From assembly GCA_045577735.1 (NCBI GenBank), contig JAZNIY010000017.1, forward strand, positions 6,972-70,971: a stretch of DNA of 64,000 nt, in the 5' to 3' direction. Under the pieces are notes generated by a model. That model ran no database searches, was not told where the DNA came from, and saw nothing but the letters and a program-made list of their open reading frames with translations. The position numbers and the translations under genes were made by a program. Shown piece by piece: positions 1 through 64,000 of the stretch; within the stretch, counting starts at the first letter, position 1; every line of letters begins with the position of its first letter. This DNA is from Candidatus Stercoripulliclostridium sp. Lineage in GTDB: Bacteria; Bacillota; Clostridia; Christensenellales; DTU072.

Positions 1-64
1 CATAATAATTATATCACACGCGCGCGAATTTGCAAATACTTTTTTAAATAAAGTTGCTTATTCC

Positions 65-760
65 CTATTTTTTACTTTTATTTATCAAAAAAGAAATGAG
101 CGCCTCTGCCGTAGGCTCCTCCAAATCTATAAAATGAACCCCTTTCCCTATGCTGTCTAGGGTGTGGGCATCGCTGTCGTGCAAAATAAAAATATTGTCG
201 ACTTCGTGCGCGTTGTCACCATCGCAAGAGTATTCCACGGCGTGATAATACGGCGGTATTCCACCTAGCATTGCTATCATTCCAAAGGAATCCCTATCAA
301 CGTGCGCAGGCACGCATACGCCCCCGTATCTTAACGCAAGAGCATATGCTTCGCTTTCCGAAATCTCGGCACTTGTTAAAAGTAGACTGTCCTCGACCTC
401 CACTATCTCGTCGTCGGAATTAATGACAAGTTGTCTGCCGAAGATGTCCTCCCTGTTTTTTAGGTCGGTAAAATTAATCTTTTTGTGGAAGGCGCGTAAC
501 CTATCAAAGTCGGGAAACAAACACAGCAAATGGAGGTCTTCGTTCGTTTGTAATTCAAAGGCCGGTACTACGGTAATTCCCAATGCCTCGCCAACCTCCA
601 TTCCGGCTTCCACGTTTTTAATTGCGTTATGGTCTGCTATCGCTAGAATATCTATTCCAAGCGCGCTACAAGTGGCAACGATATTGACCGGAGTCATATC
701 ATCGTCTGCACAAGGCGAAAGCGCGCTATGGATGTGTAAATCGTAGCGATATTTAGCCAT
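65..760 (-). CDS. PHP-domain metal-dependent phosphoesterase
   Basis: 231-aa ORF. The N-terminal DLHIHS...ADHN pattern is typical of the PHP fold. It is the last gene of the hydrogenase-like sensor cluster. Confidence 0.75.
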   Translation of the reverse strand: MAKYRYDLHIHSALSPCADDDMTPVNIVATCSALGIDILAIADHNAIKNVEAGMEVGEALGITVVPAFELQTNEDLHLLCLFPDFDRLRAFHKKINFTDLKNREDIFGRQLVINSDDEIVEVEDSLLLTSAEISESEAYALALRYGGVCVPAHVDRDSFGMIAMLGGIPPYYHAVEYSCDGDNAHEVDNIFILHDSDAHTLDSIGKGVHFIDLEEPTAEALISFLINKSKK

Positions 761-762
761 TT

Positions 763-1083
763 TTATAGTCCACTCTTCTTGACGGCATCAAAAACGGTAT
801 AATCCGTTGTAATGCAATTTATGCCAACGTCTTTGACCTTCTTGTCAAGCAACGGGTCGGGCTTAACGCCGTCGCATAGTATGATTATGCCGACGTCGGT
901 GAGCGTTGCAACCGCCGCCACGTTTTGGTTGTTCATAATGGTAAACCATCCTGCGTTTTCGGGCGCCTTGCCCATTACAACGGAAAGGAAATCTCCACAA
1001 TATCCACCCTCGATTTCTCTGTCTACGTCGGCAATATTTACTATGTCTGCTTCAAGATTTTTAATTAAACTATTTATTTTCAT
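763..1083 (-). CDS. DRTGG-domain protein
   Basis: 106-aa ORF. It overlaps the upstream hydrogenase-like gene by 14 nt and is a paralog-like partner of 2754-3110. Confidence 0.6.
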   Translation of the reverse strand: MKINSLIKNLEADIVNIADVDREIEGGYCGDFLSVVMGKAPENAGWFTIMNNQNVAAVATLTDVGIIILCDGVKPDPLLDKKVKDVGINCITTDYTVFDAVKKSGL

Positions 1084-2311
1084 CTTTCAATTGTTGACAC
1101 TTATCTATAGTTGTTTCTCCAAGCACAACGTCCTCGGCAAAGGCCCTACAACTGGGCGCTCCACATTGACCACAGTCGAGTTGGGGTAAAGTTGCGTAAA
1201 CCTCTTCTATCTCTCTCATCTTCTTGAGAGCTAGCCCAAAGTCTTCGTCCAAACGGAATATATCCTTAACTTCCGGCTCGTGGTCCCAATGGAAGAATTC
1301 TTCGTCAAATTCGTTGACGTTAAGGGCATTCCTCATAGGCTCCAATCTGTGCCTAAACGAGCGCAATCTTGCTCTTGCTGCAAAGGGGTTTTCCACGTTC
1401 AAAACACCACCTACACAGCCGGACGTACAAGCACCCAGCTCGACGAAGTCTATGTAGGACAAGGCATCGTTTTCCATTTCTCGCAGGACGTTCATAACGT
1501 TTTCTACGCCGTCTGCAGCAAGATACTTGTCGTTATCTATTCCCAAACACTCTCCACCACTAGCAGCCCAACGCAAGCCAAGCATGCCCGTCTTAGAAAG
1601 CTGTTTAACCTCTTTGATTTTGGGAAGTACGGGTAATAGCTTAAAGTATACTTCGCTAATGGAAAGCACGCCGTCTGCCACAGCCTTAGCGCTCGTAATG
1701 GGATTTTTAAGGGCAAAGCCCTTAGCGGGACAAGGTGAGATGAAGAAAACGCCAATATCTTCTTCCGGGATACCCTTTTGTAATGCTTGCTCACGCGCTA
1801 GTTTTAGTGCAACTTCAGCGGGCGCAACAAGGTCTATAACGTGGTCGGCAAGACCTTTGTAACGCATATAAATTAATTCCACGACTGCAGGACAGGCACT
1901 GGAAATAATGGGCTTCTTTAGTTTGCCACTAGCAAGAAGCTCGCGCGTTTTTTCGCTTATGAGTTCTGCCCCTACCGACACTTCGTAAACGTCGTCAAAG
2001 CCAATTTCCAATAACCCGGTGAGAATTAAATCCACCGACTTCAAGTTGTTAAATTGACCGAACAACGATGGTGCCGGCACGGCAATTTTATACTTGTAGT
2101 CGAATATCTTGTCAAAGCTGTCGTATATGGGTAATTTTGCTTGGTGTGGGCACATTCTTACGCATTCGCCACAGCCAATGCACCTATCGTATATAACCCT
2201 AGCTTTGCCACCACGCACTCTTATTGCCTCGGTGGGACAACGCTTCATGCAAGATATACATCCTTTACATTTGTCACGGTCAAGCATAACCGTGTGGATA
2301 CTCTTATCCAT
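1070..2311 (-). CDS. [FeFe]-hydrogenase-like Fe-S protein (putative sensory type)
   Basis: Two N-terminal CxxCxxCxxxCP ferredoxin motifs. H-cluster-like motifs SSACPAV, SPCPAKG and ACTSGCVGG. C-terminal CGQCGAPSC Fe-S motif. Confidence 0.75.
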   Translation of the reverse strand: MDKSIHTVMLDRDKCKGCISCMKRCPTEAIRVRGGKARVIYDRCIGCGECVRMCPHQAKLPIYDSFDKIFDYKYKIAVPAPSLFGQFNNLKSVDLILTGLLEIGFDDVYEVSVGAELISEKTRELLASGKLKKPIISSACPAVVELIYMRYKGLADHVIDLVAPAEVALKLAREQALQKGIPEEDIGVFFISPCPAKGFALKNPITSAKAVADGVLSISEVYFKLLPVLPKIKEVKQLSKTGMLGLRWAASGGECLGIDNDKYLAADGVENVMNVLREMENDALSYIDFVELGACTSGCVGGVLNVENPFAARARLRSFRHRLEPMRNALNVNEFDEEFFHWDHEPEVKDIFRLDEDFGLALKKMREIEEVYATLPQLDCGQCGAPSCRAFAEDVVLGETTIDKCQQLKDENK

Positions 2312-2331
2312 AATAACTCCTTACCTATCTA

Positions 2332-2757
2332 TTAGGAAAAGTTAACGACCATAGTAACGGTAGTACCCTTACCAACCTCACTTTCAAGCTTAAACTCGTC
2401 GGTATATTTTTTCATGTTAGGTAGTCCCATACCTGCTCCGAAACCAAGATCACGAATGGAATCGGTTGCCGTGGAATAACCCTCGGTCAATGCAAGGTCA
2501 ATATCGGGGATACCCGGGCCGTTATCTTTTAGTACGATAACAATCTTATCGCGATAAATATCAACTATGGCTCGCCCACCGCCTGCGTGGATAACCATAT
2601 TGATTTCACCCTCGTACATAGCAATTGCAACCTTTCTTATCGAGGCGGTGCTAACTCCAAGCATCTTCAAGGTCTTTTTGACTTCGTCGGATGCTCCACC
2701 GGCCGACACGAAATTGTTGCCAGCTACTTCAAATTCCAGATGTAACGCTTCACTCAT
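2332..2757 (-). CDS. Small GHKL ATPase / anti-sigma-type Ser kinase-like protein
   Basis: 141 aa with an N-box-like EGEINMVIHA and G-boxes DNGPGI and GFGAGMGL. Confidence 0.7.
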   Translation of the reverse strand: MSEALHLEFEVAGNNFVSAGGASDEVKKTLKMLGVSTASIRKVAIAMYEGEINMVIHAGGGRAIVDIYRDKIVIVLKDNGPGIPDIDLALTEGYSTATDSIRDLGFGAGMGLPNMKKYTDEFKLESEVGKGTTVTMVVNFS

Positions 2758-3110
2758 ACCGTTTCTTGATCACCGGCAATAAGTCCGTTCTTATAAAGTA
2801 CCCCACAGGCCGAGTACATGCGATAATCACTAGAGATGATTGCAATACCCTTTTGTTTTGCAATTGCAATCATATCGCTGGTAGGAACTTTACCACGTAC
2901 AAGTACGATGCACTTAATGTCCATCATATCGGCAGTACGGACTACTTGTGGATTGCATAGTCCGGAAATTAGTAGCGCTTGATCCTTAACGAAAGCAAGT
3001 ACGTCGCTCATCATATCGGATGCGCAAGCAGAGATTAATTCCATATCAAATTGGTCCTCTCCGCAATAAACTTTGGCGTTCAAAAGTTCGACAATGTCTT
3101 TGAGTTTCAT
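2754..3110 (-). CDS. DRTGG-domain protein
   Basis: 118 aa. Its 4-nt overlap with the downstream GHKL gene suggests translational coupling. Confidence 0.6.
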   Translation of the reverse strand: MKLKDIVELLNAKVYCGEDQFDMELISACASDMMSDVLAFVKDQALLISGLCNPQVVRTADMMDIKCIVLVRGKVPTSDMIAIAKQKGIAIISSDYRMYSACGVLYKNGLIAGDQETV

Positions 3111-3147
3111 TTTATCCTCACGAAAAAATTAATTTTTACTTTTTTGA

Positions 3148-3876
3148 TTATCTTGGGTATATTCTTCCCATAGCGCGTTTGTGTTCTGCACGTTTTTCCG
3201 CGCTATCGACCTTTTCTCTCACTTCTTTAGTGGCATCCCCCGTCAAAAGATAGGTGTCCAGCTCTTTGTAGGTTATGCCCATGTCTTGCTCGTCGGTTTG
3301 ACCTTCAAAAAGTCCTGCCGACGGTGCCTTTTCCACAATACATCTTGGGCAATCAAGGTAATATAGTAGTTCCAAAACCTCGGTAGCAGTCAAATCTCCA
3401 ATGGGATTAAAGTCGCAAGCACCATCGCCCCATTTGGTAAAGTAACCCATGGTGATTTCCGAGCGATTGCCCGTACCTGCAACAAGATATCCCTTGCGTT
3501 GTGCGTAGTTATAGAGGGTAATCATGCGAAGCCTTGGGTTTACGTTAGCGTATGCCATGGGCGTTTGGGATTCGTCCAAAGGCTCTAGTATTTTTTCAAG
3601 TGCTTCTTTTGCGGGAGTCAAGTCGGCTTCCAGCACTTTAATATCGTACTGCTCGCAAACAAGCAAACCGTGCTCGCGATCCTCCCCATAATTGCGTTTG
3701 GATTGACAAGGCATTATTATACCGGTTACATTTGGCGTTGCCATACGGCAAAGGATACCTACCAAAACGGAGTCTTTACCACCGCTCATACCAAGAACGA
3801 TGCCCTTTGCACCACTCTCTTCGAGTAGATCCTTTATCCACCTTACACGTGACATTACTATCTTCTCGTAATCCAT
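3148..3876 (-). CDS. nadE: NH3-dependent NAD+ synthetase
   Basis: 242 aa with the SGGKDS PP-loop motif. Confidence 0.85.
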   Translation of the reverse strand: MDYEKIVMSRVRWIKDLLEESGAKGIVLGMSGGKDSVLVGILCRMATPNVTGIIMPCQSKRNYGEDREHGLLVCEQYDIKVLEADLTPAKEALEKILEPLDESQTPMAYANVNPRLRMITLYNYAQRKGYLVAGTGNRSEITMGYFTKWGDGACDFNPIGDLTATEVLELLYYLDCPRCIVEKAPSAGLFEGQTDEQDMGITYKELDTYLLTGDATKEVREKVDSAEKRAEHKRAMGRIYPR

Positions 3877-3885
3877 AGTTGCTCC

Positions 3886-4560
3886 TTATATATTCTTTAT
3901 TTGCCAATCGATGGATTGCTTGCCCAACTTGGATAATATTGCGTTTGCTTTGGAAAAATGCCTGCATCCAAAGAAGCCGTTGTACGCTGACAAGGGCGAT
4001 GGATGGACGGTTTCCAATATAAAATGCTGTGGGTTGGTTATTAGTGCTTTTTTTGCGCGTGCAGGCGAGCCCCATAGCAAGAATATTACGGGGTCACTTC
4101 TGTCGTTTAACGCCTTTATGACGTTGTCGGTAACCTGCTCCCATCCCTTGCCTTTGTGCGAAAGAGGTGCGTTTTTCCTAACCGTCAGTACGGTGTTAAG
4201 AAGCAGTACGCCCTGCTTTGCCCAGTCAACGAGATAGCCGTTATTTGGTATATACGTACCCAAATCGGCGTTCAATTCCTTGTAAATGTTCATTAACGAG
4301 GGTGGGATTTTAATACCGGGCTTAACGGAAAAACACATTCCGTGCGCTTCGCCGGGATTGTGGTATGGGTCTTGTCCCAAAATCACGATTTTTACGTTTT
4401 CATAAGAGGTGGTTTTAAGCGCGTTAAAAATGTCGTGCATATCGGGATAGATTACACGATTGCGATATTCACTAATTAAAAATTCTCTTAAATTGAGATA
4501 TCCCTCCCCTTCAAAGGTGCTTTTGAGGATGACGTCCCAATCGTTTCCTAGGTTAACCAT
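3886..4560 (-). CDS. ung: Uracil-DNA glycosylase
   Basis: 224 aa with GQDPYH and HPSPLSA motifs. Confidence 0.92.
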
Positions 4561-4606
4561 AGTTATATTTTACAACACGCACGCGTGTGTGTCAATAGCC
4601 AATATT

Positions 4607-4969
4607 TTAGCCCACCTTACCCCTAGGCGTTAGAATTTCACAAATATAGCTTGCTCCCATAAGCATAACTTCTTGAACGAATTTATTGATAATACGATAA
4701 TAAATTATCTTTCCCTCCCTTCTAAAAGCAACCATACCTGCGTCACGAAGTATCTTTAATTGATGGGAAACGGTGGTTTGATTAAGGTCCAAAATGGTGG
4801 AAATATCGCTTACGCAAAGCTCTTCAACGGAGAGCGCAGAGAGCATTTTAAGGCGCGTTACGTCACCGAAAACGGAAAAGAAATTCGCCATATCGGCAAG
4901 GTCTGCGTTCGAGGGCAAATAATGATGTATGGTGGAAAGGGTTTCTAAATCAACAAGCAAGGAATTCAT
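4607..4969 (-). CDS. ArsR/SmtB-family transcriptional regulator
   Basis: Winged HTH (LNQTTVSHQLKILRDAGMV) and a degenerate ELCVSD metal motif. I placed the start at MNSLL (4969), which follows an AAGGAAA RBS, rather than at the ORF-track start of 5026. Confidence 0.8.
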   Translation of the reverse strand: MNSLLVDLETLSTIHHYLPSNADLADMANFFSVFGDVTRLKMLSALSVEELCVSDISTILDLNQTTVSHQLKILRDAGMVAFRREGKIIYYRIINKFVQEVMLMGASYICEILTPRGKVG

Positions 4970-5062
4970 GTTTATTTCCTTTTTTCTTTGATTATAAAAG
5001 TGTAACAAAGAAGAAAGTTCAGGCATATTGTAAAGTAACCACTTAATTTGTCGGAGGTAAAT

Positions 5063-5227
5063 ATGTTTGGAAATAGCACGCTTGCTTTATTGCTTATAGT
5101 ATTATGTTGTGGAGGCTGTGGAAACGATGCCCTTTGTGGCAACAACCAATGCCTTGCCCTACTACTTATAGTGTTGTGTTGCGGAGGCTGTGGGAATAAC
5201 AATTCACTTGGCTTTACGGAAACGTAA
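5063..5227 (+). CDS. Small Cys-rich hydrophobic protein (54 aa) with an internal tandem repeat LALLLIVLCCGGCGN
   Basis: ATG at 5063 follows GGAGG (5053-5057) with a 5-nt spacer. Sequence: MFGNSTLALLLIVLCCGGCGNDALCGNNQCLALLLIVLCCGGCGNNNSLGFTET. The two repeat copies differ mostly by changes that are synonymous in this frame. It is below the length cut-off of the ORF track. Confidence 0.6.
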   Translation: MFGNSTLALLLIVLCCGGCGNDALCGNNQCLALLLIVLCCGGCGNNNSLGFTET

Positions 5228-5293
5228 ACGAAAATATACATACCATTGCGTAAGCAACGTAAATCAAAAAACATAGGTGGGGGGAATATTTCT

Positions 5294-5384
5294 CTTCTCT
5301 ATCCTCCCCCTATTCTACGTTACCCTACGCTTACCTACCCTCCCCTATACTATCCTTATCTCTACTCCCCTTACCTATACTATC
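5294..5384. repeat. G-depleted tract of pentamer-periodic CTNNN (+) / NNNAG (-) units
   Basis: 14 of 15 consecutive pentamers in 5310-5384 start with CT. Three more follow after a 1-nt phase slip (5294-5308). Only 2 G occur in 5291-5395. Confidence 0.8.
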
Positions 5385-5416
5385 CTGGGGCGCAAAAAGT
5401 ACGTCTTTAGGACAAC

Positions 5417-5449
5417 TTTTTTGCGTCTTTTTTGCGTCTTTTTTGCGTA
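5417..5449. repeat. Three tandem copies of the 11-bp unit TTTTTTGCGTC
   Basis: Read directly as ttttttgcgtc ttttttgcgtc ttttttgcgta. Confidence 0.9.
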
Positions 5450-5639
5450 GTTTTGTACACGTTTTTGATTTATTATATCTTGCAAAAATGGTAATATTCT
5501 TGCCTTTTCCTTGACTTTTTAAGCAAAACATATTAGTTTTTCAGTTGACAAATTTTTATTCAAAATGCTTAAGTTTTTTCATTTTGTCAAACATTTTTAG
5601 AACGTCTTTCGTTCAAGTTGCAAACAAGGATTTATTTAA

Positions 5640-5730
5640 GTGCGGAATGCGGAGCAACGCTTGCGCGAGTGCGGAGTGCGGAGCGCGGAACAGCCTTACG
5701 GAGTGCGGAGTGCGGAATGCGGAACGCGGA
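5640..5730. repeat. Heptamer repeat block (NNGCGGA), 10 GGA motifs
   Basis: gtgcgga/atgcgga/gcgcgga/acgcgga units interrupted by gcaacgcttgcgcga and acagccttacgga. Blocks of 41 nt and 27 nt are identical to locus 48781-48855. Confidence 0.9.
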
Positions 5731-5863
5731 ACGACCTCATTTCGCTTACGCTTCACTCACAAGGATAGATTTTTGTTTATGGTTTCCTCTTACTTTTCCT
5801 AGACAGGTCGCCAAAAAACCTTATTATTCAGTTTGAGTTTACTCGCACCAGTTTTAGAATACG

Positions 5864-5990
5864 GTAGACTTCGTTTTTTGGATGAGATACGAACAAAAGA
5901 AAATCTCCCAAGGGGAGTGTACTAAGGCGTACATGACCCGAAGGGAGACTTTTAGTTTTGTGAAGTAGGTCGCCAAAAAACAAAGTCTAC
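5864..5990. repeat. Long-hairpin intergenic repeat unit A1 (127 nt; terminal-stem type 2, core type I)
   Basis: Arms GTAGACTTCGTTTTTTGG and CCAAAAAACAAAGTCTAC are complementary with one mismatch. The apical hairpin is homologous to units at 49301 and 57941. Confidence 0.85.
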
Positions 5991-6532
5991 TTTAAGTTTT
6001 TGGTAATACGCTCCACATACGGCACACTCCAATGATATCCCCAAAGTAGTAATGCATCGTATATAATGAATACGGCAACGAAAAGAAGGTTTAAAAGGAA
6101 ATAAAGGAGTCCTTTGTTCTCCATGGATATATTGAGGGCACTAAAGTTAACGAAGAAAATATCGGTAAGATAGTAAAGGACAAAGAATACGAAACAAGCA
6201 TAAACTACCTTTATGGGGTAGGATATAAACCACTTGATCTTGTCTTTGTGGTCATCTATAACAATGGTAACAATGGTATAGAAACCACCTACCAAAACAA
6301 AGGGTAAAATATGAATATTAGCAAAAATACCGCCAAGCGCACAAACAGCTACGTAAGACAATATTGCTTCACGATAGTATTTTTGCGTAAGCGGTAGCAT
6401 TATCCCAACCGAGGCGAGTAAGTTAAAAGACATACTCAAGTTGGGAATATAGAATGATAAAATTATTGCAACAAGCGATATCGCCGAAGATATTCCGGCA
6501 AGCGCTATTCTCTTTGATGAAAATCTCTTCAC
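5987..6532 (-). CDS. Multi-pass membrane protein, unknown function
   Basis: 181 aa with about 5 hydrophobic segments. It is the last gene of the trpS-DUF5685-J-like operon. Confidence 0.6.
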   Translation of the reverse strand: MKRFSSKRIALAGISSAISLVAIILSFYIPNLSMSFNLLASVGIMLPLTQKYYREAILSYVAVCALGGIFANIHILPFVLVGGFYTIVTIVIDDHKDKIKWFISYPIKVVYACFVFFVLYYLTDIFFVNFSALNISMENKGLLYFLLNLLFVAVFIIYDALLLWGYHWSVPYVERITKNLK

Positions 6533-6533
6533 T

Positions 6534-7196
6534 TTAACAACAGGAAATCAAATCTCCACCCATACATTCGCAACAGCAGTCTGCGCAAATTAGTCCTTGA
6601 CAGCAATCACATGGGGTAACACCACCGTGATTGCGACCATCGTACCCGTCGTCACGGTAGGAACGTCTGTTTTCACCACCCTCTCCGTTGTCTCTATACG
6701 CATAGAAACCTTGGGTTTGAGGTCTGCCCACTCTTTCTTGCATGCGATTGTAAGCTTCGGAATAGGTGGCGTTGCCGGGCTCTATTACGGTAGCCGTTTT
6801 AAGATGTTCAAGCGCTTCATAGTTCTTTCCGGTGCCGGCAAAAACTATAGATTGTAGGAAGTGCCATCTTGCTCCCCTAATCTTAATTGCTTCTAACTTT
6901 TCTTGTGCAATAGAGTATTGCTTGTCCCTAACAAGACGGTCAATTTCCACGTATTCGTCTTCGCTTGTGGGCTCTACGACTTCGGGAATAATGACCTCCT
7001 TTGCACACAAAATGTCCTCTGCATCCCTGTAGGCTTGCTCAATTTCATCAAGGCGTTCACAAGCATATGCGCCCTCGTCGCCGGGTGCAAATCTCTTGTT
7101 TTCCCATTGCTTACGTGCATTCTTGTATGCCTCATAAAGCTCGTTTTGGGATACCGATTCAGTTACTCCAAGTATCATAAAAGGGTCTTTTTGCAT
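6534..7196 (-). CDS. J-like domain protein with a Cys-rich C-terminus
   Basis: The N-terminal DPFMILGV...AYK pattern resembles a J domain, but FAPGD replaces HPD. The C-terminal CDCCQGLICADCCCECMGGDLISCC has 11 Cys. Confidence 0.65.
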   Translation of the reverse strand: MQKDPFMILGVTESVSQNELYEAYKNARKQWENKRFAPGDEGAYACERLDEIEQAYRDAEDILCAKEVIIPEVVEPTSEDEYVEIDRLVRDKQYSIAQEKLEAIKIRGARWHFLQSIVFAGTGKNYEALEHLKTATVIEPGNATYSEAYNRMQERVGRPQTQGFYAYRDNGEGGENRRSYRDDGYDGRNHGGVTPCDCCQGLICADCCCECMGGDLISCC

Positions 7197-8041
7197 TTCA
7201 TACCTCTCGTTTTTAGCACTTCTTCCGTACGAGCACGCAGTCCTACGTACACCACGTTAGAAAGCGGTCCTTCGGTGATAGTTATGTCCATTTGGTCATA
7301 GGCGTTCTTAATGTTATTAAGATAGTAATAAAGCTTTTCCCTAGTGACCTTTTGGATGTTGTCTATAACTTCATCCGTTAATTCTCCCTCCACCTTGAGT
7401 GGGTTATAATTGTCCTTCTTTACGTCTTTTAGTAAATCGTCGTAAGCATCAATTAGGTATATCCATCTACCCAAATTATCTGCAAGTGTAATGAGCAAAT
7501 CGTCATAATTGGGACAGCACGCTTTTGCTACTGCAATAAGCATATCGCCACTTGTTTTTGCCGTTGCATCAATATCCCTAGAACCGGCTTTTTCCAACTC
7601 GTAAAGCTCCTTAAAGCACTCTTGGAGCGCCTTGTCCAATTCGGGATAACGCTTGGACGCACGCTTGTATTTGCCCTTAATATACCACTTGGCAATAAGA
7701 TGTTTTAGACTTCCCCTATCGGCAATATCATCGTATGCTTTGTAGTAACCAAGAATGGTGTTTATGTCCACGACACACTCTTGAACGGGATCGTTAACGA
7801 CAACGCTAAAGGGCTTGCCAATGGGGTGTGCTATGCATAGTGCCTTCTTAAACTTGGGCTCAACCTTATTATAGTTGTGCGCAAGCATGGTTAAAAAGGT
7901 GATATCATAGTTTATCGTAAAACGCATAAGGGGTGGATTTTTACGCCCTATGCTCTTGCAAAGACCACAATAATATGCGCGATAAACCGCGTAGTCTTTA
8001 ATAAGCATATTCGGTTTGTCTGCATTTACGTATCCGAACAT
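7175..8041 (-). CDS. DUF5685-like protein
   Basis: 288 aa. I recalled the N-terminal MFGYVNADKPNMLIKDYAVYRAYYCGLCKSIG signature for this family from memory. The gene overlaps its neighbours on both sides. Confidence 0.55.
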   Translation of the reverse strand: MFGYVNADKPNMLIKDYAVYRAYYCGLCKSIGRKNPPLMRFTINYDITFLTMLAHNYNKVEPKFKKALCIAHPIGKPFSVVVNDPVQECVVDINTILGYYKAYDDIADRGSLKHLIAKWYIKGKYKRASKRYPELDKALQECFKELYELEKAGSRDIDATAKTSGDMLIAVAKACCPNYDDLLITLADNLGRWIYLIDAYDDLLKDVKKDNYNPLKVEGELTDEVIDNIQKVTREKLYYYLNNIKNAYDQMDITITEGPLSNVVYVGLRARTEEVLKTRGMKCKKTLL

Positions 8042-9054
8042 TATTTGAGTTCCACTAATCCTATCTTACGCTTTACTTTGCTTACCGTCTTTCTTGCAAG
8101 GTATCTTGCCTTCTCGGAGCCCTCTTTTGCAACTTGCATTAGATAGCCCTTGTCTTGCATCAAACGATTATATTCTTCCCTAATGGGCTTGAATTTTTCT
8201 ACTACGCTTTCCCCTACTGCTTGCTTAAACTTAGCGTATCCACCATCGCGATAACGCTCTGCAAGGGTTTCCATACTTTCCCCGGTCATTGCACTCATTA
8301 TGGTTAGCAGGTTCATAATGCCCGCCTTATCTTCCCTAATTTCAACGGTGGTTTCACAGTCGGTAACAGCTCTCTTGAATTTACGCATAATGCTATCGGG
8401 ATCCTCAATAATAGCAACGGATGCGTTGGGATCGGGGTCGGACTTTGACATTTTTGCAGTGGGATCTTGCAAACTATATATCTTTTCACCTTGCTTTGCA
8501 ATGTATGCTTCTGGCACGACAAAGGTGGGTGAATACAAGTTGTTAAAGCGAGTAGCAATATCTCTTGTGATTTCCAAGTGTTGCTTTTGGTCAATACCAA
8601 CGGGTACCAAATCAGTTTGATACAATAAAATATCAGACGCCATTAGTACGGGATAATCCAGTAGTCCCATATTAATGTTATCCTCGTTCTTCTTGGACTT
8701 GTCCTTGAATTGCGTCATACGCGTCATTTCGCCGACGTAGGTGTAGCAATTAAGAATCCAACTTAATTCGGTATGCTCGGGAACGTGGGATTGGAAATAA
8801 ATAATTGCCTTTTCTGGGTCGATACCTACTGCAAGATATTGGGCAAAGAAAGAAAGTGCCCTTGCTCTGAATTCAGCGGGATTTTGTCTTACCGTTAGAG
8901 CGTGCAAGTCTGCAATACCAAAAATCGAATTATAGTCGCTTTGAAGCTTCAACCAATTGTCAATAGCACCGATATAATTGCCTATTGTGATAATACCGGT
9001 GGGCTGTATGCCCGAATACACTACCTTTTTAGGTTGATTATTGCTATTTTCCAT
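8041..9054 (-). CDS. trpS: Tryptophan--tRNA ligase
   Basis: 337 aa. KMSKS motif present and class I N-terminal motif region GIQPTG. Confidence 0.93.
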   Translation of the reverse strand: MENSNNQPKKVVYSGIQPTGIITIGNYIGAIDNWLKLQSDYNSIFGIADLHALTVRQNPAEFRARALSFFAQYLAVGIDPEKAIIYFQSHVPEHTELSWILNCYTYVGEMTRMTQFKDKSKKNEDNINMGLLDYPVLMASDILLYQTDLVPVGIDQKQHLEITRDIATRFNNLYSPTFVVPEAYIAKQGEKIYSLQDPTAKMSKSDPDPNASVAIIEDPDSIMRKFKRAVTDCETTVEIREDKAGIMNLLTIMSAMTGESMETLAERYRDGGYAKFKQAVGESVVEKFKPIREEYNRLMQDKGYLMQVAKEGSEKARYLARKTVSKVKRKIGLVELK

Positions 9055-9059
9055 AATTA

Positions 9060-10541
9060 TTATTCCTTTTCAAAGTAGGCAAATATTGCCTTTTCTATCT
9101 CGTTTACTGCTACAACGTCGGTATGGATGGGCTCTAACGTTTCCAGCTCGCTAATTTCCTTGGGTACGTCGGTTAAGGTGTATGAGTGAAGCTTCTTAAC
9201 GGCCTTGAATGGTTCCGGTTCGTCTTTGCCGGAAACGGCTTCATATACGTCGTGAGCAAATTTATAGGGACTTGCAGTAGATACTACTACAGTCTTGGTA
9301 AGATCGCCCGTTTCGGTTAGATAATCGTTGTATGAATTTACTGCTACCGCCGTATGGGGGTCTAGTAGATAATCATAGGTTTCAAAGAAATTGTCTATGG
9401 TTGCCTCTGTTCCCTCTTCATCTGAACTATATGCCAAAAATTCGGGGATCTTGTCAAAGATTTCCTCTAAATCCACTTTGTATTCGCCATTGTTCTTCAA
9501 ACTATCCATTAGCTCGCGTACCTTGGAAGCATCCCTATCGAAAATTTCAAAGAGTAGTCTTTCTAGGTTGGAACTAATTAAAATGTCCATACTGGGACTC
9601 ATAGTTTTGTGGAAGGGACGATTAATATCGTACTTGCCGGTAGTAAAGAACTCGGTCAGTACGTTGTTTATGTTGGAAGCAACTATCAATTTGCTTACGG
9701 GAAGTCCCATCTTCTTTGCGTAGTAACCGGCTAGAACGTCACCGAAATTACCGGTAGGAACGACAAAATTAATCTCTTCCCCTTCTCTTATTTCTTCACA
9801 ACCAAGCATATCTACGTAGGCGGAAATATAGTATACGATTTGAGGAACAAGTCTACCCCAGTTAATGGAGTTTGCACTTGAAAGAGCATATCCCAGTTTT
9901 TCAAACCTTGCCTTTGCCTCTTGTGAGTTGAAGATTCTCTTAACCGCGCTTTGTGCATCGTCAAAATTACCCTTTATGCCTAAAACGTGCACGTTATTGC
10001 CGTTTGAGGTTTGCATTTGCAATTTTTGAAGAGCAGATACGCCTTCGCTGGGATAGATAACTACTATTTCCGTTCCATCAACGTTCTTAAAGCCCTCTAT
10101 GGCAGCCTTACCGGTATCACCACTCGTTGCAACAAGTATAAGGGTTTTCTTGTCCGAACCACATTTCTTGTGAGCTGCTCCCATCAAGTGGGGAAGTAAC
10201 GTCAAAGCAATGTCCTTGAACGCAAGGGTGGGGCCATGGAACAACTCCATAACGTAGGTGGTTTCATCAATACCAACTACGGGAGCCGGTTCACCGTCAA
10301 ACCTTGCATACGCCTTGCGCGCGTAATCAAGAAGCTCTGCTTCCGTATAATCGCTAAGAAACATACCAAGGATGCAGGCTGCACGCTCTGCGTAATCCAT
10401 GGTTATCATATTGCGTAAATCTTCACTGGTTAGTTTTGGAAAAAATGACGGAACATAAAGTCCGCCATCTTCAGCAATCCCTTTAAGGATAGCGGTACCG
10501 GCACTAACTGCACCTAGTCCGCGAGTGCTAATGAAGTCCAT
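9060..10541 (-). CDS. thrC: Threonine synthase
   Basis: 493 aa with PLP-lysine context FHGPTLAFKD. Confidence 0.9.
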   Translation of the reverse strand: MDFISTRGLGAVSAGTAILKGIAEDGGLYVPSFFPKLTSEDLRNMITMDYAERAACILGMFLSDYTEAELLDYARKAYARFDGEPAPVVGIDETTYVMELFHGPTLAFKDIALTLLPHLMGAAHKKCGSDKKTLILVATSGDTGKAAIEGFKNVDGTEIVVIYPSEGVSALQKLQMQTSNGNNVHVLGIKGNFDDAQSAVKRIFNSQEAKARFEKLGYALSSANSINWGRLVPQIVYYISAYVDMLGCEEIREGEEINFVVPTGNFGDVLAGYYAKKMGLPVSKLIVASNINNVLTEFFTTGKYDINRPFHKTMSPSMDILISSNLERLLFEIFDRDASKVRELMDSLKNNGEYKVDLEEIFDKIPEFLAYSSDEEGTEATIDNFFETYDYLLDPHTAVAVNSYNDYLTETGDLTKTVVVSTASPYKFAHDVYEAVSGKDEPEPFKAVKKLHSYTLTDVPKEISELETLEPIHTDVVAVNEIEKAIFAYFEKE

Positions 10542-10550
10542 AATTACTCC

Positions 10551-10964
10551 TTATTTGTCTGCGATTTCCTTTAAGAACTCGGGAAGTTCTTCGTAATCGG
10601 CGGATATAGTTAACACGAAAGTTGCTTCGCTCTTAGTAGCGATTGCTTTTAATCTTTCAAAGAAACTTGCCATTTCACTAATATCTTTGCCTATCATTCT
10701 TGCTACACCATCGATGTAGAACAAGCGAATGTCATAGTTTGCTTCTATCATACCTTGGATGAAACCTAGTAGGCCGTCTTCGGTTTTAATATTAGAATCT
10801 TTAGAGTTGGTAAATCTAATTTGATATTTGATTTCCCTGATGTAGCGAGAAGTATCAGAAATAAAGACGATATCTCCAAGTTCCTTCGCAATACTGGAGT
10901 TCGCCTGGTCGATTATCCTTTTGGTTTTACCTGAACCTTTTGAGCCGTAAATAATTTGTATCAT
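10551..10964 (-). CDS. Small P-loop NTPase-like protein, unknown function
   Basis: 137 aa with Walker A motif GSKGSGKT. Confidence 0.5.
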   Translation of the reverse strand: MIQIIYGSKGSGKTKRIIDQANSSIAKELGDIVFISDTSRYIREIKYQIRFTNSKDSNIKTEDGLLGFIQGMIEANYDIRLFYIDGVARMIGKDISEMASFFERLKAIATKSEATFVLTISADYEELPEFLKEIADK

Positions 10965-11076
10965 AATTCCTCACTAATTATATAGTTCAATAATTAAAAT
11001 ATTATTGATATATTTATTGTATCATCTTTTGTAAATATTTCAAGGGGGTAAATTCAATTTTCACCAAACCTTAACA

Positions 11077-12474
11077 TTATTTGTGTTGCATTAGTTTTCT
11101 ATATCTTGGTTTATCTATACGTGCGATGATGTTTAAAACTTCTTCATCACTTATAACCGTATTTCTTCCTTCAAGATACTCTTTGTCGATCTCTTCCTTT
11201 ATAGCAATAACTATGGGATCGCGCTTGTCAATCTTCTTCTTGTCGGGTAGATTGAAGTATGCGTTAATCCAAAATGCTATGCCGGCAAGTCCTGAGTGAG
11301 AGTCGATTGCTACCAGCGGAGGACGATTGAGTATCTTTTGGGTGTTGAATATATTGTAGATTTCCTCGTCTTTAAGCATACCGTCAGCGTGTATACCTGC
11401 TTTGGTAAGGTTAAACGCTCTACCTACGAAGGGCGTGCGTGGAGGAATCTTGTAGCCAAGTTCGTTTTCGAAATACTCTGCTATTTCGGTTATAACGCTC
11501 AAATCCATGCCATCGGTAGTGCCACGAATGGAAGCGTATTCAATAGCCATAGCTTCAAGAGGACAGTTACCCGTTCTTTCACCTATTCCAAGTAGCGAAC
11601 AGTTGACGCCACTACATCCGTATAACCAAGCAGTTGCTGCGTTGGTAACAACCTTGTAGAAGTCGTTGTGTCCGTGCCACTCTAGAAGTGACGAAGGTAT
11701 TTCTGCATAGTGATTTAAACCATATATAATACCGGGAACGGAACGAGGCATTGCAGCACCGGGGTAGGTTACGCCATAACCCAAAGTGTCACAGCAACGT
11801 ATTTTAATTGGTATGCCACTCTCGTCCATAAGTTCCTTTAGTGCCGTTGCAAACGGAACAACGAAGCCATAGTAGTCGGCACGGGTAATGTCTTCAAAGT
11901 GACAACGAGGACGAACACCAATTGACAAGGCGTCTTTGACAATACCAAGATACTTGTCTATTGCTTGCTTACGAGTCAAATTCATCTTCTTGAAAATGTG
12001 GTAGTCCGAGCAAGACACAAGTATGCCCGTTTCCTTTAGTCCCATTTCCTTTACCAAACGGAAATCCTTTTCATTTGCACGTATCCAAGACGTAACTTCG
12101 GGAAACTCTAACCCAAGGTCTAGGCACCTGTTTACAGCCTCTTTATCCTTTTCACTATAAATGAAGAACTCCGATTGACGAACCAAGCCATTAGGACCAC
12201 CAAGCTTGGAAATTAGTTTATAGAGGTCAACTATTTGCTCTACCGTAAAAGGTTGTTGCGCTTGTTGTCCGTCACGGAAAGTGGTGTCCGTCATCCAAAT
12301 TTCTTCCGGACACAACATTGGAACGTGAGTAAAGTTAAAGAGCGTTTTCGGTATGCTCTCATAGTCGAACATCGTACGGAAAAGTTGGGGCTCTTCCACG
12401 TCTTGTAAAGTATGGGTAAAGTTGTGCGTTTCCAGAAGATTACGCGTTTCATTGTAAAAAATCTTATCTTTCAT
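11077..12474 (-). CDS. HMGL-like (isopropylmalate/homocitrate synthase family) enzyme, possibly Re-citrate synthase
   Basis: TDTTFRDGQQ and HGHNDF motifs. About 60 aa of N-terminal extension. The specific activity is an inference. Confidence 0.6.
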   Translation of the reverse strand: MKDKIFYNETRNLLETHNFTHTLQDVEEPQLFRTMFDYESIPKTLFNFTHVPMLCPEEIWMTDTTFRDGQQAQQPFTVEQIVDLYKLISKLGGPNGLVRQSEFFIYSEKDKEAVNRCLDLGLEFPEVTSWIRANEKDFRLVKEMGLKETGILVSCSDYHIFKKMNLTRKQAIDKYLGIVKDALSIGVRPRCHFEDITRADYYGFVVPFATALKELMDESGIPIKIRCCDTLGYGVTYPGAAMPRSVPGIIYGLNHYAEIPSSLLEWHGHNDFYKVVTNAATAWLYGCSGVNCSLLGIGERTGNCPLEAMAIEYASIRGTTDGMDLSVITEIAEYFENELGYKIPPRTPFVGRAFNLTKAGIHADGMLKDEEIYNIFNTQKILNRPPLVAIDSHSGLAGIAFWINAYFNLPDKKKIDKRDPIVIAIKEEIDKEYLEGRNTVISDEEVLNIIARIDKPRYRKLMQHK

Positions 12475-12498
12475 ACTTACTCCTTCGTGTCTTGGGGG

Positions 12499-13566
12499 TT
12501 AGTCGGAAATTTTTGCAAGCTTTGCAGTTTGATCGGCAAGAGCCAATGCTTCTACCATTTGGAACATATCCCCATTCATAAACTCACCAAGAGAATATAG
12601 CGTAAAGCCTATGCGATGGTCGGTAACTCTTCCTTGTGGGAAGTTATAGGTTCTAATACGTTCAGAACGGTCACCGGTACCAACTTGTGTTTTACGATTT
12701 TCGGCATATTCCTTGTCTTTAAGGGTGCGGAAGTGGTCGTACAAACGGGAGTTCATAACCTTCCAGGCCTTTTCCCTATTCTTAATTTGGGAACGTTCAT
12801 CTTGACATTCAACTACGATACCGGTGGGTAAGTGGGTAATACGAACGGCAGATTCCGTCTTGTTAACGTGTTGTCCACCTGCACCACCTGAACGATAGGT
12901 ATCAATCTTAAAATCTTTTTCGTTATACTCAACGGCTACTTCTTCAGCTTCGGGCAAAACTGCTACGGTAACGGTTGAAGTGTGTACTCTGCCTTGAGAT
13001 TCGGTTTCGGGAACGCGTTGAACGCGGTGAACGCCACTTTCATACTTCATTTTGGAGTATGCGCCTTTACCATTAATCATAAATACGGCTTCTTTAACGC
13101 CACCTAGTTCGGTTTGGTTAACGTTAATATCTTCCACCTTCCAACGCAATCTATCAGCGAAGAAATGGTACATTCTCATAAGTTCATATGCGAAAAGTGC
13201 CGCCTCTTCACCACCGGCACCACCACGAATTTCAATAATAACGTTCTTTTCGTCCATGGGGTCTTTGGGAAGTAGCATAATCTTGATTTCGCCCTCAAGA
13301 GCATCCTTTTTGTCGCGCAAATCGTAGTATTCGATTTCTGCCATTTCCGCCATTTCCTTATCGTCGGCTTTCATCATTTCCTTGCAGTCTGCCATTTGCT
13401 CTTCGAATGCAAGATATTGTTCGTAAGCTTCTACAACGGGTCCAAGTTGAGAGTGTTCTTTAACAAGCTTTTGCCACTCTTCTTGCTTAGCTACGATTTC
13501 GGGCTTGCCGATTAATTCGTTTAGTTCGGCGAAACGCACGCGCATTAAATCCAATTTTTCAAACAT
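12499..13566 (-). CDS. prfA: Peptide chain release factor 1
   Basis: 355 aa with the GGQHVNKT motif. Confidence 0.95.
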   Translation of the reverse strand: MFEKLDLMRVRFAELNELIGKPEIVAKQEEWQKLVKEHSQLGPVVEAYEQYLAFEEQMADCKEMMKADDKEMAEMAEIEYYDLRDKKDALEGEIKIMLLPKDPMDEKNVIIEIRGGAGGEEAALFAYELMRMYHFFADRLRWKVEDINVNQTELGGVKEAVFMINGKGAYSKMKYESGVHRVQRVPETESQGRVHTSTVTVAVLPEAEEVAVEYNEKDFKIDTYRSGGAGGQHVNKTESAVRITHLPTGIVVECQDERSQIKNREKAWKVMNSRLYDHFRTLKDKEYAENRKTQVGTGDRSERIRTYNFPQGRVTDHRIGFTLYSLGEFMNGDMFQMVEALALADQTAKLAKISD

Positions 13567-13567
13567 A

Positions 13568-15373
13568 TTATTCTCCCTTGCGGATTATCGCTACCCTGTC
13601 TATAGGGGGATTATTATAGTCTTTTACAAACTCTACGGCGCCAAATAGTTCCTCTATTTGCTCCCTTTGACCTACGCCTATTTCCAACATCAAAGTGCCG
13701 TTTTCGTTCAAATAATTCTTGTATTCGCTTGCAATTTTGCGATATATATCCATGCCGTCCTCGCCTCCGTCAAGGGCAAGTCTGGGTTCGTAGTCCTTAA
13801 CCTCTTGTTCCAAAGTTTCTACAACTGATGAAGGAATATAAGGAGGATTAATAAGAATAAAATCATATTTATCCTTTATATTTTCAAACAAATTACTCTC
13901 TATGAATTGTATGCTAGCACACTTTTCCAATGCGTTTATGAGAGCAACGTTCAGGGCGTCCAAGGAAACGTCGCTTGCACTAACAACTGCTTTAGAGTTA
14001 AGCGCGACCGTTATGGCGATAGCACCGGAACCCGTGCACATATCCAGCACTTTAACTTCCCTATCACCAATCTCTTTAAGTGCTCTTTCCACTAGAATTT
14101 CGGTGTCGAAACGAGGAATTAGCACCCTCTTGTCTACCTTAAATTCACTATTATAGAAATATGCAACGCCTAGTAGATATTGCAATGGTTCGTTGGTTTC
14201 CACCCTCTTCTTGCAAATTTCTAACGCTCTGTCGGCTATATCCTTATATATTACCACGGCACTATTCAAGGCTTGACGATTTTCATAGCCACAGAGAGTC
14301 ATTAGAATTTCTTCGTTTTCGTGTTGACGATCGACGTTTATAGCATTCATATCGCCAAGAATCTTTTTGACGGTTACCGAGGTGCGGAAGGTGCTAACCT
14401 CCTTTTCCTCATCACTTTCGAGCTCCAAAACCGTTGTAAAAGCAGTGATTGCTACTTCTATCATACTTTCATCGGGCTCTCTCGTGGTTATGAGTTGCAT
14501 TGCTCTACCAGGGGCCTTTAATATGCGAGCAAAAACGTTGTCGTACTTTGCAAACAACTTTAAGGCTTCGTAGCTAAGGCCTGCAATCAAGGGAAGGGCT
14601 CCCAGCCTAATTAATATTTCGTATATTTGTTTTTCGGGCTTCCATCCACTGAGTGCCTCAACCAGTGAGAAGAATACTGCAAAAAACAATATGGATACCA
14701 TCATTACTATGAACATAAAGTTGGTACCGCATCTGTCGTGCAAACGAGAGTGCTTTTTAACGTTTTCGGGCGTCAATTCCTCGCCTGCTTCGTAACAGGC
14801 AATGGTCTTGTGCTCTGCTCCGTGATAGGCAAAAAGCCTTTTTATCTCTTTCATGGACGACACGGCCAAAAGATAGCCTATGAATATTAAAATTCTAACC
14901 AAGCCTAACGCCAAATTCTCCACGAAATTAGCCCAAACACCTAAAGGGCTCATATCAATAAGCCCAAAAACGAAATTCTTTATTAAGGTGGGTACGATTA
15001 TAAATAAGCCGACAGCAAGTGCAAGTCCTAACACTAAACCGATATAAGTTGCGATTTTTACGGTATCGATTTTAAAGTGCTTTTGTAGCCATTCGTCTGC
15101 TTTGGTCGGTTCGCTTTCTACTTCTTCGCCGTAAACTTCGCCCGAACGCATAATGAGTTGCGAACCACCTATAAGACTATTGACAAAACTCAAAACGCCC
15201 CTAACAACGGGAATTTTGTAGGCAATAGACTTTTTTTCGGGTAGACGCTTGCTTTCTACTTGAACGTTGCCATAAGGGTCGCGTACGGCAACTGCCTCTG
15301 CAGTCTTGCCACGCATCATTACGCCCTCAAGAACGGCTTGTCCACCTATGTTGGTACAATTCTTCCTTGCCAT
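13568..15373 (-). CDS. prmC: DUF1385 domain fused to release-factor glutamine methyltransferase
   Basis: 601 aa. N-terminal GGQAVLEGVMMRG membrane domain. C-terminal SAM motif VLDMCTGSGAIA and NPPY. Confidence 0.8.
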   Translation of the reverse strand: MARKNCTNIGGQAVLEGVMMRGKTAEAVAVRDPYGNVQVESKRLPEKKSIAYKIPVVRGVLSFVNSLIGGSQLIMRSGEVYGEEVESEPTKADEWLQKHFKIDTVKIATYIGLVLGLALAVGLFIIVPTLIKNFVFGLIDMSPLGVWANFVENLALGLVRILIFIGYLLAVSSMKEIKRLFAYHGAEHKTIACYEAGEELTPENVKKHSRLHDRCGTNFMFIVMMVSILFFAVFFSLVEALSGWKPEKQIYEILIRLGALPLIAGLSYEALKLFAKYDNVFARILKAPGRAMQLITTREPDESMIEVAITAFTTVLELESDEEKEVSTFRTSVTVKKILGDMNAINVDRQHENEEILMTLCGYENRQALNSAVVIYKDIADRALEICKKRVETNEPLQYLLGVAYFYNSEFKVDKRVLIPRFDTEILVERALKEIGDREVKVLDMCTGSGAIAITVALNSKAVVSASDVSLDALNVALINALEKCASIQFIESNLFENIKDKYDFILINPPYIPSSVVETLEQEVKDYEPRLALDGGEDGMDIYRKIASEYKNYLNENGTLMLEIGVGQREQIEELFGAVEFVKDYNNPPIDRVAIIRKGE

Positions 15374-15390
15374 ATTTTTATATCCAATTT

Positions 15391-15420
15391 AACAAAATAG
15401 GTGCAGATTCAACTGCACCT
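15391..15420 (-). terminator. Rho-independent terminator after rpmE
   Basis: Hairpin aggtgcag/ctgcacct (15399-15420) followed by a T-run on the minus strand. Confidence 0.7.
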
Positions 15421-15445
15421 ACCTAGAAATTGCTGTTTTTTAAAA

Positions 15446-15652
15446 CTATTTTCTGCCGTAACGCTTGTTGAATTGATCAACTCTTCCGCCTGCATCTACA
15501 ACCTTTTGTTTGCCGGTGTAGAAGGGATGGCATTGGCTACAAATATCAACTTTGAGAACGTCAACGTTCTTGGTGGTGCCTGCTCTGAATTTTGCGCCAC
15601 AAGCACATACAACGTCAACTACTTTATAGTTAGGATGGATTTTTTCTTTCAT
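15446..15652 (-). CDS. rpmE: 50S ribosomal protein L31
   Basis: 68 aa starting MKEKIHPNY, with Cys pairs of the Zn-ribbon type. Confidence 0.93.
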
Positions 15653-15697
15653 ATCTATTTACCTCTTTGCTCATATTTTTCGTAAAAGTGCTTAATT

Positions 15698-15726
15698 ATT
15701 ATAATTATAATATTTAAGTATGTCAA
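15698..15726 (-). promoter_or_regulatory. Consensus sigma-A promoter for rpmE
   Basis: TTGACA, a 17-nt spacer, then TATAAT, read on the minus strand. Confidence 0.65.
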
Positions 15727-15771
15727 CTAATTTTAAGTGACATATTTTATTTTTCCTTGCTTTTTGACTGT

Positions 15772-16767
15772 TTATACTCTTATTACCGCGCCCAGATAAC
15801 GGAAATTATCCTCCGACATCTCCGTAAAGAGCGTTTTTGCCTCTTGTAGAGGTACAATATGGTCGATAAAACCTTCAAAATTAAGAATTTTTTGTGCAAG
15901 TACGTTAATAGCTGAATTAAACTCTTGCAAGCCACAACTCACACCCTTAACCGTCAGGTTGTTTTTAGCAATCAAACTAACGTCTACTTCTTGACGCGGG
16001 ATATAGTTGCTGTTTAGGGCGCAAATTATGCAGTCTCCACCACGGGAAGCAAGGGAGTAGGCAAAACCTGGCGTTACGTTTTCTAGTGAGTGTTGTACGG
16101 TATGGTCGGCCATTCTGCCACCTGTTATGGAGAACACCTTTTTCTTAACGTCTTCCAGTCTTTCGTTAATCGTGTAATATACTCCCACTTTTTCAGCAAG
16201 AGCAAGCGCACGCTCGTCTGCTCCTATGACAATGGGAATAGCTTGATAATAAAGTGCGAGCTGAGCCGTAACGTTTATTAGTAGCGAGTTACCGATTAAT
16301 GCAATATACTCCCCTTTTTCGGGCTTAATTTCATTAATAATGCCAAGGGCTACCGCCACTATATCGGTAAAAATGGCCTCGTCCTCTTTAACCTCTTCGG
16401 GGAAAGGAATAACGTTGTCCATGGGTAGAGAAACGAAGTCACGCAAAAAGCCGTCTTGATTGATGCCATACACGTCTACGTCCGTGTATTCATCTTCTTC
16501 CGGCACAATGGGGTTGACGTAAGGATTCAAAAGTACTCTTGAGCCAAGTTTGAGACCATACTCGGGACGATCTTCGCTTACCACGGCAGTAGCCAAACGA
16601 CAAGGCACTCTGGGATAATCTATGTCCAGCTTGCCCTCAAACACGGAAAGATCGGCAAGCGTGGGATAAACCATGCTTATCTTTAATTTAATTAGTTCTT
16701 CCGGAGAATTATTCTCCAGTTCAACCACTTTAAAATCTTTGTTGCCGTTTGCGGTATATAATTTCAT
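15772..16767 (-). CDS. MDR-superfamily (alcohol dehydrogenase-like) oxidoreductase
   Basis: 331 aa with a GroES-like N-terminal part and a Rossmann-like part. Catalytic Zn ligands are not evident. Confidence 0.5.
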   Translation of the reverse strand: MKLYTANGNKDFKVVELENNSPEELIKLKISMVYPTLADLSVFEGKLDIDYPRVPCRLATAVVSEDRPEYGLKLGSRVLLNPYVNPIVPEEDEYTDVDVYGINQDGFLRDFVSLPMDNVIPFPEEVKEDEAIFTDIVAVALGIINEIKPEKGEYIALIGNSLLINVTAQLALYYQAIPIVIGADERALALAEKVGVYYTINERLEDVKKKVFSITGGRMADHTVQHSLENVTPGFAYSLASRGGDCIICALNSNYIPRQEVDVSLIAKNNLTVKGVSCGLQEFNSAINVLAQKILNFEGFIDHIVPLQEAKTLFTEMSEDNFRYLGAVIRV

Positions 16768-16851
16768 TTATCTCTCCCCATTGAAAGTAAAATCATTATA
16801 CCACGAATACCCCTCTTTTGCAATACCCAATTATGGTGATAAATCTAATTT

Positions 16852-18210
16852 TTATTTTAATAGTAAAGAACCGATTTCGGCAATATCTCCAGCCCCTAAA
16901 ATATAAATTAAATCACCTTTTTGTAGGTCAGCCAGCACGTCGGCAACCAGTTCAAGCTGGGTGGCATAATAGCGCGCTTCCACCCCTCTTTCTCTCATTG
17001 CTTGGTAAAGATCGAAAGCATTTTTGCCACCACTTTCCTTTCTTGCAACGTATTCTTTAAGAAAATAAAGTTTGTCCACGCCCTCAAAAGCCGACGTAAA
17101 ATCTTCGAATAACGCTTCGGTGCGCGACAACGTATGTGGTTGGAATAAGGTTATTAGCCTACCACCGTTTGCCCTCTCTCTTGCCGTCCTCAAGGACGCT
17201 TTGATTTCCGTTGGATGATGGGCGTAATCCCTATACACACAAGCCCCTTGCCTATTTCCCAAATATTCAAAGCGTCCTCTCACTCCCCTAAACCTTTCTA
17301 TCCCCCTTTGTATAACTCTTCTTTCTATACCCAGCACCACGCCACAAGCAAAAGTAGCCAGTGCGTTATATACGTTATGAAACCCGGCAACACCCAACTT
17401 AATGTCGCAATTAGGGTATCCTTTTTGTACTATTTGGAAGCCATAATTTCCGTTACCATAATTTATAATATTCGTAGCCATCAAATCGGCAGTATTATTA
17501 ATTGCATAGGTGAACATATCTTTATGAGTGCTTTTAATAATGTGATAATTCTCGCTATCGGCATTCGTTACAAGTATCCCACCACGTTTTATGCCATAGC
17601 TAAAAGACAAAAACGCACTACGTAATTCGTCAATATTTTTGTAGGTGTCCGGGTGATCCATTTCAATATTTAAAATTACACCAACATCAGGGCGCAGGGC
17701 AAGAAAGCTCCTGTTGTATTCACAAGCTTCCGTCAAAAAAATATCCTTTCCTTTAAAAATTAGATTGCCCTTTTCCGTATGTCCGCCAACGTGGGCTGTA
17801 AAACTGCTATCGTTTTCTTCCAGCACTTTACTTAGCATTGCGCAAACCGTTGTCTTTCCGTGCGTACCACTTATAGCAATAGTTTTATAAAACTCACAAC
17901 TTATTTCATACAAAAAATATTCCCTGGATATCATTTTCTTGCCACCGTTAATGGCAATTAAAAACTCCGGGTTGTCCTTTTTTATTGCTCCACTATATAC
18001 GACCAAATCGGCACTCAAAACAGCCTTTTCACTTTCACCAATATAAATTTCGGCGCCCCATTCCAATAATTCTTCCACGTTTTTTGAATATGCAACGTCA
18101 GAGCCACTAACCTTACCACCCCATAATAGCACCAATTTTGCCAGTGCACTCATGCTGACGCCACCAATTCCTATAAAATGAATTTTCCCTATCCCGTTTG
18201 TTTTTTGCAT
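16852..18210 (-). CDS. murC: UDP-N-acetylmuramate--L-alanine ligase
   Basis: 452 aa. N-terminal HFIGIGGVSMSALA and Mur ligase P-loop GTHGKTT. Confidence 0.92.
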   Translation of the reverse strand: MQKTNGIGKIHFIGIGGVSMSALAKLVLLWGGKVSGSDVAYSKNVEELLEWGAEIYIGESEKAVLSADLVVYSGAIKKDNPEFLIAINGGKKMISREYFLYEISCEFYKTIAISGTHGKTTVCAMLSKVLEENDSSFTAHVGGHTEKGNLIFKGKDIFLTEACEYNRSFLALRPDVGVILNIEMDHPDTYKNIDELRSAFLSFSYGIKRGGILVTNADSENYHIIKSTHKDMFTYAINNTADLMATNIINYGNGNYGFQIVQKGYPNCDIKLGVAGFHNVYNALATFACGVVLGIERRVIQRGIERFRGVRGRFEYLGNRQGACVYRDYAHHPTEIKASLRTARERANGGRLITLFQPHTLSRTEALFEDFTSAFEGVDKLYFLKEYVARKESGGKNAFDLYQAMRERGVEARYYATQLELVADVLADLQKGDLIYILGAGDIAEIGSLLLK

Positions 18211-18294
18211 ATCACATTTTATGCTATAAGGGGATTTTTGGTGTACAAATATATTATTTTTTGAGGAATTTTATAAAATTTTTTAATTTCACTA

Positions 18295-18323
18295 TTGAAT
18301 AAACTAATTTTATGTTATATACT
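18295..18323 (+). promoter_or_regulatory. Candidate sigma-A promoter for spoVG
   Basis: TTGAAT, a 17-nt spacer, then TATACT. Confidence 0.5.
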
Positions 18324-18380
18324 TTAATTACTCGCTTTGTGTAACTTACTTTGCTAACTCATAAAACGCAAGAGGTGGAT

Positions 18381-18650
18381 ATGCAGGTTACAGATGTGCG
18401 TATTAAGCTAATCAAACAAGACGACACTAAGTTACGTGCCGTCGCAAGCGTCATTATTGACAACGCATTCGTAGTACACGACATTAAAGTTATTGAGGCA
18501 AAAGAAGGTGGGTGCTTCATAGTAATGCCTTCAAGAAAGGCTCCCGATGGAACCTATCGCGATATAGCACACCCATTAAGTACCGAAGTTCGTGAATACA
18601 TGCGTGACAAAATTCTTTCTGCTTACGAAGTAGCACTAAAAGAAGAGTAA
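18381..18650 (+). CDS. spoVG: Septation protein SpoVG
   Basis: MQVTDVRIKLI... follows a GAGGTGG RBS. The ORF-track start at 18351 is probably too early. Confidence 0.92.
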   Translation: MQVTDVRIKLIKQDDTKLRAVASVIIDNAFVVHDIKVIEAKEGGCFIVMPSRKAPDGTYRDIAHPLSTEVREYMRDKILSAYEVALKEE

Positions 18651-18656
18651 GACTAA

Positions 18657-20246
18657 TTAATTTTTTCTTTCGTAGTAGTTAAAATCCAGTTTTCCCATTT
18701 GCGTGCGTTTTATTTCCTTTTCCAAAACAAATTGGCGAGGGACTGCATAACGCACTATTTCTCGTTCAATTTTCTTCTTAATCTTGTTTTCAATGGATGA
18801 ATTATACTGCACGTCATCAACGAGTTGCAAATGCAAACGTATGTAGGGCTTGCCGTTTTTGTATGCCCTAGCAGCACAACACTCCATAACTTCGTCAATT
18901 TCGCGAGCAACCCTTTCTATCTCTTGGGGGAAAATATTTATTGCACCAATTTTTATGCTTCTCTTACTGCGCTCTTTGTAGAACAAGTATCCCTCGCTAT
19001 CTAGATAACCGAGGTCCCCGGTCTTTAGGAATTTTTTACCATCGACGATGGTTATATTTCCGTCTTCCCCATCAAGATAACCGTTCATAAGTGAGGCAGT
19101 ATTGACGTAAATTTCCCCTATTTCCATCGGTGCGCATTCTTTTTCATTATTAAAAATGCGTATTTCGTTACCTTTTAGGGCTTTACCTTGTGAATTTGGT
19201 TTGGTTTGCCCCTTTATTCCAACCGTTACGACGGATGCCGTTTCAGAAAGGCCGTATCCTTCCACTATTTCCGCATCACTGCCAGCCTCTTTTAGTGCTT
19301 CGTCAAAGTTTTTCTTGACCAGTCCACTTAGGCTGTCGCCACCACAAAAAGCATTGACTACACCCTTAAGTCTACCATCATACAAAGCCTTAACCCCTAG
19401 CATTTTTCTGTACATAGCGGGAACACCGGCAATATGGGTAATCTTGTGTTTTTTAATAAGTTTTACGCTCTCGCTTGGTAAAAATCTTGGTTGTAACACG
19501 ATCCTACAAGCGCAAGCTATCGTATGGGCGCAAACACCCAGTCCAAATCCGTGGAATATGGGTAGCATCATCAACATTGCATCCCTTTCTGCATCATAGG
19601 TTTTTTCGGGATGTACGGTTGTTAAAATGGAATTTGCTAGGTTATTTAGCGCAAAACTTGACAATACAACGGTTTTGGGTTCCCCCGTAGTGCCACCGGA
19701 GTGAATGTATGCAACGGCCTCCATACCATCGGTATGACCGGGAGTGCATTTTTCACACTTCAAAACTTTTTCAAAATATAGGTCCTTGTTGGGTAAAGAA
19801 GTTAAGGCGTACAATACTCTTAATCCCTTACGATAGTAAAACGGGGAGCATAGCACCGCTTTAACACCAATTTCAGCCAGCATATCTGCGTGCTTTTGGT
19901 ACAAAGCATCATACAAAAACAAAACCTTCGTTTGTGTGGAAAGAAGGATTTTCTTTAAATGAAGGGTGGGCAACCTTGGGTTTATAAGATTACATACGCT
20001 ACCTGTAGCAGAACAAGCATACAAGGTGAACAAAGCCTCGGGAATATTAGGTAGCATAACGCCCACACACCTACCTTGGTATCCATTTTTAACGATGAAG
20101 CCACCTACTTTTAGTATGCTATCCAATACTTCGGCAACGCTAAATTTTCTGCCATAATATTCAATTTTCGTTATATCGAGTTTGGGATTACTTTCAACCA
20201 ACGCATCGAATATATTTGAATTTAGTAACATATAATTAATATACAA
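18657..20246 (-). CDS. AMP-dependent synthetase/ligase (acyl-CoA synthetase family)
   Basis: 529 aa with the AMP-binding motif SGGTTGEPKTV. Confidence 0.8.
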   Translation of the reverse strand: MYINYMLLNSNIFDALVESNPKLDITKIEYYGRKFSVAEVLDSILKVGGFIVKNGYQGRCVGVMLPNIPEALFTLYACSATGSVCNLINPRLPTLHLKKILLSTQTKVLFLYDALYQKHADMLAEIGVKAVLCSPFYYRKGLRVLYALTSLPNKDLYFEKVLKCEKCTPGHTDGMEAVAYIHSGGTTGEPKTVVLSSFALNNLANSILTTVHPEKTYDAERDAMLMMLPIFHGFGLGVCAHTIACACRIVLQPRFLPSESVKLIKKHKITHIAGVPAMYRKMLGVKALYDGRLKGVVNAFCGGDSLSGLVKKNFDEALKEAGSDAEIVEGYGLSETASVVTVGIKGQTKPNSQGKALKGNEIRIFNNEKECAPMEIGEIYVNTASLMNGYLDGEDGNITIVDGKKFLKTGDLGYLDSEGYLFYKERSKRSIKIGAINIFPQEIERVAREIDEVMECCAARAYKNGKPYIRLHLQLVDDVQYNSSIENKIKKKIEREIVRYAVPRQFVLEKEIKRTQMGKLDFNYYERKN

Positions 20247-20305
20247 TAATCACGCGCAAATTTCAATAGAAAATACGTGCGAAACTTATTTTTAGTGAGG
20301 TAAAT

Positions 20306-20980
20306 ATGTTATTAAGTGAAATTGTAAACAAACGTGTCGTAATGCTCAGTGATGCAAGTGAACTAGGCATTATCATTGGTGCATACGTGCATAAGAACAC
20401 CCATCAAAGCCCCTATCTTGCCCTCGACAACGGCAAACAAATTAAAGTTGACGACGTGTTTTCTTTTGGTGAAGTTGTCACCATACTTGCAAGCGAAAAT
20501 GATGATATACCTCTTGACGAATACCATAAAATCACTATAAACCAAGAGATAATATTGGTTAGCGGGGAGCGCCTTGGGAAGGTAAGGGACCTGGAACTTA
20601 ACGGTAAAAAGAAGGGAGGTAGCATCGAAGGTGACAAAGGCTCCGTAAAGTTTAAAAGCATAGTATCTACCTCCACAAACATTATTGTGGCAAACCCAAC
20701 TTATAGGTCACTCAAACCACGCGTAAAAGAACCCGTTAAGGCCCTTCCTATTGCTCCGGAAGCATTAAACGCACCCTCAAACAGAACTGAAATCACGACC
20801 TATCTTAATCCCGTAAACGCGCCCTCATACGATTTTTTAATCGGCAAAAAAGTCAATAGTGAGGTTAGTGACATAAACCGTTCTTTCGTACTTATGGCAG
20901 GCACGATTATAACGGAAAAAATAATATCTAACGCCATTAGAGCCGGTAAGCTTACAGACTTAGTAAACAAATCAAAATAG
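20306..20980 (+). CDS. PRC-barrel-like protein, unknown function
   Basis: 224 aa. The N-terminal region resembles YlmC/YmxH-type PRC barrels, but the assignment is weak. Confidence 0.4.
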   Translation: MLLSEIVNKRVVMLSDASELGIIIGAYVHKNTHQSPYLALDNGKQIKVDDVFSFGEVVTILASENDDIPLDEYHKITINQEIILVSGERLGKVRDLELNGKKKGGSIEGDKGSVKFKSIVSTSTNIIVANPTYRSLKPRVKEPVKALPIAPEALNAPSNRTEITTYLNPVNAPSYDFLIGKKVNSEVSDINRSFVLMAGTIITEKIISNAIRAGKLTDLVNKSK

Positions 20981-21010
20981 AAAGAAAGCACTCGTTGAGT
21001 GCTTTCTTTC
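20980..21010. terminator. Bidirectional terminator hairpin
   Basis: gaaagaaagcact / agtgctttctttc, lying between convergent genes. Confidence 0.7.
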
Positions 21011-21012
21011 TA

Positions 21013-21282
21013 TTATACTTCTCTAAAACTACATCCATCACATTTGCAACAATTTTTCGGCGCTTCATTGCCGTAATGCATTGTGCCACAATTGCTACAC
21101 ATGTAACGCTTACCTGCTGTACCCTCTGCATTATTTACGTCAAAGCCAATATCACTTTGAGCATTGTCTTGAACGTTGGAATTACCATAGGAGTTTCCTA
21201 CGTCATTAACGTTATTGTTAGAAAAATACTTATTAGGGCTACCACAATCGCTGGGTTGTTGATTTGTATATTGATCGTTCAT
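21013..21282 (-). CDS. Asn-rich protein with a C-terminal zinc-ribbon-like Cys cluster
   Basis: 89 aa with a strong AAGGAGA RBS and CSNCG...CCKCDGC. Confidence 0.6.
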   Translation of the reverse strand: MNDQYTNQQPSDCGSPNKYFSNNNVNDVGNSYGNSNVQDNAQSDIGFDVNNAEGTAGKRYMCSNCGTMHYGNEAPKNCCKCDGCSFREV

Positions 21283-21339
21283 AATACAATTCTCCTTTAT
21301 TTGATAATGGTATTATGCCTCCATTAACAATTTTTATAC

Positions 21340-22767
21340 CTAAAACACAACCTTGTTTTCAAGATACGATTTAAACACGCCTTCCACCTTTTTACCACCG
21401 CTTTTACTAAAACTTACCATTAAATCCTCACCTGTCGCTACCTTTCCTGCATAATCGCTATAGTAGTTTCGAACTCCCTTTTTGAATGACTTTTCGCCTA
21501 GCACGTTATATATCCCGTCATAAAGCAATACGCCGTAACCATAAACCATACTAGAATATTCCTCCATCGTCTTAAATTCCCCAAGCGTGCAATCTAGCCT
21601 GGGCTGATATCCCAGTCCATACTTTTCCTTGCCCACCTCCATAAACTTTTTATAATAACCCTTTTCAGCACTAATACTTTCTTTATACCCACCGTTATTA
21701 TATATATCCATATAATAATAGGTTAAGAAGCTCGTCAAACTTTCGTCCACCCAACATTCTTCATAAGAGTTTGAACCGACAGAAAGCCCAAACCACTGGT
21801 GTATAATCTCGTGAGCAATTATAAACTCTTTGTTTCGTGCACCCGATTTAATAAGGACTATCCCCGAGTACTCCATACCACCATAATCAAAAGGCGTTTC
21901 CACTAACGCAAAACTTGAATACGGATAGGCCCCTATTTCTTTACTAAAAAAGGCCAAGCACTCCTTAATAAAGTTTGTGTAATCCTCCTTACCCCGCGTA
22001 TATTGGCGTATCTTAACTCCATCTATCTCATTTTCGTACGTTTCGCAATTTTTAATAAGAGCTATTGCTACGTCACGCGCATTATTTAGGCTAAACGTGC
22101 TTTCTTTAGACCTCTCACTTTCACTATTTGATATCATTTCACCGGGGAATGCAAGAGTATATTCCATTGGATACTCTATTTTTATCGTTACGTCATCATA
22201 ACTAAAAAAATATGGATCGCCTATTTTGGAGTAGGGCACCACGACAAACGAACCGCCATCGAAATAGGCAAGACGTGGGAAAAAGGCATGCAAATTGTAG
22301 TACCCATTCCCATATCCCAGTCTACCATTTCCTTCGGGTAAAGCCACTCGGCTAGAAATTGTAATTACCCCACTCTCCCCCGCCTTCAATTCTTCATCCA
22401 AAGTCACCAACAAATTGATGCCATCTACATTATATATTTGATCGCGCGCGTATAAGGAAACGTTTCCAATCGTAACCCTTCCTCCCTCTTCCTCATAAGC
22501 GTTAGGATACAAGTAAAAAGGTAATTCTTTAATGCTAACGTCACTCTCATTAGTCACTTCAATTTCGCTTGTCACGTAAAGCACTTTTTGTTCCTCGTTA
22601 AGTGCACACTTTACGTTATAGTTTACACATAAAGCACCACTTTTTTCATCCCTCTTGCATCCCGTCACGCTAACGCAAACAAGCACGATCATTAAAAGTA
22701 ACAATGCTAATATTATTTTTTTCTTCATCATATTATATATGATTGAGAATGCGCTGTTTTTATGCAA
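21340..22767 (-). CDS. M1-family metallopeptidase lipoprotein
   Basis: HEIIH-X18-E zinc motif and lipobox VTGC. The true start may be the MMKKK at about 22731. Confidence 0.8.
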   Translation of the reverse strand: MHKNSAFSIIYNMMKKKIILALLLLMIVLVCVSVTGCKRDEKSGALCVNYNVKCALNEEQKVLYVTSEIEVTNESDVSIKELPFYLYPNAYEEEGGRVTIGNVSLYARDQIYNVDGINLLVTLDEELKAGESGVITISSRVALPEGNGRLGYGNGYYNLHAFFPRLAYFDGGSFVVVPYSKIGDPYFFSYDDVTIKIEYPMEYTLAFPGEMISNSESERSKESTFSLNNARDVAIALIKNCETYENEIDGVKIRQYTRGKEDYTNFIKECLAFFSKEIGAYPYSSFALVETPFDYGGMEYSGIVLIKSGARNKEFIIAHEIIHQWFGLSVGSNSYEECWVDESLTSFLTYYYMDIYNNGGYKESISAEKGYYKKFMEVGKEKYGLGYQPRLDCTLGEFKTMEEYSSMVYGYGVLLYDGIYNVLGEKSFKKGVRNYYSDYAGKVATGEDLMVSFSKSGGKKVEGVFKSYLENKVVF

Positions 22768-22900
22768 AAAGGCACAGTTTTAGGGCTTGTTTTACCTTTT
22801 ATTTACTTTTTCCAATTGAATATAATTTCTATACTACGGTTTTCTTTCATGCTATAATGAATACGCTAAAACGCTCATAATTTTCCCCCTTATCATAGCG

Positions 22901-22937
22901 AAAGAGGTACAACAAAATTTTTGTTGTACCTCTTTTG
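22901..22937. terminator. Bidirectional terminator-like hairpin
   Basis: aagaggtacaacaa / ttgttgtacctctt, flanked by an A-run and a T-run. Confidence 0.6.
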
Positions 22938-22958
22938 CATTCAAATGGCCGTTGCATA

Positions 22959-22989
22959 AAAAAAGAGCAAGTAATAAACTTGCTCTTTT
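22959..22989 (-). terminator. Rho-independent terminator after rpsI
   Basis: aagagcaagt / acttgctctt followed by a T-run on the minus strand. Confidence 0.7.
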
Positions 22990-23007
22990 GACAATTGAAT
23001 TGATCTC

Positions 23008-23424
23008 TTATCTCTTTGAGAATTGGGGAGCTTTACGAGCCTTATGTAGACCGTATTTCTTACGTTCTTTCATTCTGGGGTCACGGGTTAGGAAGCCTGC
23101 AGCCTTGAGTGAAGGACGGAGAGTTTCATCAGCGAGACAAAGAGCTCTAGCGATACCATGACGGATTGCGCCAGCTTGTCCGGTAGTACCACCACCACGA
23201 ACGTTAACTGCTACGTCATACTTGTCGAGAGTAGAAGTAAGAACCAAGGGTTGGCGTACGATGAACTTGAGGGTTTCAAGACCGAAGTATTGGTCGATAG
23301 TTCTCTTATTGATAACGATATTGCCTTCGCCACCGGGAATAAGTCTTACGCGAGCAATAGCTTTTTTACGTCTGCCGGTTCCCCAGTATTGAACTTTCTT
23401 TTTAATAACTTTCTTTGCGGTCAT
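23008..23424 (-). CDS. rpsI: 30S ribosomal protein S9
   Basis: 138 aa ending ...[11 protein letters not shown]. Confidence 0.95.
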
Positions 23425-23434
23425 AATTCACCTC

Positions 23435-23869
23435 TTAATAATTAAGCTTTAACTCAACGGGTTGTTGTGCTTGTTGCTTGTGTTCAGCGCCAGCATAAAC
23501 GAAGAGTTTGGAAAGCATATGTCTACCAATAGAGTTCTTGGGGAGCATACCTTTAACAGCGTGCTTTACTGCGAACTCGGGCTTGGTTGCCATAAGTTTG
23601 TCGTAACGGATTTCTTTCAAACCGCCAACGTAACCAGTGTGGTAACGATAGTATTTCTTTTCTAACTTTTTACCGGTTAGAACAACTTTGTCACAATTAA
23701 TAACGATAACGTAATCACCCGTATCAACGTTAGGAGTGAAGGTGGGCTTGTTCTTTCCACGAAGAATCATTGCAACTTGGCTTGCAAGTCTACCTAGTGA
23801 CATGCCTTGAGCATCCACTACGTACCATTTTCTTTCAACGTTTTCGGGTTTTGCCATATATGATTTCAT
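23435..23869 (-). CDS. rplM: 50S ribosomal protein L13
   Basis: 144 aa containing WYVVDA. Confidence 0.95.
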
Positions 23870-23946
23870 GGTAAATCCTCCAGTTTTTTATCGATTCTTT
23901 TGAGTCGGAGGGGCTAGTTCTTTCTCAAAATGTCGCGTGCCTAAAT

Positions 23947-23975
23947 ATAATATTATATTAGTTAGAATAAGTCAA
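23947..23975 (-). promoter_or_regulatory. Candidate promoter for rplM-rpsI
   Basis: TTGACT, a 17-nt spacer, then TATTAT on the minus strand. An approximately 75-nt leader follows. Confidence 0.5.
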
Positions 23976-24016
23976 ATAAAAAACGCTATTTTTTTCACTA
24001 AAAATAATATTTTTAA

Positions 24017-24760
24017 CTATTCCAACTCCATATATTCCACTTGCTTGAGGCACAGACCACAAGCGGGGTAGGTTTTTCCCCCTGCTTTTCTGTTTCCTGT
24101 AGCAAGCATTTCATCAATTGCCGTTTCGGGAAGTTTGCCTTTCCCTATGAAATATAACGTTCCCACAATGATGCGCACCATGTTATAAAGGAAGCCGTTT
24201 CCGGTTATTTCAAATATAACCTCGTCCCCCTTTTCCACGATGTTAAACTCATAAATTTCGCGCTCTGTGGAATTAATTGAGCTTCCCGTCGAACAAAACG
24301 CCTTGAAATCATGCTTTCCAACAAGGCTTTTACTCGCCCTTTTCATCTTCTCCACGTCAACGGGAGGAAGTATGCGTGCATAAAAACGATCTCTCAACGG
24401 AGAGGCGCTTTCGCTAACGTAACTACGATACAAATAGGTTTTGCGCTTTGCAGAATATTGAGCGTGAAAATCGGAGGACACTTTGAACATCTTTTGAATT
24501 TTAACGTCACTTGGAAGCAGGCTGTTCAAAGAATAAATAGTACTTCTGGTATTAAGTTCCTTTTCACTTTCAAAATGGGCAACTTGTCCCTCTGCGTGCA
24601 CGCCACTGTCCGTTCTACCACTAGCATAAATTGTGGTCTTGCTACCAAGCACTACCTCTAGGGCTTCTTCTATTTTTTGTTGGACGGAAACGGCGTTCTT
24701 TTGACGTTGCCAACCGGCATAATTCGTCCCGTCGTACTCAATAACCATTGCGTAACGCAT
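24017..24760 (-). CDS. truA: tRNA pseudouridine(38-40) synthase
   Basis: 247 aa with the catalytic-Asp context GRTDSGVHA. Confidence 0.92.
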   Translation of the reverse strand: MRYAMVIEYDGTNYAGWQRQKNAVSVQQKIEEALEVVLGSKTTIYASGRTDSGVHAEGQVAHFESEKELNTRSTIYSLNSLLPSDVKIQKMFKVSSDFHAQYSAKRKTYLYRSYVSESASPLRDRFYARILPPVDVEKMKRASKSLVGKHDFKAFCSTGSSINSTEREIYEFNIVEKGDEVIFEITGNGFLYNMVRIIVGTLYFIGKGKLPETAIDEMLATGNRKAGGKTYPACGLCLKQVEYMELE

Positions 24761-25572
24761 TAGTATAACCCCCAGAAATTGTTGTTGACAGCAACGACCA
24801 AAGTGATAAAAATTCCGGTCACTAGGCTTGCAATAAGGTCACGCCAAGATAGAGAGGCTTTTTTGTATTTCGTACGATTTGGAGTAGCGTTATAGCATCT
24901 TGCATCCAGCGCCAACGCTAGCTCGTCTGCACGTCTAAAAGCAGAAACGAAAAGTGGGATTAAAACGGGCAACAATGCCTTAGCGCGCTTTAATAAGCCC
25001 CCCCTATCAAAGCAAGCGCCCCTTGCCTTTTGTGCCATCATAATTTTGTCCACCTCTTCCATCAAAATGGGAATGAAACGAAGCGCAATCGACATTATTA
25101 TTGCAATATCATGGGTGGGCACTTTGATGAGTTTTAGGGGGTACATTAGGCTTTCCATACCATCGGTTAGTGCCATTGGTGTGGTCGTGTAGGTTAGCAA
25201 GGAAGTGCCCATTACCAAGAAAATTAACCTTAGCGCTAGGTTTACTGCAGTAATTATTCCTCCCTCCGTAATGGTAAAAATCCACCAGGAGCAATAAACC
25301 TTGCCCTCTGCGTTAGCAAAAAGGTTTATAACGCTCATAATTACAACAATAAAAATTATTGCTTTTATGCTTTTTAGTACCTTAATTATGGGAACACGGG
25401 ACACCAAAGTAGTTAAAAGTATAAAAACACCAACGGCTATATACGCGTACAAACTCTTGACCAAAAAGACCATAACTATGAACGCTATGGTGAGTAACAA
25501 TTTTACTCTTGCATCAAGTTTATGCACGGGAGAATTGCTAGGATAATATTGTCCGAAACTTACTTCTCGCAT
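24760..25572 (-). CDS. ecfT: ECF transporter transmembrane (T) component
   Basis: 270-aa membrane protein in the conserved position after the two ecfA genes. Confidence 0.85.
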   Translation of the reverse strand: MREVSFGQYYPSNSPVHKLDARVKLLLTIAFIVMVFLVKSLYAYIAVGVFILLTTLVSRVPIIKVLKSIKAIIFIVVIMSVINLFANAEGKVYCSWWIFTITEGGIITAVNLALRLIFLVMGTSLLTYTTTPMALTDGMESLMYPLKLIKVPTHDIAIIMSIALRFIPILMEEVDKIMMAQKARGACFDRGGLLKRAKALLPVLIPLFVSAFRRADELALALDARCYNATPNRTKYKKASLSWRDLIASLVTGIFITLVVAVNNNFWGLY

Positions 25573-26417
25573 TCTATCCTCCTAGCTAAGAGTTCGGTAA
25601 ACTCTTCCTTTGTAAGTGGGGTGTCACCAAGTTCCAAGCCCCTTTCCTTTAGCATTTGAGAAAGTGCAACAACGTGTGGCACCTCTAGTCCCGTTGCTTC
25701 AAGTTTTTCAGGGTGTGCAAACAGTTCTCTCGGCGTTGTATCATACAACAATTTAGCATCGTTAAGAACGATAACACGATTGCAATACTCGGCGATCTCA
25801 TCCATATTGTGAGATATCATAATAACCGTTTTAACGTAGCTTTCTTTAAGTTTTTTCACCAGGTCCAAAATCTCTTTTTTGCCCTGTGGATCCAACCCTG
25901 CTGTTGGCTCGTCAAGCACTAAAATTTCGGGACGAGATGCAATAACGCCGGCTATTGCCACCCTTCTTTTTTGACCACCGGAAAGCTCAAACGGCGACTT
26001 GTCCTTGACCTCTTCATAATCAAGTCCGGTGAGCTCCAAAGCATATTTAGAAAGGATGTCTGCTTCGTCTTTTGGAATACCAAAATTTAGAGGTCCAAAC
26101 TCAACGTCCTCTTTAACGGTATCTGCAAAAAGTTGGTATTCGGGATATTGGAACAACATACCTACGGCTTTACGCAAAGCGCCGAGGTCCAATTTCTTTG
26201 AATGAAGCTCCATATCTCCCACGAAAATCTTGCCGTGTGAAATACGAATGAGGGCGTTAAAATGTTGGCATAGCGTACTCTTACCGGACCCGGTCGAGCC
26301 AATTATGCCAATGGTGTCCCCTTCGTTGATAGTAAACGTTATATCATCAAGCGCCACCTTTTCAAAAGGTGTTTTGGGAGAATAGGTATATTTAAGATTT
26401 TCTACTTTAATTTGCAT
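25560..26417 (-). CDS. ecfA2: ECF transporter ATPase A2
   Basis: Walker A GSTGSGKST and ABC signature LSGGQKRR. Confidence 0.88.
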   Translation of the reverse strand: MQIKVENLKYTYSPKTPFEKVALDDITFTINEGDTIGIIGSTGSGKSTLCQHFNALIRISHGKIFVGDMELHSKKLDLGALRKAVGMLFQYPEYQLFADTVKEDVEFGPLNFGIPKDEADILSKYALELTGLDYEEVKDKSPFELSGGQKRRVAIAGVIASRPEILVLDEPTAGLDPQGKKEILDLVKKLKESYVKTVIMISHNMDEIAEYCNRVIVLNDAKLLYDTTPRELFAHPEKLEATGLEVPHVVALSQMLKERGLELGDTPLTKEEFTELLARRIECEK

Positions 26418-27262
26418 ATACTCTCCGCAAGCTCTATGTCCGTTAATGCAAAATCAACGGGATAACCCATTTCTTGTAGCTTTAAGGAGATTGCCGTAGC
26501 AATAGGCAATTCCAATGACGCTTTCTTGATAACATCCGTCTTACTAAACACTTCCTTGGGCGTCCCCATAGCAAGCACTTCGCCCTCGTTAAGCACTATA
26601 ACCTTGTCTGCTTTTATAGCTTCGTCCATATAGTGCGTAATTAGTATTACGGTCATACCCTTTTCTTGGTTTAGTCGCATTGCCGTTTCCATAACCTCCG
26701 CTCTACCCTTGGGGTCAAGCATTGCCGTGGATTCGTCAAGGACTAAAATTTCCGGTAACATGGAAAGCACGCTCGCAATCGCAATGCGTTGCTTTTGTCC
26801 ACCACTCAGTTTGTTCGGTGCGCGATGTCTATGTTCGCTCATATTTACGGTTTCAAGCGCCCAAGTAATGCGTTTTTCTATTTCTTCACGAGGAACACCA
26901 AGGTTTTCGGGTCCAAAAGCCAAATCGTCTTCAATAATTGAAGCTACCATTTGGTTGTCAGGATTTTGGAAAACCATCCCTATTTTGGAACGAATATCGT
27001 AAATGCGCTCTTCATCGGCAGTATCAATGCCGTTTACTTTGACAAAACCATTATCTGGAAGGATAAAACCATTTAGTAATTTAGCAAGCGTACTCTTGCC
27101 CGATCCATTGTGTCCCAAAAGAACGCAAAATTCACCTCTCTCAATAGAGAGGTTTACGTTCCTTACACCACGAGCTATAGATTCGCCCTCGGCATTACGA
27201 TAGTCGTATGATAGATTTTCAATTTCTATCACTACGTTTTTTTGTTCCATTTGCATTTCCAT
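26402..27262 (-). CDS. ecfA1: ECF transporter ATPase A1
   Basis: Walker A GHNGSGKST and ABC signature LSGGQKQR. Confidence 0.88.
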   Translation of the reverse strand: MEMQMEQKNVVIEIENLSYDYRNAEGESIARGVRNVNLSIERGEFCVLLGHNGSGKSTLAKLLNGFILPDNGFVKVNGIDTADEERIYDIRSKIGMVFQNPDNQMVASIIEDDLAFGPENLGVPREEIEKRITWALETVNMSEHRHRAPNKLSGGQKQRIAIASVLSMLPEILVLDESTAMLDPKGRAEVMETAMRLNQEKGMTVILITHYMDEAIKADKVIVLNEGEVLAMGTPKEVFSKTDVIKKASLELPIATAISLKLQEMGYPVDFALTDIELAESICKLK

Positions 27263-27311
27263 AACTTATTTATTTTAACATAACTTAAGTTAATATACAA
27301 TTAAATATTAT

Positions 27312-27341
27312 AAAAATAAAAAACTCACAAAGAGTGAGTTT
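27312..27341 (-). terminator. Rho-independent terminator after the CYTH gene
   Basis: aaactcac / gtgagttt followed by a T-run on the minus strand. Confidence 0.65.
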
Positions 27342-27343
27342 AA

Positions 27344-27844
27344 CTAAAAATCAATAGGTATTTCTTTTGCAAGTGCAAAGTTTGTAAACCTAAAATCTTT
27401 TGTAACTTCCTTAATAATTTCTATTTTAGGCGGAATAGTAAATTCAAATTCTTCCGATGGTAACTCTATTTCCAAAACGTCAAACTCTTTAAAAAAAGGA
27501 AACTTGTCGATTTCATAATTAAGCCCGTTAAAAGGGATAACGTACCTGATTTTGAAAATTTCATTAAGCGCAAAATCACGCTCTTTTTGTAGCTCAAGAT
27601 ACTCTTTTGCGGAAATTTCGCGTTCCATCTCTTCCCTAGAAAATTCACCATTCGCCGGTCTTTTTAAGGTGAAATAGAAACCTTCTCTTCCTTCCTCCGT
27701 CACCTTTCTGATTCTACGCACGGGAAAGTCGTTTGAAGGTGTCAGGAAGGATTGTTCAATCTTTTTTACACTAGCGCCAAGAGACAAGAGTAACTCTTCC
27801 GACGTCTTTTTAATTATGTATTTTCTTTCTATCTCTAAAGCCAT
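27344..27844 (-). CDS. CYTH-domain protein
   Basis: EIERKY (ExExK) signature near the N-terminus. I placed the start at MALEIERKY. Confidence 0.7.
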   Translation of the reverse strand: MALEIERKYIIKKTSEELLLSLGASVKKIEQSFLTPSNDFPVRRIRKVTEEGREGFYFTLKRPANGEFSREEMEREISAKEYLELQKERDFALNEIFKIRYVIPFNGLNYEIDKFPFFKEFDVLEIELPSEEFEFTIPPKIEIIKEVTKDFRFTNFALAKEIPIDF

Positions 27845-27845
27845 A

Positions 27846-29324
27846 TTACGCCCTTTGCAATTCGATATAGAAGGTTGAACCCTCTCCAACCGAGGTGATT
27901 ACACCATACGCTCCACCCGGGTGTTTACTCATTACCGATTTAACTATGGAGAGCCCCAGCCCGGTTCCAACGGTAGAACGGCGGTGTGATTTTTCGGACT
28001 TGTAGTATCTGTCCCAAATGTGTGGTAGCACCTCTACGTCTACTCCGTCACCGTGGTCTATTACTTCTAGTCTAACTACACCACCGCGAACGAAAACCTT
28101 AACTATAACCTTCTTGTCCTCACCGGCGTAATTGACGGCATTATTAATAAGGTTATATACCACTTGCGTTATCTTTGTTTCATCGGCATAAACAAAAGCT
28201 TTGTCCACGTGCTCCCATTCGAGAGTGTATCCCAAGTGTTCAATAAGTTTACCATGCCTTACGATAAGAGCATCCATCACTTCCACTAGATCAAATCTTG
28301 AAAGATTAAGTTCCTCGTTGCCCTCTTGCTCTTTTGAGAGTGACAGCATATCGTTAACAAGATTGGTAAGCCTTGCCGTTTCATCAATTACAACCTGGAA
28401 GTTTTCAGCGGTTGCCTCACTGGGAATGTCCCTCATTAGTTCGGTATATCCCTTAATAAGCGTGAGTGGTGTCCTAAGGTCGTGTGAAACGTTTGCAATA
28501 AGTTCACGCCTATAATGCTCAACTTCGTTTACTTCCTTTTGAGCAAGTTGAAGGCTGTCGCGAAGCTCCAAAATCTCCTTGTATCCCGAACCTGTAATTT
28601 GAAGGTCGGCACTACCTGAAGAAATTTCTTTTGCTTGCGAGGTAAGCTCTATTATAGGACCACTAATTTGATTGCTTAGTCTGTAACTTAAATATCCGGC
28701 AAGAATTGCCGTAAGCACGCTAACAATAACAAAAATGATTACGAGCGTTTCGGTATAAGCCTCGCTTGGACTAATAACTGTATCCACCAAAACAGCATAA
28801 TTCTCTCCCACGGAGTTCTTTGCAATTAAGGTATATATATAATATTGTTTTATCTCTTTGTCCCCTCTTGGCACCTTACCCTCGTATGACGTATTGTCAT
28901 AATTATCGTCAAAGGGGAACAGTTCCATTTCCTCGCTATAATATCCCATTCCATCACGCGCTTTGTCGTAGTACCCCTCGAGAGATACTTCCGTGAAAGC
29001 GTGAATAGAACAGTCCTCTCTAACCTCTTGAGAAAGGTACACGTTGCCATTCTTGTCCGACACAATAATGCAAGCATCATTTTCAAACGATAGCCTTTTA
29101 ACCAAAAGCGAGAGGTCCGCATTGTCTATGTTTTGCGCGATCAAGTCTGCTATTTCATGCGCTTCATTTATGCGAATACTCTTAAAAACGGCTCCCGAAA
29201 TTGCAAAACCAAGAGCCCAAAATAGGGATATTACAACAAGCGAAAATGCCACAAAGATTAGTAGCATTTTTAAAAATAACGGGGTGTTATCCCCGTATAT
29301 ATTCTTTATCTTCAACTTAGCCAT
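27846..29324 (-). CDS. Sensor histidine kinase
   Basis: TM region, extracellular domain and a second TM, then H-box SHDLRTPL and a HATPase domain. The MAKLK start overlaps the response-regulator stop (ATGGCTAA). Confidence 0.85.
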   Translation of the reverse strand: MAKLKIKNIYGDNTPLFLKMLLIFVAFSLVVISLFWALGFAISGAVFKSIRINEAHEIADLIAQNIDNADLSLLVKRLSFENDACIIVSDKNGNVYLSQEVREDCSIHAFTEVSLEGYYDKARDGMGYYSEEMELFPFDDNYDNTSYEGKVPRGDKEIKQYYIYTLIAKNSVGENYAVLVDTVISPSEAYTETLVIIFVIVSVLTAILAGYLSYRLSNQISGPIIELTSQAKEISSGSADLQITGSGYKEILELRDSLQLAQKEVNEVEHYRRELIANVSHDLRTPLTLIKGYTELMRDIPSEATAENFQVVIDETARLTNLVNDMLSLSKEQEGNEELNLSRFDLVEVMDALIVRHGKLIEHLGYTLEWEHVDKAFVYADETKITQVVYNLINNAVNYAGEDKKVIVKVFVRGGVVRLEVIDHGDGVDVEVLPHIWDRYYKSEKSHRRSTVGTGLGLSIVKSVMSKHPGGAYGVITSVGEGSTFYIELQRA

Positions 29325-29985
29325 CGAACCTGTATCCCATTCCACGTAGCGTTACAATATACTGCGAGGCGTTTCCAAGGCTCTTTCTTAAAAGCTTAAT
29401 GTGTGTGTCAAGGGTTCTGTCATCGCCATAAAAGTCATACCCCCAAACCTCGTTGAGAAGTTTTTCACGTGAAAGGGCAATCCCTCTGTTTTTCACCATA
29501 AAGAAGAGTAGCTCGTATTCTTTGGGAGAAAGATCGACTTGAACGCCTTCTACTGCAACCTTGCGGGCAGTAAAGTCCACCTTTAAAAGTTGGTTTTCAT
29601 AAATTTCCACGTTTGTTTTTTGGCTGTTGACACGATTCATAACAGCATTTATGCGAAGCATAAGTTCCTTTGGTGAAAAAGGCTTGCCAATGTAATCGTC
29701 AGCACCTATTTCCAGTCCATGAATTTTGTCATAGGTTTCCGTACGAGCAGAAAGCATTATGACGGGAAGGTTGGAAAACTTTCTAATTTCTCTAACCGCA
29801 CTAAAGCCGTCAAGCTCGGGCATCATAACGTCCATGATTACTATGTCATACGAGCCATCTTTTACCTTTTGAATTGCTTCTAGCCCATCACTGGCTTCGT
29901 CATAGGCAAAGCCCTCTAGGGTGCAATACTTTGCAACCAGCTCTCTTATTCCTTGTTCATCATCAACTATGAGTACTTTGTACAT
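29317..29985 (-). CDS. OmpR-family response regulator
   Basis: 222 aa with a receiver domain (DVMMPELDG) and a winged-helix C-terminal domain. Confidence 0.9.
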   Translation of the reverse strand: MYKVLIVDDEQGIRELVAKYCTLEGFAYDEASDGLEAIQKVKDGSYDIVIMDVMMPELDGFSAVREIRKFSNLPVIMLSARTETYDKIHGLEIGADDYIGKPFSPKELMLRINAVMNRVNSQKTNVEIYENQLLKVDFTARKVAVEGVQVDLSPKEYELLFFMVKNRGIALSREKLLNEVWGYDFYGDDRTLDTHIKLLRKSLGNASQYIVTLRGMGYRFDG

Positions 29986-29995
29986 TTCTATCTCC

Positions 29996-31162
29996 TTAAT
30001 CGCAATTCGTGCGATTGGTCAAAACCAGTCTTACAGTGCCTTCAACGCCCTGTCTTCTATAAACTATTTCCACAGAATCTCCCACTTTTTTGGAGTTTAG
30101 TATTCTTTCCCATTCCTCTACAGTTGCAACCTCTTCACCCGCAACGGAAACAATGTAATCGTTTCTTACAAGCGTCGTATGAATTTCTTCGTTGGTTACT
30201 CCCATAAAATATAGGCCGGCTACCATTGTTGAGGAATTATTGACCTCTCTTACGTCAAATACTTTAGTGTCCACTCTACCTTTAACGTAGCCGTACGTAA
30301 TTAGGTCCGTGCCTATTTTAAGCGCATCGTTAATAGGAGAAGCGAAGCTAATATTGTGACCATACTCTCCGGCGCCCCTTGCGTTTATTATGCCAACAAG
30401 TGCACCATACATATTAAATATACCACCGCCACTATCACCGGGGTTTAAGGGACAAGAAAGTTGGATTAGGTTTTCCATGTCTTTCCCGCCTATGTTTATT
30501 GAACGGTTTATTGCAGAAACATTACCACAAGTAACGGTGCCACCAAGACTGCCGAATGGGTTCCCAATTGCAATAATCTCTTGACCAGAAGATAAATCGC
30601 TAGAGTGTCCCACCGTTGCAGAATTTAGGGTTTGTGCGTTAATTTTCACAACTGCTATATCGGTGAGTTTGTCACCCCTAACCCATTCTGCTTCATATTC
30701 GCTACCGTTGTATAATCTCACCTTGACTTGCTCGGCATCTTCCACAACGTGATATGCAGTTATTATGTATCCGTCCGTTGCGATGACAACGCCACTACCT
30801 GCTCCGCCACTTACAAATTGGGTGCTCCTAGAGGAATAGGTCGCCGACTCGGTATAGATTTCCACAACGCTTTGCTTAACCTCTTTTGCCACTTGCTCCG
30901 GCGTTTTAATTCCGGTCACAGAAGAAAGGTTTTCCGTCCTTTCGGTGTTATCACGATATATTATGGTTGTTTGGCCGTTGGAAGGAGTGTTACCTCCATT
31001 CTTTTTAGCAACCAAATGCGCTCCTAAAAAACCACTTCCTATACAGGAGCCGAGTATAAACAGCACAAGAAAAACTATCGCAACAGGACTCATCCTTTTT
31101 ACGATAGGTACTCTTGGAACGCGCGAACGCACCTCGTAACTGAATCTGGGGTTGTTATACAT
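29996..31162 (-). CDS. htrA: HtrA/DegP-family serine protease with a PDZ domain
   Basis: N-terminal TM, catalytic triad contexts AYHVV, DIAVVKI and GDSGGG, and a C-terminal PDZ domain. Confidence 0.88.
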   Translation of the reverse strand: MYNNPRFSYEVRSRVPRVPIVKRMSPVAIVFLVLFILGSCIGSGFLGAHLVAKKNGGNTPSNGQTTIIYRDNTERTENLSSVTGIKTPEQVAKEVKQSVVEIYTESATYSSRSTQFVSGGAGSGVVIATDGYIITAYHVVEDAEQVKVRLYNGSEYEAEWVRGDKLTDIAVVKINAQTLNSATVGHSSDLSSGQEIIAIGNPFGSLGGTVTCGNVSAINRSINIGGKDMENLIQLSCPLNPGDSGGGIFNMYGALVGIINARGAGEYGHNISFASPINDALKIGTDLITYGYVKGRVDTKVFDVREVNNSSTMVAGLYFMGVTNEEIHTTLVRNDYIVSVAGEEVATVEEWERILNSKKVGDSVEIVYRRQGVEGTVRLVLTNRTNCD

Positions 31163-31266
31163 AGCACTCCTATGATGTGTAATTGATATTTCTCTATTAT
31201 ACTATAATAAGTAAATATGAACTTCTTATGAAGTGATAGTGAAATTTTTAGTATTTTTCGCTTTTT

Positions 31267-31806
31267 CTATACGCGCAAGAAACGTTCTCTGTATGCCTTG
31301 ATGGCTGACTCTATGCACTTGCGAGCCTTTTTAGAGTCATCAACCTTCATAACAGCCGTTTGCTTACCTTTCTCAAGGTTTTTATAAACGGTAAAGAAGT
31401 GAGTCATTTCTTGCATTATGTGAGGAGGAAGTTCACTTATGTCTTTGTAGTCCGACCAAGTAGGATCGCCAAAGGGGATGGCTATAATCTTGGTGTCTTC
31501 AAAGCCGTTGTCCGTCATAGAAATCATACCAATGGGATAGCATCTGCAAAGAGCCAATGGAACGATAACCTCACTTGAAAGAACCAAAACGTCCAATGGG
31601 TCAAGATCTTCTGCAAAGGTACGAGGAATAAATCCGTAGTTTGCAGGGTAGTGGGTAGAGGTGAAAAGCACTCTATCCAAAATTAAACAGCCCGTTTCTT
31701 TGTCCAATTCATACTTGTTTTTGGAACCCTTTGGTATTTCGATTACTGCTAAAAAATCGTCTGGATTAATTCTTTCTCTACTAACGTCGTGCCAAATATT
31801 TTTCAC
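31267..31806 (-). CDS. ppa: Inorganic pyrophosphatase (family I)
   Basis: 179 aa with the DPLDVLVL motif. Confidence 0.9.
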   Translation of the reverse strand: MKNIWHDVSRERINPDDFLAVIEIPKGSKNKYELDKETGCLILDRVLFTSTHYPANYGFIPRTFAEDLDPLDVLVLSSEVIVPLALCRCYPIGMISMTDNGFEDTKIIAIPFGDPTWSDYKDISELPPHIMQEMTHFFTVYKNLEKGKQTAVMKVDDSKKARKCIESAIKAYRERFLRV

Positions 31807-31848
31807 AGTCTTTCTCCTTATTTTGTTATGATAATCTAAAATTATTAA

Positions 31849-32361
31849 CTATTGTTTGCTTTCTTCTGCATTTTGGGCATCTTCAACTTGGGTTTCCGTT
31901 GCCTCAACTTCTTCATTTTCCTCTCCACGTTCAATGTGAAGTTTTTCACTTACGGAATCAACCACCGTATCGACGGTCTTCTCTACGGCTTCCTTTGCCT
32001 TTTGAAGGGTCCTTCTTACCATTCCAAAAATTTTAATTGCTGCAAAAATAACAACGGCTATAATCATAAAATCTAGGCAAGCTTGAATAAATGTACCCCA
32101 AAGAATTTCCACTATGGTACCGTCTGCTTGTACAACTTCCGTTTTAAGAACGGTTAGGTCGGTTTTGATAATTAAGCCAAGTATGGGCATAATTATGGAG
32201 TCTACTAAACGGTTAACAATGTCTTTGAAAGCACCACCGACAATAACACCAACGGCCATGTCGATTATGCTTCCGCGATTTATAAACTCAGCAAACTCTT
32301 TTGCAAGACTTTTCTTGTCTTTCTTGTCTTTTTTTCTTCCAAACATTTTTATATCCTCCAA
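31849..32361 (-). CDS. mscL: Large-conductance mechanosensitive channel with an acidic C-terminal extension
   Basis: FINRGSIIDMAVGVIVGGAF core. The tail is rich in E. Confidence 0.85.
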   Translation of the reverse strand: MEDIKMFGRKKDKKDKKSLAKEFAEFINRGSIIDMAVGVIVGGAFKDIVNRLVDSIIMPILGLIIKTDLTVLKTEVVQADGTIVEILWGTFIQACLDFMIIAVVIFAAIKIFGMVRRTLQKAKEAVEKTVDTVVDSVSEKLHIERGEENEEVEATETQVEDAQNAEESKQ

Positions 32362-32364
32362 TTA

Positions 32365-32946
32365 TTAGTTTCTGTCTTCATCAAGGTAACTTGCCATAAC
32401 GTCGGCTATGTGAGTTAGTACTGCAAGTGGATATTGTTCATAGGCTTTGGCGATTGAATAACTGCCACCCTTAACTCTTTCATCGTATCCACCCATATGC
32501 CAGTTGATACAAATGGCTTCTTCCCTCGTTAAACGCATAAATCCGTTTATAATATAAACGGATTTTTCTCCGTGTCCGTAAGGAAGTAGTTCGTCAATGG
32601 TATAATACGGCACCTTAATCCAACTACCGTCGGGTTGCTTTTGGTTGCGATAATCGGTAACGTACATTCCGATTTTGCATACGTCGTGAAGAAGGGCAAT
32701 AATAGCGATGCTCTCACCACTTACCTTCTTTGCCCAGTCGCTTTTTTCGTTTTCTACGAGCTCTTTCAAACGATAGTATACGTTGATGCTGTGTTCGCAA
32801 AGCCCCGACTCTCTGGCGAGATGGAACTTGGTCGATGCAGGCGCCGTAAAGAAATCACTGCTTTCCAAATATTCCAGCATCTTGTTTGCGCCTTCGCGTT
32901 TAATTTCACGTTCAAAAATTTCTATAAATTGTTCTCTGAATCCCAT
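32365..32946 (-). CDS. HD-domain hydrolase
   Basis: 193 aa with the LLHDVCK HD motif. Confidence 0.7.
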   Translation of the reverse strand: MGFREQFIEIFEREIKREGANKMLEYLESSDFFTAPASTKFHLARESGLCEHSINVYYRLKELVENEKSDWAKKVSGESIAIIALLHDVCKIGMYVTDYRNQKQPDGSWIKVPYYTIDELLPYGHGEKSVYIINGFMRLTREEAICINWHMGGYDERVKGGSYSIAKAYEQYPLAVLTHIADVMASYLDEDRN

Positions 32947-32953
32947 ACTTTCC

Positions 32954-34117
32954 TCACAATTTGTAACTCAAATATCCGTAATCCTTCTCGCCAACGCTAA
33001 CGTTAATATAATCACTCATAGCTGAAGGAATGGGGTAAATTTTGTCTAATACTTCTACTACCAGCAAGTTGCCCATATCAAATACGGCAACCTCTAGCAC
33101 GTCACTTTCTTGCAAATTATAGTCCACTATGCCGTAATTTTCTATTACGCCGTCTATAATTACGCTTTTGTATTCATCAATTTCAATAGTAGTTTGACCA
33201 AAAGTTAGCGCAATACCACTTTCAATTGGAAGCTCGAACAGGTGGAGTATTCCTTGCTCTCTAACCAGCGTTAAAGGCATTTTTGCATTTTCTTCCACCC
33301 CGTTATCCGTTCTTAAACGAGCTCTCTTTAGAGCATCTCTATAGAACCTAAAGCCTACGTTTCCCGACGCATCGTATACTTCTACCGCTATTAAAGAACG
33401 CCCACAGCCTATGAAAATAATTGGTGTTGCTTCTCTAATCATAACGGAACGCATAATCTCGCCATAGGTTTCTAGTACGTTTTTACCGAGGTTTATCTCT
33501 CCACCGGATAAATTAATTTCCACTTCTGAAACACACGCACCACAAGAGGAATATGCAACGTAACTCTTATTGTTTGCTACAAAAGGACTAGGTGCGCCTA
33601 GATAATCTATGATTTCCGCATCGTTACATAAATTCTTTAAAACGGACTTTTGCCAACTTAGGTTGTCGCTTGAAAAATATGCCGGAATATCGCCACTATT
33701 TTCAGCACCAATGAGCCAACGATAACCATCGGAATAGATGACCTTAATCTCCTTTAGTTTGGAGTTTTTGATAACTGCACTCGGGAATGGCTCAAAAGTA
33801 CGGCAATCCTTGCTTACGGCAATATGCACGTTTGTCAAATTAAAAATATTATTAACGGCATAATACAAGTATACCTTGCCGTTTTGTGAAAAAGCCGTTA
33901 CGGAGTCCACTATTCCTCTGCAAACAAGCGCCTCTTCCTTTCTCTCCCAAGTGAAACAGTCACTCGTTGAAAAGTGCATTATAGTTGATTTAAGGCCCTT
34001 TGTAAACGCGAAAAACAAATGAAATTCGCCGTCAAGATATATAACGGAAAAACCTTTATTTCCACTAAAGAATGGGATATCATTAAAAATGTAGTTGTTT
34101 TCTAGTATATTTGCCAT
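32954..34117 (-). CDS. Beta-propeller glycosidase-like protein (GH32/GH43-like, degenerate motifs)
   Basis: 387 aa. The repeated pattern resembles a five-bladed propeller (HFSTSDCFTWERKEE). Catalytic motifs could not be recognised. Confidence 0.35.
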   Translation of the reverse strand: MANILENNYIFNDIPFFSGNKGFSVIYLDGEFHLFFAFTKGLKSTIMHFSTSDCFTWERKEEALVCRGIVDSVTAFSQNGKVYLYYAVNNIFNLTNVHIAVSKDCRTFEPFPSAVIKNSKLKEIKVIYSDGYRWLIGAENSGDIPAYFSSDNLSWQKSVLKNLCNDAEIIDYLGAPSPFVANNKSYVAYSSCGACVSEVEINLSGGEINLGKNVLETYGEIMRSVMIREATPIIFIGCGRSLIAVEVYDASGNVGFRFYRDALKRARLRTDNGVEENAKMPLTLVREQGILHLFELPIESGIALTFGQTTIEIDEYKSVIIDGVIENYGIVDYNLQESDVLEVAVFDMGNLLVVEVLDKIYPIPSAMSDYINVSVGEKDYGYLSYKL

Positions 34118-34187
34118 AATCTATCCTTTTCAGTTCTTATTTTATACTATTTTTCTAATATAGTCAATTACTACTTGCGCGTAAATA

Positions 34188-34216
34188 TTGCGCGCGCATA
34201 AAAAATGTGTTATAAT
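34188..34216 (+). promoter_or_regulatory. Extended -10 promoter for the GH2-like gene
   Basis: TTGCGC, a 17-nt spacer, then TATAAT with TG at -15/-14. The ATG at 34223 begins 7 nt after the -10 element. Confidence 0.5.
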
Positions 34217-34222
34217 CAAACC

Positions 34223-35851
34223 ATGCAAAGAGAAGATTACCCCATACCGAATTTCATAAGACCTCATTTTAAATCACTCGACGGCGAGTGGCAAGTAACC
34301 CTTTATGCCGATGAAACGCCCCAAATCGAAACCATAGTTTTACCTTGTGAATTGGGCTCAAAGGCTAGTGGTGTAGGCGATGTTTCCGGCGTCCATACCG
34401 CCGTTTATGAAAAAACTTTTGATTTAAACAGCATTGAAAAAACGGGCACCACCCTACTAAACTTTATCGGCATTTCCTCCTACAGCGAAATCTATTTGAA
34501 CGACACGTTGATTACTCAAAACGCAGGTAGCATGCACTCCATTCATTTGGACGTTTCGCTTGTGGTTAAAGAGGGCGAAAACAAGTTAATCGTCGTCGCC
34601 AAACGCTCCCTAGAAGAAAACGTTCCATTAGGTATACTTGGAGAGGTTTGGCTAGAGTTTAGCGCAAAAAGTTATTTTGGCACAATTAGAACCTATGGCT
34701 CTTTGCGCGACAAGAGCATTTATATCCAAGGCGCCGTGGCCGGTGAAACCGAAGGGTACAAGGTCAAGGTAGAAATTGCCTATGCCAAAAAGCCCGTTGC
34801 AACTTACGAATATACCGCAAGACCGGTTCTCAATCTTTCTGCAAATCTTAAAACGCAAGCGGTATTCTTGTGGCAATCTTTGGAGCCAAGATTTTACGAA
34901 TTGAGGATTTCTCTCTATAATGCTCGTGGTGGTCTATGCGATCAAATTTACACCTACTGTGCTTTTAGGGATGTCAACCTAGTCGACAATAAGCTTTACG
35001 TCAATGGTCAACCTACCTTCGTAAGAGCCGTCGAAGTTGCTGGCGTTTATCCCCACACGGGAATAGTCCCAGGCTCCTCTAAAGCAATCGCACAAGATTA
35101 CGCCTCCGCCATGATGCTCGGCTTTAACGCCATTCACTTTAATCGTTATCCCACCCCTCGCGAACTTTACATTGCCGACAAGCTGGGTCTTATGGTTCGT
35201 GCTAGCATGGGGGGAGAGAGTAAAAACACCGACGTTCCAGAAAACTTCAATGCGTTTGCTACTGAAGCACAGGCAATGTTAAATCGTGATTTTGGGCACC
35301 CCAGTTTGATAATACAAGTACCCTTTACTAACTATTCTGGAAGTGCTGTCGTGCAAACGTCCACTTACAAACTCTTTAAGCAAACCGACCCAACCAAGCT
35401 TTGTAGCACGAGTGGTGGTGACCTCTATGCAACCGATTTGTATGAATTTAGAGAGGAAAGCGCCAAGCGAGAAGAGGTGGAAGAGTGGCTCATATATCGC
35501 TTTAACGGAGTAAAACTTTCAGAGAAGGAAGATGCTAAACGTCGCAAGCATAAGCCCGAATTATTGTCCGAGGATAAACTTCGTACTATGCCCTTCTATC
35601 TTGGTAGTTTTTGTGCCGGCAACCTTCGTGCAAACGACCAATATTCCGAAGTTCGTTTTATTAACACCTACGCCGAGCAATACGACCTTATCTCCGCTAG
35701 TGGCGCCGTTGGTTTTACTTTCAATAAACTTTATGACCAAGGCGACAGTAGAAACGGCCTACTAACCGAAAATCGTGATTTTAAACTTAGTCGCGAGGGC
35801 ATTGCAAAACTGCGTGCAATAAACAAGAAAAAGGCCTTTGGCGAGCCCTAA
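34223..35851 (+). CDS. GH2-like protein lacking both catalytic glutamates
   Basis: Matches, from memory, the LacZ-type segment RDxxHPSxII...GNESG, but reads RDFGHPSLIIQVPFTNYSG. The ORF-track start at 34205 lies upstream of the predicted -10. Confidence 0.6.
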   Translation: MQREDYPIPNFIRPHFKSLDGEWQVTLYADETPQIETIVLPCELGSKASGVGDVSGVHTAVYEKTFDLNSIEKTGTTLLNFIGISSYSEIYLNDTLITQNAGSMHSIHLDVSLVVKEGENKLIVVAKRSLEENVPLGILGEVWLEFSAKSYFGTIRTYGSLRDKSIYIQGAVAGETEGYKVKVEIAYAKKPVATYEYTARPVLNLSANLKTQAVFLWQSLEPRFYELRISLYNARGGLCDQIYTYCAFRDVNLVDNKLYVNGQPTFVRAVEVAGVYPHTGIVPGSSKAIAQDYASAMMLGFNAIHFNRYPTPRELYIADKLGLMVRASMGGESKNTDVPENFNAFATEAQAMLNRDFGHPSLIIQVPFTNYSGSAVVQTSTYKLFKQTDPTKLCSTSGGDLYATDLYEFREESAKREEVEEWLIYRFNGVKLSEKEDAKRRKHKPELLSEDKLRTMPFYLGSFCAGNLRANDQYSEVRFINTYAEQYDLISASGAVGFTFNKLYDQGDSRNGLLTENRDFKLSREGIAKLRAINKKKAFGEP

Positions 35852-35946
35852 TAGATTGCCATTAAACCAAGCTATTGGTTGGTTTTTTATTTAAAGGATA
35901 TATTTTCGCCCTTGCAAATAACTACGCGGTATGGTAATATATTTTT

Positions 35947-37221
35947 ATGAGAACACCAATTAAAGTATTTAGTAAAGAAACAGGTAACGCAAACAATTAC
36001 CGCATTCCCTCCCTCGTCCGTTTGAACGATGGTAGTTTAGTGGCAAGTGCAGACGAGCGCTTTTATACTGCCTCCGATAACCCCAACCGAATTGAAAAAG
36101 TTGTTAGAATCTCTAACGATAACGGCATAACTTGGGGCAAGCAAATTACTGCCGTTGCAACACTTGGTGACGATAAACAGCACTCATCCGCCGCCGTTGA
36201 CCCTGCAACCCTATATGACGATGCTACTAATACTATTTTTATGCTTTACTCTTTTACCCCTGCCGGCATAGGCATACTTAATTGTGGCGCAGGCTCCGGT
36301 TTAATAGAGGGCAAACAAAAAGTAGTCAAAGGTCTTTGTAACTACGTCGTTGAAAACGGAGAACTCACCCACAAAGGTAAGAGCGTGGGCGTTAAAGTAG
36401 GCGAAGCCGGCAATCTTTCTTGTGGTGGCAACCTATTTACTGCAACGTCACCCTACAAGGCATACGGTACTTCCTATCTTATGCTCACAAAGTCCACAGA
36501 TGGTGGCAACAGTTGGAGCGCCCCTATTTGCCTAGATGCTATGGTTAAATCCAAGAGAATGCACTTCTTAGGTTCAGGTCCCGCTAACGGCATAAAGATT
36601 AAAGAGGGCAAATATGCCGGTAGACTTGTTTTCCCCGTTTACTATGGATTAACCAAATGGCCCATGAGCCTTACTTGTGCAGTAATTTGGAGTGATGACA
36701 ATGGCAAAACTTGGGAAATTGGTGCCACTCCCGAAATAGATGGCAGATTCCCCAAGAAAAATCCTTGGATTATTCCCGACCCACTAATGACAACGGAAAG
36801 TCAAGTTGTAGAACTTCCCGGTGGTGACCTTGCCGTATTTATGCGCAACCATAATAAAAAGAGAAGAATACTTCGTGCCGTTTCCAAAAATGGTGGTGCT
36901 AGCTGGGAGAAGCCCGAATTCATAGAAGACCTTCCCCATTGCATATGTCAAATTACAGCTATCGGCTTTGAATACGAGGGCAAATATACCATTGCTTGCA
37001 TTAATGCAAGCGACACCAAAAAGAGGGTTAACGGCAAGCTCAAGATCTCTCTTGACGAAGGCAAGACCTTCCCCTACTCCTATACCATTACAGAGGGTGA
37101 ATTCGTTTACAGTAGTGCCGTATACCTAGGCAATGGTGATATCGCCGTTCTCTACGAAGACAACACCAAACACGAAGACATCAAATTTACGGTAATAAAC
37201 CTAAAAGAAGTAATTAAATAA
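35947..37221 (+). CDS. Exo-alpha-sialidase (GH33)
   Basis: YRIPSL (RIP) motif plus four Asp-boxes: SNDNGITW, STDGGNSW, SDDNGKTW and SKNGGASW. No signal peptide is apparent. Confidence 0.85.
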   Translation: MRTPIKVFSKETGNANNYRIPSLVRLNDGSLVASADERFYTASDNPNRIEKVVRISNDNGITWGKQITAVATLGDDKQHSSAAVDPATLYDDATNTIFMLYSFTPAGIGILNCGAGSGLIEGKQKVVKGLCNYVVENGELTHKGKSVGVKVGEAGNLSCGGNLFTATSPYKAYGTSYLMLTKSTDGGNSWSAPICLDAMVKSKRMHFLGSGPANGIKIKEGKYAGRLVFPVYYGLTKWPMSLTCAVIWSDDNGKTWEIGATPEIDGRFPKKNPWIIPDPLMTTESQVVELPGGDLAVFMRNHNKKRRILRAVSKNGGASWEKPEFIEDLPHCICQITAIGFEYEGKYTIACINASDTKKRVNGKLKISLDEGKTFPYSYTITEGEFVYSSAVYLGNGDIAVLYEDNTKHEDIKFTVINLKEVIK

Positions 37222-37224
37222 TTT

Positions 37225-37256
37225 AAAAAGGCTCTCTTAATTGAGAGCCTTTAGTT
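37225..37256. terminator. Bidirectional terminator
   Basis: aaaggctctc / gagagccttt, lying between convergent genes. Confidence 0.7.
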
Positions 37257-37371
37257 TATTCATTTTCTTTGTTCTTTTTCCATATAATTACTCCTTTTTA
37301 TTTGTTATCATAGTCATTGTAAATTTCGCGAGAGAAAACACGAACTACTTTTTAGGAGTTTGCATCATTAG

Positions 37372-39852
37372 CTATGCCTTTTTGATTTTTAGCGTTGCTT
37401 TTATTTTTTCTATAATGGGGTTTATGACTCCGTTGATTTTTAATTTGACTTTTCCAATTAGCCTACTAATGGCATCTATCCACTTTTGGGGAATATATTT
37501 TATTGCAAAATATAAACCTATGAATATTCCTATGCCACCAACAGATACGGGTAAAGCAAGGATTAGCATATCAATATTGTACTCGTGGCATAAGCCGAAC
37601 AACGTCCTTGAGAACTCTAGGAAGAAGCAAGCCGTAAAGAATAGTGCCAATACGGCTATTAATGCAACACGTAGCTTGGTAAAGGGTATACAAAGTTTAA
37701 CTATAAAGGTTAAGCCTATTGCTACCGTTACGATTACACATACCGTGGAAAGCTGTGCTTCGCTTAACGTCAACGCAGGTGCTGCGAGATATACCGTCAG
37801 TACTGCAAGTACGATTGCTATGGAACAAGGAAGGGCGTTCCTTATTACCGTAGGCATAAATCTACCCTTTACAATTTCCCTGTTTGGCTCTAGTGCAAGT
37901 ATGAATGCCGGAGGCCCAATTGTAATGTATCCTACAAGCGTCAAGTTCTTGGGAGCAAATGGTAATGATGCCGAAAGTATCATAAAGATGAATGCAAACG
38001 CGCAGTTATATAACGTCTTTATTAGGAATAGCGCGGCACTTCTTTGTAGGTTGTTTATGCACCTTCTACCCTCTGCAACAACTTTGGGCATACTTGCAAA
38101 ATTGTCATCCAAAAGCACCAATTTGGATACGTTTTTGCTTGCATCCGAACCACTGGCGACGGCAATAGAGCAGTCAGCTTCGCGAAGGGCAAGAACGTCG
38201 TTAACACCGTCACCCGTCATGCCTACCGTATGTCCTTTTTGCTTTAATGCTTTAACAAGCATCAATTTTTGGTCGGGGGAAACTCTACCGAAAATGGTGT
38301 ATTTTTCAGCAGCTTCATAGACCATTTCTTCCGTTGTTAACGTGCTAGCATCAACGTAGTTTTCAGCGTCCTCCAACCCCGCTCTTGAAGCAACACTTTT
38401 AACGGTAATAGGATTATCACCAGATATAATTTTAATGGTAACGCCCTGTTCCTTGAAGAAGTTAAGGGTGTCTTTTGCTTCTGCTCTAATCTTGTCTGCA
38501 ATAAGCACGAGACCCATGAGTTCCAGTCCCTCGGGAAGAGCGTTGTCTATCATTTGAGAGGTTCCGCTAGCAACGGCAATTACACGCATGCCACGAGCAG
38601 AATAACTCTCTATTTCCTCTTTGAGTTCGGGACTCATATCCTTGAATATAAATTCGGTTGCGCCCATTAATAAGGAGCCGTTTTCAAGGTTTATTCCACT
38701 ATATTTTCTTTGAGAACTAAAGGGTACTACGGAAACAGCGTTTTGGTAATTGGTTAGCTTAACCGTATAATCTTTAATCGCAAGTGCAGTAGGATTGGTA
38801 TCCCCCACGTTATTTACCAGCGATGCCAGTGCGTTTTTAATCTCTTCGAGGCTTCCACTCTTTTCGACAATTTCGGTTACTTCCATTTTGCCCTCGGTAA
38901 TGGTGCCGGTTTTGTCCAAACAAAGCACGTCTACGCGAGCAAGAATTTCCGAACAGTATAGGTCTTGAGCAAGGGTGTTGTGACGAGAAAGTTTAACTAC
39001 GGACACACAAAATACAGCCGAAGTCAAAGCAACTAGTCCACTTGGAATCATGCCGATTAAGGTTCCCATAACCGTCAAAACGGTTTCGTTAAGTTCATTA
39101 TTTTGCATAAAATACTTTACACAGAATAGTGCTACTCCAAGGGGAACGAGTATGATGCTCATAATCTTAATAAACTTTGTGAGCGAGGTTGCAATTTCAC
39201 TATTTTGGGCCTTGAGTTTCTTTGCACCCATTGTGATTTTAGTTGCGTAGTTGTCTTGTCCAACGTGAATTACCTTGCTAACTGCAGTACCGCTAATTAC
39301 GAAACTACCACTAAGTAGTTCGTCTCCCACGCCCTTGGTTATTGGGTCGGATTCACCCGTAATTAGAGATTCGTTTACTTCTATGGTGCCCTCAACGACA
39401 ACGGCATCAGCACAAATTTGACTGCCACTGGCAAGTTCAATATAATCGTCCAGCACAATATCTTTAAGTGCGATATTTACCTTTTCACCATTACGAATTG
39501 CAACGACCTTAGGCGCACTCAAAAGTGAGAGCTTGTCTATGGTTCTTTTTGCCTTTAACTCTTGGAATATACCCATAAACAGATTGGTAATAACCACAAG
39601 CAAAAAGCCGAAGTTGGACAGTCCGTCCATATTCTTGGGAACAAAGAACAATAGAATTACGCTTATTGCCACAAACAGTAAGTTAAAGAAGGTTATAATA
39701 TTAGTTCTTAAAATTTGGGCAACAGACTTGGTTTTAACGTTTTGGTCGCCGTTAACCTTACCACTAGCAATTCTTTCCTGCACTTCGGCATTGGAAAGCC
39801 CTACTATTTTATCTTCATTCATACACGTCTCTTTTACTTCCATAGAGATCAT
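37372..39852 (-). CDS. Cation-transporting P-type ATPase
   Basis: 826 aa with ITGES, DKTGTITEG and TGDGVNDVLAL motifs. Confidence 0.9.
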   Translation of the reverse strand: MISMEVKETCMNEDKIVGLSNAEVQERIASGKVNGDQNVKTKSVAQILRTNIITFFNLLFVAISVILLFFVPKNMDGLSNFGFLLVVITNLFMGIFQELKAKRTIDKLSLLSAPKVVAIRNGEKVNIALKDIVLDDYIELASGSQICADAVVVEGTIEVNESLITGESDPITKGVGDELLSGSFVISGTAVSKVIHVGQDNYATKITMGAKKLKAQNSEIATSLTKFIKIMSIILVPLGVALFCVKYFMQNNELNETVLTVMGTLIGMIPSGLVALTSAVFCVSVVKLSRHNTLAQDLYCSEILARVDVLCLDKTGTITEGKMEVTEIVEKSGSLEEIKNALASLVNNVGDTNPTALAIKDYTVKLTNYQNAVSVVPFSSQRKYSGINLENGSLLMGATEFIFKDMSPELKEEIESYSARGMRVIAVASGTSQMIDNALPEGLELMGLVLIADKIRAEAKDTLNFFKEQGVTIKIISGDNPITVKSVASRAGLEDAENYVDASTLTTEEMVYEAAEKYTIFGRVSPDQKLMLVKALKQKGHTVGMTGDGVNDVLALREADCSIAVASGSDASKNVSKLVLLDDNFASMPKVVAEGRRCINNLQRSAALFLIKTLYNCAFAFIFMILSASLPFAPKNLTLVGYITIGPPAFILALEPNREIVKGRFMPTVIRNALPCSIAIVLAVLTVYLAAPALTLSEAQLSTVCVIVTVAIGLTFIVKLCIPFTKLRVALIAVLALFFTACFFLEFSRTLFGLCHEYNIDMLILALPVSVGGIGIFIGLYFAIKYIPQKWIDAISRLIGKVKLKINGVINPIIEKIKATLKIKKA

Positions 39853-39990
39853 CCTTTAGGTATTAGATATATTCATTATAGCACACGCGTATTTTGCGCG
39901 CAAGATATAATATTTCATATTGAATTATAATATTTATAGTGATATAATAATTCAAAGGGAAAATTAAATTTATATTAGTGGAGGTCAAAT

Positions 39991-41382
39991 ATGGGAAACA
40001 CTTTTGCCAAAAGGTTATCCATCACGTTAGTAGTAATTTTACTTGCTCTCACTATAACGCTAGGTGCAGTTGGTTTTGTTGCAAAAAAAGAGCCAAAGCG
40101 CGCCATAGTAATAGTTACGGCCTTCCTCTCCGGTGGACTCTATCTTAATAATGAAGACGGCACCCAAACCCAACTTTGGGACCCCGCGCTAAATTATGAA
40201 GATTTCCCTGTTCAAGAGGTTATGGACCCCGTTAACGGCCTAGTCCTATCCGAAGACTTAATCAGCAAAGTTATTTCGGGCGTTGGTGGTTTCCCCAAAC
40301 TTCTCAACATACTGCTTGATGAAGAAGCAAGCATTTTTAACAATCTTAAAGTTGATATCGTAACGGGCAAATCCATTAAGGATATTTCCCCAGCTAATCC
40401 CGATTCACCCAATCGTTTGAAGTATGGTGCTATAAATTGCTATAGACAAACCTATGACGAAATGGTTGCAGAATATGGCGATATTGCAGAAGTCGTGGTA
40501 TTCAACTATGACTGGCGCCTTGACAACGAGGATAACGCAAAACTTCTTGAAGAGTTTATTAACGAACGCGAATATGACGAAATCGTACTAACCAGCCACA
40601 GTATGGGCGGAAACGTGGTAAGCTTATATCTGCAAAAGGAAGAAAATCGCGACAAAGTTGTGCTTTATGCTCCCTATGCTCCCGCAACGCTAGGTGCCGT
40701 TGATGCTCTGGTATATCTTGAGGACCCTGCCAGACTGCTTGCCGGAATGAATCTTGGCGCTCTAGGTGGCATTGGAAGCCTACTTGATATTGAAGGAATA
40801 GTTCGCGACGTTGCAACCCCCTTCCTAAGATGTCTTGTAAGTATGTACCAACTCCTTCCCTCACCCTATCTTATGACGAGTGGTCAATATTCCAACACCG
40901 GCGACGACTTTATGATTACCGTTGACGGCAATCCCATTACAACGGCAGAAGAGTTGATATCATTCTATAAATCACGCCCCTATGCAAAAGTTGACGGCGA
41001 ATGGATATATCCCCTACAAGTGGAAGAAAACGGCAAGACCAGACTGGAAAACTATTGGGAAAATTCCCGCGTTATGGTTGACGGAGTCTCCACCCACACC
41101 ACAAATCTTGTTAATACCACTTACTTTATAGGCGTTGGTCAAAACGGTGCAGAGGGAGCAAACTTTATCACCAATGAAAATGGTGAAGTAGTACTTGATA
41201 CCGTTCGTTACACTACCAATGGCGACAATATGGTTCTTGAGTATTCTGCAACCTGCGGTAACGATCCTTACGCCGATAACGTAGTACGCATTTCTAACGG
41301 CCACCTTAACGTTGGCGTAAACTTTAACGTATTACTAAAAGAACGCACCTTTGAAGAAATAAATAAGGTTTGGAGAGATTAG
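39991..41382 (+). CDS. Membrane-anchored LCAT/lipase-like alpha/beta hydrolase
   Basis: N-terminal TM and nucleophile elbow SHSMGG. Confidence 0.6.
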   Translation: MGNTFAKRLSITLVVILLALTITLGAVGFVAKKEPKRAIVIVTAFLSGGLYLNNEDGTQTQLWDPALNYEDFPVQEVMDPVNGLVLSEDLISKVISGVGGFPKLLNILLDEEASIFNNLKVDIVTGKSIKDISPANPDSPNRLKYGAINCYRQTYDEMVAEYGDIAEVVVFNYDWRLDNEDNAKLLEEFINEREYDEIVLTSHSMGGNVVSLYLQKEENRDKVVLYAPYAPATLGAVDALVYLEDPARLLAGMNLGALGGIGSLLDIEGIVRDVATPFLRCLVSMYQLLPSPYLMTSGQYSNTGDDFMITVDGNPITTAEELISFYKSRPYAKVDGEWIYPLQVEENGKTRLENYWENSRVMVDGVSTHTTNLVNTTYFIGVGQNGAEGANFITNENGEVVLDTVRYTTNGDNMVLEYSATCGNDPYADNVVRISNGHLNVGVNFNVLLKERTFEEINKVWRD

Positions 41383-41400
41383 TTTTTACTTTGTAAGCAC

Positions 41401-41430
41401 AAAAAAAGAGCGGTTAACCCGCTCTTTTTT
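41401..41430. terminator. Bidirectional terminator
   Basis: An A-run, gagcgg / ccgctc, then a T-run. Confidence 0.75.
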
Positions 41431-41441
41431 AATTTGTTGTA

Positions 41442-42401
41442 TTACAGACTTTCAATAAATTCGCTCAGTGCATTTTTGTAGCCCTCGGTATCATTAAAGA
41501 TTGCTTGGGCGTGACCTGCAGATTCTACAACGAATTTTTTCGTGGGAGCAGAACAACTATCTACTAAAGCGTTGCACATATAATAAGGAACGAACATATC
41601 CTTTGCGCCGTGTACGAAGAGTACGGGAACGGCACTATTTGCTACTGCCTTAATGGAGCTATCTTTAAAACCAACCTTCGCGAATCTCTTTGAGAAGTAT
41701 TCTGCAATGTGCAAAATGGGGAAGGGTGAGAGGTGATATATTTGTTTAATTTGATACACGAATACGTCCCAAGGCTTGCTAAATGCACTATCACTAATTA
41801 TGCCCTTAACCTCGCTACCAACGTCACCGGAAACCAGAAGCGCAGAGTTCGCACCTATGTCAATACCATGAACAATGATGCTACCACCCTCAACGAGTTC
41901 GTTGATCTTGGATATCCAAGAAAGCAAATCGTGTGATTCCTTTTTGCCAAACGTTATATGTTTGCCACCGCTTTCAGCGTGTCCGCGTGATGTAACGAGT
42001 AATACGTTATATCCCTTTTCCATATAGAAAGGAACAAAGGCAGAAAAACATTTTACGCCAGAGGTAAGATATCCGGGCAAACAAATAACGGTTTTCTTTG
42101 AATCATCAACTTTATAAAATCTTGCAAAAAGTCTTACGTCATCACTAGCCGTTACGGATTCCCAAGTAAAGGACGTGCCTTTTAGTGCGCTATAACTATC
42201 GTCACGGAAATCGTTAAAATCTTGTAAGTTAGGTCCAAGAGCACCGACGTATGGACTTTGCTCCAACCTATCAATTGATTCTTTTCTATGACAAAGGTCT
42301 TTGTAAGTGAGATAACCGCAAAGGAAAAGCACGGCAATAATAATGCCACATGCGATTAGCAAACATCCTATTGAAAGACCAACTATTTCAGGTATAGTCA
42401 T
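41442..42401 (-). CDS. Membrane-anchored alpha/beta hydrolase-fold protein
   Basis: 319 aa with an N-terminal TM. The elbow reads GIDIG, with Asp at the nucleophile position. Confidence 0.6.
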   Translation of the reverse strand: MTIPEIVGLSIGCLLIACGIIIAVLFLCGYLTYKDLCHRKESIDRLEQSPYVGALGPNLQDFNDFRDDSYSALKGTSFTWESVTASDDVRLFARFYKVDDSKKTVICLPGYLTSGVKCFSAFVPFYMEKGYNVLLVTSRGHAESGGKHITFGKKESHDLLSWISKINELVEGGSIIVHGIDIGANSALLVSGDVGSEVKGIISDSAFSKPWDVFVYQIKQIYHLSPFPILHIAEYFSKRFAKVGFKDSSIKAVANSAVPVLFVHGAKDMFVPYYMCNALVDSCSAPTKKFVVESAGHAQAIFNDTEGYKNALSEFIESL

Positions 42402-42531
42402 AATTAACTCCTAAAACTATGTTTTATTACCCTAATTATAACCCTTTGGTTATTTTTTGTAAAGTATTTTGTCTTGAACAACTCTTTAGGCTATGTTATA
42501 ATAAGTATATTAACCCCACTTAGGAGTATTT

Positions 42532-44190
42532 ATGAAACTTTACGTAATGACGGATATTCACCTCTATTCCAAACGCAACTGGTTAGCCGACCCGTACAAA
42601 TGGGAAAGAAAGGCAACCCAAATGCAAATGCGCGAATCGGAGGACATCATACGCGAAGCCTTTGATATTATACTTAACGACCCCGAGACTAACACCGTTT
42701 TAATCACAGGCGACCTTACCGATAACGGCGAAATAAATTCGCACGAGGATCTTCTAAAAATTTTTGAAGAGTACACCCAAAAGGGATTGCGTATTCTTGT
42801 TACAACCTCCACCCACGATTATCGTGAGCTAAAGAAGACGAAATATAGCAAAGTCGACCAAAACAAGGGTCTGTCTTACGGCTATGACGAGGAGTACAAC
42901 TACAAAAAATTTCTCCCCTGTGCAAAGCGCGAAGACTTGCGCACGTGGTACGCTCCCTACGGTAGAAGTAAAGCCGTAAACGAGCACTATGACAGCATGT
43001 CTTACTCCTATGATTTGGACGAAAAATATCGTTTGATTGCCATAAACGACGACTATATTGCAAACGAGAAAAATAGTCATCGTGGACTAAACGAAGAGCA
43101 ATTAAGTTGGATTTTAAACGAGGCAAAAAGAGCTATTGAAGAGGGCAAAAAAATCGTATGCTTTACGCACCATCCCGTTTTAACGCCCAGCCCTATCTAC
43201 AAACTTATTGGCAGTCACGACGTCATTGCAGACAACGTTAATCTTGCAAACGCACTTGCCGATAACGGCATTAACGTTATTTACACCGGTCACTCACATA
43301 TTCACGATATAGAGTACCACAAAAGCGAAAATGGGAATCTGCTTTACGATATTTCAACCGGCGCGCTTGTCGGCTCGCCCCCGCTTATGCGTAAGGTTTG
43401 TTACCTTGACGACGGCAGAATTGACGTTAAGACCATAGTAATACAAAACCTTTCACGCTTTGACCTTGAGGGCAAAACTTTACCGGAGTATTGCCGTGAG
43501 GGCTTCTTTGGTATGATAGAGGATATGGTTAACGAAATGAGTGGGGATATGGTTAATTTTGCAATATACGCGAACGCCATTTCCATTCGTCCCTGGACCG
43601 TTTACCAATTTTGGTGGCTGTTCAAATCAGTTGGTATTTTCCTAAACAAATTAACCATCGGTAAGGTTTACAAGTGGTGTAAAAAAGAAAGTAAACTAAC
43701 GCCCGAGAAAGTTGCCCCCATTAAAAACAAAAAGGTTGTTCCTCTAATTTTAGAAATGGTGGAAAAACTCTACGCCGGCAATGCAGACCTAAGTCCCGAC
43801 AAGCCCGAGTTTAGCGTCGTTATGGGTACCGTTGCCATAATTGACGATTTAATAAAAACGTTGGGGATTCCTCTTAAAAAACTAATTGGGTTTGACTCGG
43901 TAAAAGAGATAGTCGAGCCTCTTGCATACAATAACGGCATTGACGATTATAACGCCGTTATTACCCCAAGCGAGGAGCCTACTCCAAACGAGCCACTCCC
44001 CTCGTTCGAGTCAAGAAAGGGCGTTGGCATCATAATTACTATTGTACTTGGCGTTCTACTGACCTTCCCCATTCTTGTACCCAGCGTTTTGGTACTGGCA
44101 ATACTAATTGGGCTTCGTGGAGTATTTAACCCATACAAGAATTACAAAAGAGTGCTTCCGCCAAGAGTAGACAAGAAAAAGAACAAATAA
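42532..44190 (+). CDS. Metallophosphoesterase with a C-terminal TM anchor
   Basis: TDIHLYS, GDLTDNG and GHSHIHD motifs. Confidence 0.75.
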   Translation: MKLYVMTDIHLYSKRNWLADPYKWERKATQMQMRESEDIIREAFDIILNDPETNTVLITGDLTDNGEINSHEDLLKIFEEYTQKGLRILVTTSTHDYRELKKTKYSKVDQNKGLSYGYDEEYNYKKFLPCAKREDLRTWYAPYGRSKAVNEHYDSMSYSYDLDEKYRLIAINDDYIANEKNSHRGLNEEQLSWILNEAKRAIEEGKKIVCFTHHPVLTPSPIYKLIGSHDVIADNVNLANALADNGINVIYTGHSHIHDIEYHKSENGNLLYDISTGALVGSPPLMRKVCYLDDGRIDVKTIVIQNLSRFDLEGKTLPEYCREGFFGMIEDMVNEMSGDMVNFAIYANAISIRPWTVYQFWWLFKSVGIFLNKLTIGKVYKWCKKESKLTPEKVAPIKNKKVVPLILEMVEKLYAGNADLSPDKPEFSVVMGTVAIIDDLIKTLGIPLKKLIGFDSVKEIVEPLAYNNGIDDYNAVITPSEEPTPNEPLPSFESRKGVGIIITIVLGVLLTFPILVPSVLVLAILIGLRGVFNPYKNYKRVLPPRVDKKKNK

Positions 44191-44209
44191 CGTTACTTAA
44201 AACACACCA

Positions 44210-44239
44210 AACGCACGACGAAGGCCGTGCGTTTTTTTA
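44210..44239 (+). terminator. Rho-independent terminator
   Basis: acgcacg / cgtgcgt followed by a T-run. Confidence 0.7.
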
Positions 44240-44260
44240 TTTTATGAATAATAAAATAAC

Positions 44261-44289
44261 TTGACTATACCCCACGCGTGTTCTATAAT
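44261..44289 (+). promoter_or_regulatory. Near-consensus sigma-A promoter for PFOR
   Basis: TTGACT, a 17-nt spacer, then TATAAT. Confidence 0.65.
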
Positions 44290-44322
44290 ATATACGTATG
44301 CGTACGTATACGCGTGCAATAA

Positions 44323-47856
<3,534 letters not shown>

Positions 47857-47873
47857 TTCGTTAATTTTATATA

Positions 47874-47908
47874 AAATAACGGCTACCGAAAGGTAGCCGT
47901 TTATTTTT
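47874..47908 (+). terminator. Rho-independent terminator after PFOR
   Basis: aacggctacc gaaa ggtagccgtt followed by a T-run. Confidence 0.8.
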
Positions 47909-47977
47909 AATATTAGTTCACGTTAAACAATAATTTTCTTTCATGTTTTTCTCCTGCCTTTAGTTTTCCAAACATTT

Positions 47978-48583
47978 TTAATTAATGCTATTAGTCTCGT
48001 TCGTGGTTACATGGTTTACAGAAAATCTTGTTTTCTTTAAATGTATATATCCATTTGATTTCTCATAAAACACAAATTCAAACCAAGCTCCATTCATAAA
48101 ACTAAACTTAAGTAGTAGTTTACCAGCGTCGTATAAAAACAATTCTTTTGGTAATACCAAAATTTTAGTGGGCTCACCAAACACTTTACGGTCTTTTTCA
48201 TTATACTGAATTGGTGGATACTCGTCCATATAAAACTCTTCTATAACAAACAAGCATTCCATTTCTTCAAAATACGACTCCCGAGCGATTTCCGCAAGAT
48301 CTTCATCGCCACCTGGGTGTGAACTAACATATAACCCAGCCTCTTGATGAGATGGTACCGGATATTCATCTCTTGTTAAATTACTGCCATAATATAATTC
48401 AATAGTAACGTCTTCATCCAATCCAAACGTCATATGTTCATCGTTTATAGTATAACAAAACTGATAATAACGCTTTATAATCTCTTTTGAGCTTTGCCCA
48501 TCATTGTTAATACAACCAACCATAGAAAAAAGTAAAATTAACAACATTAAGCTATTTATTACAAGTAAACATATCTTCTTCAT
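47978..48583 (-). CDS. Lipoprotein, unknown function
   Basis: Signal peptide plus lipobox MVGC. I placed the start at the ATG after a GAGGTG RBS. Confidence 0.6.
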   Translation of the reverse strand: MKKICLLVINSLMLLILLFSMVGCINNDGQSSKEIIKRYYQFCYTINDEHMTFGLDEDVTIELYYGSNLTRDEYPVPSHQEAGLYVSSHPGGDEDLAEIARESYFEEMECLFVIEEFYMDEYPPIQYNEKDRKVFGEPTKILVLPKELFLYDAGKLLLKFSFMNGAWFEFVFYEKSNGYIHLKKTRFSVNHVTTNETNSIN

Positions 48584-48739
48584 TTTTAACACCTCATATT
48601 ATATGGACAATATTGCAAGCCCTAAATGACCAAATTTTGGAATTTTTTTACTTTATATTTACTTATATTAAACATAAAACAAAAGAAAATAACAAATTTC
48701 CTTACTTTTTAACTAATTCTCATATGTTTCCCCACCATT

Positions 48740-48768
48740 AATATACCACCCATCCCCCACCATGTCAA
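48740..48768 (-). promoter_or_regulatory. Candidate promoter for the lipoprotein gene
   Basis: TTGACA, a G-rich 17-nt spacer, then TATATT on the minus strand. Confidence 0.5.
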
Positions 48769-48780
48769 CCCCGAACCTTC

Positions 48781-48855
48781 GTGAGCGCGGAACAGCCTTA
48801 CGGAGTGCGGAGCAACGCTTGCGCGAGTGCGGAGTGCGGAGCGCGGAGTGAGGAA
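48781..48855. repeat. Heptamer repeat block (NNGCGGA), 7 GGA motifs
   Basis: Contains 27-nt and 41-nt blocks identical to 5683-5709 and 5649-5689, in the opposite order. Confidence 0.9.
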
Positions 48856-48919
48856 CGGCTTCACTACGCGTTGCTACGTTCACAAGGAAAAGTTTGAATT
48901 TGTTCTCACCATTGACTAG

Positions 48920-49050
48920 CCTCTTAAAACGCGTTAGTTTGGATGCTAGTCGAAGGAAAATAAAAAAGTTGAGGGGTTGCTGTACTGACGTACTGCGCCC
49001 CGATAACTTCTTTTACTTTTTCAAAGAATAGTGCTAAAATAACGTGTTTT
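48920..49050. repeat. Long-hairpin unit B1 (131 nt; terminal type 1, core type II)
   Basis: Arms AAAACGCGTTAGTTTGG and CTAAAATAACGTGTTTT. Core GGGG-UU-GCUGUAC-UGAC-GUACUGC-G-CCCC. Confidence 0.85.
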
Positions 49051-49063
49051 TACTAGTGTTAGA

Positions 49064-49194
49064 CCTCTAATAAACTTTGGTTTTTAGATGCTAGACAAGA
49101 AAAAGTGAAAAACCGAAAGGTTGCTGTACTAGCGTACTGCTCCTTGAGATTTTTTTGCTATTGACGCAGTATAGCGCTAAAAAACAAAGTCTAT
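49064..49194. repeat. Long-hairpin unit B2 (131 nt; terminal type 2, core type II)
   Basis: Arms ATAAACTTTGGTTTTTAG and CTAAAAAACAAAGTCTAT. The core has an AAGG/CCUU outer stem. Confidence 0.8.
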
Positions 49195-49300
49195 CCCAAG
49201 GGGTTGCTGTAGTAGCAAGTACTGCGCCCTGACGGGGTTTTGGTTTTAACATAGGATAGCACTAAAATGCGCGGTGGGTTGTTCTATTGTTATTGTGGCA
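49195..49300. repeat. Truncated unit B3 (core type II; alternative right junction GCGCGGTGGGTTG)
   Basis: The core is homologous to B1 and B2. The right end CTAAAATGCGCGGTGGGTTGT is identical to 57903-57923. Confidence 0.7.
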
Positions 49301-49431
49301 CCTCTTAAAACGCGTTAGTTTAGATGAAGAACGAGCAAAAAGAAATCCCTCCGACGGGAGTTTACTTTGCGTAAATGACCGAGGAGGGATTTTGTCTTTT
49401 GTGAAGTTATTCGCTAAAATAACGCGTTTTA
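49301..49431. repeat. Long-hairpin unit B4 (131 nt; terminal type 1, core type I)
   Basis: 126 of 131 nt are identical to 57941-58071. Its last bases overlap the dhaK stop codon. Confidence 0.9.
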
Positions 49432-51228
49432 AATTCTTTTGCAGAGCTCCGTAAATATTACTCCCAACCCATAAGCACCGGCATCGGGGTAGTTAAGGCT
49501 ATCGGTAACACCTGCACGACCGAGTTTTGCTTGGATATACTTGGTCTTTTCGGCACCGTCTACTGCTGCGGAAGCTGCTTTTGCCATTGCATCGAGGAGT
49601 GCTTCGCCTGCTACTGCACTTGCGGAGAGGCTGTCTGCTGCGGGAACAAGAGCATCAATTAGAGTCTTGTCGCCAACTACTGCGCCGTGACCAAAGCTCT
49701 TTTCACCGGTGTCTTGAACACCCTTAACTGCTGCTTGGAGAATGTCTGCTAGACCTTGAAGATCAACTTCGTCTTTACCAAGGGCTGTCTTACCTGCCCA
49801 ACGGAATGCGCTTCCCCAAATAGGACCACTTGCACCACCACAGTATTCCATGATGATTTCGGAACAAGATACTAGGAATTCGCCTACGTTACCCTTCTTT
49901 CTGGTAGCCCAATCTGCCTTTAATTGCTTGAAGCCCTTTGCAATACTCATGCCAAAGTCACCATCGCCACAACGGTCTGCTTTACAGAAAGCAACTTCGT
50001 TTTCGATGATGATATCAGCCATGGTTTCTACGATTTTGCCCATTCCTGCAGTATTGATTTTTTCGCCGATAACTGCTTCACCTACGAATTCACATACTGC
50101 GTTTTCTTCTTCAACAGCTTCTTCTACTGCTACGTCTTCTTCAACTGCCTTGGGAGTAAATGCTCCGGGAGTAATGTTTAGTGCCTTTGCAAGTGCTTGT
50201 ACTGCTTCTTTGCAAGCAAGTGCTTCTGCATCAACAGCGCCCCAAGTAATAGCGGGAGTGGATACTGCGTAATCAAGGAGTCCCTTGAGTTCAGCATCAA
50301 CGCGAAGGAGGGTTACACTTGCACCAGCCATATCGATGGAGGTCATGTAGTTGCCAACCATGGTCTTGTATACCTTGATGCCCTTTGCTTCAAGTTCGTT
50401 GGTTACGTCATTGTTGAATAGGTATAGTTCTTGAAGGGGTGAACCACCAAAACCATTTATGAGAAGTGCGATTTCTTCGCCGGCTTTAAGGCCGAGATCT
50501 TCAATAAGGTCTGGGATAATTCTTTCTGCAAGAGCCTTGGAAGATTGTAGTTTTTCTCTCTTTCTTCCGGGTTCGCCGTGGATGCCTACGCCGAATTCCA
50601 TTTCGTCTTCACCAATTTCGAAGGTGGGGCTTCCTGCTGCGGGAACGGTACAAGAAGTTAGTGCGAAACCAAAGCTTCTTACGTTATCGATAACCTTTTG
50701 TGCTACTGCCTTAACTTCTTGGAGTGAGCCACCTTGTTCTGCCTTAGCACCGGCAATCTTGTGTACGAATACGGTACCTGCAACGCCACGACGGCCTACG
50801 GTATATAGGGAGTCTTTAACTGCGATATCGTCGTTTACGTATACGGCATCAACTTCTACACCATCTTCTTTTGCAAGAGCTGCAGCGTTGTTGAAGTTCA
50901 TGCAGTCACCGGAATAGTTCTTAACGATCATAAGGGTACCTTTCTTGGATGCGGTAAGCTTAAGTGCGTTATAAACTTGAATTTGTGAGGGAGATGCAAA
51001 TACGTCACCACATACTGCACAGTCCAACATACCCTTGCCTACAAAACCAGCGTGTGCAGGTTCGTGACCAGATCCACCACCGGAAATAAGGGTAACTTTG
51101 TTCTTGTCGATAACTTTCTTTTTAACAACTTTATATTTTTCTACAAATTCAAGTTCCGGATGTGCCTTTGCTAGGCCGTGACACATATCGTATACGAAAC
51201 TTTCAGCAGTATTCATTATTTTCTTCAT
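49429..51228 (-). CDS. Fused DhaK-DhaL dihydroxyacetone kinase
   Basis: 599 aa. Dak1 motif GGGSGHEPAH, an acidic linker, then a Dak2 domain. Confidence 0.88.
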   Translation of the reverse strand: MKKIMNTAESFVYDMCHGLAKAHPELEFVEKYKVVKKKVIDKNKVTLISGGGSGHEPAHAGFVGKGMLDCAVCGDVFASPSQIQVYNALKLTASKKGTLMIVKNYSGDCMNFNNAAALAKEDGVEVDAVYVNDDIAVKDSLYTVGRRGVAGTVFVHKIAGAKAEQGGSLQEVKAVAQKVIDNVRSFGFALTSCTVPAAGSPTFEIGEDEMEFGVGIHGEPGRKREKLQSSKALAERIIPDLIEDLGLKAGEEIALLINGFGGSPLQELYLFNNDVTNELEAKGIKVYKTMVGNYMTSIDMAGASVTLLRVDAELKGLLDYAVSTPAITWGAVDAEALACKEAVQALAKALNITPGAFTPKAVEEDVAVEEAVEEENAVCEFVGEAVIGEKINTAGMGKIVETMADIIIENEVAFCKADRCGDGDFGMSIAKGFKQLKADWATRKKGNVGEFLVSCSEIIMEYCGGASGPIWGSAFRWAGKTALGKDEVDLQGLADILQAAVKGVQDTGEKSFGHGAVVGDKTLIDALVPAADSLSASAVAGEALLDAMAKAASAAVDGAEKTKYIQAKLGRAGVTDSLNYPDAGAYGLGVIFTELCKRI

Positions 51229-51249
51229 AGTTTAACCTCCATAAGAATA

Positions 51250-51280
51250 TTTATGCCGATAGTTTTCCTATCGGCATAAA
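51250..51280 (-). terminator. Intercistronic hairpin between gldA and the DHA kinase gene
   Basis: tatgccgatag / ctatcggcata. The T-run is weak, so this could be an attenuator or a processing/stabilising hairpin. Confidence 0.45.
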
Positions 51281-51298
51281 CGACTTAGTTATTTGATA

Positions 51299-52453
51299 TT
51301 AGCATCCGCAATCGCAATCACAGCCACCGTATTTGTAATCGTAACCAATCTTGTCTGCAGTCTTAATAGCTGCTGCAACCATAGCGGGAGTTACGGGGAA
51401 GGGCATGTTGTGAACAGATTCATCGGGAATACAAGTCTTTTCTGCAATAGCCATTAGCATTTCGTCATCGATAGAATCGGTGCCGATATCCTTCAAGCAA
51501 ACGGGTAGACCAACGGTCAAGCAGAAGTCGAGAACTTCATAAAGTTCTTCTTCGGGGGAGTTTTCAAGTACGAGTTGGCATAGAGTACCGAATGCTACCA
51601 TTTCGCCGTGATAGTACTTGGTGTGAGCGGGTAGAAGAGTCAAGCCATCGTGGATAGCGTGAGCTGCTGCTAGACCAGCACTTTCAAAACCTAGACCGGA
51701 AAGAAGAATGTTGGTTTCAATAATGTTTTCAAGAGCGGTGGTTACAACGTTGTTTTCACAAGCTGCTACTGCCTTTGCACCATCGGAAAGAAGGGTTTTG
51801 TAGCAAAGTTGTGCCATTGCATATGCTGCCATGGTTCCGCCTGCTAGCAAGGTGCCCTTTGCACGGTTTGCACCACAAGGTAGACCTGCGTTTACGTTTG
51901 CATAGCTTTGAACGTTTGCACGTGCTTCAAAGTAAGTTGCAAGAGCATCACCCATACCACTAATGAGGAAACGAGCGGGAGCATTTGCAATAACAGTGGT
52001 GTCGATTAGTACTACACTGGGGCTTTGACGGAAATATGCATAATCATCAAAGTGGTGATCAGGAGTATAAAGAACTGCACTGTGAGAGGTGGGAGCATCG
52101 GTTGCTGCGATGGTGGGGCAGATGATGAGGTTGGAGCCTGCTGCTACACACTTGGAAGTATCGATAGCTTTACCTCCGCCTAGACCGATAGTACAAGCGC
52201 ATTTGTTTTCTTTAGCGATTGCTTGCAATCTAGCAACTTCTTGACGAGAACATTCGCCACCAAAATCAACGGCTACTAATTCAACGCCATATTTCTTTTG
52301 GGTTGCTTCCAATTTGTCAGCTACCAATTTCTTAGCAAAGTTATCAGCGATTAGCAAAGCCTTTTTACCAAAGGTCTTTACAAAATAACCAAGGTTTAGA
52401 AGTTCGTCTTCACCTTGAACGTACTTGGTGGGGCAAATAAATGCTTTTCTCAT
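51299..52453 (-). CDS. gldA: Glycerol dehydrogenase (iron-containing ADH family) with a CxCxCxC tail
   Basis: 384 aa with GGGKAIDT. The C-terminus is YGGCDCDCGC. Confidence 0.85.
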   Translation of the reverse strand: MRKAFICPTKYVQGEDELLNLGYFVKTFGKKALLIADNFAKKLVADKLEATQKKYGVELVAVDFGGECSRQEVARLQAIAKENKCACTIGLGGGKAIDTSKCVAAGSNLIICPTIAATDAPTSHSAVLYTPDHHFDDYAYFRQSPSVVLIDTTVIANAPARFLISGMGDALATYFEARANVQSYANVNAGLPCGANRAKGTLLAGGTMAAYAMAQLCYKTLLSDGAKAVAACENNVVTTALENIIETNILLSGLGFESAGLAAAHAIHDGLTLLPAHTKYYHGEMVAFGTLCQLVLENSPEEELYEVLDFCLTVGLPVCLKDIGTDSIDDEMLMAIAEKTCIPDESVHNMPFPVTPAMVAAAIKTADKIGYDYKYGGCDCDCGC

Positions 52454-52636
52454 TATAATTTCTCCTTGTAATGGAATTTTTTATTATAATAAAATTATAA
52501 TACCAAATAATGGGTTCGTCAATACCCAATTTTTCAAAAAATAGCCCTTTTCGCGTGCACACGCGCTAAAAAACCATAATATATTCCACTTTTTTGTCGA
52601 GCTCGCAACCAAACGCAACAAGATATCTCTCTAAAC

Positions 52637-52666
52637 TTGAAAATCCAAAGATACTTATGGTATACT
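52637..52666 (+). promoter_or_regulatory. Candidate extended -10 promoter for the THUMP methyltransferase gene
   Basis: TTGAAA, an 18-nt spacer, then TGgTATACT. The ATG at 52673 begins 7 nt after the -10 element. Confidence 0.45.
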
Positions 52667-52672
52667 TTTTGT

Positions 52673-53800
52673 ATGGGATTTTTTGATGGTAAACTAGAAT
52701 TATCCGTCACCTCTGCGAGTGGCATAGAGGCAGTTACCAAGCGAGAATTGGAAGGCTTGGGCTATGCCCCCGGCGGTGCCGTTTACGGCCGTATCTCTTT
52801 TGACGGAGAATATCGCGACGTAGCACGCGCTAACGTTATGCTTCGCACGGCAAATCGCGTGTTTATAAACATAGCACGCTTCCACGCCGAAACTTTCGAC
52901 GAACTTTTCGAAGGAATAAAAAATGTCCCGTGGCAAAACATAATCCCCAAAAACGCACGCGTTATCGTTAACGCAAAATCATTCAAGAGTAAGCTTTTCG
53001 CCCTATCCAGCATTCAAAAAATTACAAAAAAAGCCATTGTTACAGCAATGGGCAATTTGTTTGAAAGTGGTGGTACCTATACTTTTGAAGTGGTAATAAA
53101 CGAGGACGAAGTGTTGGTCGCGCTAGACACTTCGGGCACGGCTCTACATAAACGTGGATATCGCACCTACGTAGGCGAAGCTCCTCTTCGCGAAACCCTT
53201 GCAAGCGCAATCATCTTGCTTTCCGTTTGGAAGTGGGATCGCCCGTTCATAGACCCCTTCTGTGGAAGCGGTACTTTACCCATTGAGGCAGCTTTAATTG
53301 CAACGAACACAGCTCCCGGATTAAATAGAAACTTCGCCTTTGAGAATTTCCTCAAAGCACCCGAAGTGCTCTCTTCCGTAAAGGAAGAAGCAAGGGATAA
53401 TATCCTACTTGACCGTGACGTTAGGATAAGTGGTTTCGACATAAATAAAGACGCTATTTCCATTGCATTAAAGCACGCAAGGAATGCAGGTGTTGACAAT
53501 AAAATCCACCTACAGGTAGCCGATATGCGTTCTTTGAGCTCCCGATATAGCCACGGTGTCATAATCACGAACCCTCCATACGGGGAAAGATTACTCAAGG
53601 AAAAGGAACTACAAAACCTTTACGCGGATTTTGGAAAAGTATATCGCTCTCTTGACGATTGGAGCGCTTACGTTATAACGTCATACGGCAATTTTGAGCG
53701 CTACTTTGGTGCTCGCGCAGATAAAACCAGAAAACTTTATAACTCGGAATTGGAGTGCAAGTTGTATCGCTATCTTGGCGCTCCACCCAAAAGGAAATAA
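52673..53800 (+). CDS. THUMP-domain class I SAM-dependent RNA methyltransferase
   Basis: THUMP N-terminal domain. Motifs DPFCGSGT and NPPYGER. Confidence 0.8.
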   Translation: MGFFDGKLELSVTSASGIEAVTKRELEGLGYAPGGAVYGRISFDGEYRDVARANVMLRTANRVFINIARFHAETFDELFEGIKNVPWQNIIPKNARVIVNAKSFKSKLFALSSIQKITKKAIVTAMGNLFESGGTYTFEVVINEDEVLVALDTSGTALHKRGYRTYVGEAPLRETLASAIILLSVWKWDRPFIDPFCGSGTLPIEAALIATNTAPGLNRNFAFENFLKAPEVLSSVKEEARDNILLDRDVRISGFDINKDAISIALKHARNAGVDNKIHLQVADMRSLSSRYSHGVIITNPPYGERLLKEKELQNLYADFGKVYRSLDDWSAYVITSYGNFERYFGARADKTRKLYNSELECKLYRYLGAPPKRK

Positions 53801-53802
53801 TT

Positions 53803-54990
53803 ATGAAAAAACTACTAGTCGTATTGCTCGTTGCAGTTGTTCTTGCCACGGCCATAGGGGTAGGAGCAATGGAACTTGGATTCTTGGAAAGGGAAAAAGA
53901 GGAGCGTCCTACCACCCTTTACTACGTGGAGCCAGAGGACGGCTCAACCCCCTACTTCGTTAAAAAATATGACGATGGCACCATTGCAGACAAGCCCATA
54001 ACCCTACTTTCTTTTAGCGACACGCACCTCGGTGACGGCACCGAACCCAGCGACGTCATCTCGCTAACCATAATAGATAGGATTATAAAACAAAAAAAGC
54101 CTGATATGGTAGTCATAACCGGCGACGTATGTCTTGGCTCCAACCCATTCCCCGGCGTTGATGCGCTTGCAAAGGTGTTTGAAGAAAACAAAACGTATTG
54201 GGGTGTTGTACTTGGTAACCACGACGCCGAACCCCTAGATGGTCCCACGCGCGAAGAGTTGATACGTTACTATGAAAACAAGCCCTACTCTCTCACAAAA
54301 GAGGGCCCAGACCTTGATAGCGAAGGCAATTATATGATTAACGTTATGCATTCAACGGGCGTTAGTCATACCATGATATTTATGGATAGCGGTGCCGGTC
54401 ACGTAGATCCCGAAATATGCGAAAAATATGACCTTCCATATACTTCCGGCTATGATTTCATAAAACCCGACCAACAAGTATGGTACGTTAACACGTTGAA
54501 CGATATTAAAGAGCGCAACGCTGGCGTTATGCCGGAGTCCACTTTATATATGCACATTCCACTAGTAGAATACGTTCACGCAGACCTAACCCAAGTGCTC
54601 TACGGCTATTATGGTGAACCAAGTTGCCCATCCGACTATAATTCCGGCATGTTCGACCTTATCAAAGAAGTAGGCTCTACCAAAACCGTTGTTTGTGGAC
54701 ACGATCACGTCAACAATTATGCCGTTATGCACCAAGGCATAAAGCTTATGTATAGCCAATCCTCCTCATTCGGTTCATACCACTCTCGTAATCAATTCGG
54801 GTTTTACATATATCGCCAAATAGACCCCAGCATTTTGTTTACCGATGGTCACACCGAGTTTAATTTCGGCATAGACGGCCACTGCCAAGAAACTCCCTTC
54901 TTCAACGAACTCCACCCCGAAGTCTTTGAAGGACTGGAAGACGCCCTTAGAGCAAACGGCACTCCCCTCCCCCCAGAACTAGAAAAATAA
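53803..54990 (+). CDS. Secreted or membrane-anchored metallophosphoesterase
   Basis: MKKLLVVLL signal or anchor. Motifs SDTHLG, GDVC, GNHD and GHDHVNN. Confidence 0.75.
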   Translation: MKKLLVVLLVAVVLATAIGVGAMELGFLEREKEERPTTLYYVEPEDGSTPYFVKKYDDGTIADKPITLLSFSDTHLGDGTEPSDVISLTIIDRIIKQKKPDMVVITGDVCLGSNPFPGVDALAKVFEENKTYWGVVLGNHDAEPLDGPTREELIRYYENKPYSLTKEGPDLDSEGNYMINVMHSTGVSHTMIFMDSGAGHVDPEICEKYDLPYTSGYDFIKPDQQVWYVNTLNDIKERNAGVMPESTLYMHIPLVEYVHADLTQVLYGYYGEPSCPSDYNSGMFDLIKEVGSTKTVVCGHDHVNNYAVMHQGIKLMYSQSSSFGSYHSRNQFGFYIYRQIDPSILFTDGHTEFNFGIDGHCQETPFFNELHPEVFEGLEDALRANGTPLPPELEK

Positions 54991-54992
54991 TT

Positions 54993-56111
54993 ATGTTTAG
55001 AGATAAAAAAGAAGAAACAAAGCACGGCATACGTGCCGGTATAGTTGGAATATTAGTTAACATTTTGCTTTTCGCAGGAAAAATCGTTGTGGGCTTAATA
55101 TCAAGCTCCATAACCATTATCGCTGATGCCGTTAACAATCTCGCCGATGCATCATCAAGCGTTGTTACCGTCATAGGTTTTAAGTTGAGCTCTCGCCCTG
55201 CAGACGAAGAACACCCCTTTGGCCACGAAAGAATTGAGCAAATTTGCGCTCTTCTTATTGCCATTATAGTGCTTGCAGTAGGCGTACTACTAGGCAAATC
55301 GTCCATTGAGAAAATAATCACGCCCGAGCCCATTATAGTTAGCGTTGCAACCTATATCGTACTTGCAATAAGCATTGTTGGCAAACTAGGTCTTATGTTT
55401 TTCTTCCGTTTGTACGGAAAAAAGATTAACTCGGACTCTCTCATCGCAAGTTCTGTCGATGCTAGGAACGATAGTATCTCCACTACTGCCGTACTAATTT
55501 CCACCATCGTTATTGGCACTACGGGAATTAATATAGACGGCTATATGGGACTCGCAGTATCCATCTTTATTGTGGTTTCCGCCCTAATAATGTTCAAAGA
55601 GATTATAAGCCCCCTACTCGGAGAAAAAGCCGACAAAGAGTTCACAATGGAGGTTAGAAAGAAAATTCTTGCTCACGAAAAGATTCTCGGCATACACGAC
55701 CTTGTAATTCACCAATACGGAAAGACGGCATTCGTTACCGTACACGCAGAAATTGACGCCAAAGATGACTTTATCGCTTGCCACGATATAGTAGACAATA
55801 TCGAAAGAGAGTTTTTGCTTGATGGCGTTCACCTTTCCATACATATGGACCCCATAGAAACGGATAACCCTGAAGTTGAGGAGCACAAAAAACGTGCAAT
55901 CAAAACGCTTAACGCCCTTGACGGAGATTTACACTTGCACGATTTTAGAATAGTAAAGGGCGACACCCACACAAATATACTATTTGACGTTGTAGTTCCC
56001 TACGAAAAGAAGATAAGCCTTAAAGACATACACGAAGCCCTTGCAAAAGAATACGAAAACGATGAAACGCAATACTTCTTCGTCCTTGCTCTAGACAGAG
56101 AATATGCATAA
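54993..56111 (+). CDS. Cation diffusion facilitator family transporter
   Basis: 372 aa with 6 TM segments, ADAVNNLADA, and a C-terminal cytoplasmic domain. Confidence 0.85.
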   Translation: MFRDKKEETKHGIRAGIVGILVNILLFAGKIVVGLISSSITIIADAVNNLADASSSVVTVIGFKLSSRPADEEHPFGHERIEQICALLIAIIVLAVGVLLGKSSIEKIITPEPIIVSVATYIVLAISIVGKLGLMFFFRLYGKKINSDSLIASSVDARNDSISTTAVLISTIVIGTTGINIDGYMGLAVSIFIVVSALIMFKEIISPLLGEKADKEFTMEVRKKILAHEKILGIHDLVIHQYGKTAFVTVHAEIDAKDDFIACHDIVDNIEREFLLDGVHLSIHMDPIETDNPEVEEHKKRAIKTLNALDGDLHLHDFRIVKGDTHTNILFDVVVPYEKKISLKDIHEALAKEYENDETQYFFVLALDREYA

Positions 56112-56113
56112 AA

Positions 56114-56141
56114 GAAAAGCCCACCATTTGGTGGGCTTTAA
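56114..56141. terminator. Bidirectional terminator
   Basis: aaagcccacc / ggtgggcttt, lying between convergent genes. Confidence 0.75.
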
Positions 56142-56160
56142 ATTGCAAGAATTTATTTAC

Positions 56161-56952
56161 TTAACGTTTTTTATTCTTAGCCTTTGTTGGTAACTCATAG
56201 GCGTTATGATAACAAAATGCAAAAAATATGGTAAGAATAATTGATATAATTGCACTATATAGCAGTAAAATCGTATTGGGACTAATTTCAATATGCCCTA
56301 CAATATTTTCGTTTAGTCCACCGAAATTTAATCCTGCGATTTGTAACATATAGGTTAACTCTACTTCCAACCAAACGACCTCGACAACCAAACTAGCTAC
56401 GAACAGCAATAGAAAAAGCATTGTAACAGAGCCTATTGCAATGAGTGATTTCTTAATCTTCGAAATTCCGGTATTATAAAACCAGCGTGCAGTAGAAGCG
56501 TTTATGCCAGTTATAAGGGATATTTCATTAAAAGTATAATTTCCTAACACTTTTAAGGTTATAATCTTTTTGCGTTTTTCATCCAGTCCTATTAGCATTT
56601 CGTCAAACCCATCGACGTTAGCATAGTTACATATGCTATTTTTATTGCACAAGCTTTCAATATCGCTGGGAAGAACGATCTTTTTATCCTTTCTGATAAC
56701 GTCAATAGTTGCATTTTTTATTACTTTAGTCAGCCAAGATATTTCATTGTCTTCGGGTAATTTGTCCACTTCCATACTCATCAGCTTTAATATTACGTTG
56801 TGCACCACGTCCTCGCTTTTGTAGTGGTCCTTGCAGACCATAAAAGCAATAGCATAAAGCTTATTGTATTGTGAAGAATAAAGCAACTCGATCCCCCTAT
56901 TGCGATCCTTACGAATTAAATCGAATATTTGCTTCATTTCCTTATTGCTCAT
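56161..56952 (-). CDS. ECF-type sigma-70 family factor fused to two C-terminal TM helices
   Basis: Region 2 (DVVHNVILKL) and region 4 (NEISLITGINASTARWFYNTGISKIKK), followed by hydrophobic segments. The ATG follows a GGAAGG RBS. Confidence 0.7.
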   Translation of the reverse strand: MSNKEMKQIFDLIRKDRNRGIELLYSSQYNKLYAIAFMVCKDHYKSEDVVHNVILKLMSMEVDKLPEDNEISWLTKVIKNATIDVIRKDKKIVLPSDIESLCNKNSICNYANVDGFDEMLIGLDEKRKKIITLKVLGNYTFNEISLITGINASTARWFYNTGISKIKKSLIAIGSVTMLFLLLFVASLVVEVVWLEVELTYMLQIAGLNFGGLNENIVGHIEISPNTILLLYSAIISIILTIFFAFCYHNAYELPTKAKNKKR

Positions 56953-56973
56953 TCGCACCTTCCAACGTCAATA

Positions 56974-57633
56974 CTATAACTCGACAAATGCACCTAAAAG
57001 TTTTTCTGCTACACCGAGTGCTTTTTCGTATTTGTACTCGTAATCAACAGCCAGGCTATCGTCAATCAAAAACTCCATTTCGATAGAATAATCTTTAGTA
57101 TGATGCCTAACTAGTATATTATAACCCACTCTTGAATCCTTACTTCCCACACTTTCCACCTTGCATTTTCTATCCAATATCCTAACGTTTTCCGAAAAAT
57201 AATCGGAAAATCCTTTGTAGGTTTCTTTTCGCATCGTTAAACTCGGTTTTATCCCGACAAACAAAAAAGCACTTCTTTTTAACGGCGTAGCTACCTTTAT
57301 ATTTATTCTGCTATACAGCTCACCCTCAATTATAGCATTCGCGTAATAAGAATATTGCTCCGTCTTTTTAATGTCCTCTCCCTCTTTATAGTAGCTTATA
57401 GCATGAAAACTTTCATCATAGTCAACTATTACTCTAGAACTGTTAACGTAACAACCAACACCATCTATTAAGTTTAGAAAGCTACCTTCATCGCACTCAA
57501 CTTGTTGTTTTAATAGAGTCCTTTCTTCCTTTGAATAGGCCGTCATTTCCACGCACCAAACACCCAAAATAATACCCAAAATCAACAATATGATTAAAGA
57601 TACAAATATTACGTATTTAATACTTTTGATCAT
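56974..57633 (-). CDS. Membrane-anchored protein, unknown function
   Basis: 219 aa with an N-terminal TM. It lies immediately upstream of the sigma gene and is probably co-transcribed with it. Confidence 0.55.
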   Translation of the reverse strand: MIKSIKYVIFVSLIILLILGIILGVWCVEMTAYSKEERTLLKQQVECDEGSFLNLIDGVGCYVNSSRVIVDYDESFHAISYYKEGEDIKKTEQYSYYANAIIEGELYSRINIKVATPLKRSAFLFVGIKPSLTMRKETYKGFSDYFSENVRILDRKCKVESVGSKDSRVGYNILVRHHTKDYSIEMEFLIDDSLAVDYEYKYEKALGVAEKLLGAFVEL

Positions 57634-57788
57634 AAGGACTCCTTTTTAGTTTTCCATCTAATTATATAAACGCACAAGACGTAGTAAATTGTTGGTGCTA
57701 TTATTCAATTTTTAATAATTTCGTTCACAAGGAAAATGTCTATGATACAAGAGTGGTCTAACCTGCACAAAAAAAACAACGAGTACTC

Positions 57789-57940
57789 GCGAATAAAACG
57801 CGCTAGTTTGGATGCTCCCCGACGCAAAATTAAAAACTCTCACGACGGGACTTTACTAAGGGTAAACGACCGAGGGAGGCTCTTGTTTTGTGATGTTGTT
57901 CGCTAAAATGCGCGGTGGGTTGTAGTTGGTTTATGTATTG
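57789..57940. repeat. Long-hairpin unit C1 (degenerate core type I; alternative right junction)
   Basis: Left arm AAAACGCGCTAGTTTGG. The right end CGCTAAAATGCGCGGTGGGTTGT matches that of B3. Confidence 0.75.
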
Positions 57941-58071
57941 CCTCTTAAAACGCGTTAGTTTAGATGAAGAACAAGCAAAAAGAAATCCCTCCGACGGGAG
58001 TTTACTTGGCGTAAATGACCGAGGAGGGGTTTTGTCTTTTGTGAAGTTGTTCGCTAAAATAACGTGTTTTA
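57941..58071. repeat. Long-hairpin unit C2 (131 nt; terminal type 1, core type I)
   Basis: 126 of 131 nt are identical to 49301-49431. Confidence 0.9.
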
Positions 58072-58230
58072 CCATTCTTTGGCCCCATCATGCTTCACAT
58101 CATCATAAAACTCGAAATACTTGCGTTTCTGCTCTGCAAGCGCTCTTTCTCTTGCGCGCTTTTTTGCGAGCTCTTCCTTGGTTAATACCTTTTTAGGAGT
58201 TGTAGTGGTGGTTGTCTTTTTTTCTTCCAT
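58069..58230 (-). CDS. Possible small Lys/Glu-rich protein (53 aa)
   Basis: MEEKKTTTTTTPKKVLTKEELAKKRARERALAEQKRKYFEFYDDVKHDGAKEW. It lies 2 nt downstream of the yhbY stop, and its own stop codon lies inside repeat unit C2. Confidence 0.35.
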   Translation of the reverse strand: MEEKKTTTTTTPKKVLTKEELAKKRARERALAEQKRKYFEFYDDVKHDGAKEW

Positions 58231-58232
58231 AA

Positions 58233-58526
58233 TTATCTGGGCAAAATGATTTTAGGCTCTTTGTGGTTGCGTTTGTAAAGAATACACTTGCTACCAATGG
58301 CGCAAACAGGTTCGGCTCCGGTGAGTTCAGCAAGTTCAGCTAGCGCCAACTTTGCATCGTAATCGGAGTTGCGAAGCACGGTAATTTTGATTATTTCTCT
58401 TGCCTCAAGCGCTTTGTTGATTTCGCTTGCCATAACCTCGGTAACGCCACCCTTTCCTACTTGGAAAATGGGATCAAGGTTGCTACCTATAGCTTTAAGA
58501 TAACTGCGTTGTTTACTTGTTAACAT
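58233..58526 (-). CDS. yhbY: YhbY/CRM-domain RNA-binding protein
   Basis: 97 aa containing LTSKQRSYLK...QVGKGGVT. Confidence 0.85.
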   Translation of the reverse strand: MLTSKQRSYLKAIGSNLDPIFQVGKGGVTEVMASEINKALEAREIIKITVLRNSDYDAKLALAELAELTGAEPVCAIGSKCILYKRNHKEPKIILPR

Positions 58527-58527
58527 A

Positions 58528-58830
58528 TTAATACTCCTCTATTTCGAACTCTTTGAGCACCTCTTTATAGTCGCGATACTTGTTAATAATAGCAATATGG
58601 GGACGCTCTTTTGCTGAGTCAAGGTGTTTTTCGCAATCAGCTTTACTTTCCCACAACTCTTCAAAAACAATCTTTAACGCGCCCTTTTGATTATAGGATA
58701 CACAATTAAAATAAAGGTTGCCCTCGTCAAGCTTGCTTGCTATGGCGTGAGCTTTACAAGCAATCAAGAATACCTTTCTTATTTCTTCGTCTTTGGAAAG
58801 ACATAAACTTTTTATTTTTAGTAGATACAT
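58528..58830 (-). CDS. ABM (antibiotic biosynthesis monooxygenase)-like small protein
   Basis: 100 aa. The EELWESKADCEKHLDS pattern is a weak match. Confidence 0.4.
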   Translation of the reverse strand: MYLLKIKSLCLSKDEEIRKVFLIACKAHAIASKLDEGNLYFNCVSYNQKGALKIVFEELWESKADCEKHLDSAKERPHIAIINKYRDYKEVLKEFEIEEY

Positions 58831-58839
58831 ATTTTCCTC

Positions 58840-60240
58840 TTAACACTTTTTGATTAGGCGTAGATAGAACTCAACGGCTTCCCATATACCCTTAAAGGTA
58901 ATGCGCTCGTTATGTCCGTGTATCGTTCTTCTTTCCTCGGCACTCATGGATTGTGCGCTAAAGCGATATACTTTGTCGGAAATCTTGCCGTAATGTTGTG
59001 AGTCGGAGCAAGCGAACATTAGGTATGGAGTTACAACGGCATCGGGGAAGGTTTCGCCTACTGCTTCTTTTACAATTTCGAACTCTTCACAATCGGTGCG
59101 TGACACAACAGAGGGATTATTACCGTTAACGATATTAACTTCTACTCTATCGTCGTTAATTACCTTCTTTACGTATTCAACCGTGCTTTCCATAGTTTCG
59201 CCGGTCATTATACGGAAGTTAGAAAGCATTTCTGCTTGAGCAGGGAGTACGTTACGTCCGTTGGAGCCCTTCATTTGGGTAAATGCACAAGTGGTACGCA
59301 TAAGTGCGTTGATTTCTCCACCACCCATTTTGCCTATTAAGGAAAGAACGGGTTTGAAGAGCCACATATTTGCAAATATTAGTCGGTACAAGAAGGTAGA
59401 ACGTCTACCTAGAGTATCGAAAAGTGCCAAAGTGGGAGCAGTAAAGTTGGCTTTAAAGGGTTTGCTTTCAATCTTACAGCAAGCTTTGGAAAGAATACCT
59501 ATGGGAGTTTTTGCGGGAGGGCTAGAAGCGTGTCCACCCTTTGATTTTACGGTATAGGAAAGATTTAACATACCCTTTTCTGCAATACCTATAACGGCAA
59601 CTCTGTCCTTAACGCCGGGGAATACGTTTTGTACTACGGCACCACCCTCGTCAACTACAAGTTGAACGTTTACGCCACGGCGAGCAAATTCGTCAACGAT
59701 GGCGGGACAGGTGGGACCGGATATTTCTTCGTCACCTGCAAAGCAAAGATATATATCGTTTTTAGGAGTAAAGCCTTCCTTAATTAGCGTTTCTACTGCT
59801 TGAAGACATCCGTTCAAGGTTGACTTGGTATCAAGAGTACCTCTGCCCCAAAGTGTTTCACCCTCTATGATGCCGGCAAAGGGCTCTTTTTCCCAACCAC
59901 TTTCGTCAACTTCAACCACGTCAAAGTGTGACATAAGAACGGTTGCTTTTTCGTCACTCATTCCCTTCCAATGGAATACGATACCGCGCCTACCAATATT
60001 TTCTTTAACACAAGTAGCGTGTACTACGGGGAATAATTCAACGAGTTTATCTTCAAACTTCTTAAATTCAGCATCGTCTTCAAGAGAGTAATCGGCATTT
60101 GAAATGGTCTTACAAAGCACCATTTCACGAAGGTCGTTAACAGCCTTTTCCTTGTCAAATGAAACGGGTTCTACAGCCTTTTCCACCCTAGCTTTGGGCT
60201 TAAACATAAGAGCTCTTAATAATAGAATTAAAGTTAGCAT
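58840..60240 (-). CDS. M20-family metallopeptidase
   Basis: 466 aa with SHFDVV, GRGTLDTK and GDEEISG motifs. Confidence 0.8.
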   Translation of the reverse strand: MLTLILLLRALMFKPKARVEKAVEPVSFDKEKAVNDLREMVLCKTISNADYSLEDDAEFKKFEDKLVELFPVVHATCVKENIGRRGIVFHWKGMSDEKATVLMSHFDVVEVDESGWEKEPFAGIIEGETLWGRGTLDTKSTLNGCLQAVETLIKEGFTPKNDIYLCFAGDEEISGPTCPAIVDEFARRGVNVQLVVDEGGAVVQNVFPGVKDRVAVIGIAEKGMLNLSYTVKSKGGHASSPPAKTPIGILSKACCKIESKPFKANFTAPTLALFDTLGRRSTFLYRLIFANMWLFKPVLSLIGKMGGGEINALMRTTCAFTQMKGSNGRNVLPAQAEMLSNFRIMTGETMESTVEYVKKVINDDRVEVNIVNGNNPSVVSRTDCEEFEIVKEAVGETFPDAVVTPYLMFACSDSQHYGKISDKVYRFSAQSMSAEERRTIHGHNERITFKGIWEAVEFYLRLIKKC

Positions 60241-60257
60241 ATTTCACCTCTTAAAAT

Positions 60258-60286
60258 ATGATAACACTAAATCATTAACTTTTCAA
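60258..60286 (-). promoter_or_regulatory. Candidate promoter for the M20 peptidase gene
   Basis: TTGAAA, a 17-nt spacer, then TATCAT on the minus strand. Confidence 0.5.
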
Positions 60287-60353
60287 GTTAAGCGTAATTA
60301 CTTTCATAAATTTTGCTAAATTTGCGCAAAAAAGAAAGGGCACCTAGTCGCTC

Positions 60354-60541
60354 TTCCCGTAGGGAATTGCGACAACTAAATAAATCCTTACGGATTTGTG
60401 ATATTCGTCTAACGACGAGTGATATTGCCTTACGGCAGTGATATTCGCCTACGGCGAGTTATGGATTTATTTAATATCACTTTGGCGTAGCCAAAATATA
60501 ACTGCTTGTAAAACAAGCAATACAACTTTTTGCCACAAGGC
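60354..60541. repeat. Array of eight mini-hairpins, including three tandem GTGATAT-plus-hairpin units
   Basis: Stems are ttccc/gggaa, aatcc/ggatt, tcgtc/gacga, tgcc/ggca, tcgcc/ggcga, ttggc/gccaa, tgcttg/caagca and gcc/ggc. Loops are GTA, TTAC, TAAC or TAC. Confidence 0.8.
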
Positions 60542-60581
60542 TAAAAATATAACTTATTAAACTTAATCTTTTGTGGATAAG

Positions 60582-60626
60582 AAAAGCCCACCATATTTCG
60601 CTTTTTGCGAAGTATAGTGGGCTATA
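60582..60626 (-). terminator. Terminator after the 819-aa lipoprotein gene
   Basis: 17-bp imperfect stem agcccaccatatttcgc / gcgaagtatagtgggct, followed by a T-rich tail on the minus strand. Confidence 0.65.
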
Positions 60627-60690
60627 CTTTTGTTATGAACTAAAAATCCCTAATAGAAGAGACCTTAAAGTGCCCTTAAATATTTCATAA

Positions 60691-63150
60691 CTAACTCTTT
60701 ATTAATTGTATAACAGTATAGTCAGTATATTCAAAGTAATACTCGCTTTCTTGAAAAACCAGTTCGAAACAGATGATATCTCCGCCTTCCGGGTTGGAAT
60801 AGCTAATAATTCCATTTTCTTTCAAAATCACACTCTCCTTTTTTGTTGTTTCACACTCTTTTATATGAAAATCATCAACAAACACAACCAAGCTCTCAAG
60901 AATTTCGACTTTTAAATTATTATGCCAATTGTTATCTACTTTGCCCTCCACAGGAACAATAAATTGTCTTAGGTCTATTTCAAGTTGAGATTGACCATCT
61001 ACAAATTCAAAGGTTTGCAGTGATGAAATACTGAATTTTGGTGTTTTTTTGATATTAAACATAAAACTTTCGTAGTTTTTGGTATCCGAATATTCAAACG
61101 TACAATATTCATTGGGTTCAAAATATGCGATAATATATTTTCCAAGCACTTCCTTTTCCATATTCTCGGAAGCGATTGTATCATCAATATAACTAATATC
61201 CTCTGGATTTGTTTTAGTATATAGTATTCCTTTATCTTTTATTTTAGCTATTAAATCTTCATCAAGATTTTCCATATCGACAATTTTCTCCTCTTTTTCG
61301 AGTTCATATAGATATAATTTACAGTGTTCCAAATTCATATTTTCAATATGGAAATCTAACAAATACCCAGGATATAATGGAGCATCGATAAATTCAACGT
61401 CTATTATCTCACTGCCCCTATAAGGATATGGAGCACTTACTTCCGCATGTATTTCATACCCATAAGAGTATGAATCACCTATAAAAACATTATTTTGTAC
61501 AAAACAAATATTTATATTATCTAGTAAGCTAATCGTCAGAGCGTAAGCACCATAAGTAGATGGCAATTCTAGCCCCTCTATTCCCGTATAATCAACCGAG
61601 TACAAACGAGCGTCGCAGTCCAAAGCGTTTGAAATGCCAGAAACAAAATCGTTTTGTTCCTCACTTGAAAGGCCTTCCGGTTGCTCTTCTATAATATATG
61701 TAAGGTTTGGAACCATTTCTTCACTCAAATTAATTGCGTATTTGTTTAGCGTCATTTCATATTGGAACGTTGCTTCGTGGTTTGAATATCCCTTCAAATT
61801 CTCCAAAGCATCACTGCCCAGCTTCTTTTTGTCAATCGTTAGGAACAATGGCGATTTTACAAAAACACCTTCCTCAAATTCTGCCAACCTTGTATATTCA
61901 ACAAATACTATTTCTTCAGAAGGTATTTCTTCCGTAAGCGAGCCTTTCTTGTACCATTTTTCGTCCCTATAGTCTACTTCGTGGTATTCCTCCCCAACTT
62001 TGTGAGCTTGAACGTTTATTACAAAGTTTTGTAATGACAAAAGTGATTGTTGTTGCCACGTGTTATTTGAAAAATACTTCAAAGACATATATTTGCTAGC
62101 ATCTTCCTTTTCAATTAACGGTACACCAACGGCCTGTACTAACGGCACAACTACGCCCTCTTCCCCTTCGACCATTAGGTCTTTGTATTGGATGCACTCA
62201 AGGAGGTACCTGGGAGATAGTGAGGAACTATTTGCTAAAAACATCTTTTCAATATCAAAAGTTGCAAAAGTGTTAGTTCCGTATGTAAGTTCATTTGCCG
62301 TAATTTCAATTTTTATAGGATTGGAATATTGTACGGCATAAAAATCGGTTGCTTCAATTTGTGCTAATGCCAAATATCTTCCAGGAGCAAGGTAGTTACC
62401 CGCGTTAGACATAAACTTAAATTGCGCGCCATTGTATGAGCCAACTTGATTTTGTAGTACGTATTCATACTTGTTTTCTGCTAGTTCATAACCCCTATCG
62501 TCTTTAATTATGGGATAGGATATTACTCTACCCTCCAAGTCACTTGTTGATTTGGTTAGCAAACAAAAAGCTTTCCCTTCAAAAATAGATTGTGCGTGCT
62601 CTATTTTGTAATACTCTTGCCCAGCCTCCAACTCAACGTCTACTATTGAAGACTCTCCCGCTTCCCCTATTTTTCCAACCGAAAGAGTTATGGGCTCCCC
62701 TGCACCTTTCTTAATTTCTATCATCAGGTCTTGAGTGAGGTCGCCATAAGAAGCCGTAAAGGTTAATTTGTAGGAACCAGCTGTACTTTCCGCACTTTCA
62801 CCATTTTTTAAAAATGCAAAAAAGTTGTTAACTTCCTCATACTTTCCACTCTCGTTTTTTGCATAGGGCTTGCAAGTGTATTGCTCTTTGTCAAGTAACT
62901 TTTTCGTACCATTGGAATAGGTATAGTAAACCTTGACGTCGTCTAAAGTGAAGGCCTCCTCGTTTCCATCTATTTTATCAAGCGCAAACGTGTAAAAATT
63001 GGGATTCGTGCAGTCCTTTACGTAAACGTCTATCCCGGTAATTGTAACCTTTATATTTTCAGCTTTTTTCGAAGTACACGCATTAAGCCCAAAAACACAA
63101 ATTAATACAAAGAGCGCTATGACTAATACTATCAAAAATCTTTTTTTCAT
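60691..63150 (-). CDS. Large lipoprotein, unknown function
   Basis: 819 aa with a signal peptide and lipobox LNAC. I recognised no catalytic motif. Confidence 0.6.
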   Translation of the reverse strand: MKKRFLIVLVIALFVLICVFGLNACTSKKAENIKVTITGIDVYVKDCTNPNFYTFALDKIDGNEEAFTLDDVKVYYTYSNGTKKLLDKEQYTCKPYAKNESGKYEEVNNFFAFLKNGESAESTAGSYKLTFTASYGDLTQDLMIEIKKGAGEPITLSVGKIGEAGESSIVDVELEAGQEYYKIEHAQSIFEGKAFCLLTKSTSDLEGRVISYPIIKDDRGYELAENKYEYVLQNQVGSYNGAQFKFMSNAGNYLAPGRYLALAQIEATDFYAVQYSNPIKIEITANELTYGTNTFATFDIEKMFLANSSSLSPRYLLECIQYKDLMVEGEEGVVVPLVQAVGVPLIEKEDASKYMSLKYFSNNTWQQQSLLSLQNFVINVQAHKVGEEYHEVDYRDEKWYKKGSLTEEIPSEEIVFVEYTRLAEFEEGVFVKSPLFLTIDKKKLGSDALENLKGYSNHEATFQYEMTLNKYAINLSEEMVPNLTYIIEEQPEGLSSEEQNDFVSGISNALDCDARLYSVDYTGIEGLELPSTYGAYALTISLLDNINICFVQNNVFIGDSYSYGYEIHAEVSAPYPYRGSEIIDVEFIDAPLYPGYLLDFHIENMNLEHCKLYLYELEKEEKIVDMENLDEDLIAKIKDKGILYTKTNPEDISYIDDTIASENMEKEVLGKYIIAYFEPNEYCTFEYSDTKNYESFMFNIKKTPKFSISSLQTFEFVDGQSQLEIDLRQFIVPVEGKVDNNWHNNLKVEILESLVVFVDDFHIKECETTKKESVILKENGIISYSNPEGGDIICFELVFQESEYYFEYTDYTVIQLIKS

Positions 63151-63275
63151 ACAATATCTCCTTACATCTTTTTAATGTATACAGGTATATAACTTCAATA
63201 ACACCTCTTGTGGCTCATCGTAGTTTGAATATGCAGAGAAAACCACCTTCCTTCGCGTATAGTATTATAATTTTT

Positions 63276-63323
63276 TGTACATAATATGTACATCTATGCC
63301 AATTATAGTACAGATAATGTACA
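63276..63323. promoter_or_regulatory. Putative operator palindromes with TGTACA half-sites
   Basis: TGTACATAATATGTACA (63276-63292, a perfect 17-bp palindrome) and GTACAGATAATGTACA (63308-63323), directly upstream of the XRE gene. Confidence 0.5.
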
Positions 63324-63539
63324 ATGTCAATTATGAAAAACAAAATTGGGCCACAATTAAAAGAATTAAGAAAAGAAATGGGGCTAACTCAACAACAATT
63401 TGCTGACAAATTGGGTCTTTCACGAGTAAACTATACCAGGTATGAAACCGACGCCGTTTGTCCGGATTATGATACGCTAATAGCAATTGCCGACTTTTAT
63501 AAAATACCGTTAGACTATTTGTTCAATAGAGAGATATAA
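63324..63539 (+). CDS. XRE-family helix-turn-helix transcriptional regulator
   Basis: 71 aa containing LTQQQFADKLGLSRVNYTRYE. The start could instead be the second ATG at 63333. Confidence 0.8.
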   Translation: MSIMKNKIGPQLKELRKEMGLTQQQFADKLGLSRVNYTRYETDAVCPDYDTLIAIADFYKIPLDYLFNREI

Positions 63540-63570
63540 AAAAATACTCCCAATTTGGGAGTATTTTTTA
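63538..63570. terminator. Bidirectional terminator
   Basis: aatactccc / gggagtatt, flanked by an A-run and a T-run. Confidence 0.7.
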
Positions 63571-63583
63571 AAACCGATTTTAT

Positions 63584-64000
63584 TATTTTCCAAGTATTGC
63601 AAGTATGCCGTTTATGATTAGTACAACACCTATTACGATGAATACCCAGTCAACGAGAACCCATTTTGCAACGATGAGGAAAATGCCAACGATGAGGGTA
63701 ATTACAGGCTTAATAAGTGCCATCCAACCCTTTTTCTTAAAGTCTTTTACTATCATTACGATTTCGTAAATGGAATATGCTACAAGACCAATACCAAGAA
63801 CTAATAATGCAATATCAAGAATGGTCCAACCACATACGATAACGGCTATGCCAAGTATGATTTCTATAACGGCAGGAATATATTTCTTTTTAACTATATC
63901 GTAAACGCCCAGTCCAATTAGAACTACGCCAACGATGGTTAAAAGAACGTTAACTAGACCTGCACGGAAAATGCAGAAAAGAATACCTAGGACGATTAGT
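63584..64000 (-). CDS. Partial multi-pass membrane protein (DUF308/HdeD-like), N-terminus outside the window
   Basis: My manual minus-strand translation is open to the window edge and ends ...VDWVFIVIGVVLIINGILAILGK-stop. It is absent from the ORF track because it has no start codon inside the window. Confidence 0.55.

Follow-up and report, generated by a model that had tools for sequence, protein, structure and literature searches.

A lineage-specific family of imperfect hairpin repeats at stop codons in Candidatus Stercoripulliclostridium and related gut Clostridia

Repeat loci in the 64-kb window

The window, i.e., the whole stretch of DNA that was analyzed (64 kb), contains three intergenic loci, denoted A, B, and C, at which hairpin units adjoin the stop codon of a minus-strand gene (Table 1). 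Scanning of the complete window with a covariance model yielded six full units, all on the plus strand, with one unit at locus A, three at locus B, and two at locus C, and 5′-truncated copies are also present at loci A (approximately 5794–5820) and B (49196–49283). The best copies fold with z-scores of −8.7 to −10.1. A preliminary description of this DNA had noted long intergenic spaces of 435–836 nt lacking credible ORFs, and hairpin units ending on minus-strand stop codons. Both observations hold at all three loci: the gaps are 712 nt (A), 836 nt (B), and 435 nt (C) long, and they are non-coding. Protein coding by the units was rejected, as the best frame is open in just 17 of 74 units. The 53-aa gene at locus C also occurs in L046, with an unchanged C-terminal coding sequence.

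The heptamer blocks and boxes of loci A and B lie at the positions given in that description, and the two blocks have 30- to 47-nt stretches in common, with 98–100% identity. At locus B, the copy number and composition of the heptamers vary between strains. The box, CTTCAC...CACAAGGA, ends at 5765 in locus A and at 48888 in locus B, and its core is found at 57726 in locus C, which indeed consists of the box core and hairpin units without heptamers. The sequence CACAAGGA occurs three times on the plus strand of the window, each time directly upstream of a hairpin array. Heptamers are always located 5′ of the box of approximately 35 nt, and their sequence varies from block to block (GTGCGGA, ATGCAGA, ATGCAAA) while the box is retained. 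Near-identical versions of the linker that joins the box to the first unit at locus B occupy the same place in L001, L038, L045, and L049.

Table 1. Coordinates of the repeat components and adjoining features at loci A, B, and C
Feature	Positions	Strand	Remarks
Heptamer microsatellite, locus A	5639–5731	+	
Box variant ACGACCTCATTTCGCTTACGCTTCACTCACAAGGATAG, locus A	5732–5767	+	Also found in strains L001 and L007 at the dhaK locus
3′-arm fragment of unit	5794–5820	+	Between box and unit A1
Unit A1, terminal	5863–5989	+	110 bits; fold −59.5 kcal/mol, z −10.1; final three bases CTA (5987–5989), complement of the TAG stop of the next gene
Gene abutted by unit A1	5987–6532	−	
Lipoprotein-like gene	47978–48592		Predicted to be served by the promoter at 48740–48768
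Predicted sigma-70-type promoter	48740–48768	−	TTGACA-17-TG-TATATT, 11/12 matches, extended −10
Heptamer microsatellite (NNGCGGA)n, locus B	48783–48854	+	
Box GGCTTCACTACGCGTTGCTACGTTCACAAGGAAAAG, locus B	48857–48892	+	Same box after heptamers in other species
Linker TTTGAATTTGTTCTCACCATTGACTAGCCTC	48893–48923	+	Joins box to first unit, locus B
Unit B1, internal, beta-type apex	48924–49050	+	103 bits; −44.7 kcal/mol, z −5.5
Unit B2, internal, TAGAC-type outer stem	49069–49195	+	106 bits
Unit B3, 5′-truncated	49196–49283	+	Apex and 3′ arm retained
Unit B4, terminal, alpha-type	49305–49431	+	140 bits; −58.8 kcal/mol, z −8.7; final TTA (49429–49431), complement of the dhaK stop
Dihydroxyacetone kinase gene (dhaK)	49429–51228	−	Dak1 and Dak2 domains; abutted by unit B4
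Box core TTCACAAGGAAAA, locus C	57724–57736	+	Without heptamers
Unit C1, internal, outer helix degraded	57793–57916	+	80 bits
Unit C2, terminal	57945–58071	+	138 bits; 96% identical to B4; final TTA (58069–58071), complement of the stop of the 53-aa gene
53-aa gene	58069–58230	−	

About 12 occurrences of one arrangement, spread over several loci and species, were counted: heptamers come first, followed by the box, a linker or partial unit, one or more units, and the stop codon on the opposite strand. Hence, the proposal that loci A and B contain the same parts in the same order stands for the heptamers, the box, the units, and the stop codon. It fails for the C-rich tract that was thought to precede them. 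At locus B, this tract is mostly the spacer of the predicted strong minus-strand promoter; strains L001, L007, and L009 retain the promoter sequence but differ in the adjoining repeats. At locus A, the tract is 250 nt away from the heptamers. The two tracts showed no evident sequence similarity when compared by eye, and, among the heptamer–box modules listed from other genomes, a C-rich tract lies upstream only in the strain copies of locus B (L001 and L009). On these grounds, the tract was rejected as a module and is outside the repeat family.

Approximately two-thirds of the unit arrays lack the heptamer–box module, and in four to five cases (L031, L050, L011, L028), the module and the units point in opposite directions. 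The heptamer–box is thus an optional second module at the far end of an array, in either orientation. The architecture is modular, as had been suggested from the conserved order, but that order is not obligatory, and the notion of a single fixed module of approximately 700 nt had to be abandoned. The predicted fold of the heptamer–box is not above that of shuffled sequences on either strand, which, along with the strain-variable number of units, makes a single large structured RNA, another of the earlier proposals, unlikely. The possibility that the heptamer–box is a degenerate unit was rejected as well, since a profile search found fragments of the unit 3′ arm beside the module and none inside it.

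Extent and fold of the hairpin family

The covariance model identified 76 units in total, located in the window and on contigs from seven species of related gut Clostridia, i.e., Ca. Stercoripulliclostridium and relatives. The unit is an imperfect hairpin of about 125 nt (120–131 nt) with the ends TAAAAC...GTTTTA, and one to four units make up an array. In the alignment, 91% of cells are paired, compared with 40–49% in slid-alignment controls, and compensatory double changes occur at 32 of 40 pairs; none of 500 shuffles reached the observed covariation. One internal helix is nearly invariant in sequence, whereas the outer 11 bp (helix 1) vary at every pair and constitute the most variable part, with outer-stem variants that are species-specific. 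The internal loops are purine-rich and conserved, and a U·G pair is invariant in 74 of 74 scored sequences.

The fold favors one strand. The unit-sense strand is the more stable in all 73 units tested (mean of −49.5 versus −40.1 kcal/mol), and GU/UG pairs outnumber AC/CA pairs in the unit folds (233 versus 52). The units have more G than C, as opposed to the surrounding strand, which has more C than G.

A match to an already described repeat or RNA family, named in the preliminary description as a refuting outcome, was not obtained in Rfam. The only match in the whole window was Gut-1 at 60373–60449, with none at the unit loci, and the highest scores at loci A and B under permissive settings were 15–23 bits, against thresholds of 39–249; with no score reaching a gathering threshold, membership of a known RNA family was rejected. 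Searches with megablast and blastn revealed no similarity of the repeats to phage and plasmid DNA, viral contigs gave zero exact-pattern matches, and the box pattern had no matches in JGI metagenomes. Fifteen JGI matches to the unit pattern were discarded as chance matches because none fits the covariance model, and genome-scan matches in Fredinandcohnia, Rhizobiales, Mariniphaga, and a Hadza-MAG were rejected on the same grounds. The elements are interspersed mosaic repeats that are lineage-specific and have the imperfect hairpin unit as their core.

Position at stop codons and turnover between strains

In 36 of the 44 arrays, the 3′-most unit extends over the stop codon of an opposite-strand gene (35 TAA and one TAG). 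In the remaining eight, the stop codon is 2–16 nt away and is TAG or TGA in four. TAA accounts for 70% of the stop codons in the window, which yields p = 4e-5 for the excess of TAA at overlapped stops, and the base of the hairpin, TAAAAC...GUUUUA, includes the complement of TAA. The helix begins exactly at the stop codon, with no extension into the gene, and the 5′ end of a unit never adjoins a same-strand stop codon, the minimum distance being 10 nt. Units are always oriented according to the gene that they abut, also where units only a few kb apart point in opposite directions. Control of orientation by replication was rejected: strand skew and orientation correlate in 21 of 23 cases, yet four loci mix orientations within a few kb.

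Terminal units are the best-preserved copies of an array. Their outer helix is intact, with 10.1 of 11 pairs formed compared with 6.9 of 11 in internal units, and their core is more stable (−40.4 versus −31.8 kcal/mol, p = 1e-5). The dhaK stop codon carries a unit in the related genome L029 too, where the DhaK protein is 94% identical and changes in the stem of the unit are compensated (CGCG/CGCG to CACG/CGTG). In a filled/empty pair of orthologues from different species, the junction lies precisely at TAA and the end of the protein is the same, and the downstream flank is not alignable; truncation or extension of ORFs by units was rejected on account of the identical C-terminus of the unit-less orthologue. 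Ordinary genes in the window are followed by short GC hairpins that lie from a few to approximately 40 nt past the stop codon. Insertion of units into pre-existing terminators was rejected accordingly, as ordinary terminators sit past the stop codon and not at it. The rule that emerges comprises a base-exact stop junction, antisense orientation, and best preservation of the gene-adjacent copy; to our knowledge, it is not predicted by current models for REP, ERIC, BOX, or MITE sequences.

Between strains, the arrays are rearranged at a much higher rate than the genes that adjoin them. Flanking genes are 98–100% identical between strains, whereas the arrays are mosaic and differ in the number and type of units; at some arrays, the adjoining genes differ as well. 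In L060, the array matches locus C of the window apart from one additional unit, which lies precisely at the junction of C2 and the stop codon. Within species, the two loci that were compared show changes in content, with no presence/absence polymorphism of units seen. Exact proteins on record were looked for to identify within-species filled/empty sites at ordinary terminators, and none was found. IS elements insert into unit apices and are found inside the copy of B3 in strains L004, L005, and L006, and many contigs end within units. At the strain level, the arrays are hot spots for rearrangements and for the insertion of IS elements; they break metagenome assemblies in this gut clade, and they could serve as strain-typing markers.

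Relation to known repeats and possible roles

Dispersed hairpin repeats are common in bacteria, and their function and spread are largely unsettled. Integron attC sites are imperfect hairpins of 57–141 nt in which structure is conserved over sequence; they sit at the stop codon of the gene before them or extend over it, and the strand that carries the functional fold is the complement of the coding strand. The present units resemble attC sites in being imperfect hairpins at a stop codon, with a fold opposite the coding strand and with strain-variable arrays. They differ in that their ends, read on the strand of the gene, are TAAAACGCG...CGCGTTTTAAG, with no R″/R′ core sites (RYYYAAC/GTTRRRY), in that they are directly tandem, with no cassette ORFs between them, and in that the genes they abut are ordinary housekeeping genes in conserved positions.

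In Streptococcus pneumoniae, the BOX elements (boxA–boxB(n)–boxC) are likewise composite, modular intergenic repeats with variable tandem internal modules; they have a predicted RNA fold, and their module number varies between strains (PMC3049150), as does that of the present units. Distinct modules, a recurrent order, and strain-variable numbers make the present arrays mosaics of the BOX/BIME type. The repeated module is here a 125-nt hairpin that has no sequence resemblance to BOX as far as the BOX account describes it, and that account reports no polar arrays anchored on opposite-strand stop codons. The pneumococcal SPRITE is a terminator-like dispersed repeat that is enriched near CDS 3′ ends and has been proposed to be a co-opted terminator (PMC3049150). 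Both SPRITE and the present units resemble oversized terminators close to the 3′ ends of coding sequences, but SPRITE consists of an 18-bp duplex and a long U tract, whereas the units are 125-nt nested hairpins that are antisense to the abutted gene and base-exact at its stop codon.

Enterobacterial ERIC (IRU, RU-1) sequences are described as 127-bp imperfect palindromes that are intergenic and MITE-like (PMC2759123) and that have orientation-dependent effects on flanking transcripts (PMC3049150). The units share with ERIC a nearly equal length, a whole-length imperfect palindrome, and an intergenic, MITE-like nature; the comparison is by description only and spans different phyla, and the cited descriptions mention neither tandem polar arrays nor a stop-codon rule. 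REP/BIME/REPIN sequences are extragenic palindromes in mosaics, with proposed roles in termination and mRNA stability, and are targets of IS elements (PMC3733652, PMC5581495). Mosaics with other motifs and IS insertion are common to both groups. Unlike REP sequences, which are 20–40 nt long and carry a GTAG or CGTC end tag, the units are 120–131 nt long and have no tag, their ends being TAAAAC...GTTTTA. Judged by such descriptions, the present family is best read as a previously undescribed mosaic repeat family of the BOX/BIME/ERIC/SPRITE-like kind.

A terminator/insulator cassette and a non-autonomous mobile element, both considered in the preliminary description, are the two highest-ranked readings of the units. 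We tentatively favor a role as RNA-level transcription terminators or insulators, which we regard as possible, somewhat short of probable. The unit could then be a nested pair of terminator-like hairpins, the inner one comprising an A-tract, a GC stem, and UUUUGUCUUUUGUG, and the outer one AAAACGCG...CGCGUUUUA. Inner stems and T-runs were flagged by a terminator scan on both strands, and the units have the GC-rich stem followed by a U-rich tract that characterizes intrinsic terminators; UUUU(U)A comes after the outer stem CGCG, and the tail contains more U on the unit-sense side, with 6.9 U in 12 nt, than on the other. The strand with the selected fold would be the one transcribed toward the abutted gene, so that the terminal unit would stop convergent or antisense transcription at the edge of the ORF. 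On the other strand, the terminal unit would be the sole terminator-like structure behind the abutted gene; a scan of the gene strand downstream of dhaK and the 53-aa gene flagged no other terminator-like hairpin. Arrays may change through unequal crossing-over and gene conversion among dispersed copies, which is partly shown, and such exchange would preserve the register at the stop codon, with internal copies decaying and the terminal copy being maintained.

Some observations fit terminators or insulators less well. Antisense protection needs no base-exact abutment, so the stop-codon rule is accounted for only in part. A classical terminator belongs to the convergent gene upstream of the unit in L029, and therefore little transcription should reach that unit in the selected orientation. 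As a signal for termination, a tail of four to five U that is itself paired to an A-tract is weak. Template-switch correction, too, can produce compensatory changes in a DNA palindrome, without RNA selection. The purine-rich internal loops and the invariant U·G pair suggest a specific binding partner, which a terminator does not need, and the role of the heptamer–box is outside this model.

A less likely and, in our view, doubtful reading takes the units for non-autonomous, selfish mobile DNA (MITE, REPIN, or attC type), with any terminator activity being incidental. A trans-acting transposase or recombinase would recognize the folded single strand and insert it at the TA/TAA of stop codons, such that new copies join an array next to the gene and older ones decay. 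Dispersal at high copy number (three loci in 64 kb, and the many contigs ending in units), the intactness of the terminal copy, the precise TAA junction of the filled/empty pair, and the extra unit of L060 at the stop-proximal junction are consistent with this, as are IS insertions into unit apices, which are also seen in REP sequences, and the species-specific outer-stem variants, which suggest concerted evolution. Selection of the fold on one strand is compatible with a single-stranded DNA substrate as well. TA is found at both ends of the palindrome, as in TA-duplicating elements, although as a target-site duplication it is inseparable from the inverted repeat itself, and there is one interspecies filled/empty pair. 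The ends of strain IS elements (TGTCTAACTTTTGGG...TCA) are unlike those of the units. The variable terminal 11 bp and the nearly invariant internal helix are the reverse of what is seen in transposase-bound terminal repeats, including those of MITEs. The 211 ORFs neighboring units contain no recurrent enzyme gene and no paralogous family, so an enzyme gene traveling with the units was rejected. Also unfavorable are the lack of within-species presence/absence polymorphism at the two compared loci and the fact that the folded strand is the lagging-strand sequence and not the lagging-strand template used by IS200/IS605-type systems. Finally, a 3-nt target alone cannot provide stop-codon specificity or fixed orientation.

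Action of the units in the mRNA of the abutted gene, whose strand is the complement of the unit-sense strand, appears improbable. The unit would form a 3′-UTR hairpin that starts at the stop codon and stabilizes the message or modulates translation termination; E. coli REP sequences near stop codons stabilize messages against 3′ exonucleases or affect translation termination. The base-exact start of the hairpin at that gene's stop codon, the lack of other flagged structures behind the gene, and the fold of approximately −40 kcal/mol that the complement strand retains agree with such a role. The better fold and the G·U tolerance are, however, found on the other strand, contrary to the regional mutational skew, and the opposite orientation would give a stronger mRNA hairpin that is equally compatible with TAA, yet it is never used.

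We consider it quite improbable that units are added exactly at stop codons, invariably in antisense orientation, by an undiscovered site- and strand-specific insertion process that pushes older copies outward to decay, the element being recognized as a folded single strand of DNA or RNA. We know of no counterpart of such a stop-codon-homing element among transposons, integrons, and retroelements. The family offers a natural test system for distinguishing selection as terminators or insulators from homing to gene ends.

Of the rival readings, the least likely is that every array is transcribed on its own as a structured non-coding RNA, or as a protein-binding or sponge RNA, with units as repeated protein-binding hairpins and with the GGA-rich heptamers and the CACAAGGA box as further sites, e.g., for a CsrA-like protein: the invariant U·G pair with its purine-rich loops, the sequence-invariant helix, the strand-specific fold, and promoter-like hexamers upstream of some arrays point this way, but copy number and composition vary freely among strains, no consistent promoter was found, and the heptamer–box is missing from most arrays, sometimes inverted, unlike in sequence from block to block, and at background level in its fold. 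The box core ACAAGGA presumably resembles the CsrA SELEX motif. Heptameric repeats as such are described as abundant in bacteria (PMC4692102). Like cyanobacterial STRR and other 7-nt simple sequence repeats, the present heptamers are intergenic and tandem, with variable copy number; unlike them, they are always followed by one 35-nt box, which stays constant while the heptamer varies.

Distribution and fold of the hairpin units

The window comes from the chromosome of an anaerobic gut Firmicute, has a GC content of ~42%, and includes genes for pyruvate:ferredoxin oxidoreductase, a fused dihydroxyacetone kinase, an iron alcohol dehydrogenase, and an ArsR-type regulator. The minus strand holds 47 of the 60 genes, and the GC skew of the plus strand is negative. 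A covariance model trained on the six window copies of the ~125-nt hairpin repeat ("unit") found exactly those six units in the 64-kb window, all on the plus strand. Using exact-pattern and model searches, the repeats were also found in four "Candidatus Stercoripulliclostridium sp." MAGs and three "Clostridia bacterium" MAGs from sheep or goat, which are close relatives (protein identity to the window 81–98%; DhaK 94%). Together, the window and related contigs (L-numbers) gave 76 units in the model search. The unit had no match in Rfam.

Positions of arrays, genes, and other features in the window and related contigs
Feature	Sequence	Position	Strand
ArsR-family regulator	window	4607–5026	−
59-aa ORF	window	5048–5227	+
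Locus A (array)	window	5291–5990	+
CTTTTTTGCGT triplet	window	5416–5448	+
Locus B (array)	window	48721–49431	+
dhaK (gene abutted at B)	window	49429–51228	−
Region of 265-aa and 219-aa genes	window	56161–57790	
Locus C (array)	window	57721–58071	+
53-aa gene (abutted at C)	window	58069–58230	−
Gap containing Gut-1 match	window	60241–60690	
Gut-1 match	window	60373–60449	+
Tandem mini-hairpins	window	60398–60459	
IS3-family element	L004/L006	~5049–6241	
Mini-hairpins	L041	1–385	
Three-unit tandem	L041	5445–5850	

Well-preserved window copies fold far better than shuffled sequences (best −57 to −60 kcal/mol; z −8.7 to −10.1), which was not seen for one degraded internal copy and two truncated fragments. 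In the 76-unit alignment, 91% of cells are paired, compared with 78% after column shuffling and 40–49% when partners were slid, and both partners have changed in 32 of 40 pairs. Every pair of the outer 11-bp helix is variable and compensated, the variants (among them AAAACGCGTTA/TAACGCGTTTT, AAAACACGCTA/TAGCGTGTTTT, AAAACGCGACA/TGTCGCGTTTT, and TAGACTTTGG/CAAAGTCTA) being largely species-specific. Hardly any variation is seen in the adjacent helix, UUUAG-A-UG / CG-C-UAAA, which has a U·G pair in 74 of 74 scored sequences. Apices are of two types, alpha (GACGGGAGUUUAC...GUAAAUGACCGAG) and beta (GAGGGGUUGCUGUAG...CUACUGCGCCCCGAC), which are swapped between strains on the same outer stem. No conserved reading frame was found in the units.

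GU/UG pairs outnumber AC/CA pairs (233 vs 52), the unit-sense orientation is the more stable one in all 73 units compared (mean −49.5 vs −40.1 kcal/mol), and the units contain more G than C, while the strand carrying them otherwise contains more C than G. This strand-specific fold indicates selection on one single strand, the unit-sense strand, as RNA or possibly as DNA.

Stop-codon junction and array polarity

A downstream gene was readable for 44 arrays. In 36 of these, an opposite-strand stop codon is overlapped by the last unit (35 TAA and 1 TAG); the remaining eight lie 2–16 nt from such a stop, and four of these eight stops are TAG or TGA. Since TAA accounts for only 70% of window stops, its near-exclusive occurrence at units is significant (p = 4e-5). 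The hairpin's first base pair takes in the stop codon's first base, and the helix does not continue into the abutted gene, with no further pair in 25 of 36 cases. Being a perfect palindrome, the hairpin base could, at the 5′ end of a unit, give a same-strand gene a TAA; a stop supplied in this manner was never seen, the minimum distance being 10 nt. The ending ...QTIKK-TAA is shared by orthologous genes that lack a unit (L041) or have one (L031 and L047), which indicates that the unit neither truncates nor extends the protein.

In L041, three units form a strict 127-nt tandem whose 5′ arm, GGATTAAACCGCATA, corresponds in reverse complement to the abutted gene's last codons and stop. The junction carries a 12-nt direct duplication, ATATGCGGTTTA. 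Here the helix enters coding sequence by 4 nt, which was seen in no other case.

Unit orientation tracks the abutted gene, and four contigs (L011, L038, L054, and L057) hold both orientations within a few kb. Agreement with strand skew (21/23) would be expected if the abutted genes lie mostly on the leading strand. The highest model score within an array almost always belongs to the terminal unit, the copy at the stop codon. The outer helix is intact in terminal units (10.1 of 11 pairs, vs 6.9 in internal units), and the internal 3′ arm usually reads AAAATGCGCGG... in place of the terminal T-run. Even with the outer helix excluded, internal units are less paired and less stable (−31.8 vs −40.4 kcal/mol, p = 1e-5). 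Truncated copies retain the 3′ half.

Strain variation and the heptamer-box module

Contigs with identical DhaK protein, in which dhaK is 96–99.4% and the upstream gene 98% identical to that of the window, carry at least five versions of the intergenic module, differing in heptamer number, box variant, unit number and type, internal deletions, and IS insertions into apices. Across strains, locus C has one to four units, its terminal unit varies, and two strains have another upstream gene. The array in L060 is that of window locus C with one more unit, located precisely between C2, the terminal unit of that locus, and the stop codon. This extra unit is flanked by homologous 3′ arms of its neighbors, and unequal recombination can thus gain or lose terminal units, leaving the junction undisturbed.

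L059 lacks the 265-aa and 219-aa genes upstream of array C, and L061 has an MFS transporter in their place, the flanking genes being identical. The related genome L029 lacks the 204-aa lipoprotein-like gene that adjoins array B. These differences suggest that the arrays mark borders of variable gene content. Downstream of dhaK in L004/L006, an IS3-family element (HTH_Tnp_1 and rve ORFs) lies within a beta-type apex; a second IS with similar ends is also inside a beta-type apex, the insertion points being ~25 nt apart (L004/L006; L005 and L008 contig ends). Hairpin apices thus look like favored IS targets, a property shared with REP sequences.

The preliminary description listed a C-rich tract, a heptamer block, a box, hairpin units, and a stop codon as parts common to loci A and B. 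All are present where they had been placed, and only the C-rich tract fails as a common part, the two tracts having no evident similarity (judged by eye). The tract at locus B is the spacer of a minus-strand promoter (11/12 matches) serving the next gene; at locus A, 250 nt separate tract and heptamers. Among the other listed heptamer-box modules, such a tract lies upstream only in L001 and L009, which are strain copies of locus B. The plus strand of the window has three copies of CACAAGGA, each located just 5′ of an array.

Between the locus A tract and an AT-rich stretch, CTTTTTTGCGT is repeated three times in exact tandem after a hairpin (GCGCAAAAAGT...ACTTTTTTGCG); hairpin and triplet look like the terminator of a small plus-strand ORF upstream. 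The cysteine-rich 59-aa ORF, which adjoins the ArsR-family regulator, has a hydrophobic lead and two copies of LLLIVLCCGGCGN. It has no Pfam match and could encode a small metal-binding or metal-sensing peptide.

The heptamer-box module, a heptamer microsatellite followed by a ~35-nt box, also occurs in other species and lies at the array end away from the abutted gene. The heptamer varies by block (GTGCGGA/ACGCGGA, ATGCAGA/ATTCAGA, ATGCAAA), GTGCGGA and GCGCGGA being concentrated, within the window, at loci A and B. The box is conserved (consensus GCTTCACTNCG-N8-CGNTCACAAGGAAAA) and invariably 3′ of the heptamers, and the module is sometimes tandem (L038 and L054). The conserved order proposed earlier applies in part: the module is co-oriented with the units ~12 times but inverted 4–5 times, and about two thirds of the arrays lack it. 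It showed neither a fold above background on either strand nor homology to the unit. In tandem-gene loci (locus B; L061), the module lies just 5′ of the next gene's promoter, which heptamer number could affect.

Possible functions and related repeats

Based on sequence features, we tentatively regard the units as terminator-insulators at the gene edge. Each would consist of two nested bidirectional terminators, an inner one (an A-rich stretch, a GC stem, and UUUUGUCUUUUGUG) and an outer one (AAAACGCG...CGCGUUUUA). A terminator scan flags the inner hairpins on both strands and, downstream of dhaK and the 53-aa gene, flags no gene-strand terminator-like hairpin besides the unit. In ordinary window genes, a short GC hairpin lies a few to ~40 nt past the stop. 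The terminal copy has an intact hairpin and a better U-tail. Transcription of the selected strand would head towards the abutted gene, and the terminal unit would block convergent or antisense transcription at the gene edge and also end the abutted gene's own transcript. It counts against this model that the unit in L029 is preceded by a classical terminator and that the model does not demand base-exact abutment.

The exact junction, the array polarity, and the species-specific variants are accounted for by a selfish mobile element that is recognized as a folded strand and homes to stop codons. We consider such an element rather unlikely, since unit ends are variable, no associated enzyme was found among 211 ORFs neighboring units, and no new sites were seen within the species at the two loci compared. 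A 3′-UTR element of the abutted gene's mRNA would agree with the position at the stop codon but not with the strand of the fold, and is improbable. Array building by a hitherto unknown stop-codon-homing process is a minority reading of similarly low probability. Least probable is an independent protein-binding RNA, which is consistent with the invariant non-canonical features and inconsistent with freely varying copy numbers.

Integron attC sites are structure-conserved hairpins that lie over a stop codon and fold on the non-coding strand. The units share these properties, a noteworthy likeness; they differ in having neither core sites nor cassettes. The pneumococcal BOX element is closest in architecture and strain variability and SPRITE in proposed role (PMC3049150), ERIC/RU-1 in size and shape (PMC2759123), and REP/BIME in mosaic habit (PMC3733652). 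In the sources consulted, the base-exact antisense stop-codon rule is not described for any of these families.

A match to Gut-1 RNA (RF01706; 58.5 bits, threshold 50) in a 450-nt gap overlaps a run of ~19-nt tandem mini-hairpins. GTATAGCCCACTATACTTCGCAAAAAGCGAAAT and similar AT-rich mini-hairpins also lie 3′ of a gene in L041, and these mini-hairpins may be a second gene-end repeat family of the clade.

Follow-up and report, generated by a model that had tools for sequence, protein, structure and literature searches.

Organisation of the arrays

The 64-kb stretch of DNA analysed here (‘the window’) is shown by Pfam to be housekeeping chromosome, and it matches MAGs of uncultured gut Clostridia (Ca. 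Stercoripulliclostridium); a phage origin, considered on account of its AT-rich look and a Gut-1 match, was rejected. A covariance-model search locates six full units of an intergenic palindromic repeat, all on the + strand and distributed over three arrays (Table 1), accompanied by one 3′ half-unit and one remnant on the same strand. Successive units are spaced 13–110 nt apart, always in direct orientation. The unit of array 1 overlaps the TAG stop of a minus-strand gene (5987–6532; stop-codon offset +1), whose 181-aa product returned no record in an exact-protein look-up; its base stem, GTAGACTT../..AAGTCTAC, covaries. At the end of array 2, nucleotides 49429–49431 (TTA) of unit 3 are the TAA stop of a minus-strand dihydroxyacetone kinase gene (49429–51228; Pfam Dak1/Dak2; offset 0), and the last three nucleotides of array 3 likewise supply a TAA stop, here to a 53-codon ORF on the minus strand, which comes after a YhbY-like gene. 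The repeat also creates spurious ORFs, for example at 57830–58075.

Table 1. Arrays, units and associated features (window positions; bit scores from model R1, unit bounds from the covariance model)
Feature	Position	Strand	Details
GC-rich heptamer repeats (TGCGGAG/CGCGGAA type), leader side of array 1	5639–5740	+	module recurs at 48769–48864
Remnant: CCTCT, then a piece of the unit 3′ arm (..AGGTCGCCAAAAAAC..)	5787–5830 (approx.)	+	by reading
Array 1	5864–5990	+	one full unit
Full unit, array 1	5864–5990	+	116 bits; fold −59.5 kcal/mol
Sigma-70-type promoter, TTGACA-17-TATATT	48740–48768	−	11/12 matches
GC-rich heptamer repeats, array 2 leader	48769–48864	+	repeat number differs among strains
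Conserved leader motif TTCACAAGGAAAAG..CCATTGACTAG, then CCTCT linker	48879–48924	+	recurrence
Array 2	48925–49431	+	three full units and 3′ half-unit
Unit 1, tip type A (GGGGTTGCTGTAC..GTACTGCGCCCC)	48925–49051	+	87 bits; fold z-score −6.5
Linker ACTAGTGTTAGACCTCTA	49052–49069	+	same linker in L001/L055 arrays
Unit 2, tip type A, base stem ATAAACTTTGG../..CAAAGTCTAT	49070–49194	+	82 bits
3′ half-unit: tip type A and 3′ arm, alternative closing sequence TGCGCGGTGGGTTG	49195–49282	+	by reading
Linker ..TTCTATTGTTATTGTGGCACCTCT	49283–49305	+	by reading, strain loci
Unit 3, tip type B (CCGACGGGAGTTTAC..GTAAATGACCGAGG)	49306–49431	+	141 bits
Array 3 leader (TTCACAAGGAAAATGTCTATGATA.. motif, without heptamers)	57724–57793	+	motif recurrence
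Array 3	57794–58071	+	two full units
Unit, tip type B, alternative short closing stem (..CGCGC/GCGCG..)	57794–57924	+	61 bits
Unit, tip type B	57946–58071	+	138 bits

The four units listed in an earlier note on this DNA are present where it placed them and each is introduced by CCTCT; its list was incomplete, missing the full units at 5864–5990 and 57794–57924 as well as the half-unit and the remnant. The exact length of 131 nt that it gave does not hold for the hairpin itself: the folding element measures 125–127 nt in those four units (125–131 nt for the core hairpin overall), the figure of 131 being reached by counting the 5-nt CCTCT linker. The start at CCTCT is likewise a choice of boundary. 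CCTCT is one of several junction types and is missing from two further units; the flanks at the hairpin foot vary (CCTCT, GCGAA, GCACT and others), and TA..TA bounds every unit of the window's genus.

The leader motif of array 2 recurs at 5745–5790 and 57724–57745 and at four related loci (L001, L037, L043 and L059), and the promoter just past that leader serves the next minus-strand gene (47978–48592). Another strain has a remnant of the same type as that of array 1 at its DAK locus (L008), and half-units like that of array 2 occur in L005–L007, there with an IS3-type element inserted in or beside them.

The similarity of the units is not due to chance: a 23-nt degenerate 3′-arm motif occurs four times against an expectation of 0.01, model E-values run from 1e-11 to 1e-27, and the stretches 49301–49431 and 57941–58071 are 96% identical. 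Tandem Repeats Finder did not report the array, because the inner parts of the units differ.

Fold, strand bias and the apical module

Each of the four originally listed units folds as one long hairpin, as the earlier note had proposed, and the 17–18-nt pairing arms it described resolve into a perfect 12-bp outer stem, one G·A mismatch and a 5-bp stem. The folding check that it recommended gave z-scores of −3.0 to −8.7 for RNA and −4.3 to −9.7 for ssDNA; the unit at 57794–57924 is on its own a poor hairpin with either set of parameters.

Pairing is maintained by compensatory changes, and the fold under selection lies on one strand only. Double compensatory changes are seen at 22 of 40 pairs in the genus alignment and at 22 of 27 in the cross-taxon alignment; in the latter, 87.7% of cells are paired versus 64.7% in shuffles (reached by 0 of 500) and 27–42% in slid controls. 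RNA folding finds the + strand more stable in all 44 of 44 units of the genus (with 157 G·U pairs and 4 A·C 1x1 mismatches on that strand) and in 112 of 120 elements of the wider family (472 G·U, 28 A·C); ssDNA parameters give a preference in the same direction. A mutation bias as the source of the G·U excess was rejected by reasoning alone: a C-to-T bias on the sense/leading strand predicts the opposite asymmetry.

The folded strand is marked by G·U/G·T wobbles, a tandem G·A, a bulged A and purine-rich internal loops, with a near-invariant G·U by the tip, beside the tandem G·A, that is kept in 37 of 39 cases. This apical module—C-GA-CGG-GA-G, a 5–6-bp stem with a 4–7-nt loop, then U-GA-CCG-A-G—is found again at 120 or more metagenome loci with a GC content of 38–71%, where the hairpins have a median length of 131 nt and often follow the stop-codon context rule described below. 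It amounts to a 30-nt motif conserved across phyla, from AT-rich to GC-rich gut bacteria; between classes the tip is conserved and the termini differ. One-strand folding, a stop codon at the unit end and a widely conserved apical module are three distinguishing features that the earlier note had missed.

Gene context and the stop-codon junction

In 49 of 52 arrays the neighbouring gene on the 3′ side is encoded by the opposite strand. Of the 45 distinct gene-proximal units, 42 have the end of an opposite-strand ORF no more than 30 nt away, and in 32 of those 42 the stop codon starts at offset 0 or −1, that is, in the unit's own terminal TAAAAC; the stops are TAA (35), TAG (6) and TGA (1). For the gene whose stop the unit abuts or supplies (..nnn TAA AAC GCG..), the folded strand is the template (antisense) strand. 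Convergent gene pairs carry one unit each, in opposite orientation and within about 600 nt of each other (L037, L011, L017). Because these units are opposed, we conclude that polarity is tied to the gene and not to replication; a replication-strand cause, for which a GC-skew correlation of 54:8 spoke, was rejected on the same ground. The sites follow core housekeeping genes scattered along the chromosome, the neighbours at 120 metagenome loci are diverse housekeeping genes, and no neighbour gene recurs among the loci examined.

A hairpin on the template strand, positioned at a stop codon, recalls the attC sites of integrons. These sites (Vibrio cholerae repeats, for example) are imperfect palindromes of about 57–141 nt that are recombined as the folded template strand, often overlap a stop codon and form strain-variable arrays. 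The units might be attC-like sites of an integron-like system, each a bottom-strand hairpin placed after a cassette ORF and acted on by a tyrosine recombinase; size, template-strand polarity, position on or at the stop, ends that read ..AAC/GTT.. and the strain-variable genes that border the arrays all agree with this. We nonetheless consider it very improbable. The ORFs that the sites follow are scattered core genes, several sites follow one another in tandem without an intervening ORF, and the variable genes beside array 3 have no unit of their own. Conservation at the tip and variability at the base is the reverse of the attC pattern, the unit ends TAAAAC/GTTTTA share only AAC/GTT with the R''(RYYYAAC)/R'(GTTRRRY) consensus, and the window encodes no integrase.

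Copy number, strain variability and the search for a mobilising enzyme

Counting copies, as the earlier note had advised, revealed many more than those of the window. The degenerate 3′-arm motif matched 44 genome loci, of which about 40 belong to 7 MAGs of Ca. Stercoripulliclostridium/Clostridia, and the covariance model returned 134 matches over both strands, corresponding to about 80 positions in 46 related loci; near-identical units occupy at least 8 loci of one MAG. Many repeat matches lie at contig ends. In four DNA metagenomes the k-mer depth of the unit is 10–20x that of flanking genes, with a peak of about 95x, an excess suggestive of some tens to about 100 copies in each genome.

The unit varies from strain to strain; in related taxa, sites that are otherwise identical exist with and without it. 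The arrays differ among ten contigs that encode an identical DAK protein, as they do among strains at the YhbY locus, and IS3-type elements are inserted within the arrays of some strains, much as IS elements insert into REPs. Empty alleles are seen at L086, and two clean filled/empty pairs, L180/L074 and L085/L116, both from a distant class, show A/T-rich 5-bp direct repeats (ATAAT, AATTT) and 6-bp inverted ends (GAGACC/GGTCTC). Over 101 elements there is no consistent target duplication, the longest direct repeat averaging 4.75 nt versus 4.38 nt in controls; in the window's genus, the check for target-site duplications that the earlier note had suggested demonstrates nothing beyond a trivial TA..TA, which is not separable from the palindrome itself.

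The statement that the window holds no transposase or RAYT-like gene is borne out: none of its roughly 57 ORFs has a transposase, reverse transcriptase, integrase or RAYT domain. Around the 120 metagenome loci there is no recurrent transposase, reverse transcriptase or integrase. Rfam 15, searched at gathering and E-value thresholds with the window and 12 related loci, places nothing on the units (best sub-threshold E=0.54); phage, viral-contig and plasmid collections hold no match to them, and neither those collections nor 1.3 Mb of related loci yielded a full-length IS with the unit's ends. A literature search by genus name, keywords and sequence words found no description of the repeat. The note's remark that no described family matches agrees with these results, and the possibility it left open, that the units are fragments of a known IS, finds no IS, phage or plasmid similarity in its favour.

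These data bear on whether the units are ordinary MITEs of a double-strand (DDE) transposon—a TA-targeting IS630/Tc1-like element, say, or one of a 5-bp-duplicating family—with arms that are inverted copies of one IS end and a gene-end position that results from A/T-rich targeting plus purifying selection. Size and copy number are typical, TA..TA bounds every unit of the genus, and the two clean insertions of the related class display 5-bp A/T-rich direct repeats and 6-bp inverted termini. Yet arms paired by mere descent decay symmetrically, whereas the ratios of 157:4 and 472:28, along with compensatory changes over the whole stem, reveal that pairing is selected on one strand; at 41% GC the genome has TA and A/T-rich sites everywhere, yet 32 of 42 stops fall at offset 0 or −1; it is the tip, not the termini, that is conserved between classes; and no parent IS appeared in the collections or related loci searched. 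We regard this explanation as unlikely.

A terminator-like core

The inner module consists of an A-tract, a GC stem and a T-tract, and so has terminator form on both strands; a simple scan flags some of the units. The mean energy of the tip hairpins is −23 kcal/mol for the + strand and −21 kcal/mol for the minus strand, and the T-rich tails hold 5.7 T (+) and 7.3 T (gene-sense) per 12 nt. That the units are mere long bidirectional intrinsic terminators, alike by function and not members of a repeat family, would suit this core and their location directly after genes, and most palindromic candidates from the human microbiome are indeed predicted terminators (PMC8040213). This idea is scarcely credible, however, being already contradicted by copy identity (96% at unrelated genes) and by the insertion polymorphisms; outer stems of 12–17 bp lie outside the terminator, and the cross-phylum 30-nt motif, the depth excess and the presence/absence alleles likewise speak against it.

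Promoter scans found no sigma-70 promoter above background before the hairpin; weak matches (TTGACT-17-TAGTTT and TTGTCT-17-TAAAAT) were dismissed, not being conserved among units. An SD-like role for CCTCT (AGAGG on the gene strand) was also rejected as a general feature: in the wider family, an SD-like motif accompanies only 5 of 29 close downstream starts. Four gut metatranscriptomes (unstranded Logan contigs) contain array sequence, with an array-to-gene depth of about 5–10x in RNA contigs versus 10–20x in DNA, contig depth being a crude measure. Because the RNA ratio does not exceed that of DNA, the unit is not an abundant RNA per copy.

The units might instead be a structured non-coding RNA domain that acts on the + strand, for example by binding protein or as an antisense RNA convergent with the neighbouring gene, with spread secondary: an RNA gene carried by various vehicles, or one that is SINE-like and retro-mobile. 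Several features recommend this. The near-invariant G·U by the tandem G·A, the purine-rich loops and the G·U excess are hallmarks of functional RNA; the tip is kept from 38 to 71% GC though the termini differ; polarity follows gene direction, which RNA is able to sense, and might also result from target-primed reverse transcription; and the array sequence does appear in metatranscriptomes. On the other side stand the hairpin's lack of an upstream promoter, linkers of 13–20 nt that are too short for separate promoters, an inner terminator that would stop the transcript before the 3′ arm, and RNA depth ratios no higher than those of DNA; there is, moreover, no Rfam match and no reverse transcriptase was seen. 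On balance we find this a possible but doubtful account.

Relation to known repeats

The class proposed in the earlier note—MITE-, REP/BIME- or Correia-like—is right in general terms, the element being an intergenic palindromic repeat. REPs, known from enterobacteria and pseudomonads, measure 20–40 nt and are tagged at their foot by GTAG or CGTC. The likeness to REP/BIME (REPIN-RAYT; PMC3733652) extends to high-copy extragenic palindromes located 3′ of genes, mosaic arrays with linker motifs, hairpins thought to act as strand-specific ssDNA, hot spots of IS insertion and effects on termination and mRNA ends. Here, in contrast, the hairpin is 125–131 nt long with a conserved tip, variable flanks and no foot tag; units stand in direct tandem whereas REP copies are inverted or alternating; a stop codon is built into the unit, and a RAYT is absent from the window's ORFs.

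Modular, stably folding intergenic repeats of about 100–200 nt are known from other Firmicutes: bcr1 of the Bacillus cereus group and BOX, RUP and SPRITE of Streptococcus pneumoniae. Of these, bcr1 has been reported with a 5-bp A/T-rich duplication (TTTAT) as well as with G-U pairs that show compensatory changes elsewhere in the fold. To our knowledge, all four are confined to a genus or species group and none is locked to stop codons with one polarity; the apical module here, by comparison, spans taxa of 38–71% GC, the families being set apart on the basis of their descriptions. Correia/NEMIS (Neisseria), ERIC/IRU (enterobacteria) and EFAR (Enterococcus faecalis) resemble our units as whole-length imperfect palindromes of about 100–170 bp, with different sequences. 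Correia elements have TA-type targets, and Correia, ERIC and EFAR often lie near ORF ends, are co-transcribed and alter transcript ends; in none of them are we aware of a strict stop-codon junction, a wobble excess on one strand or a core shared across phyla.

PATEs of the IS200/IS605 type possess two short subterminal hairpins on one strand and, 5′ of the left end, a conserved target tetra- or pentanucleotide; our units instead form a single hairpin over their whole length, and their 5′ flank is not conserved, the lack of a clear duplication being compatible, as none is expected for a PATE. The terminal inverted repeats of a MITE are present trivially, the whole unit being palindromic (TAAAACGCGTTA../..TAACGCGTTTTA). 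Lastly, Fremin & Bhatt 2021 (PMC8040213) reported palindromic candidate structured RNAs from the human microbiome, including HMP2_4205 (132 bp; Bacteroidetes). Candidates of this type are similarly palindromic, about 130 bp long, from gut bacteria and predicted to be terminator-like; the paper contains no stop-codon rule, strand asymmetry or mobility, and words from the unit motif were not found in the 200 supplementary files searched for it.

Discussion

Taken together, we read the units as a non-autonomous, high-copy REP/BIME/MITE-like element that is mobilised in trans, handled as a single strand and equipped with a terminator-like core; a reading we hold with about even confidence. The element would be moved or copied via a strand-specific single-stranded intermediate, preferably by an ssDNA route akin to that of REP/RAYT, IS200/IS605 or attC sites, with an RNA/cDNA alternative that would also fit. 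The near-invariant apical module may be the docking site of a putative mobilising protein, and insertion would target the A/T-rich extreme 3′ end of ORFs. Arrays could then be built by repeated insertion at one place, combined with recombination and hairpin-driven deletion between copies. Judging by its sequence, each unit is also predicted to be a two-way intrinsic terminator, ending the transcript of the upstream gene and insulating the next promoter.

Three observations pull against this trans-mobilised, single-strand reading. The 5-bp repeats and short ends of the two clean insertions look like the work of a double-strand cut-and-paste transposase, which needs no single-strand step; conservation of an internal tip, not of the termini, is unusual for REPs or MITEs and suits an RNA that is functional in itself; and the well-folding strand is not one that would be exposed by transcription of the abutting gene or by lagging-strand replication. 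The reading is further weakened because the searches above returned no mobilising enzyme, consistent duplication or hairpin promoter. We also propose, rather tentatively, a broader form: the hairpin would be the core common to an undescribed cross-phylum class that acts through a strand-specific single-stranded intermediate (SINE-like cDNA/RNA or nuclease-cut ssDNA) and homes to stop codons, the invariant apical G·A/G·U module serving as the handle for a conserved protein.

Small structured repeats (REP, BOX and Correia among them) influence where transcripts end, how stable mRNAs are and how genomes rearrange. The present family is readily testable, given that the stop codon is also the element's end, that the polarity is fixed, that the fold is strongly one-stranded and that a 30-nt motif is conserved; a partner protein, if found, could point to a novel mechanism of DNA mobilisation or to a novel RNA–protein module. 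The repeat also breaks metagenome assemblies, and marks hot spots of IS insertion and of gene-content change.

Hairpin units and their copy number

Inspecting the sequence, we see that the units described in the earlier note at 48920-49431 and 57941-58071 are indeed present; a covariance model built on 23 diverse unit copies puts the number of full units in the 64-kb window at exactly six, all on the + strand and with their reverse strands scoring ~90 bits lower. The folding element is 125-131 nt in length, the previous value of ‘exactly 131 nt’ arising because CCTCT had been counted in; this word recurs as a linker, as do ACTAGTGTTAGACCTCT and TGCGCGGTGGGTTG..CCTCT, plus TTTCTCGCGAA in other strains. 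The inner part of the hairpin is of two types: GGGGTTGCTGTAC..GTACTGCGCCCC (tip A) and CCGACGGGAGTTTAC..GTAAATGACCGAGG (tip B). Five of the six units form the single long hairpin attributed to them, both as RNA and as ssDNA (z-scores for window units down to -8.8 and -9.7, respectively); the exception, 57794-57924, folds poorly in isolation.

Hairpin units, abutting genes and filled/empty pairs
Feature	Position	Strand	Comment
Full unit	5864-5990	+	covariance model
Full unit	48925-49051	+	covariance model
Full unit	49070-49194	+	covariance model
Full unit	49306-49431	+	covariance model
Full unit	57794-57924	+	covariance model; shorter alternative closing stem
Full unit	57946-58071	+	covariance model
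3′ half-unit	49195-49282		read from sequence
Unit remnant	near 5787-5830		read from sequence
Dihydroxyacetone kinase gene	stop at 49429-31		stop at unit end
53-codon ORF after YhbY-like gene	stop at 58069-71		stop at unit end
Gene	5987-6532		stop at unit end
Filled/empty pair	L180 6469-6584		versus L074
Filled/empty pair	L085 12448-12568		versus L116

A reverse-complemented unit has one reading frame open along its entire length, and two ORFs, 81 and 93 codons long, span units at 57830-58075 (-) and 57915-58196 (+); both are presumably artefacts and a possible trap for gene callers.

The ~57 ORFs of the window are ordinary chromosomal genes, including PFOR, dihydroxyacetone kinase, Fe-ADH, RF-1, a TrpRS/TyrRS-class synthetase, ribosomal proteins S9 and L13, a MurC-like ligase and a two-component system. 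None has a transposase, reverse transcriptase, integrase or HUH domain, in line with the earlier statement that the window lacks a transposase or RAYT-like gene. As an explanation for the units, an attC-like site fits less well than a mobile element handled as a single strand, and we consider it very improbable.

Further copies do exist beyond the window. With one genome taken per species, a degenerate 23-nt 3′-arm motif matches 44 loci, ~40 of them in seven MAGs from sheep, goat and other gut samples, named Candidatus Stercoripulliclostridium (Eubacteriales incertae sedis in the NCBI taxonomy) or ‘Clostridia bacterium’; the covariance model places ~80 unit positions over 46 loci, many at contig ends, and near-identical units occupy at least eight loci within one MAG. 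In four DNA metagenomes unit k-mers are 10-20x deeper than flanking single-copy genes (peak depth 1245 versus ~13), which points to tens to ~100 copies per genome, a depth to which related species may contribute.

Elsewhere in the window, a match to Gut-1 RNA (RF01706; 60373-60449, +; 58.5 bits against a gathering score of 50) shares bases with a 19-nt tandem repeat (60398-60459) and lies upstream of where an 819-aa ORF (60691-63150) ends; Gut-1 is an orphan motif that is not known outside gut metagenomes, and its host chromosome here matches Ca. Stercoripulliclostridium MAGs. An odd, low-complexity C/T-rich stretch at 5300-5450 (..CCCCCTATTCTACGTTACCCTACG..), followed by three exact copies of CTTTTTTGCGT at 5416-5448, lies upstream of a minus-strand gene with its end at 5274.

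Probable selection on the fold of one strand

RNAalifold predicts 40 pairs from 23 copies, 22 of which have changes on both sides. All 44 motif-selected units fold more stably as + strand RNA, and ssDNA parameters favour that strand too; across 40 closed hairpins we count 157 G·U pairs on this strand and only four A·C 1x1 mismatches, equivalent to G·U on the other. The U25·G121 wobble is fixed (23/23 copies) and adjoins an invariant bulged A (..TTTRG-A-TG..). Because known mutation biases (C-to-T changes in the sense or leading strand) should produce the reverse of this asymmetry, we infer that it reflects selection on the + strand fold.

Position and polarity relative to genes

Using our own ORF calls, we find the 3′-side gene to be opposite in strand to the unit at 49 of 52 arrays, the 5′-side gene lying on either strand (17 versus 17). 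For 42 of 45 distinct gene-proximal units an opposite-strand ORF (at least 60 codons) ends within 30 nt; in 32 of these 42 the stop codon begins at unit offset 0 or -1, the gene reading ..nnn TAA AAC GCG.. across the junction. Over all 42, the stop is TAA 35 times, TAG 6 times and TGA once. The strand that folds is thus the one from which the abutted gene is transcribed, and the mRNA of that gene would carry the mismatched complement.

Unit polarity also correlates with GC skew (54:8), the + strand of the window having negative skew. The replication fork is ruled out as its source by three loci (L037, L011 and L017) at which convergent genes each have their own unit, in opposite orientations and within ~600 nt; polarity therefore follows the gene.

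A wider family across gut bacteria

In five sequencing runs (X25-X28 and X10), contigs of depth 65-150 match only the 33-nt tip at 49351-49384 and continue into unrelated GC-rich sequence, a first hint that further abundant members of the community have the tip motif. Searching metagenomes for the tip-B motif, GACGGGASYKTAC-N4-7-GTAMRYGACYGA, finds at least 120 loci with GC of 38 to 71%; the gut samples behind those listed include human, chicken and rodent ones. In every match listed, the motif occupies the tip of a long hairpin, with a median span of 131 nt; the + strand folds more stably in 112 of these 120 elements, and G·U wobbles outnumber A·C by 472 to 28. Where an ORF was called on the 3′ side of the listed elements, it runs on the opposite strand about two times in three, mostly at 33-63 nt from the tip, and an opposite-strand stop falls in or beside the hairpin base in 44 of 83 elements. 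The listed loci adjoin diverse housekeeping genes (guaA, queA, tpiA and others) and share no recurrent mobility gene; their flanks hold extra copies, tandem or after successive genes (160 matches in 938 kb).

Aligning 39 sequences across taxa yields 27 consensus pairs, of which 22 carry compensatory changes; the fraction of cells paired is 87.7%, versus 64.7% in shuffles (0/500 attain the observed value) and 27-42% in slid controls. The apical core, C-GA-CGG-GA-G / U-GA-CCG-A-G, is nearly invariant, and 37 of the 39 sequences have G·U within it. This motif conservation is the strongest support for the main rival explanation, in which the hairpin functions as + strand RNA and which we regard as possible but doubtful; its weakest point is that no promoter was found upstream of the hairpin and there is no sign of abundant RNA, arrays being present in (unstranded) metatranscriptome contigs at an array-to-gene depth ratio no higher than in DNA.

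No Rfam family matches the units, nor does anything in the phage, viral and plasmid collections, and literature searches by name, keyword or sequence word returned no description of them; a human-microbiome screen reports 250 palindromic candidates, one of which, 132 bp long and from Bacteroidetes, might be the same element (PMC8040213).

Empty alleles and strain variation

Empty alleles were found in three cases in the wider family. At L086, the gene end of the empty allele reads ..AAT GTA GGC TAA AAAA.., and that of the filled one ..AAT GTA G[TT TGA AAAAC..element..]TAAAAAAC. Two filled/empty pairs (flanks 93-100% identical) come from the class of 42-46% GC, in which the mobile unit is a ~175-nt composite of a GAGACC(G)..(C)GGTCTC hairpin, a terminator hairpin and the 131-nt hairpin; GGTCTC/GAGACC is also the BsaI-type recognition word, perhaps by coincidence. 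The composite is bounded by 5-bp direct repeats (ATAAT, AATTT) and enters the last codons or stop codon of a gene, recreating the stop: one insertion changes the C-terminus from ..ALIMR* to ..ALIMRPP*, the other splits a TAA that is rebuilt as TGA. Across 101 elements, direct repeats show no general excess.

Ten contigs encode an identical 599-aa kinase beside differing arrays, which hold between one and four units, some with tips exchanged on identical base stems, and which include half-units and deletions inside the array. In four of these (L005, L006, L007 and L009) an IS3-type element (HTH_21, rve, rve_3) has entered the array, at three different points and twice at or near a unit tip, resembling the targeting of REP loops by IS1397 and ISKpn1. 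Array make-up likewise varies at the YhbY locus, where a 219-aa ORF and a sigma-70-like 265-aa gene (56161-57633) are present in some strains; among L055-L059, the array runs directly into the czcD terminator where they are absent, and in another strain MFS and KduI genes replace them. The arrays therefore mark borders of strain-variable DNA. One gene that abuts a unit has an ortholog in another species that is followed by a plain terminator in its place (L054 versus L019).

GC-rich heptamer repeats (TGCGGAG/CGCGGAA), strain-dependent in number, lie 5′ of two arrays at 5639-5740 and 48769-48864; in other species (L017, L011, L030, L048, L054) CTCCGCA, TTCTGCA or ATCATTC heptamers directly abut the unit 5′ end, sometimes oppositely oriented. 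The heptamers look like a second repeat class found at the same sites.

A predicted terminator role and the nature of the element

The middle of the unit consists of an A-tract, a GC-rich stem and a T-tract; mean tip hairpin energies are -23 (+ strand) and -21 kcal/mol (minus), and the 12 nt that follow the stem contain 5.7 T when read on the + strand, 7.3 when read on the gene-sense strand. Such a layout matches a two-way intrinsic terminator, lying here between a stop codon and the promoter that comes next (TTGACA-17-TATATT at 48768-48740), and is predicted to act as one. Termination does not require the outer 17-30 bp of pairing. A reading of the units as mere terminators fits less well and seems to us the least probable.

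The L073 element (3831-3940) is wedged between two tightly coupled operon genes, as seen against L099/L086; the empty alleles have SD..ATG between them, the filled one a new AAGGAG 8 nt ahead of the downstream start. In GC-rich hosts, therefore, the element need not terminate transcription.

With the REP/BIME/MITE kind these units share small size, palindromy, high copy number, mosaic structure, location 3′ of genes, polymorphism and a proneness to IS insertion. They differ from the families known to us in having a stop codon built into the unit end, with one fixed polarity, a fold selected on the strand antisense to the abutted gene, and a cross-phylum conserved part that is an internal, RNA-motif-like apical module, not the termini. 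A plain DDE-type MITE fits less well than an element mobilised in trans, and we judge it unlikely. The reading we favour, with middling confidence, is that this is a selfish element, mobilised in trans and handled as a single strand, which may act locally as a terminator.
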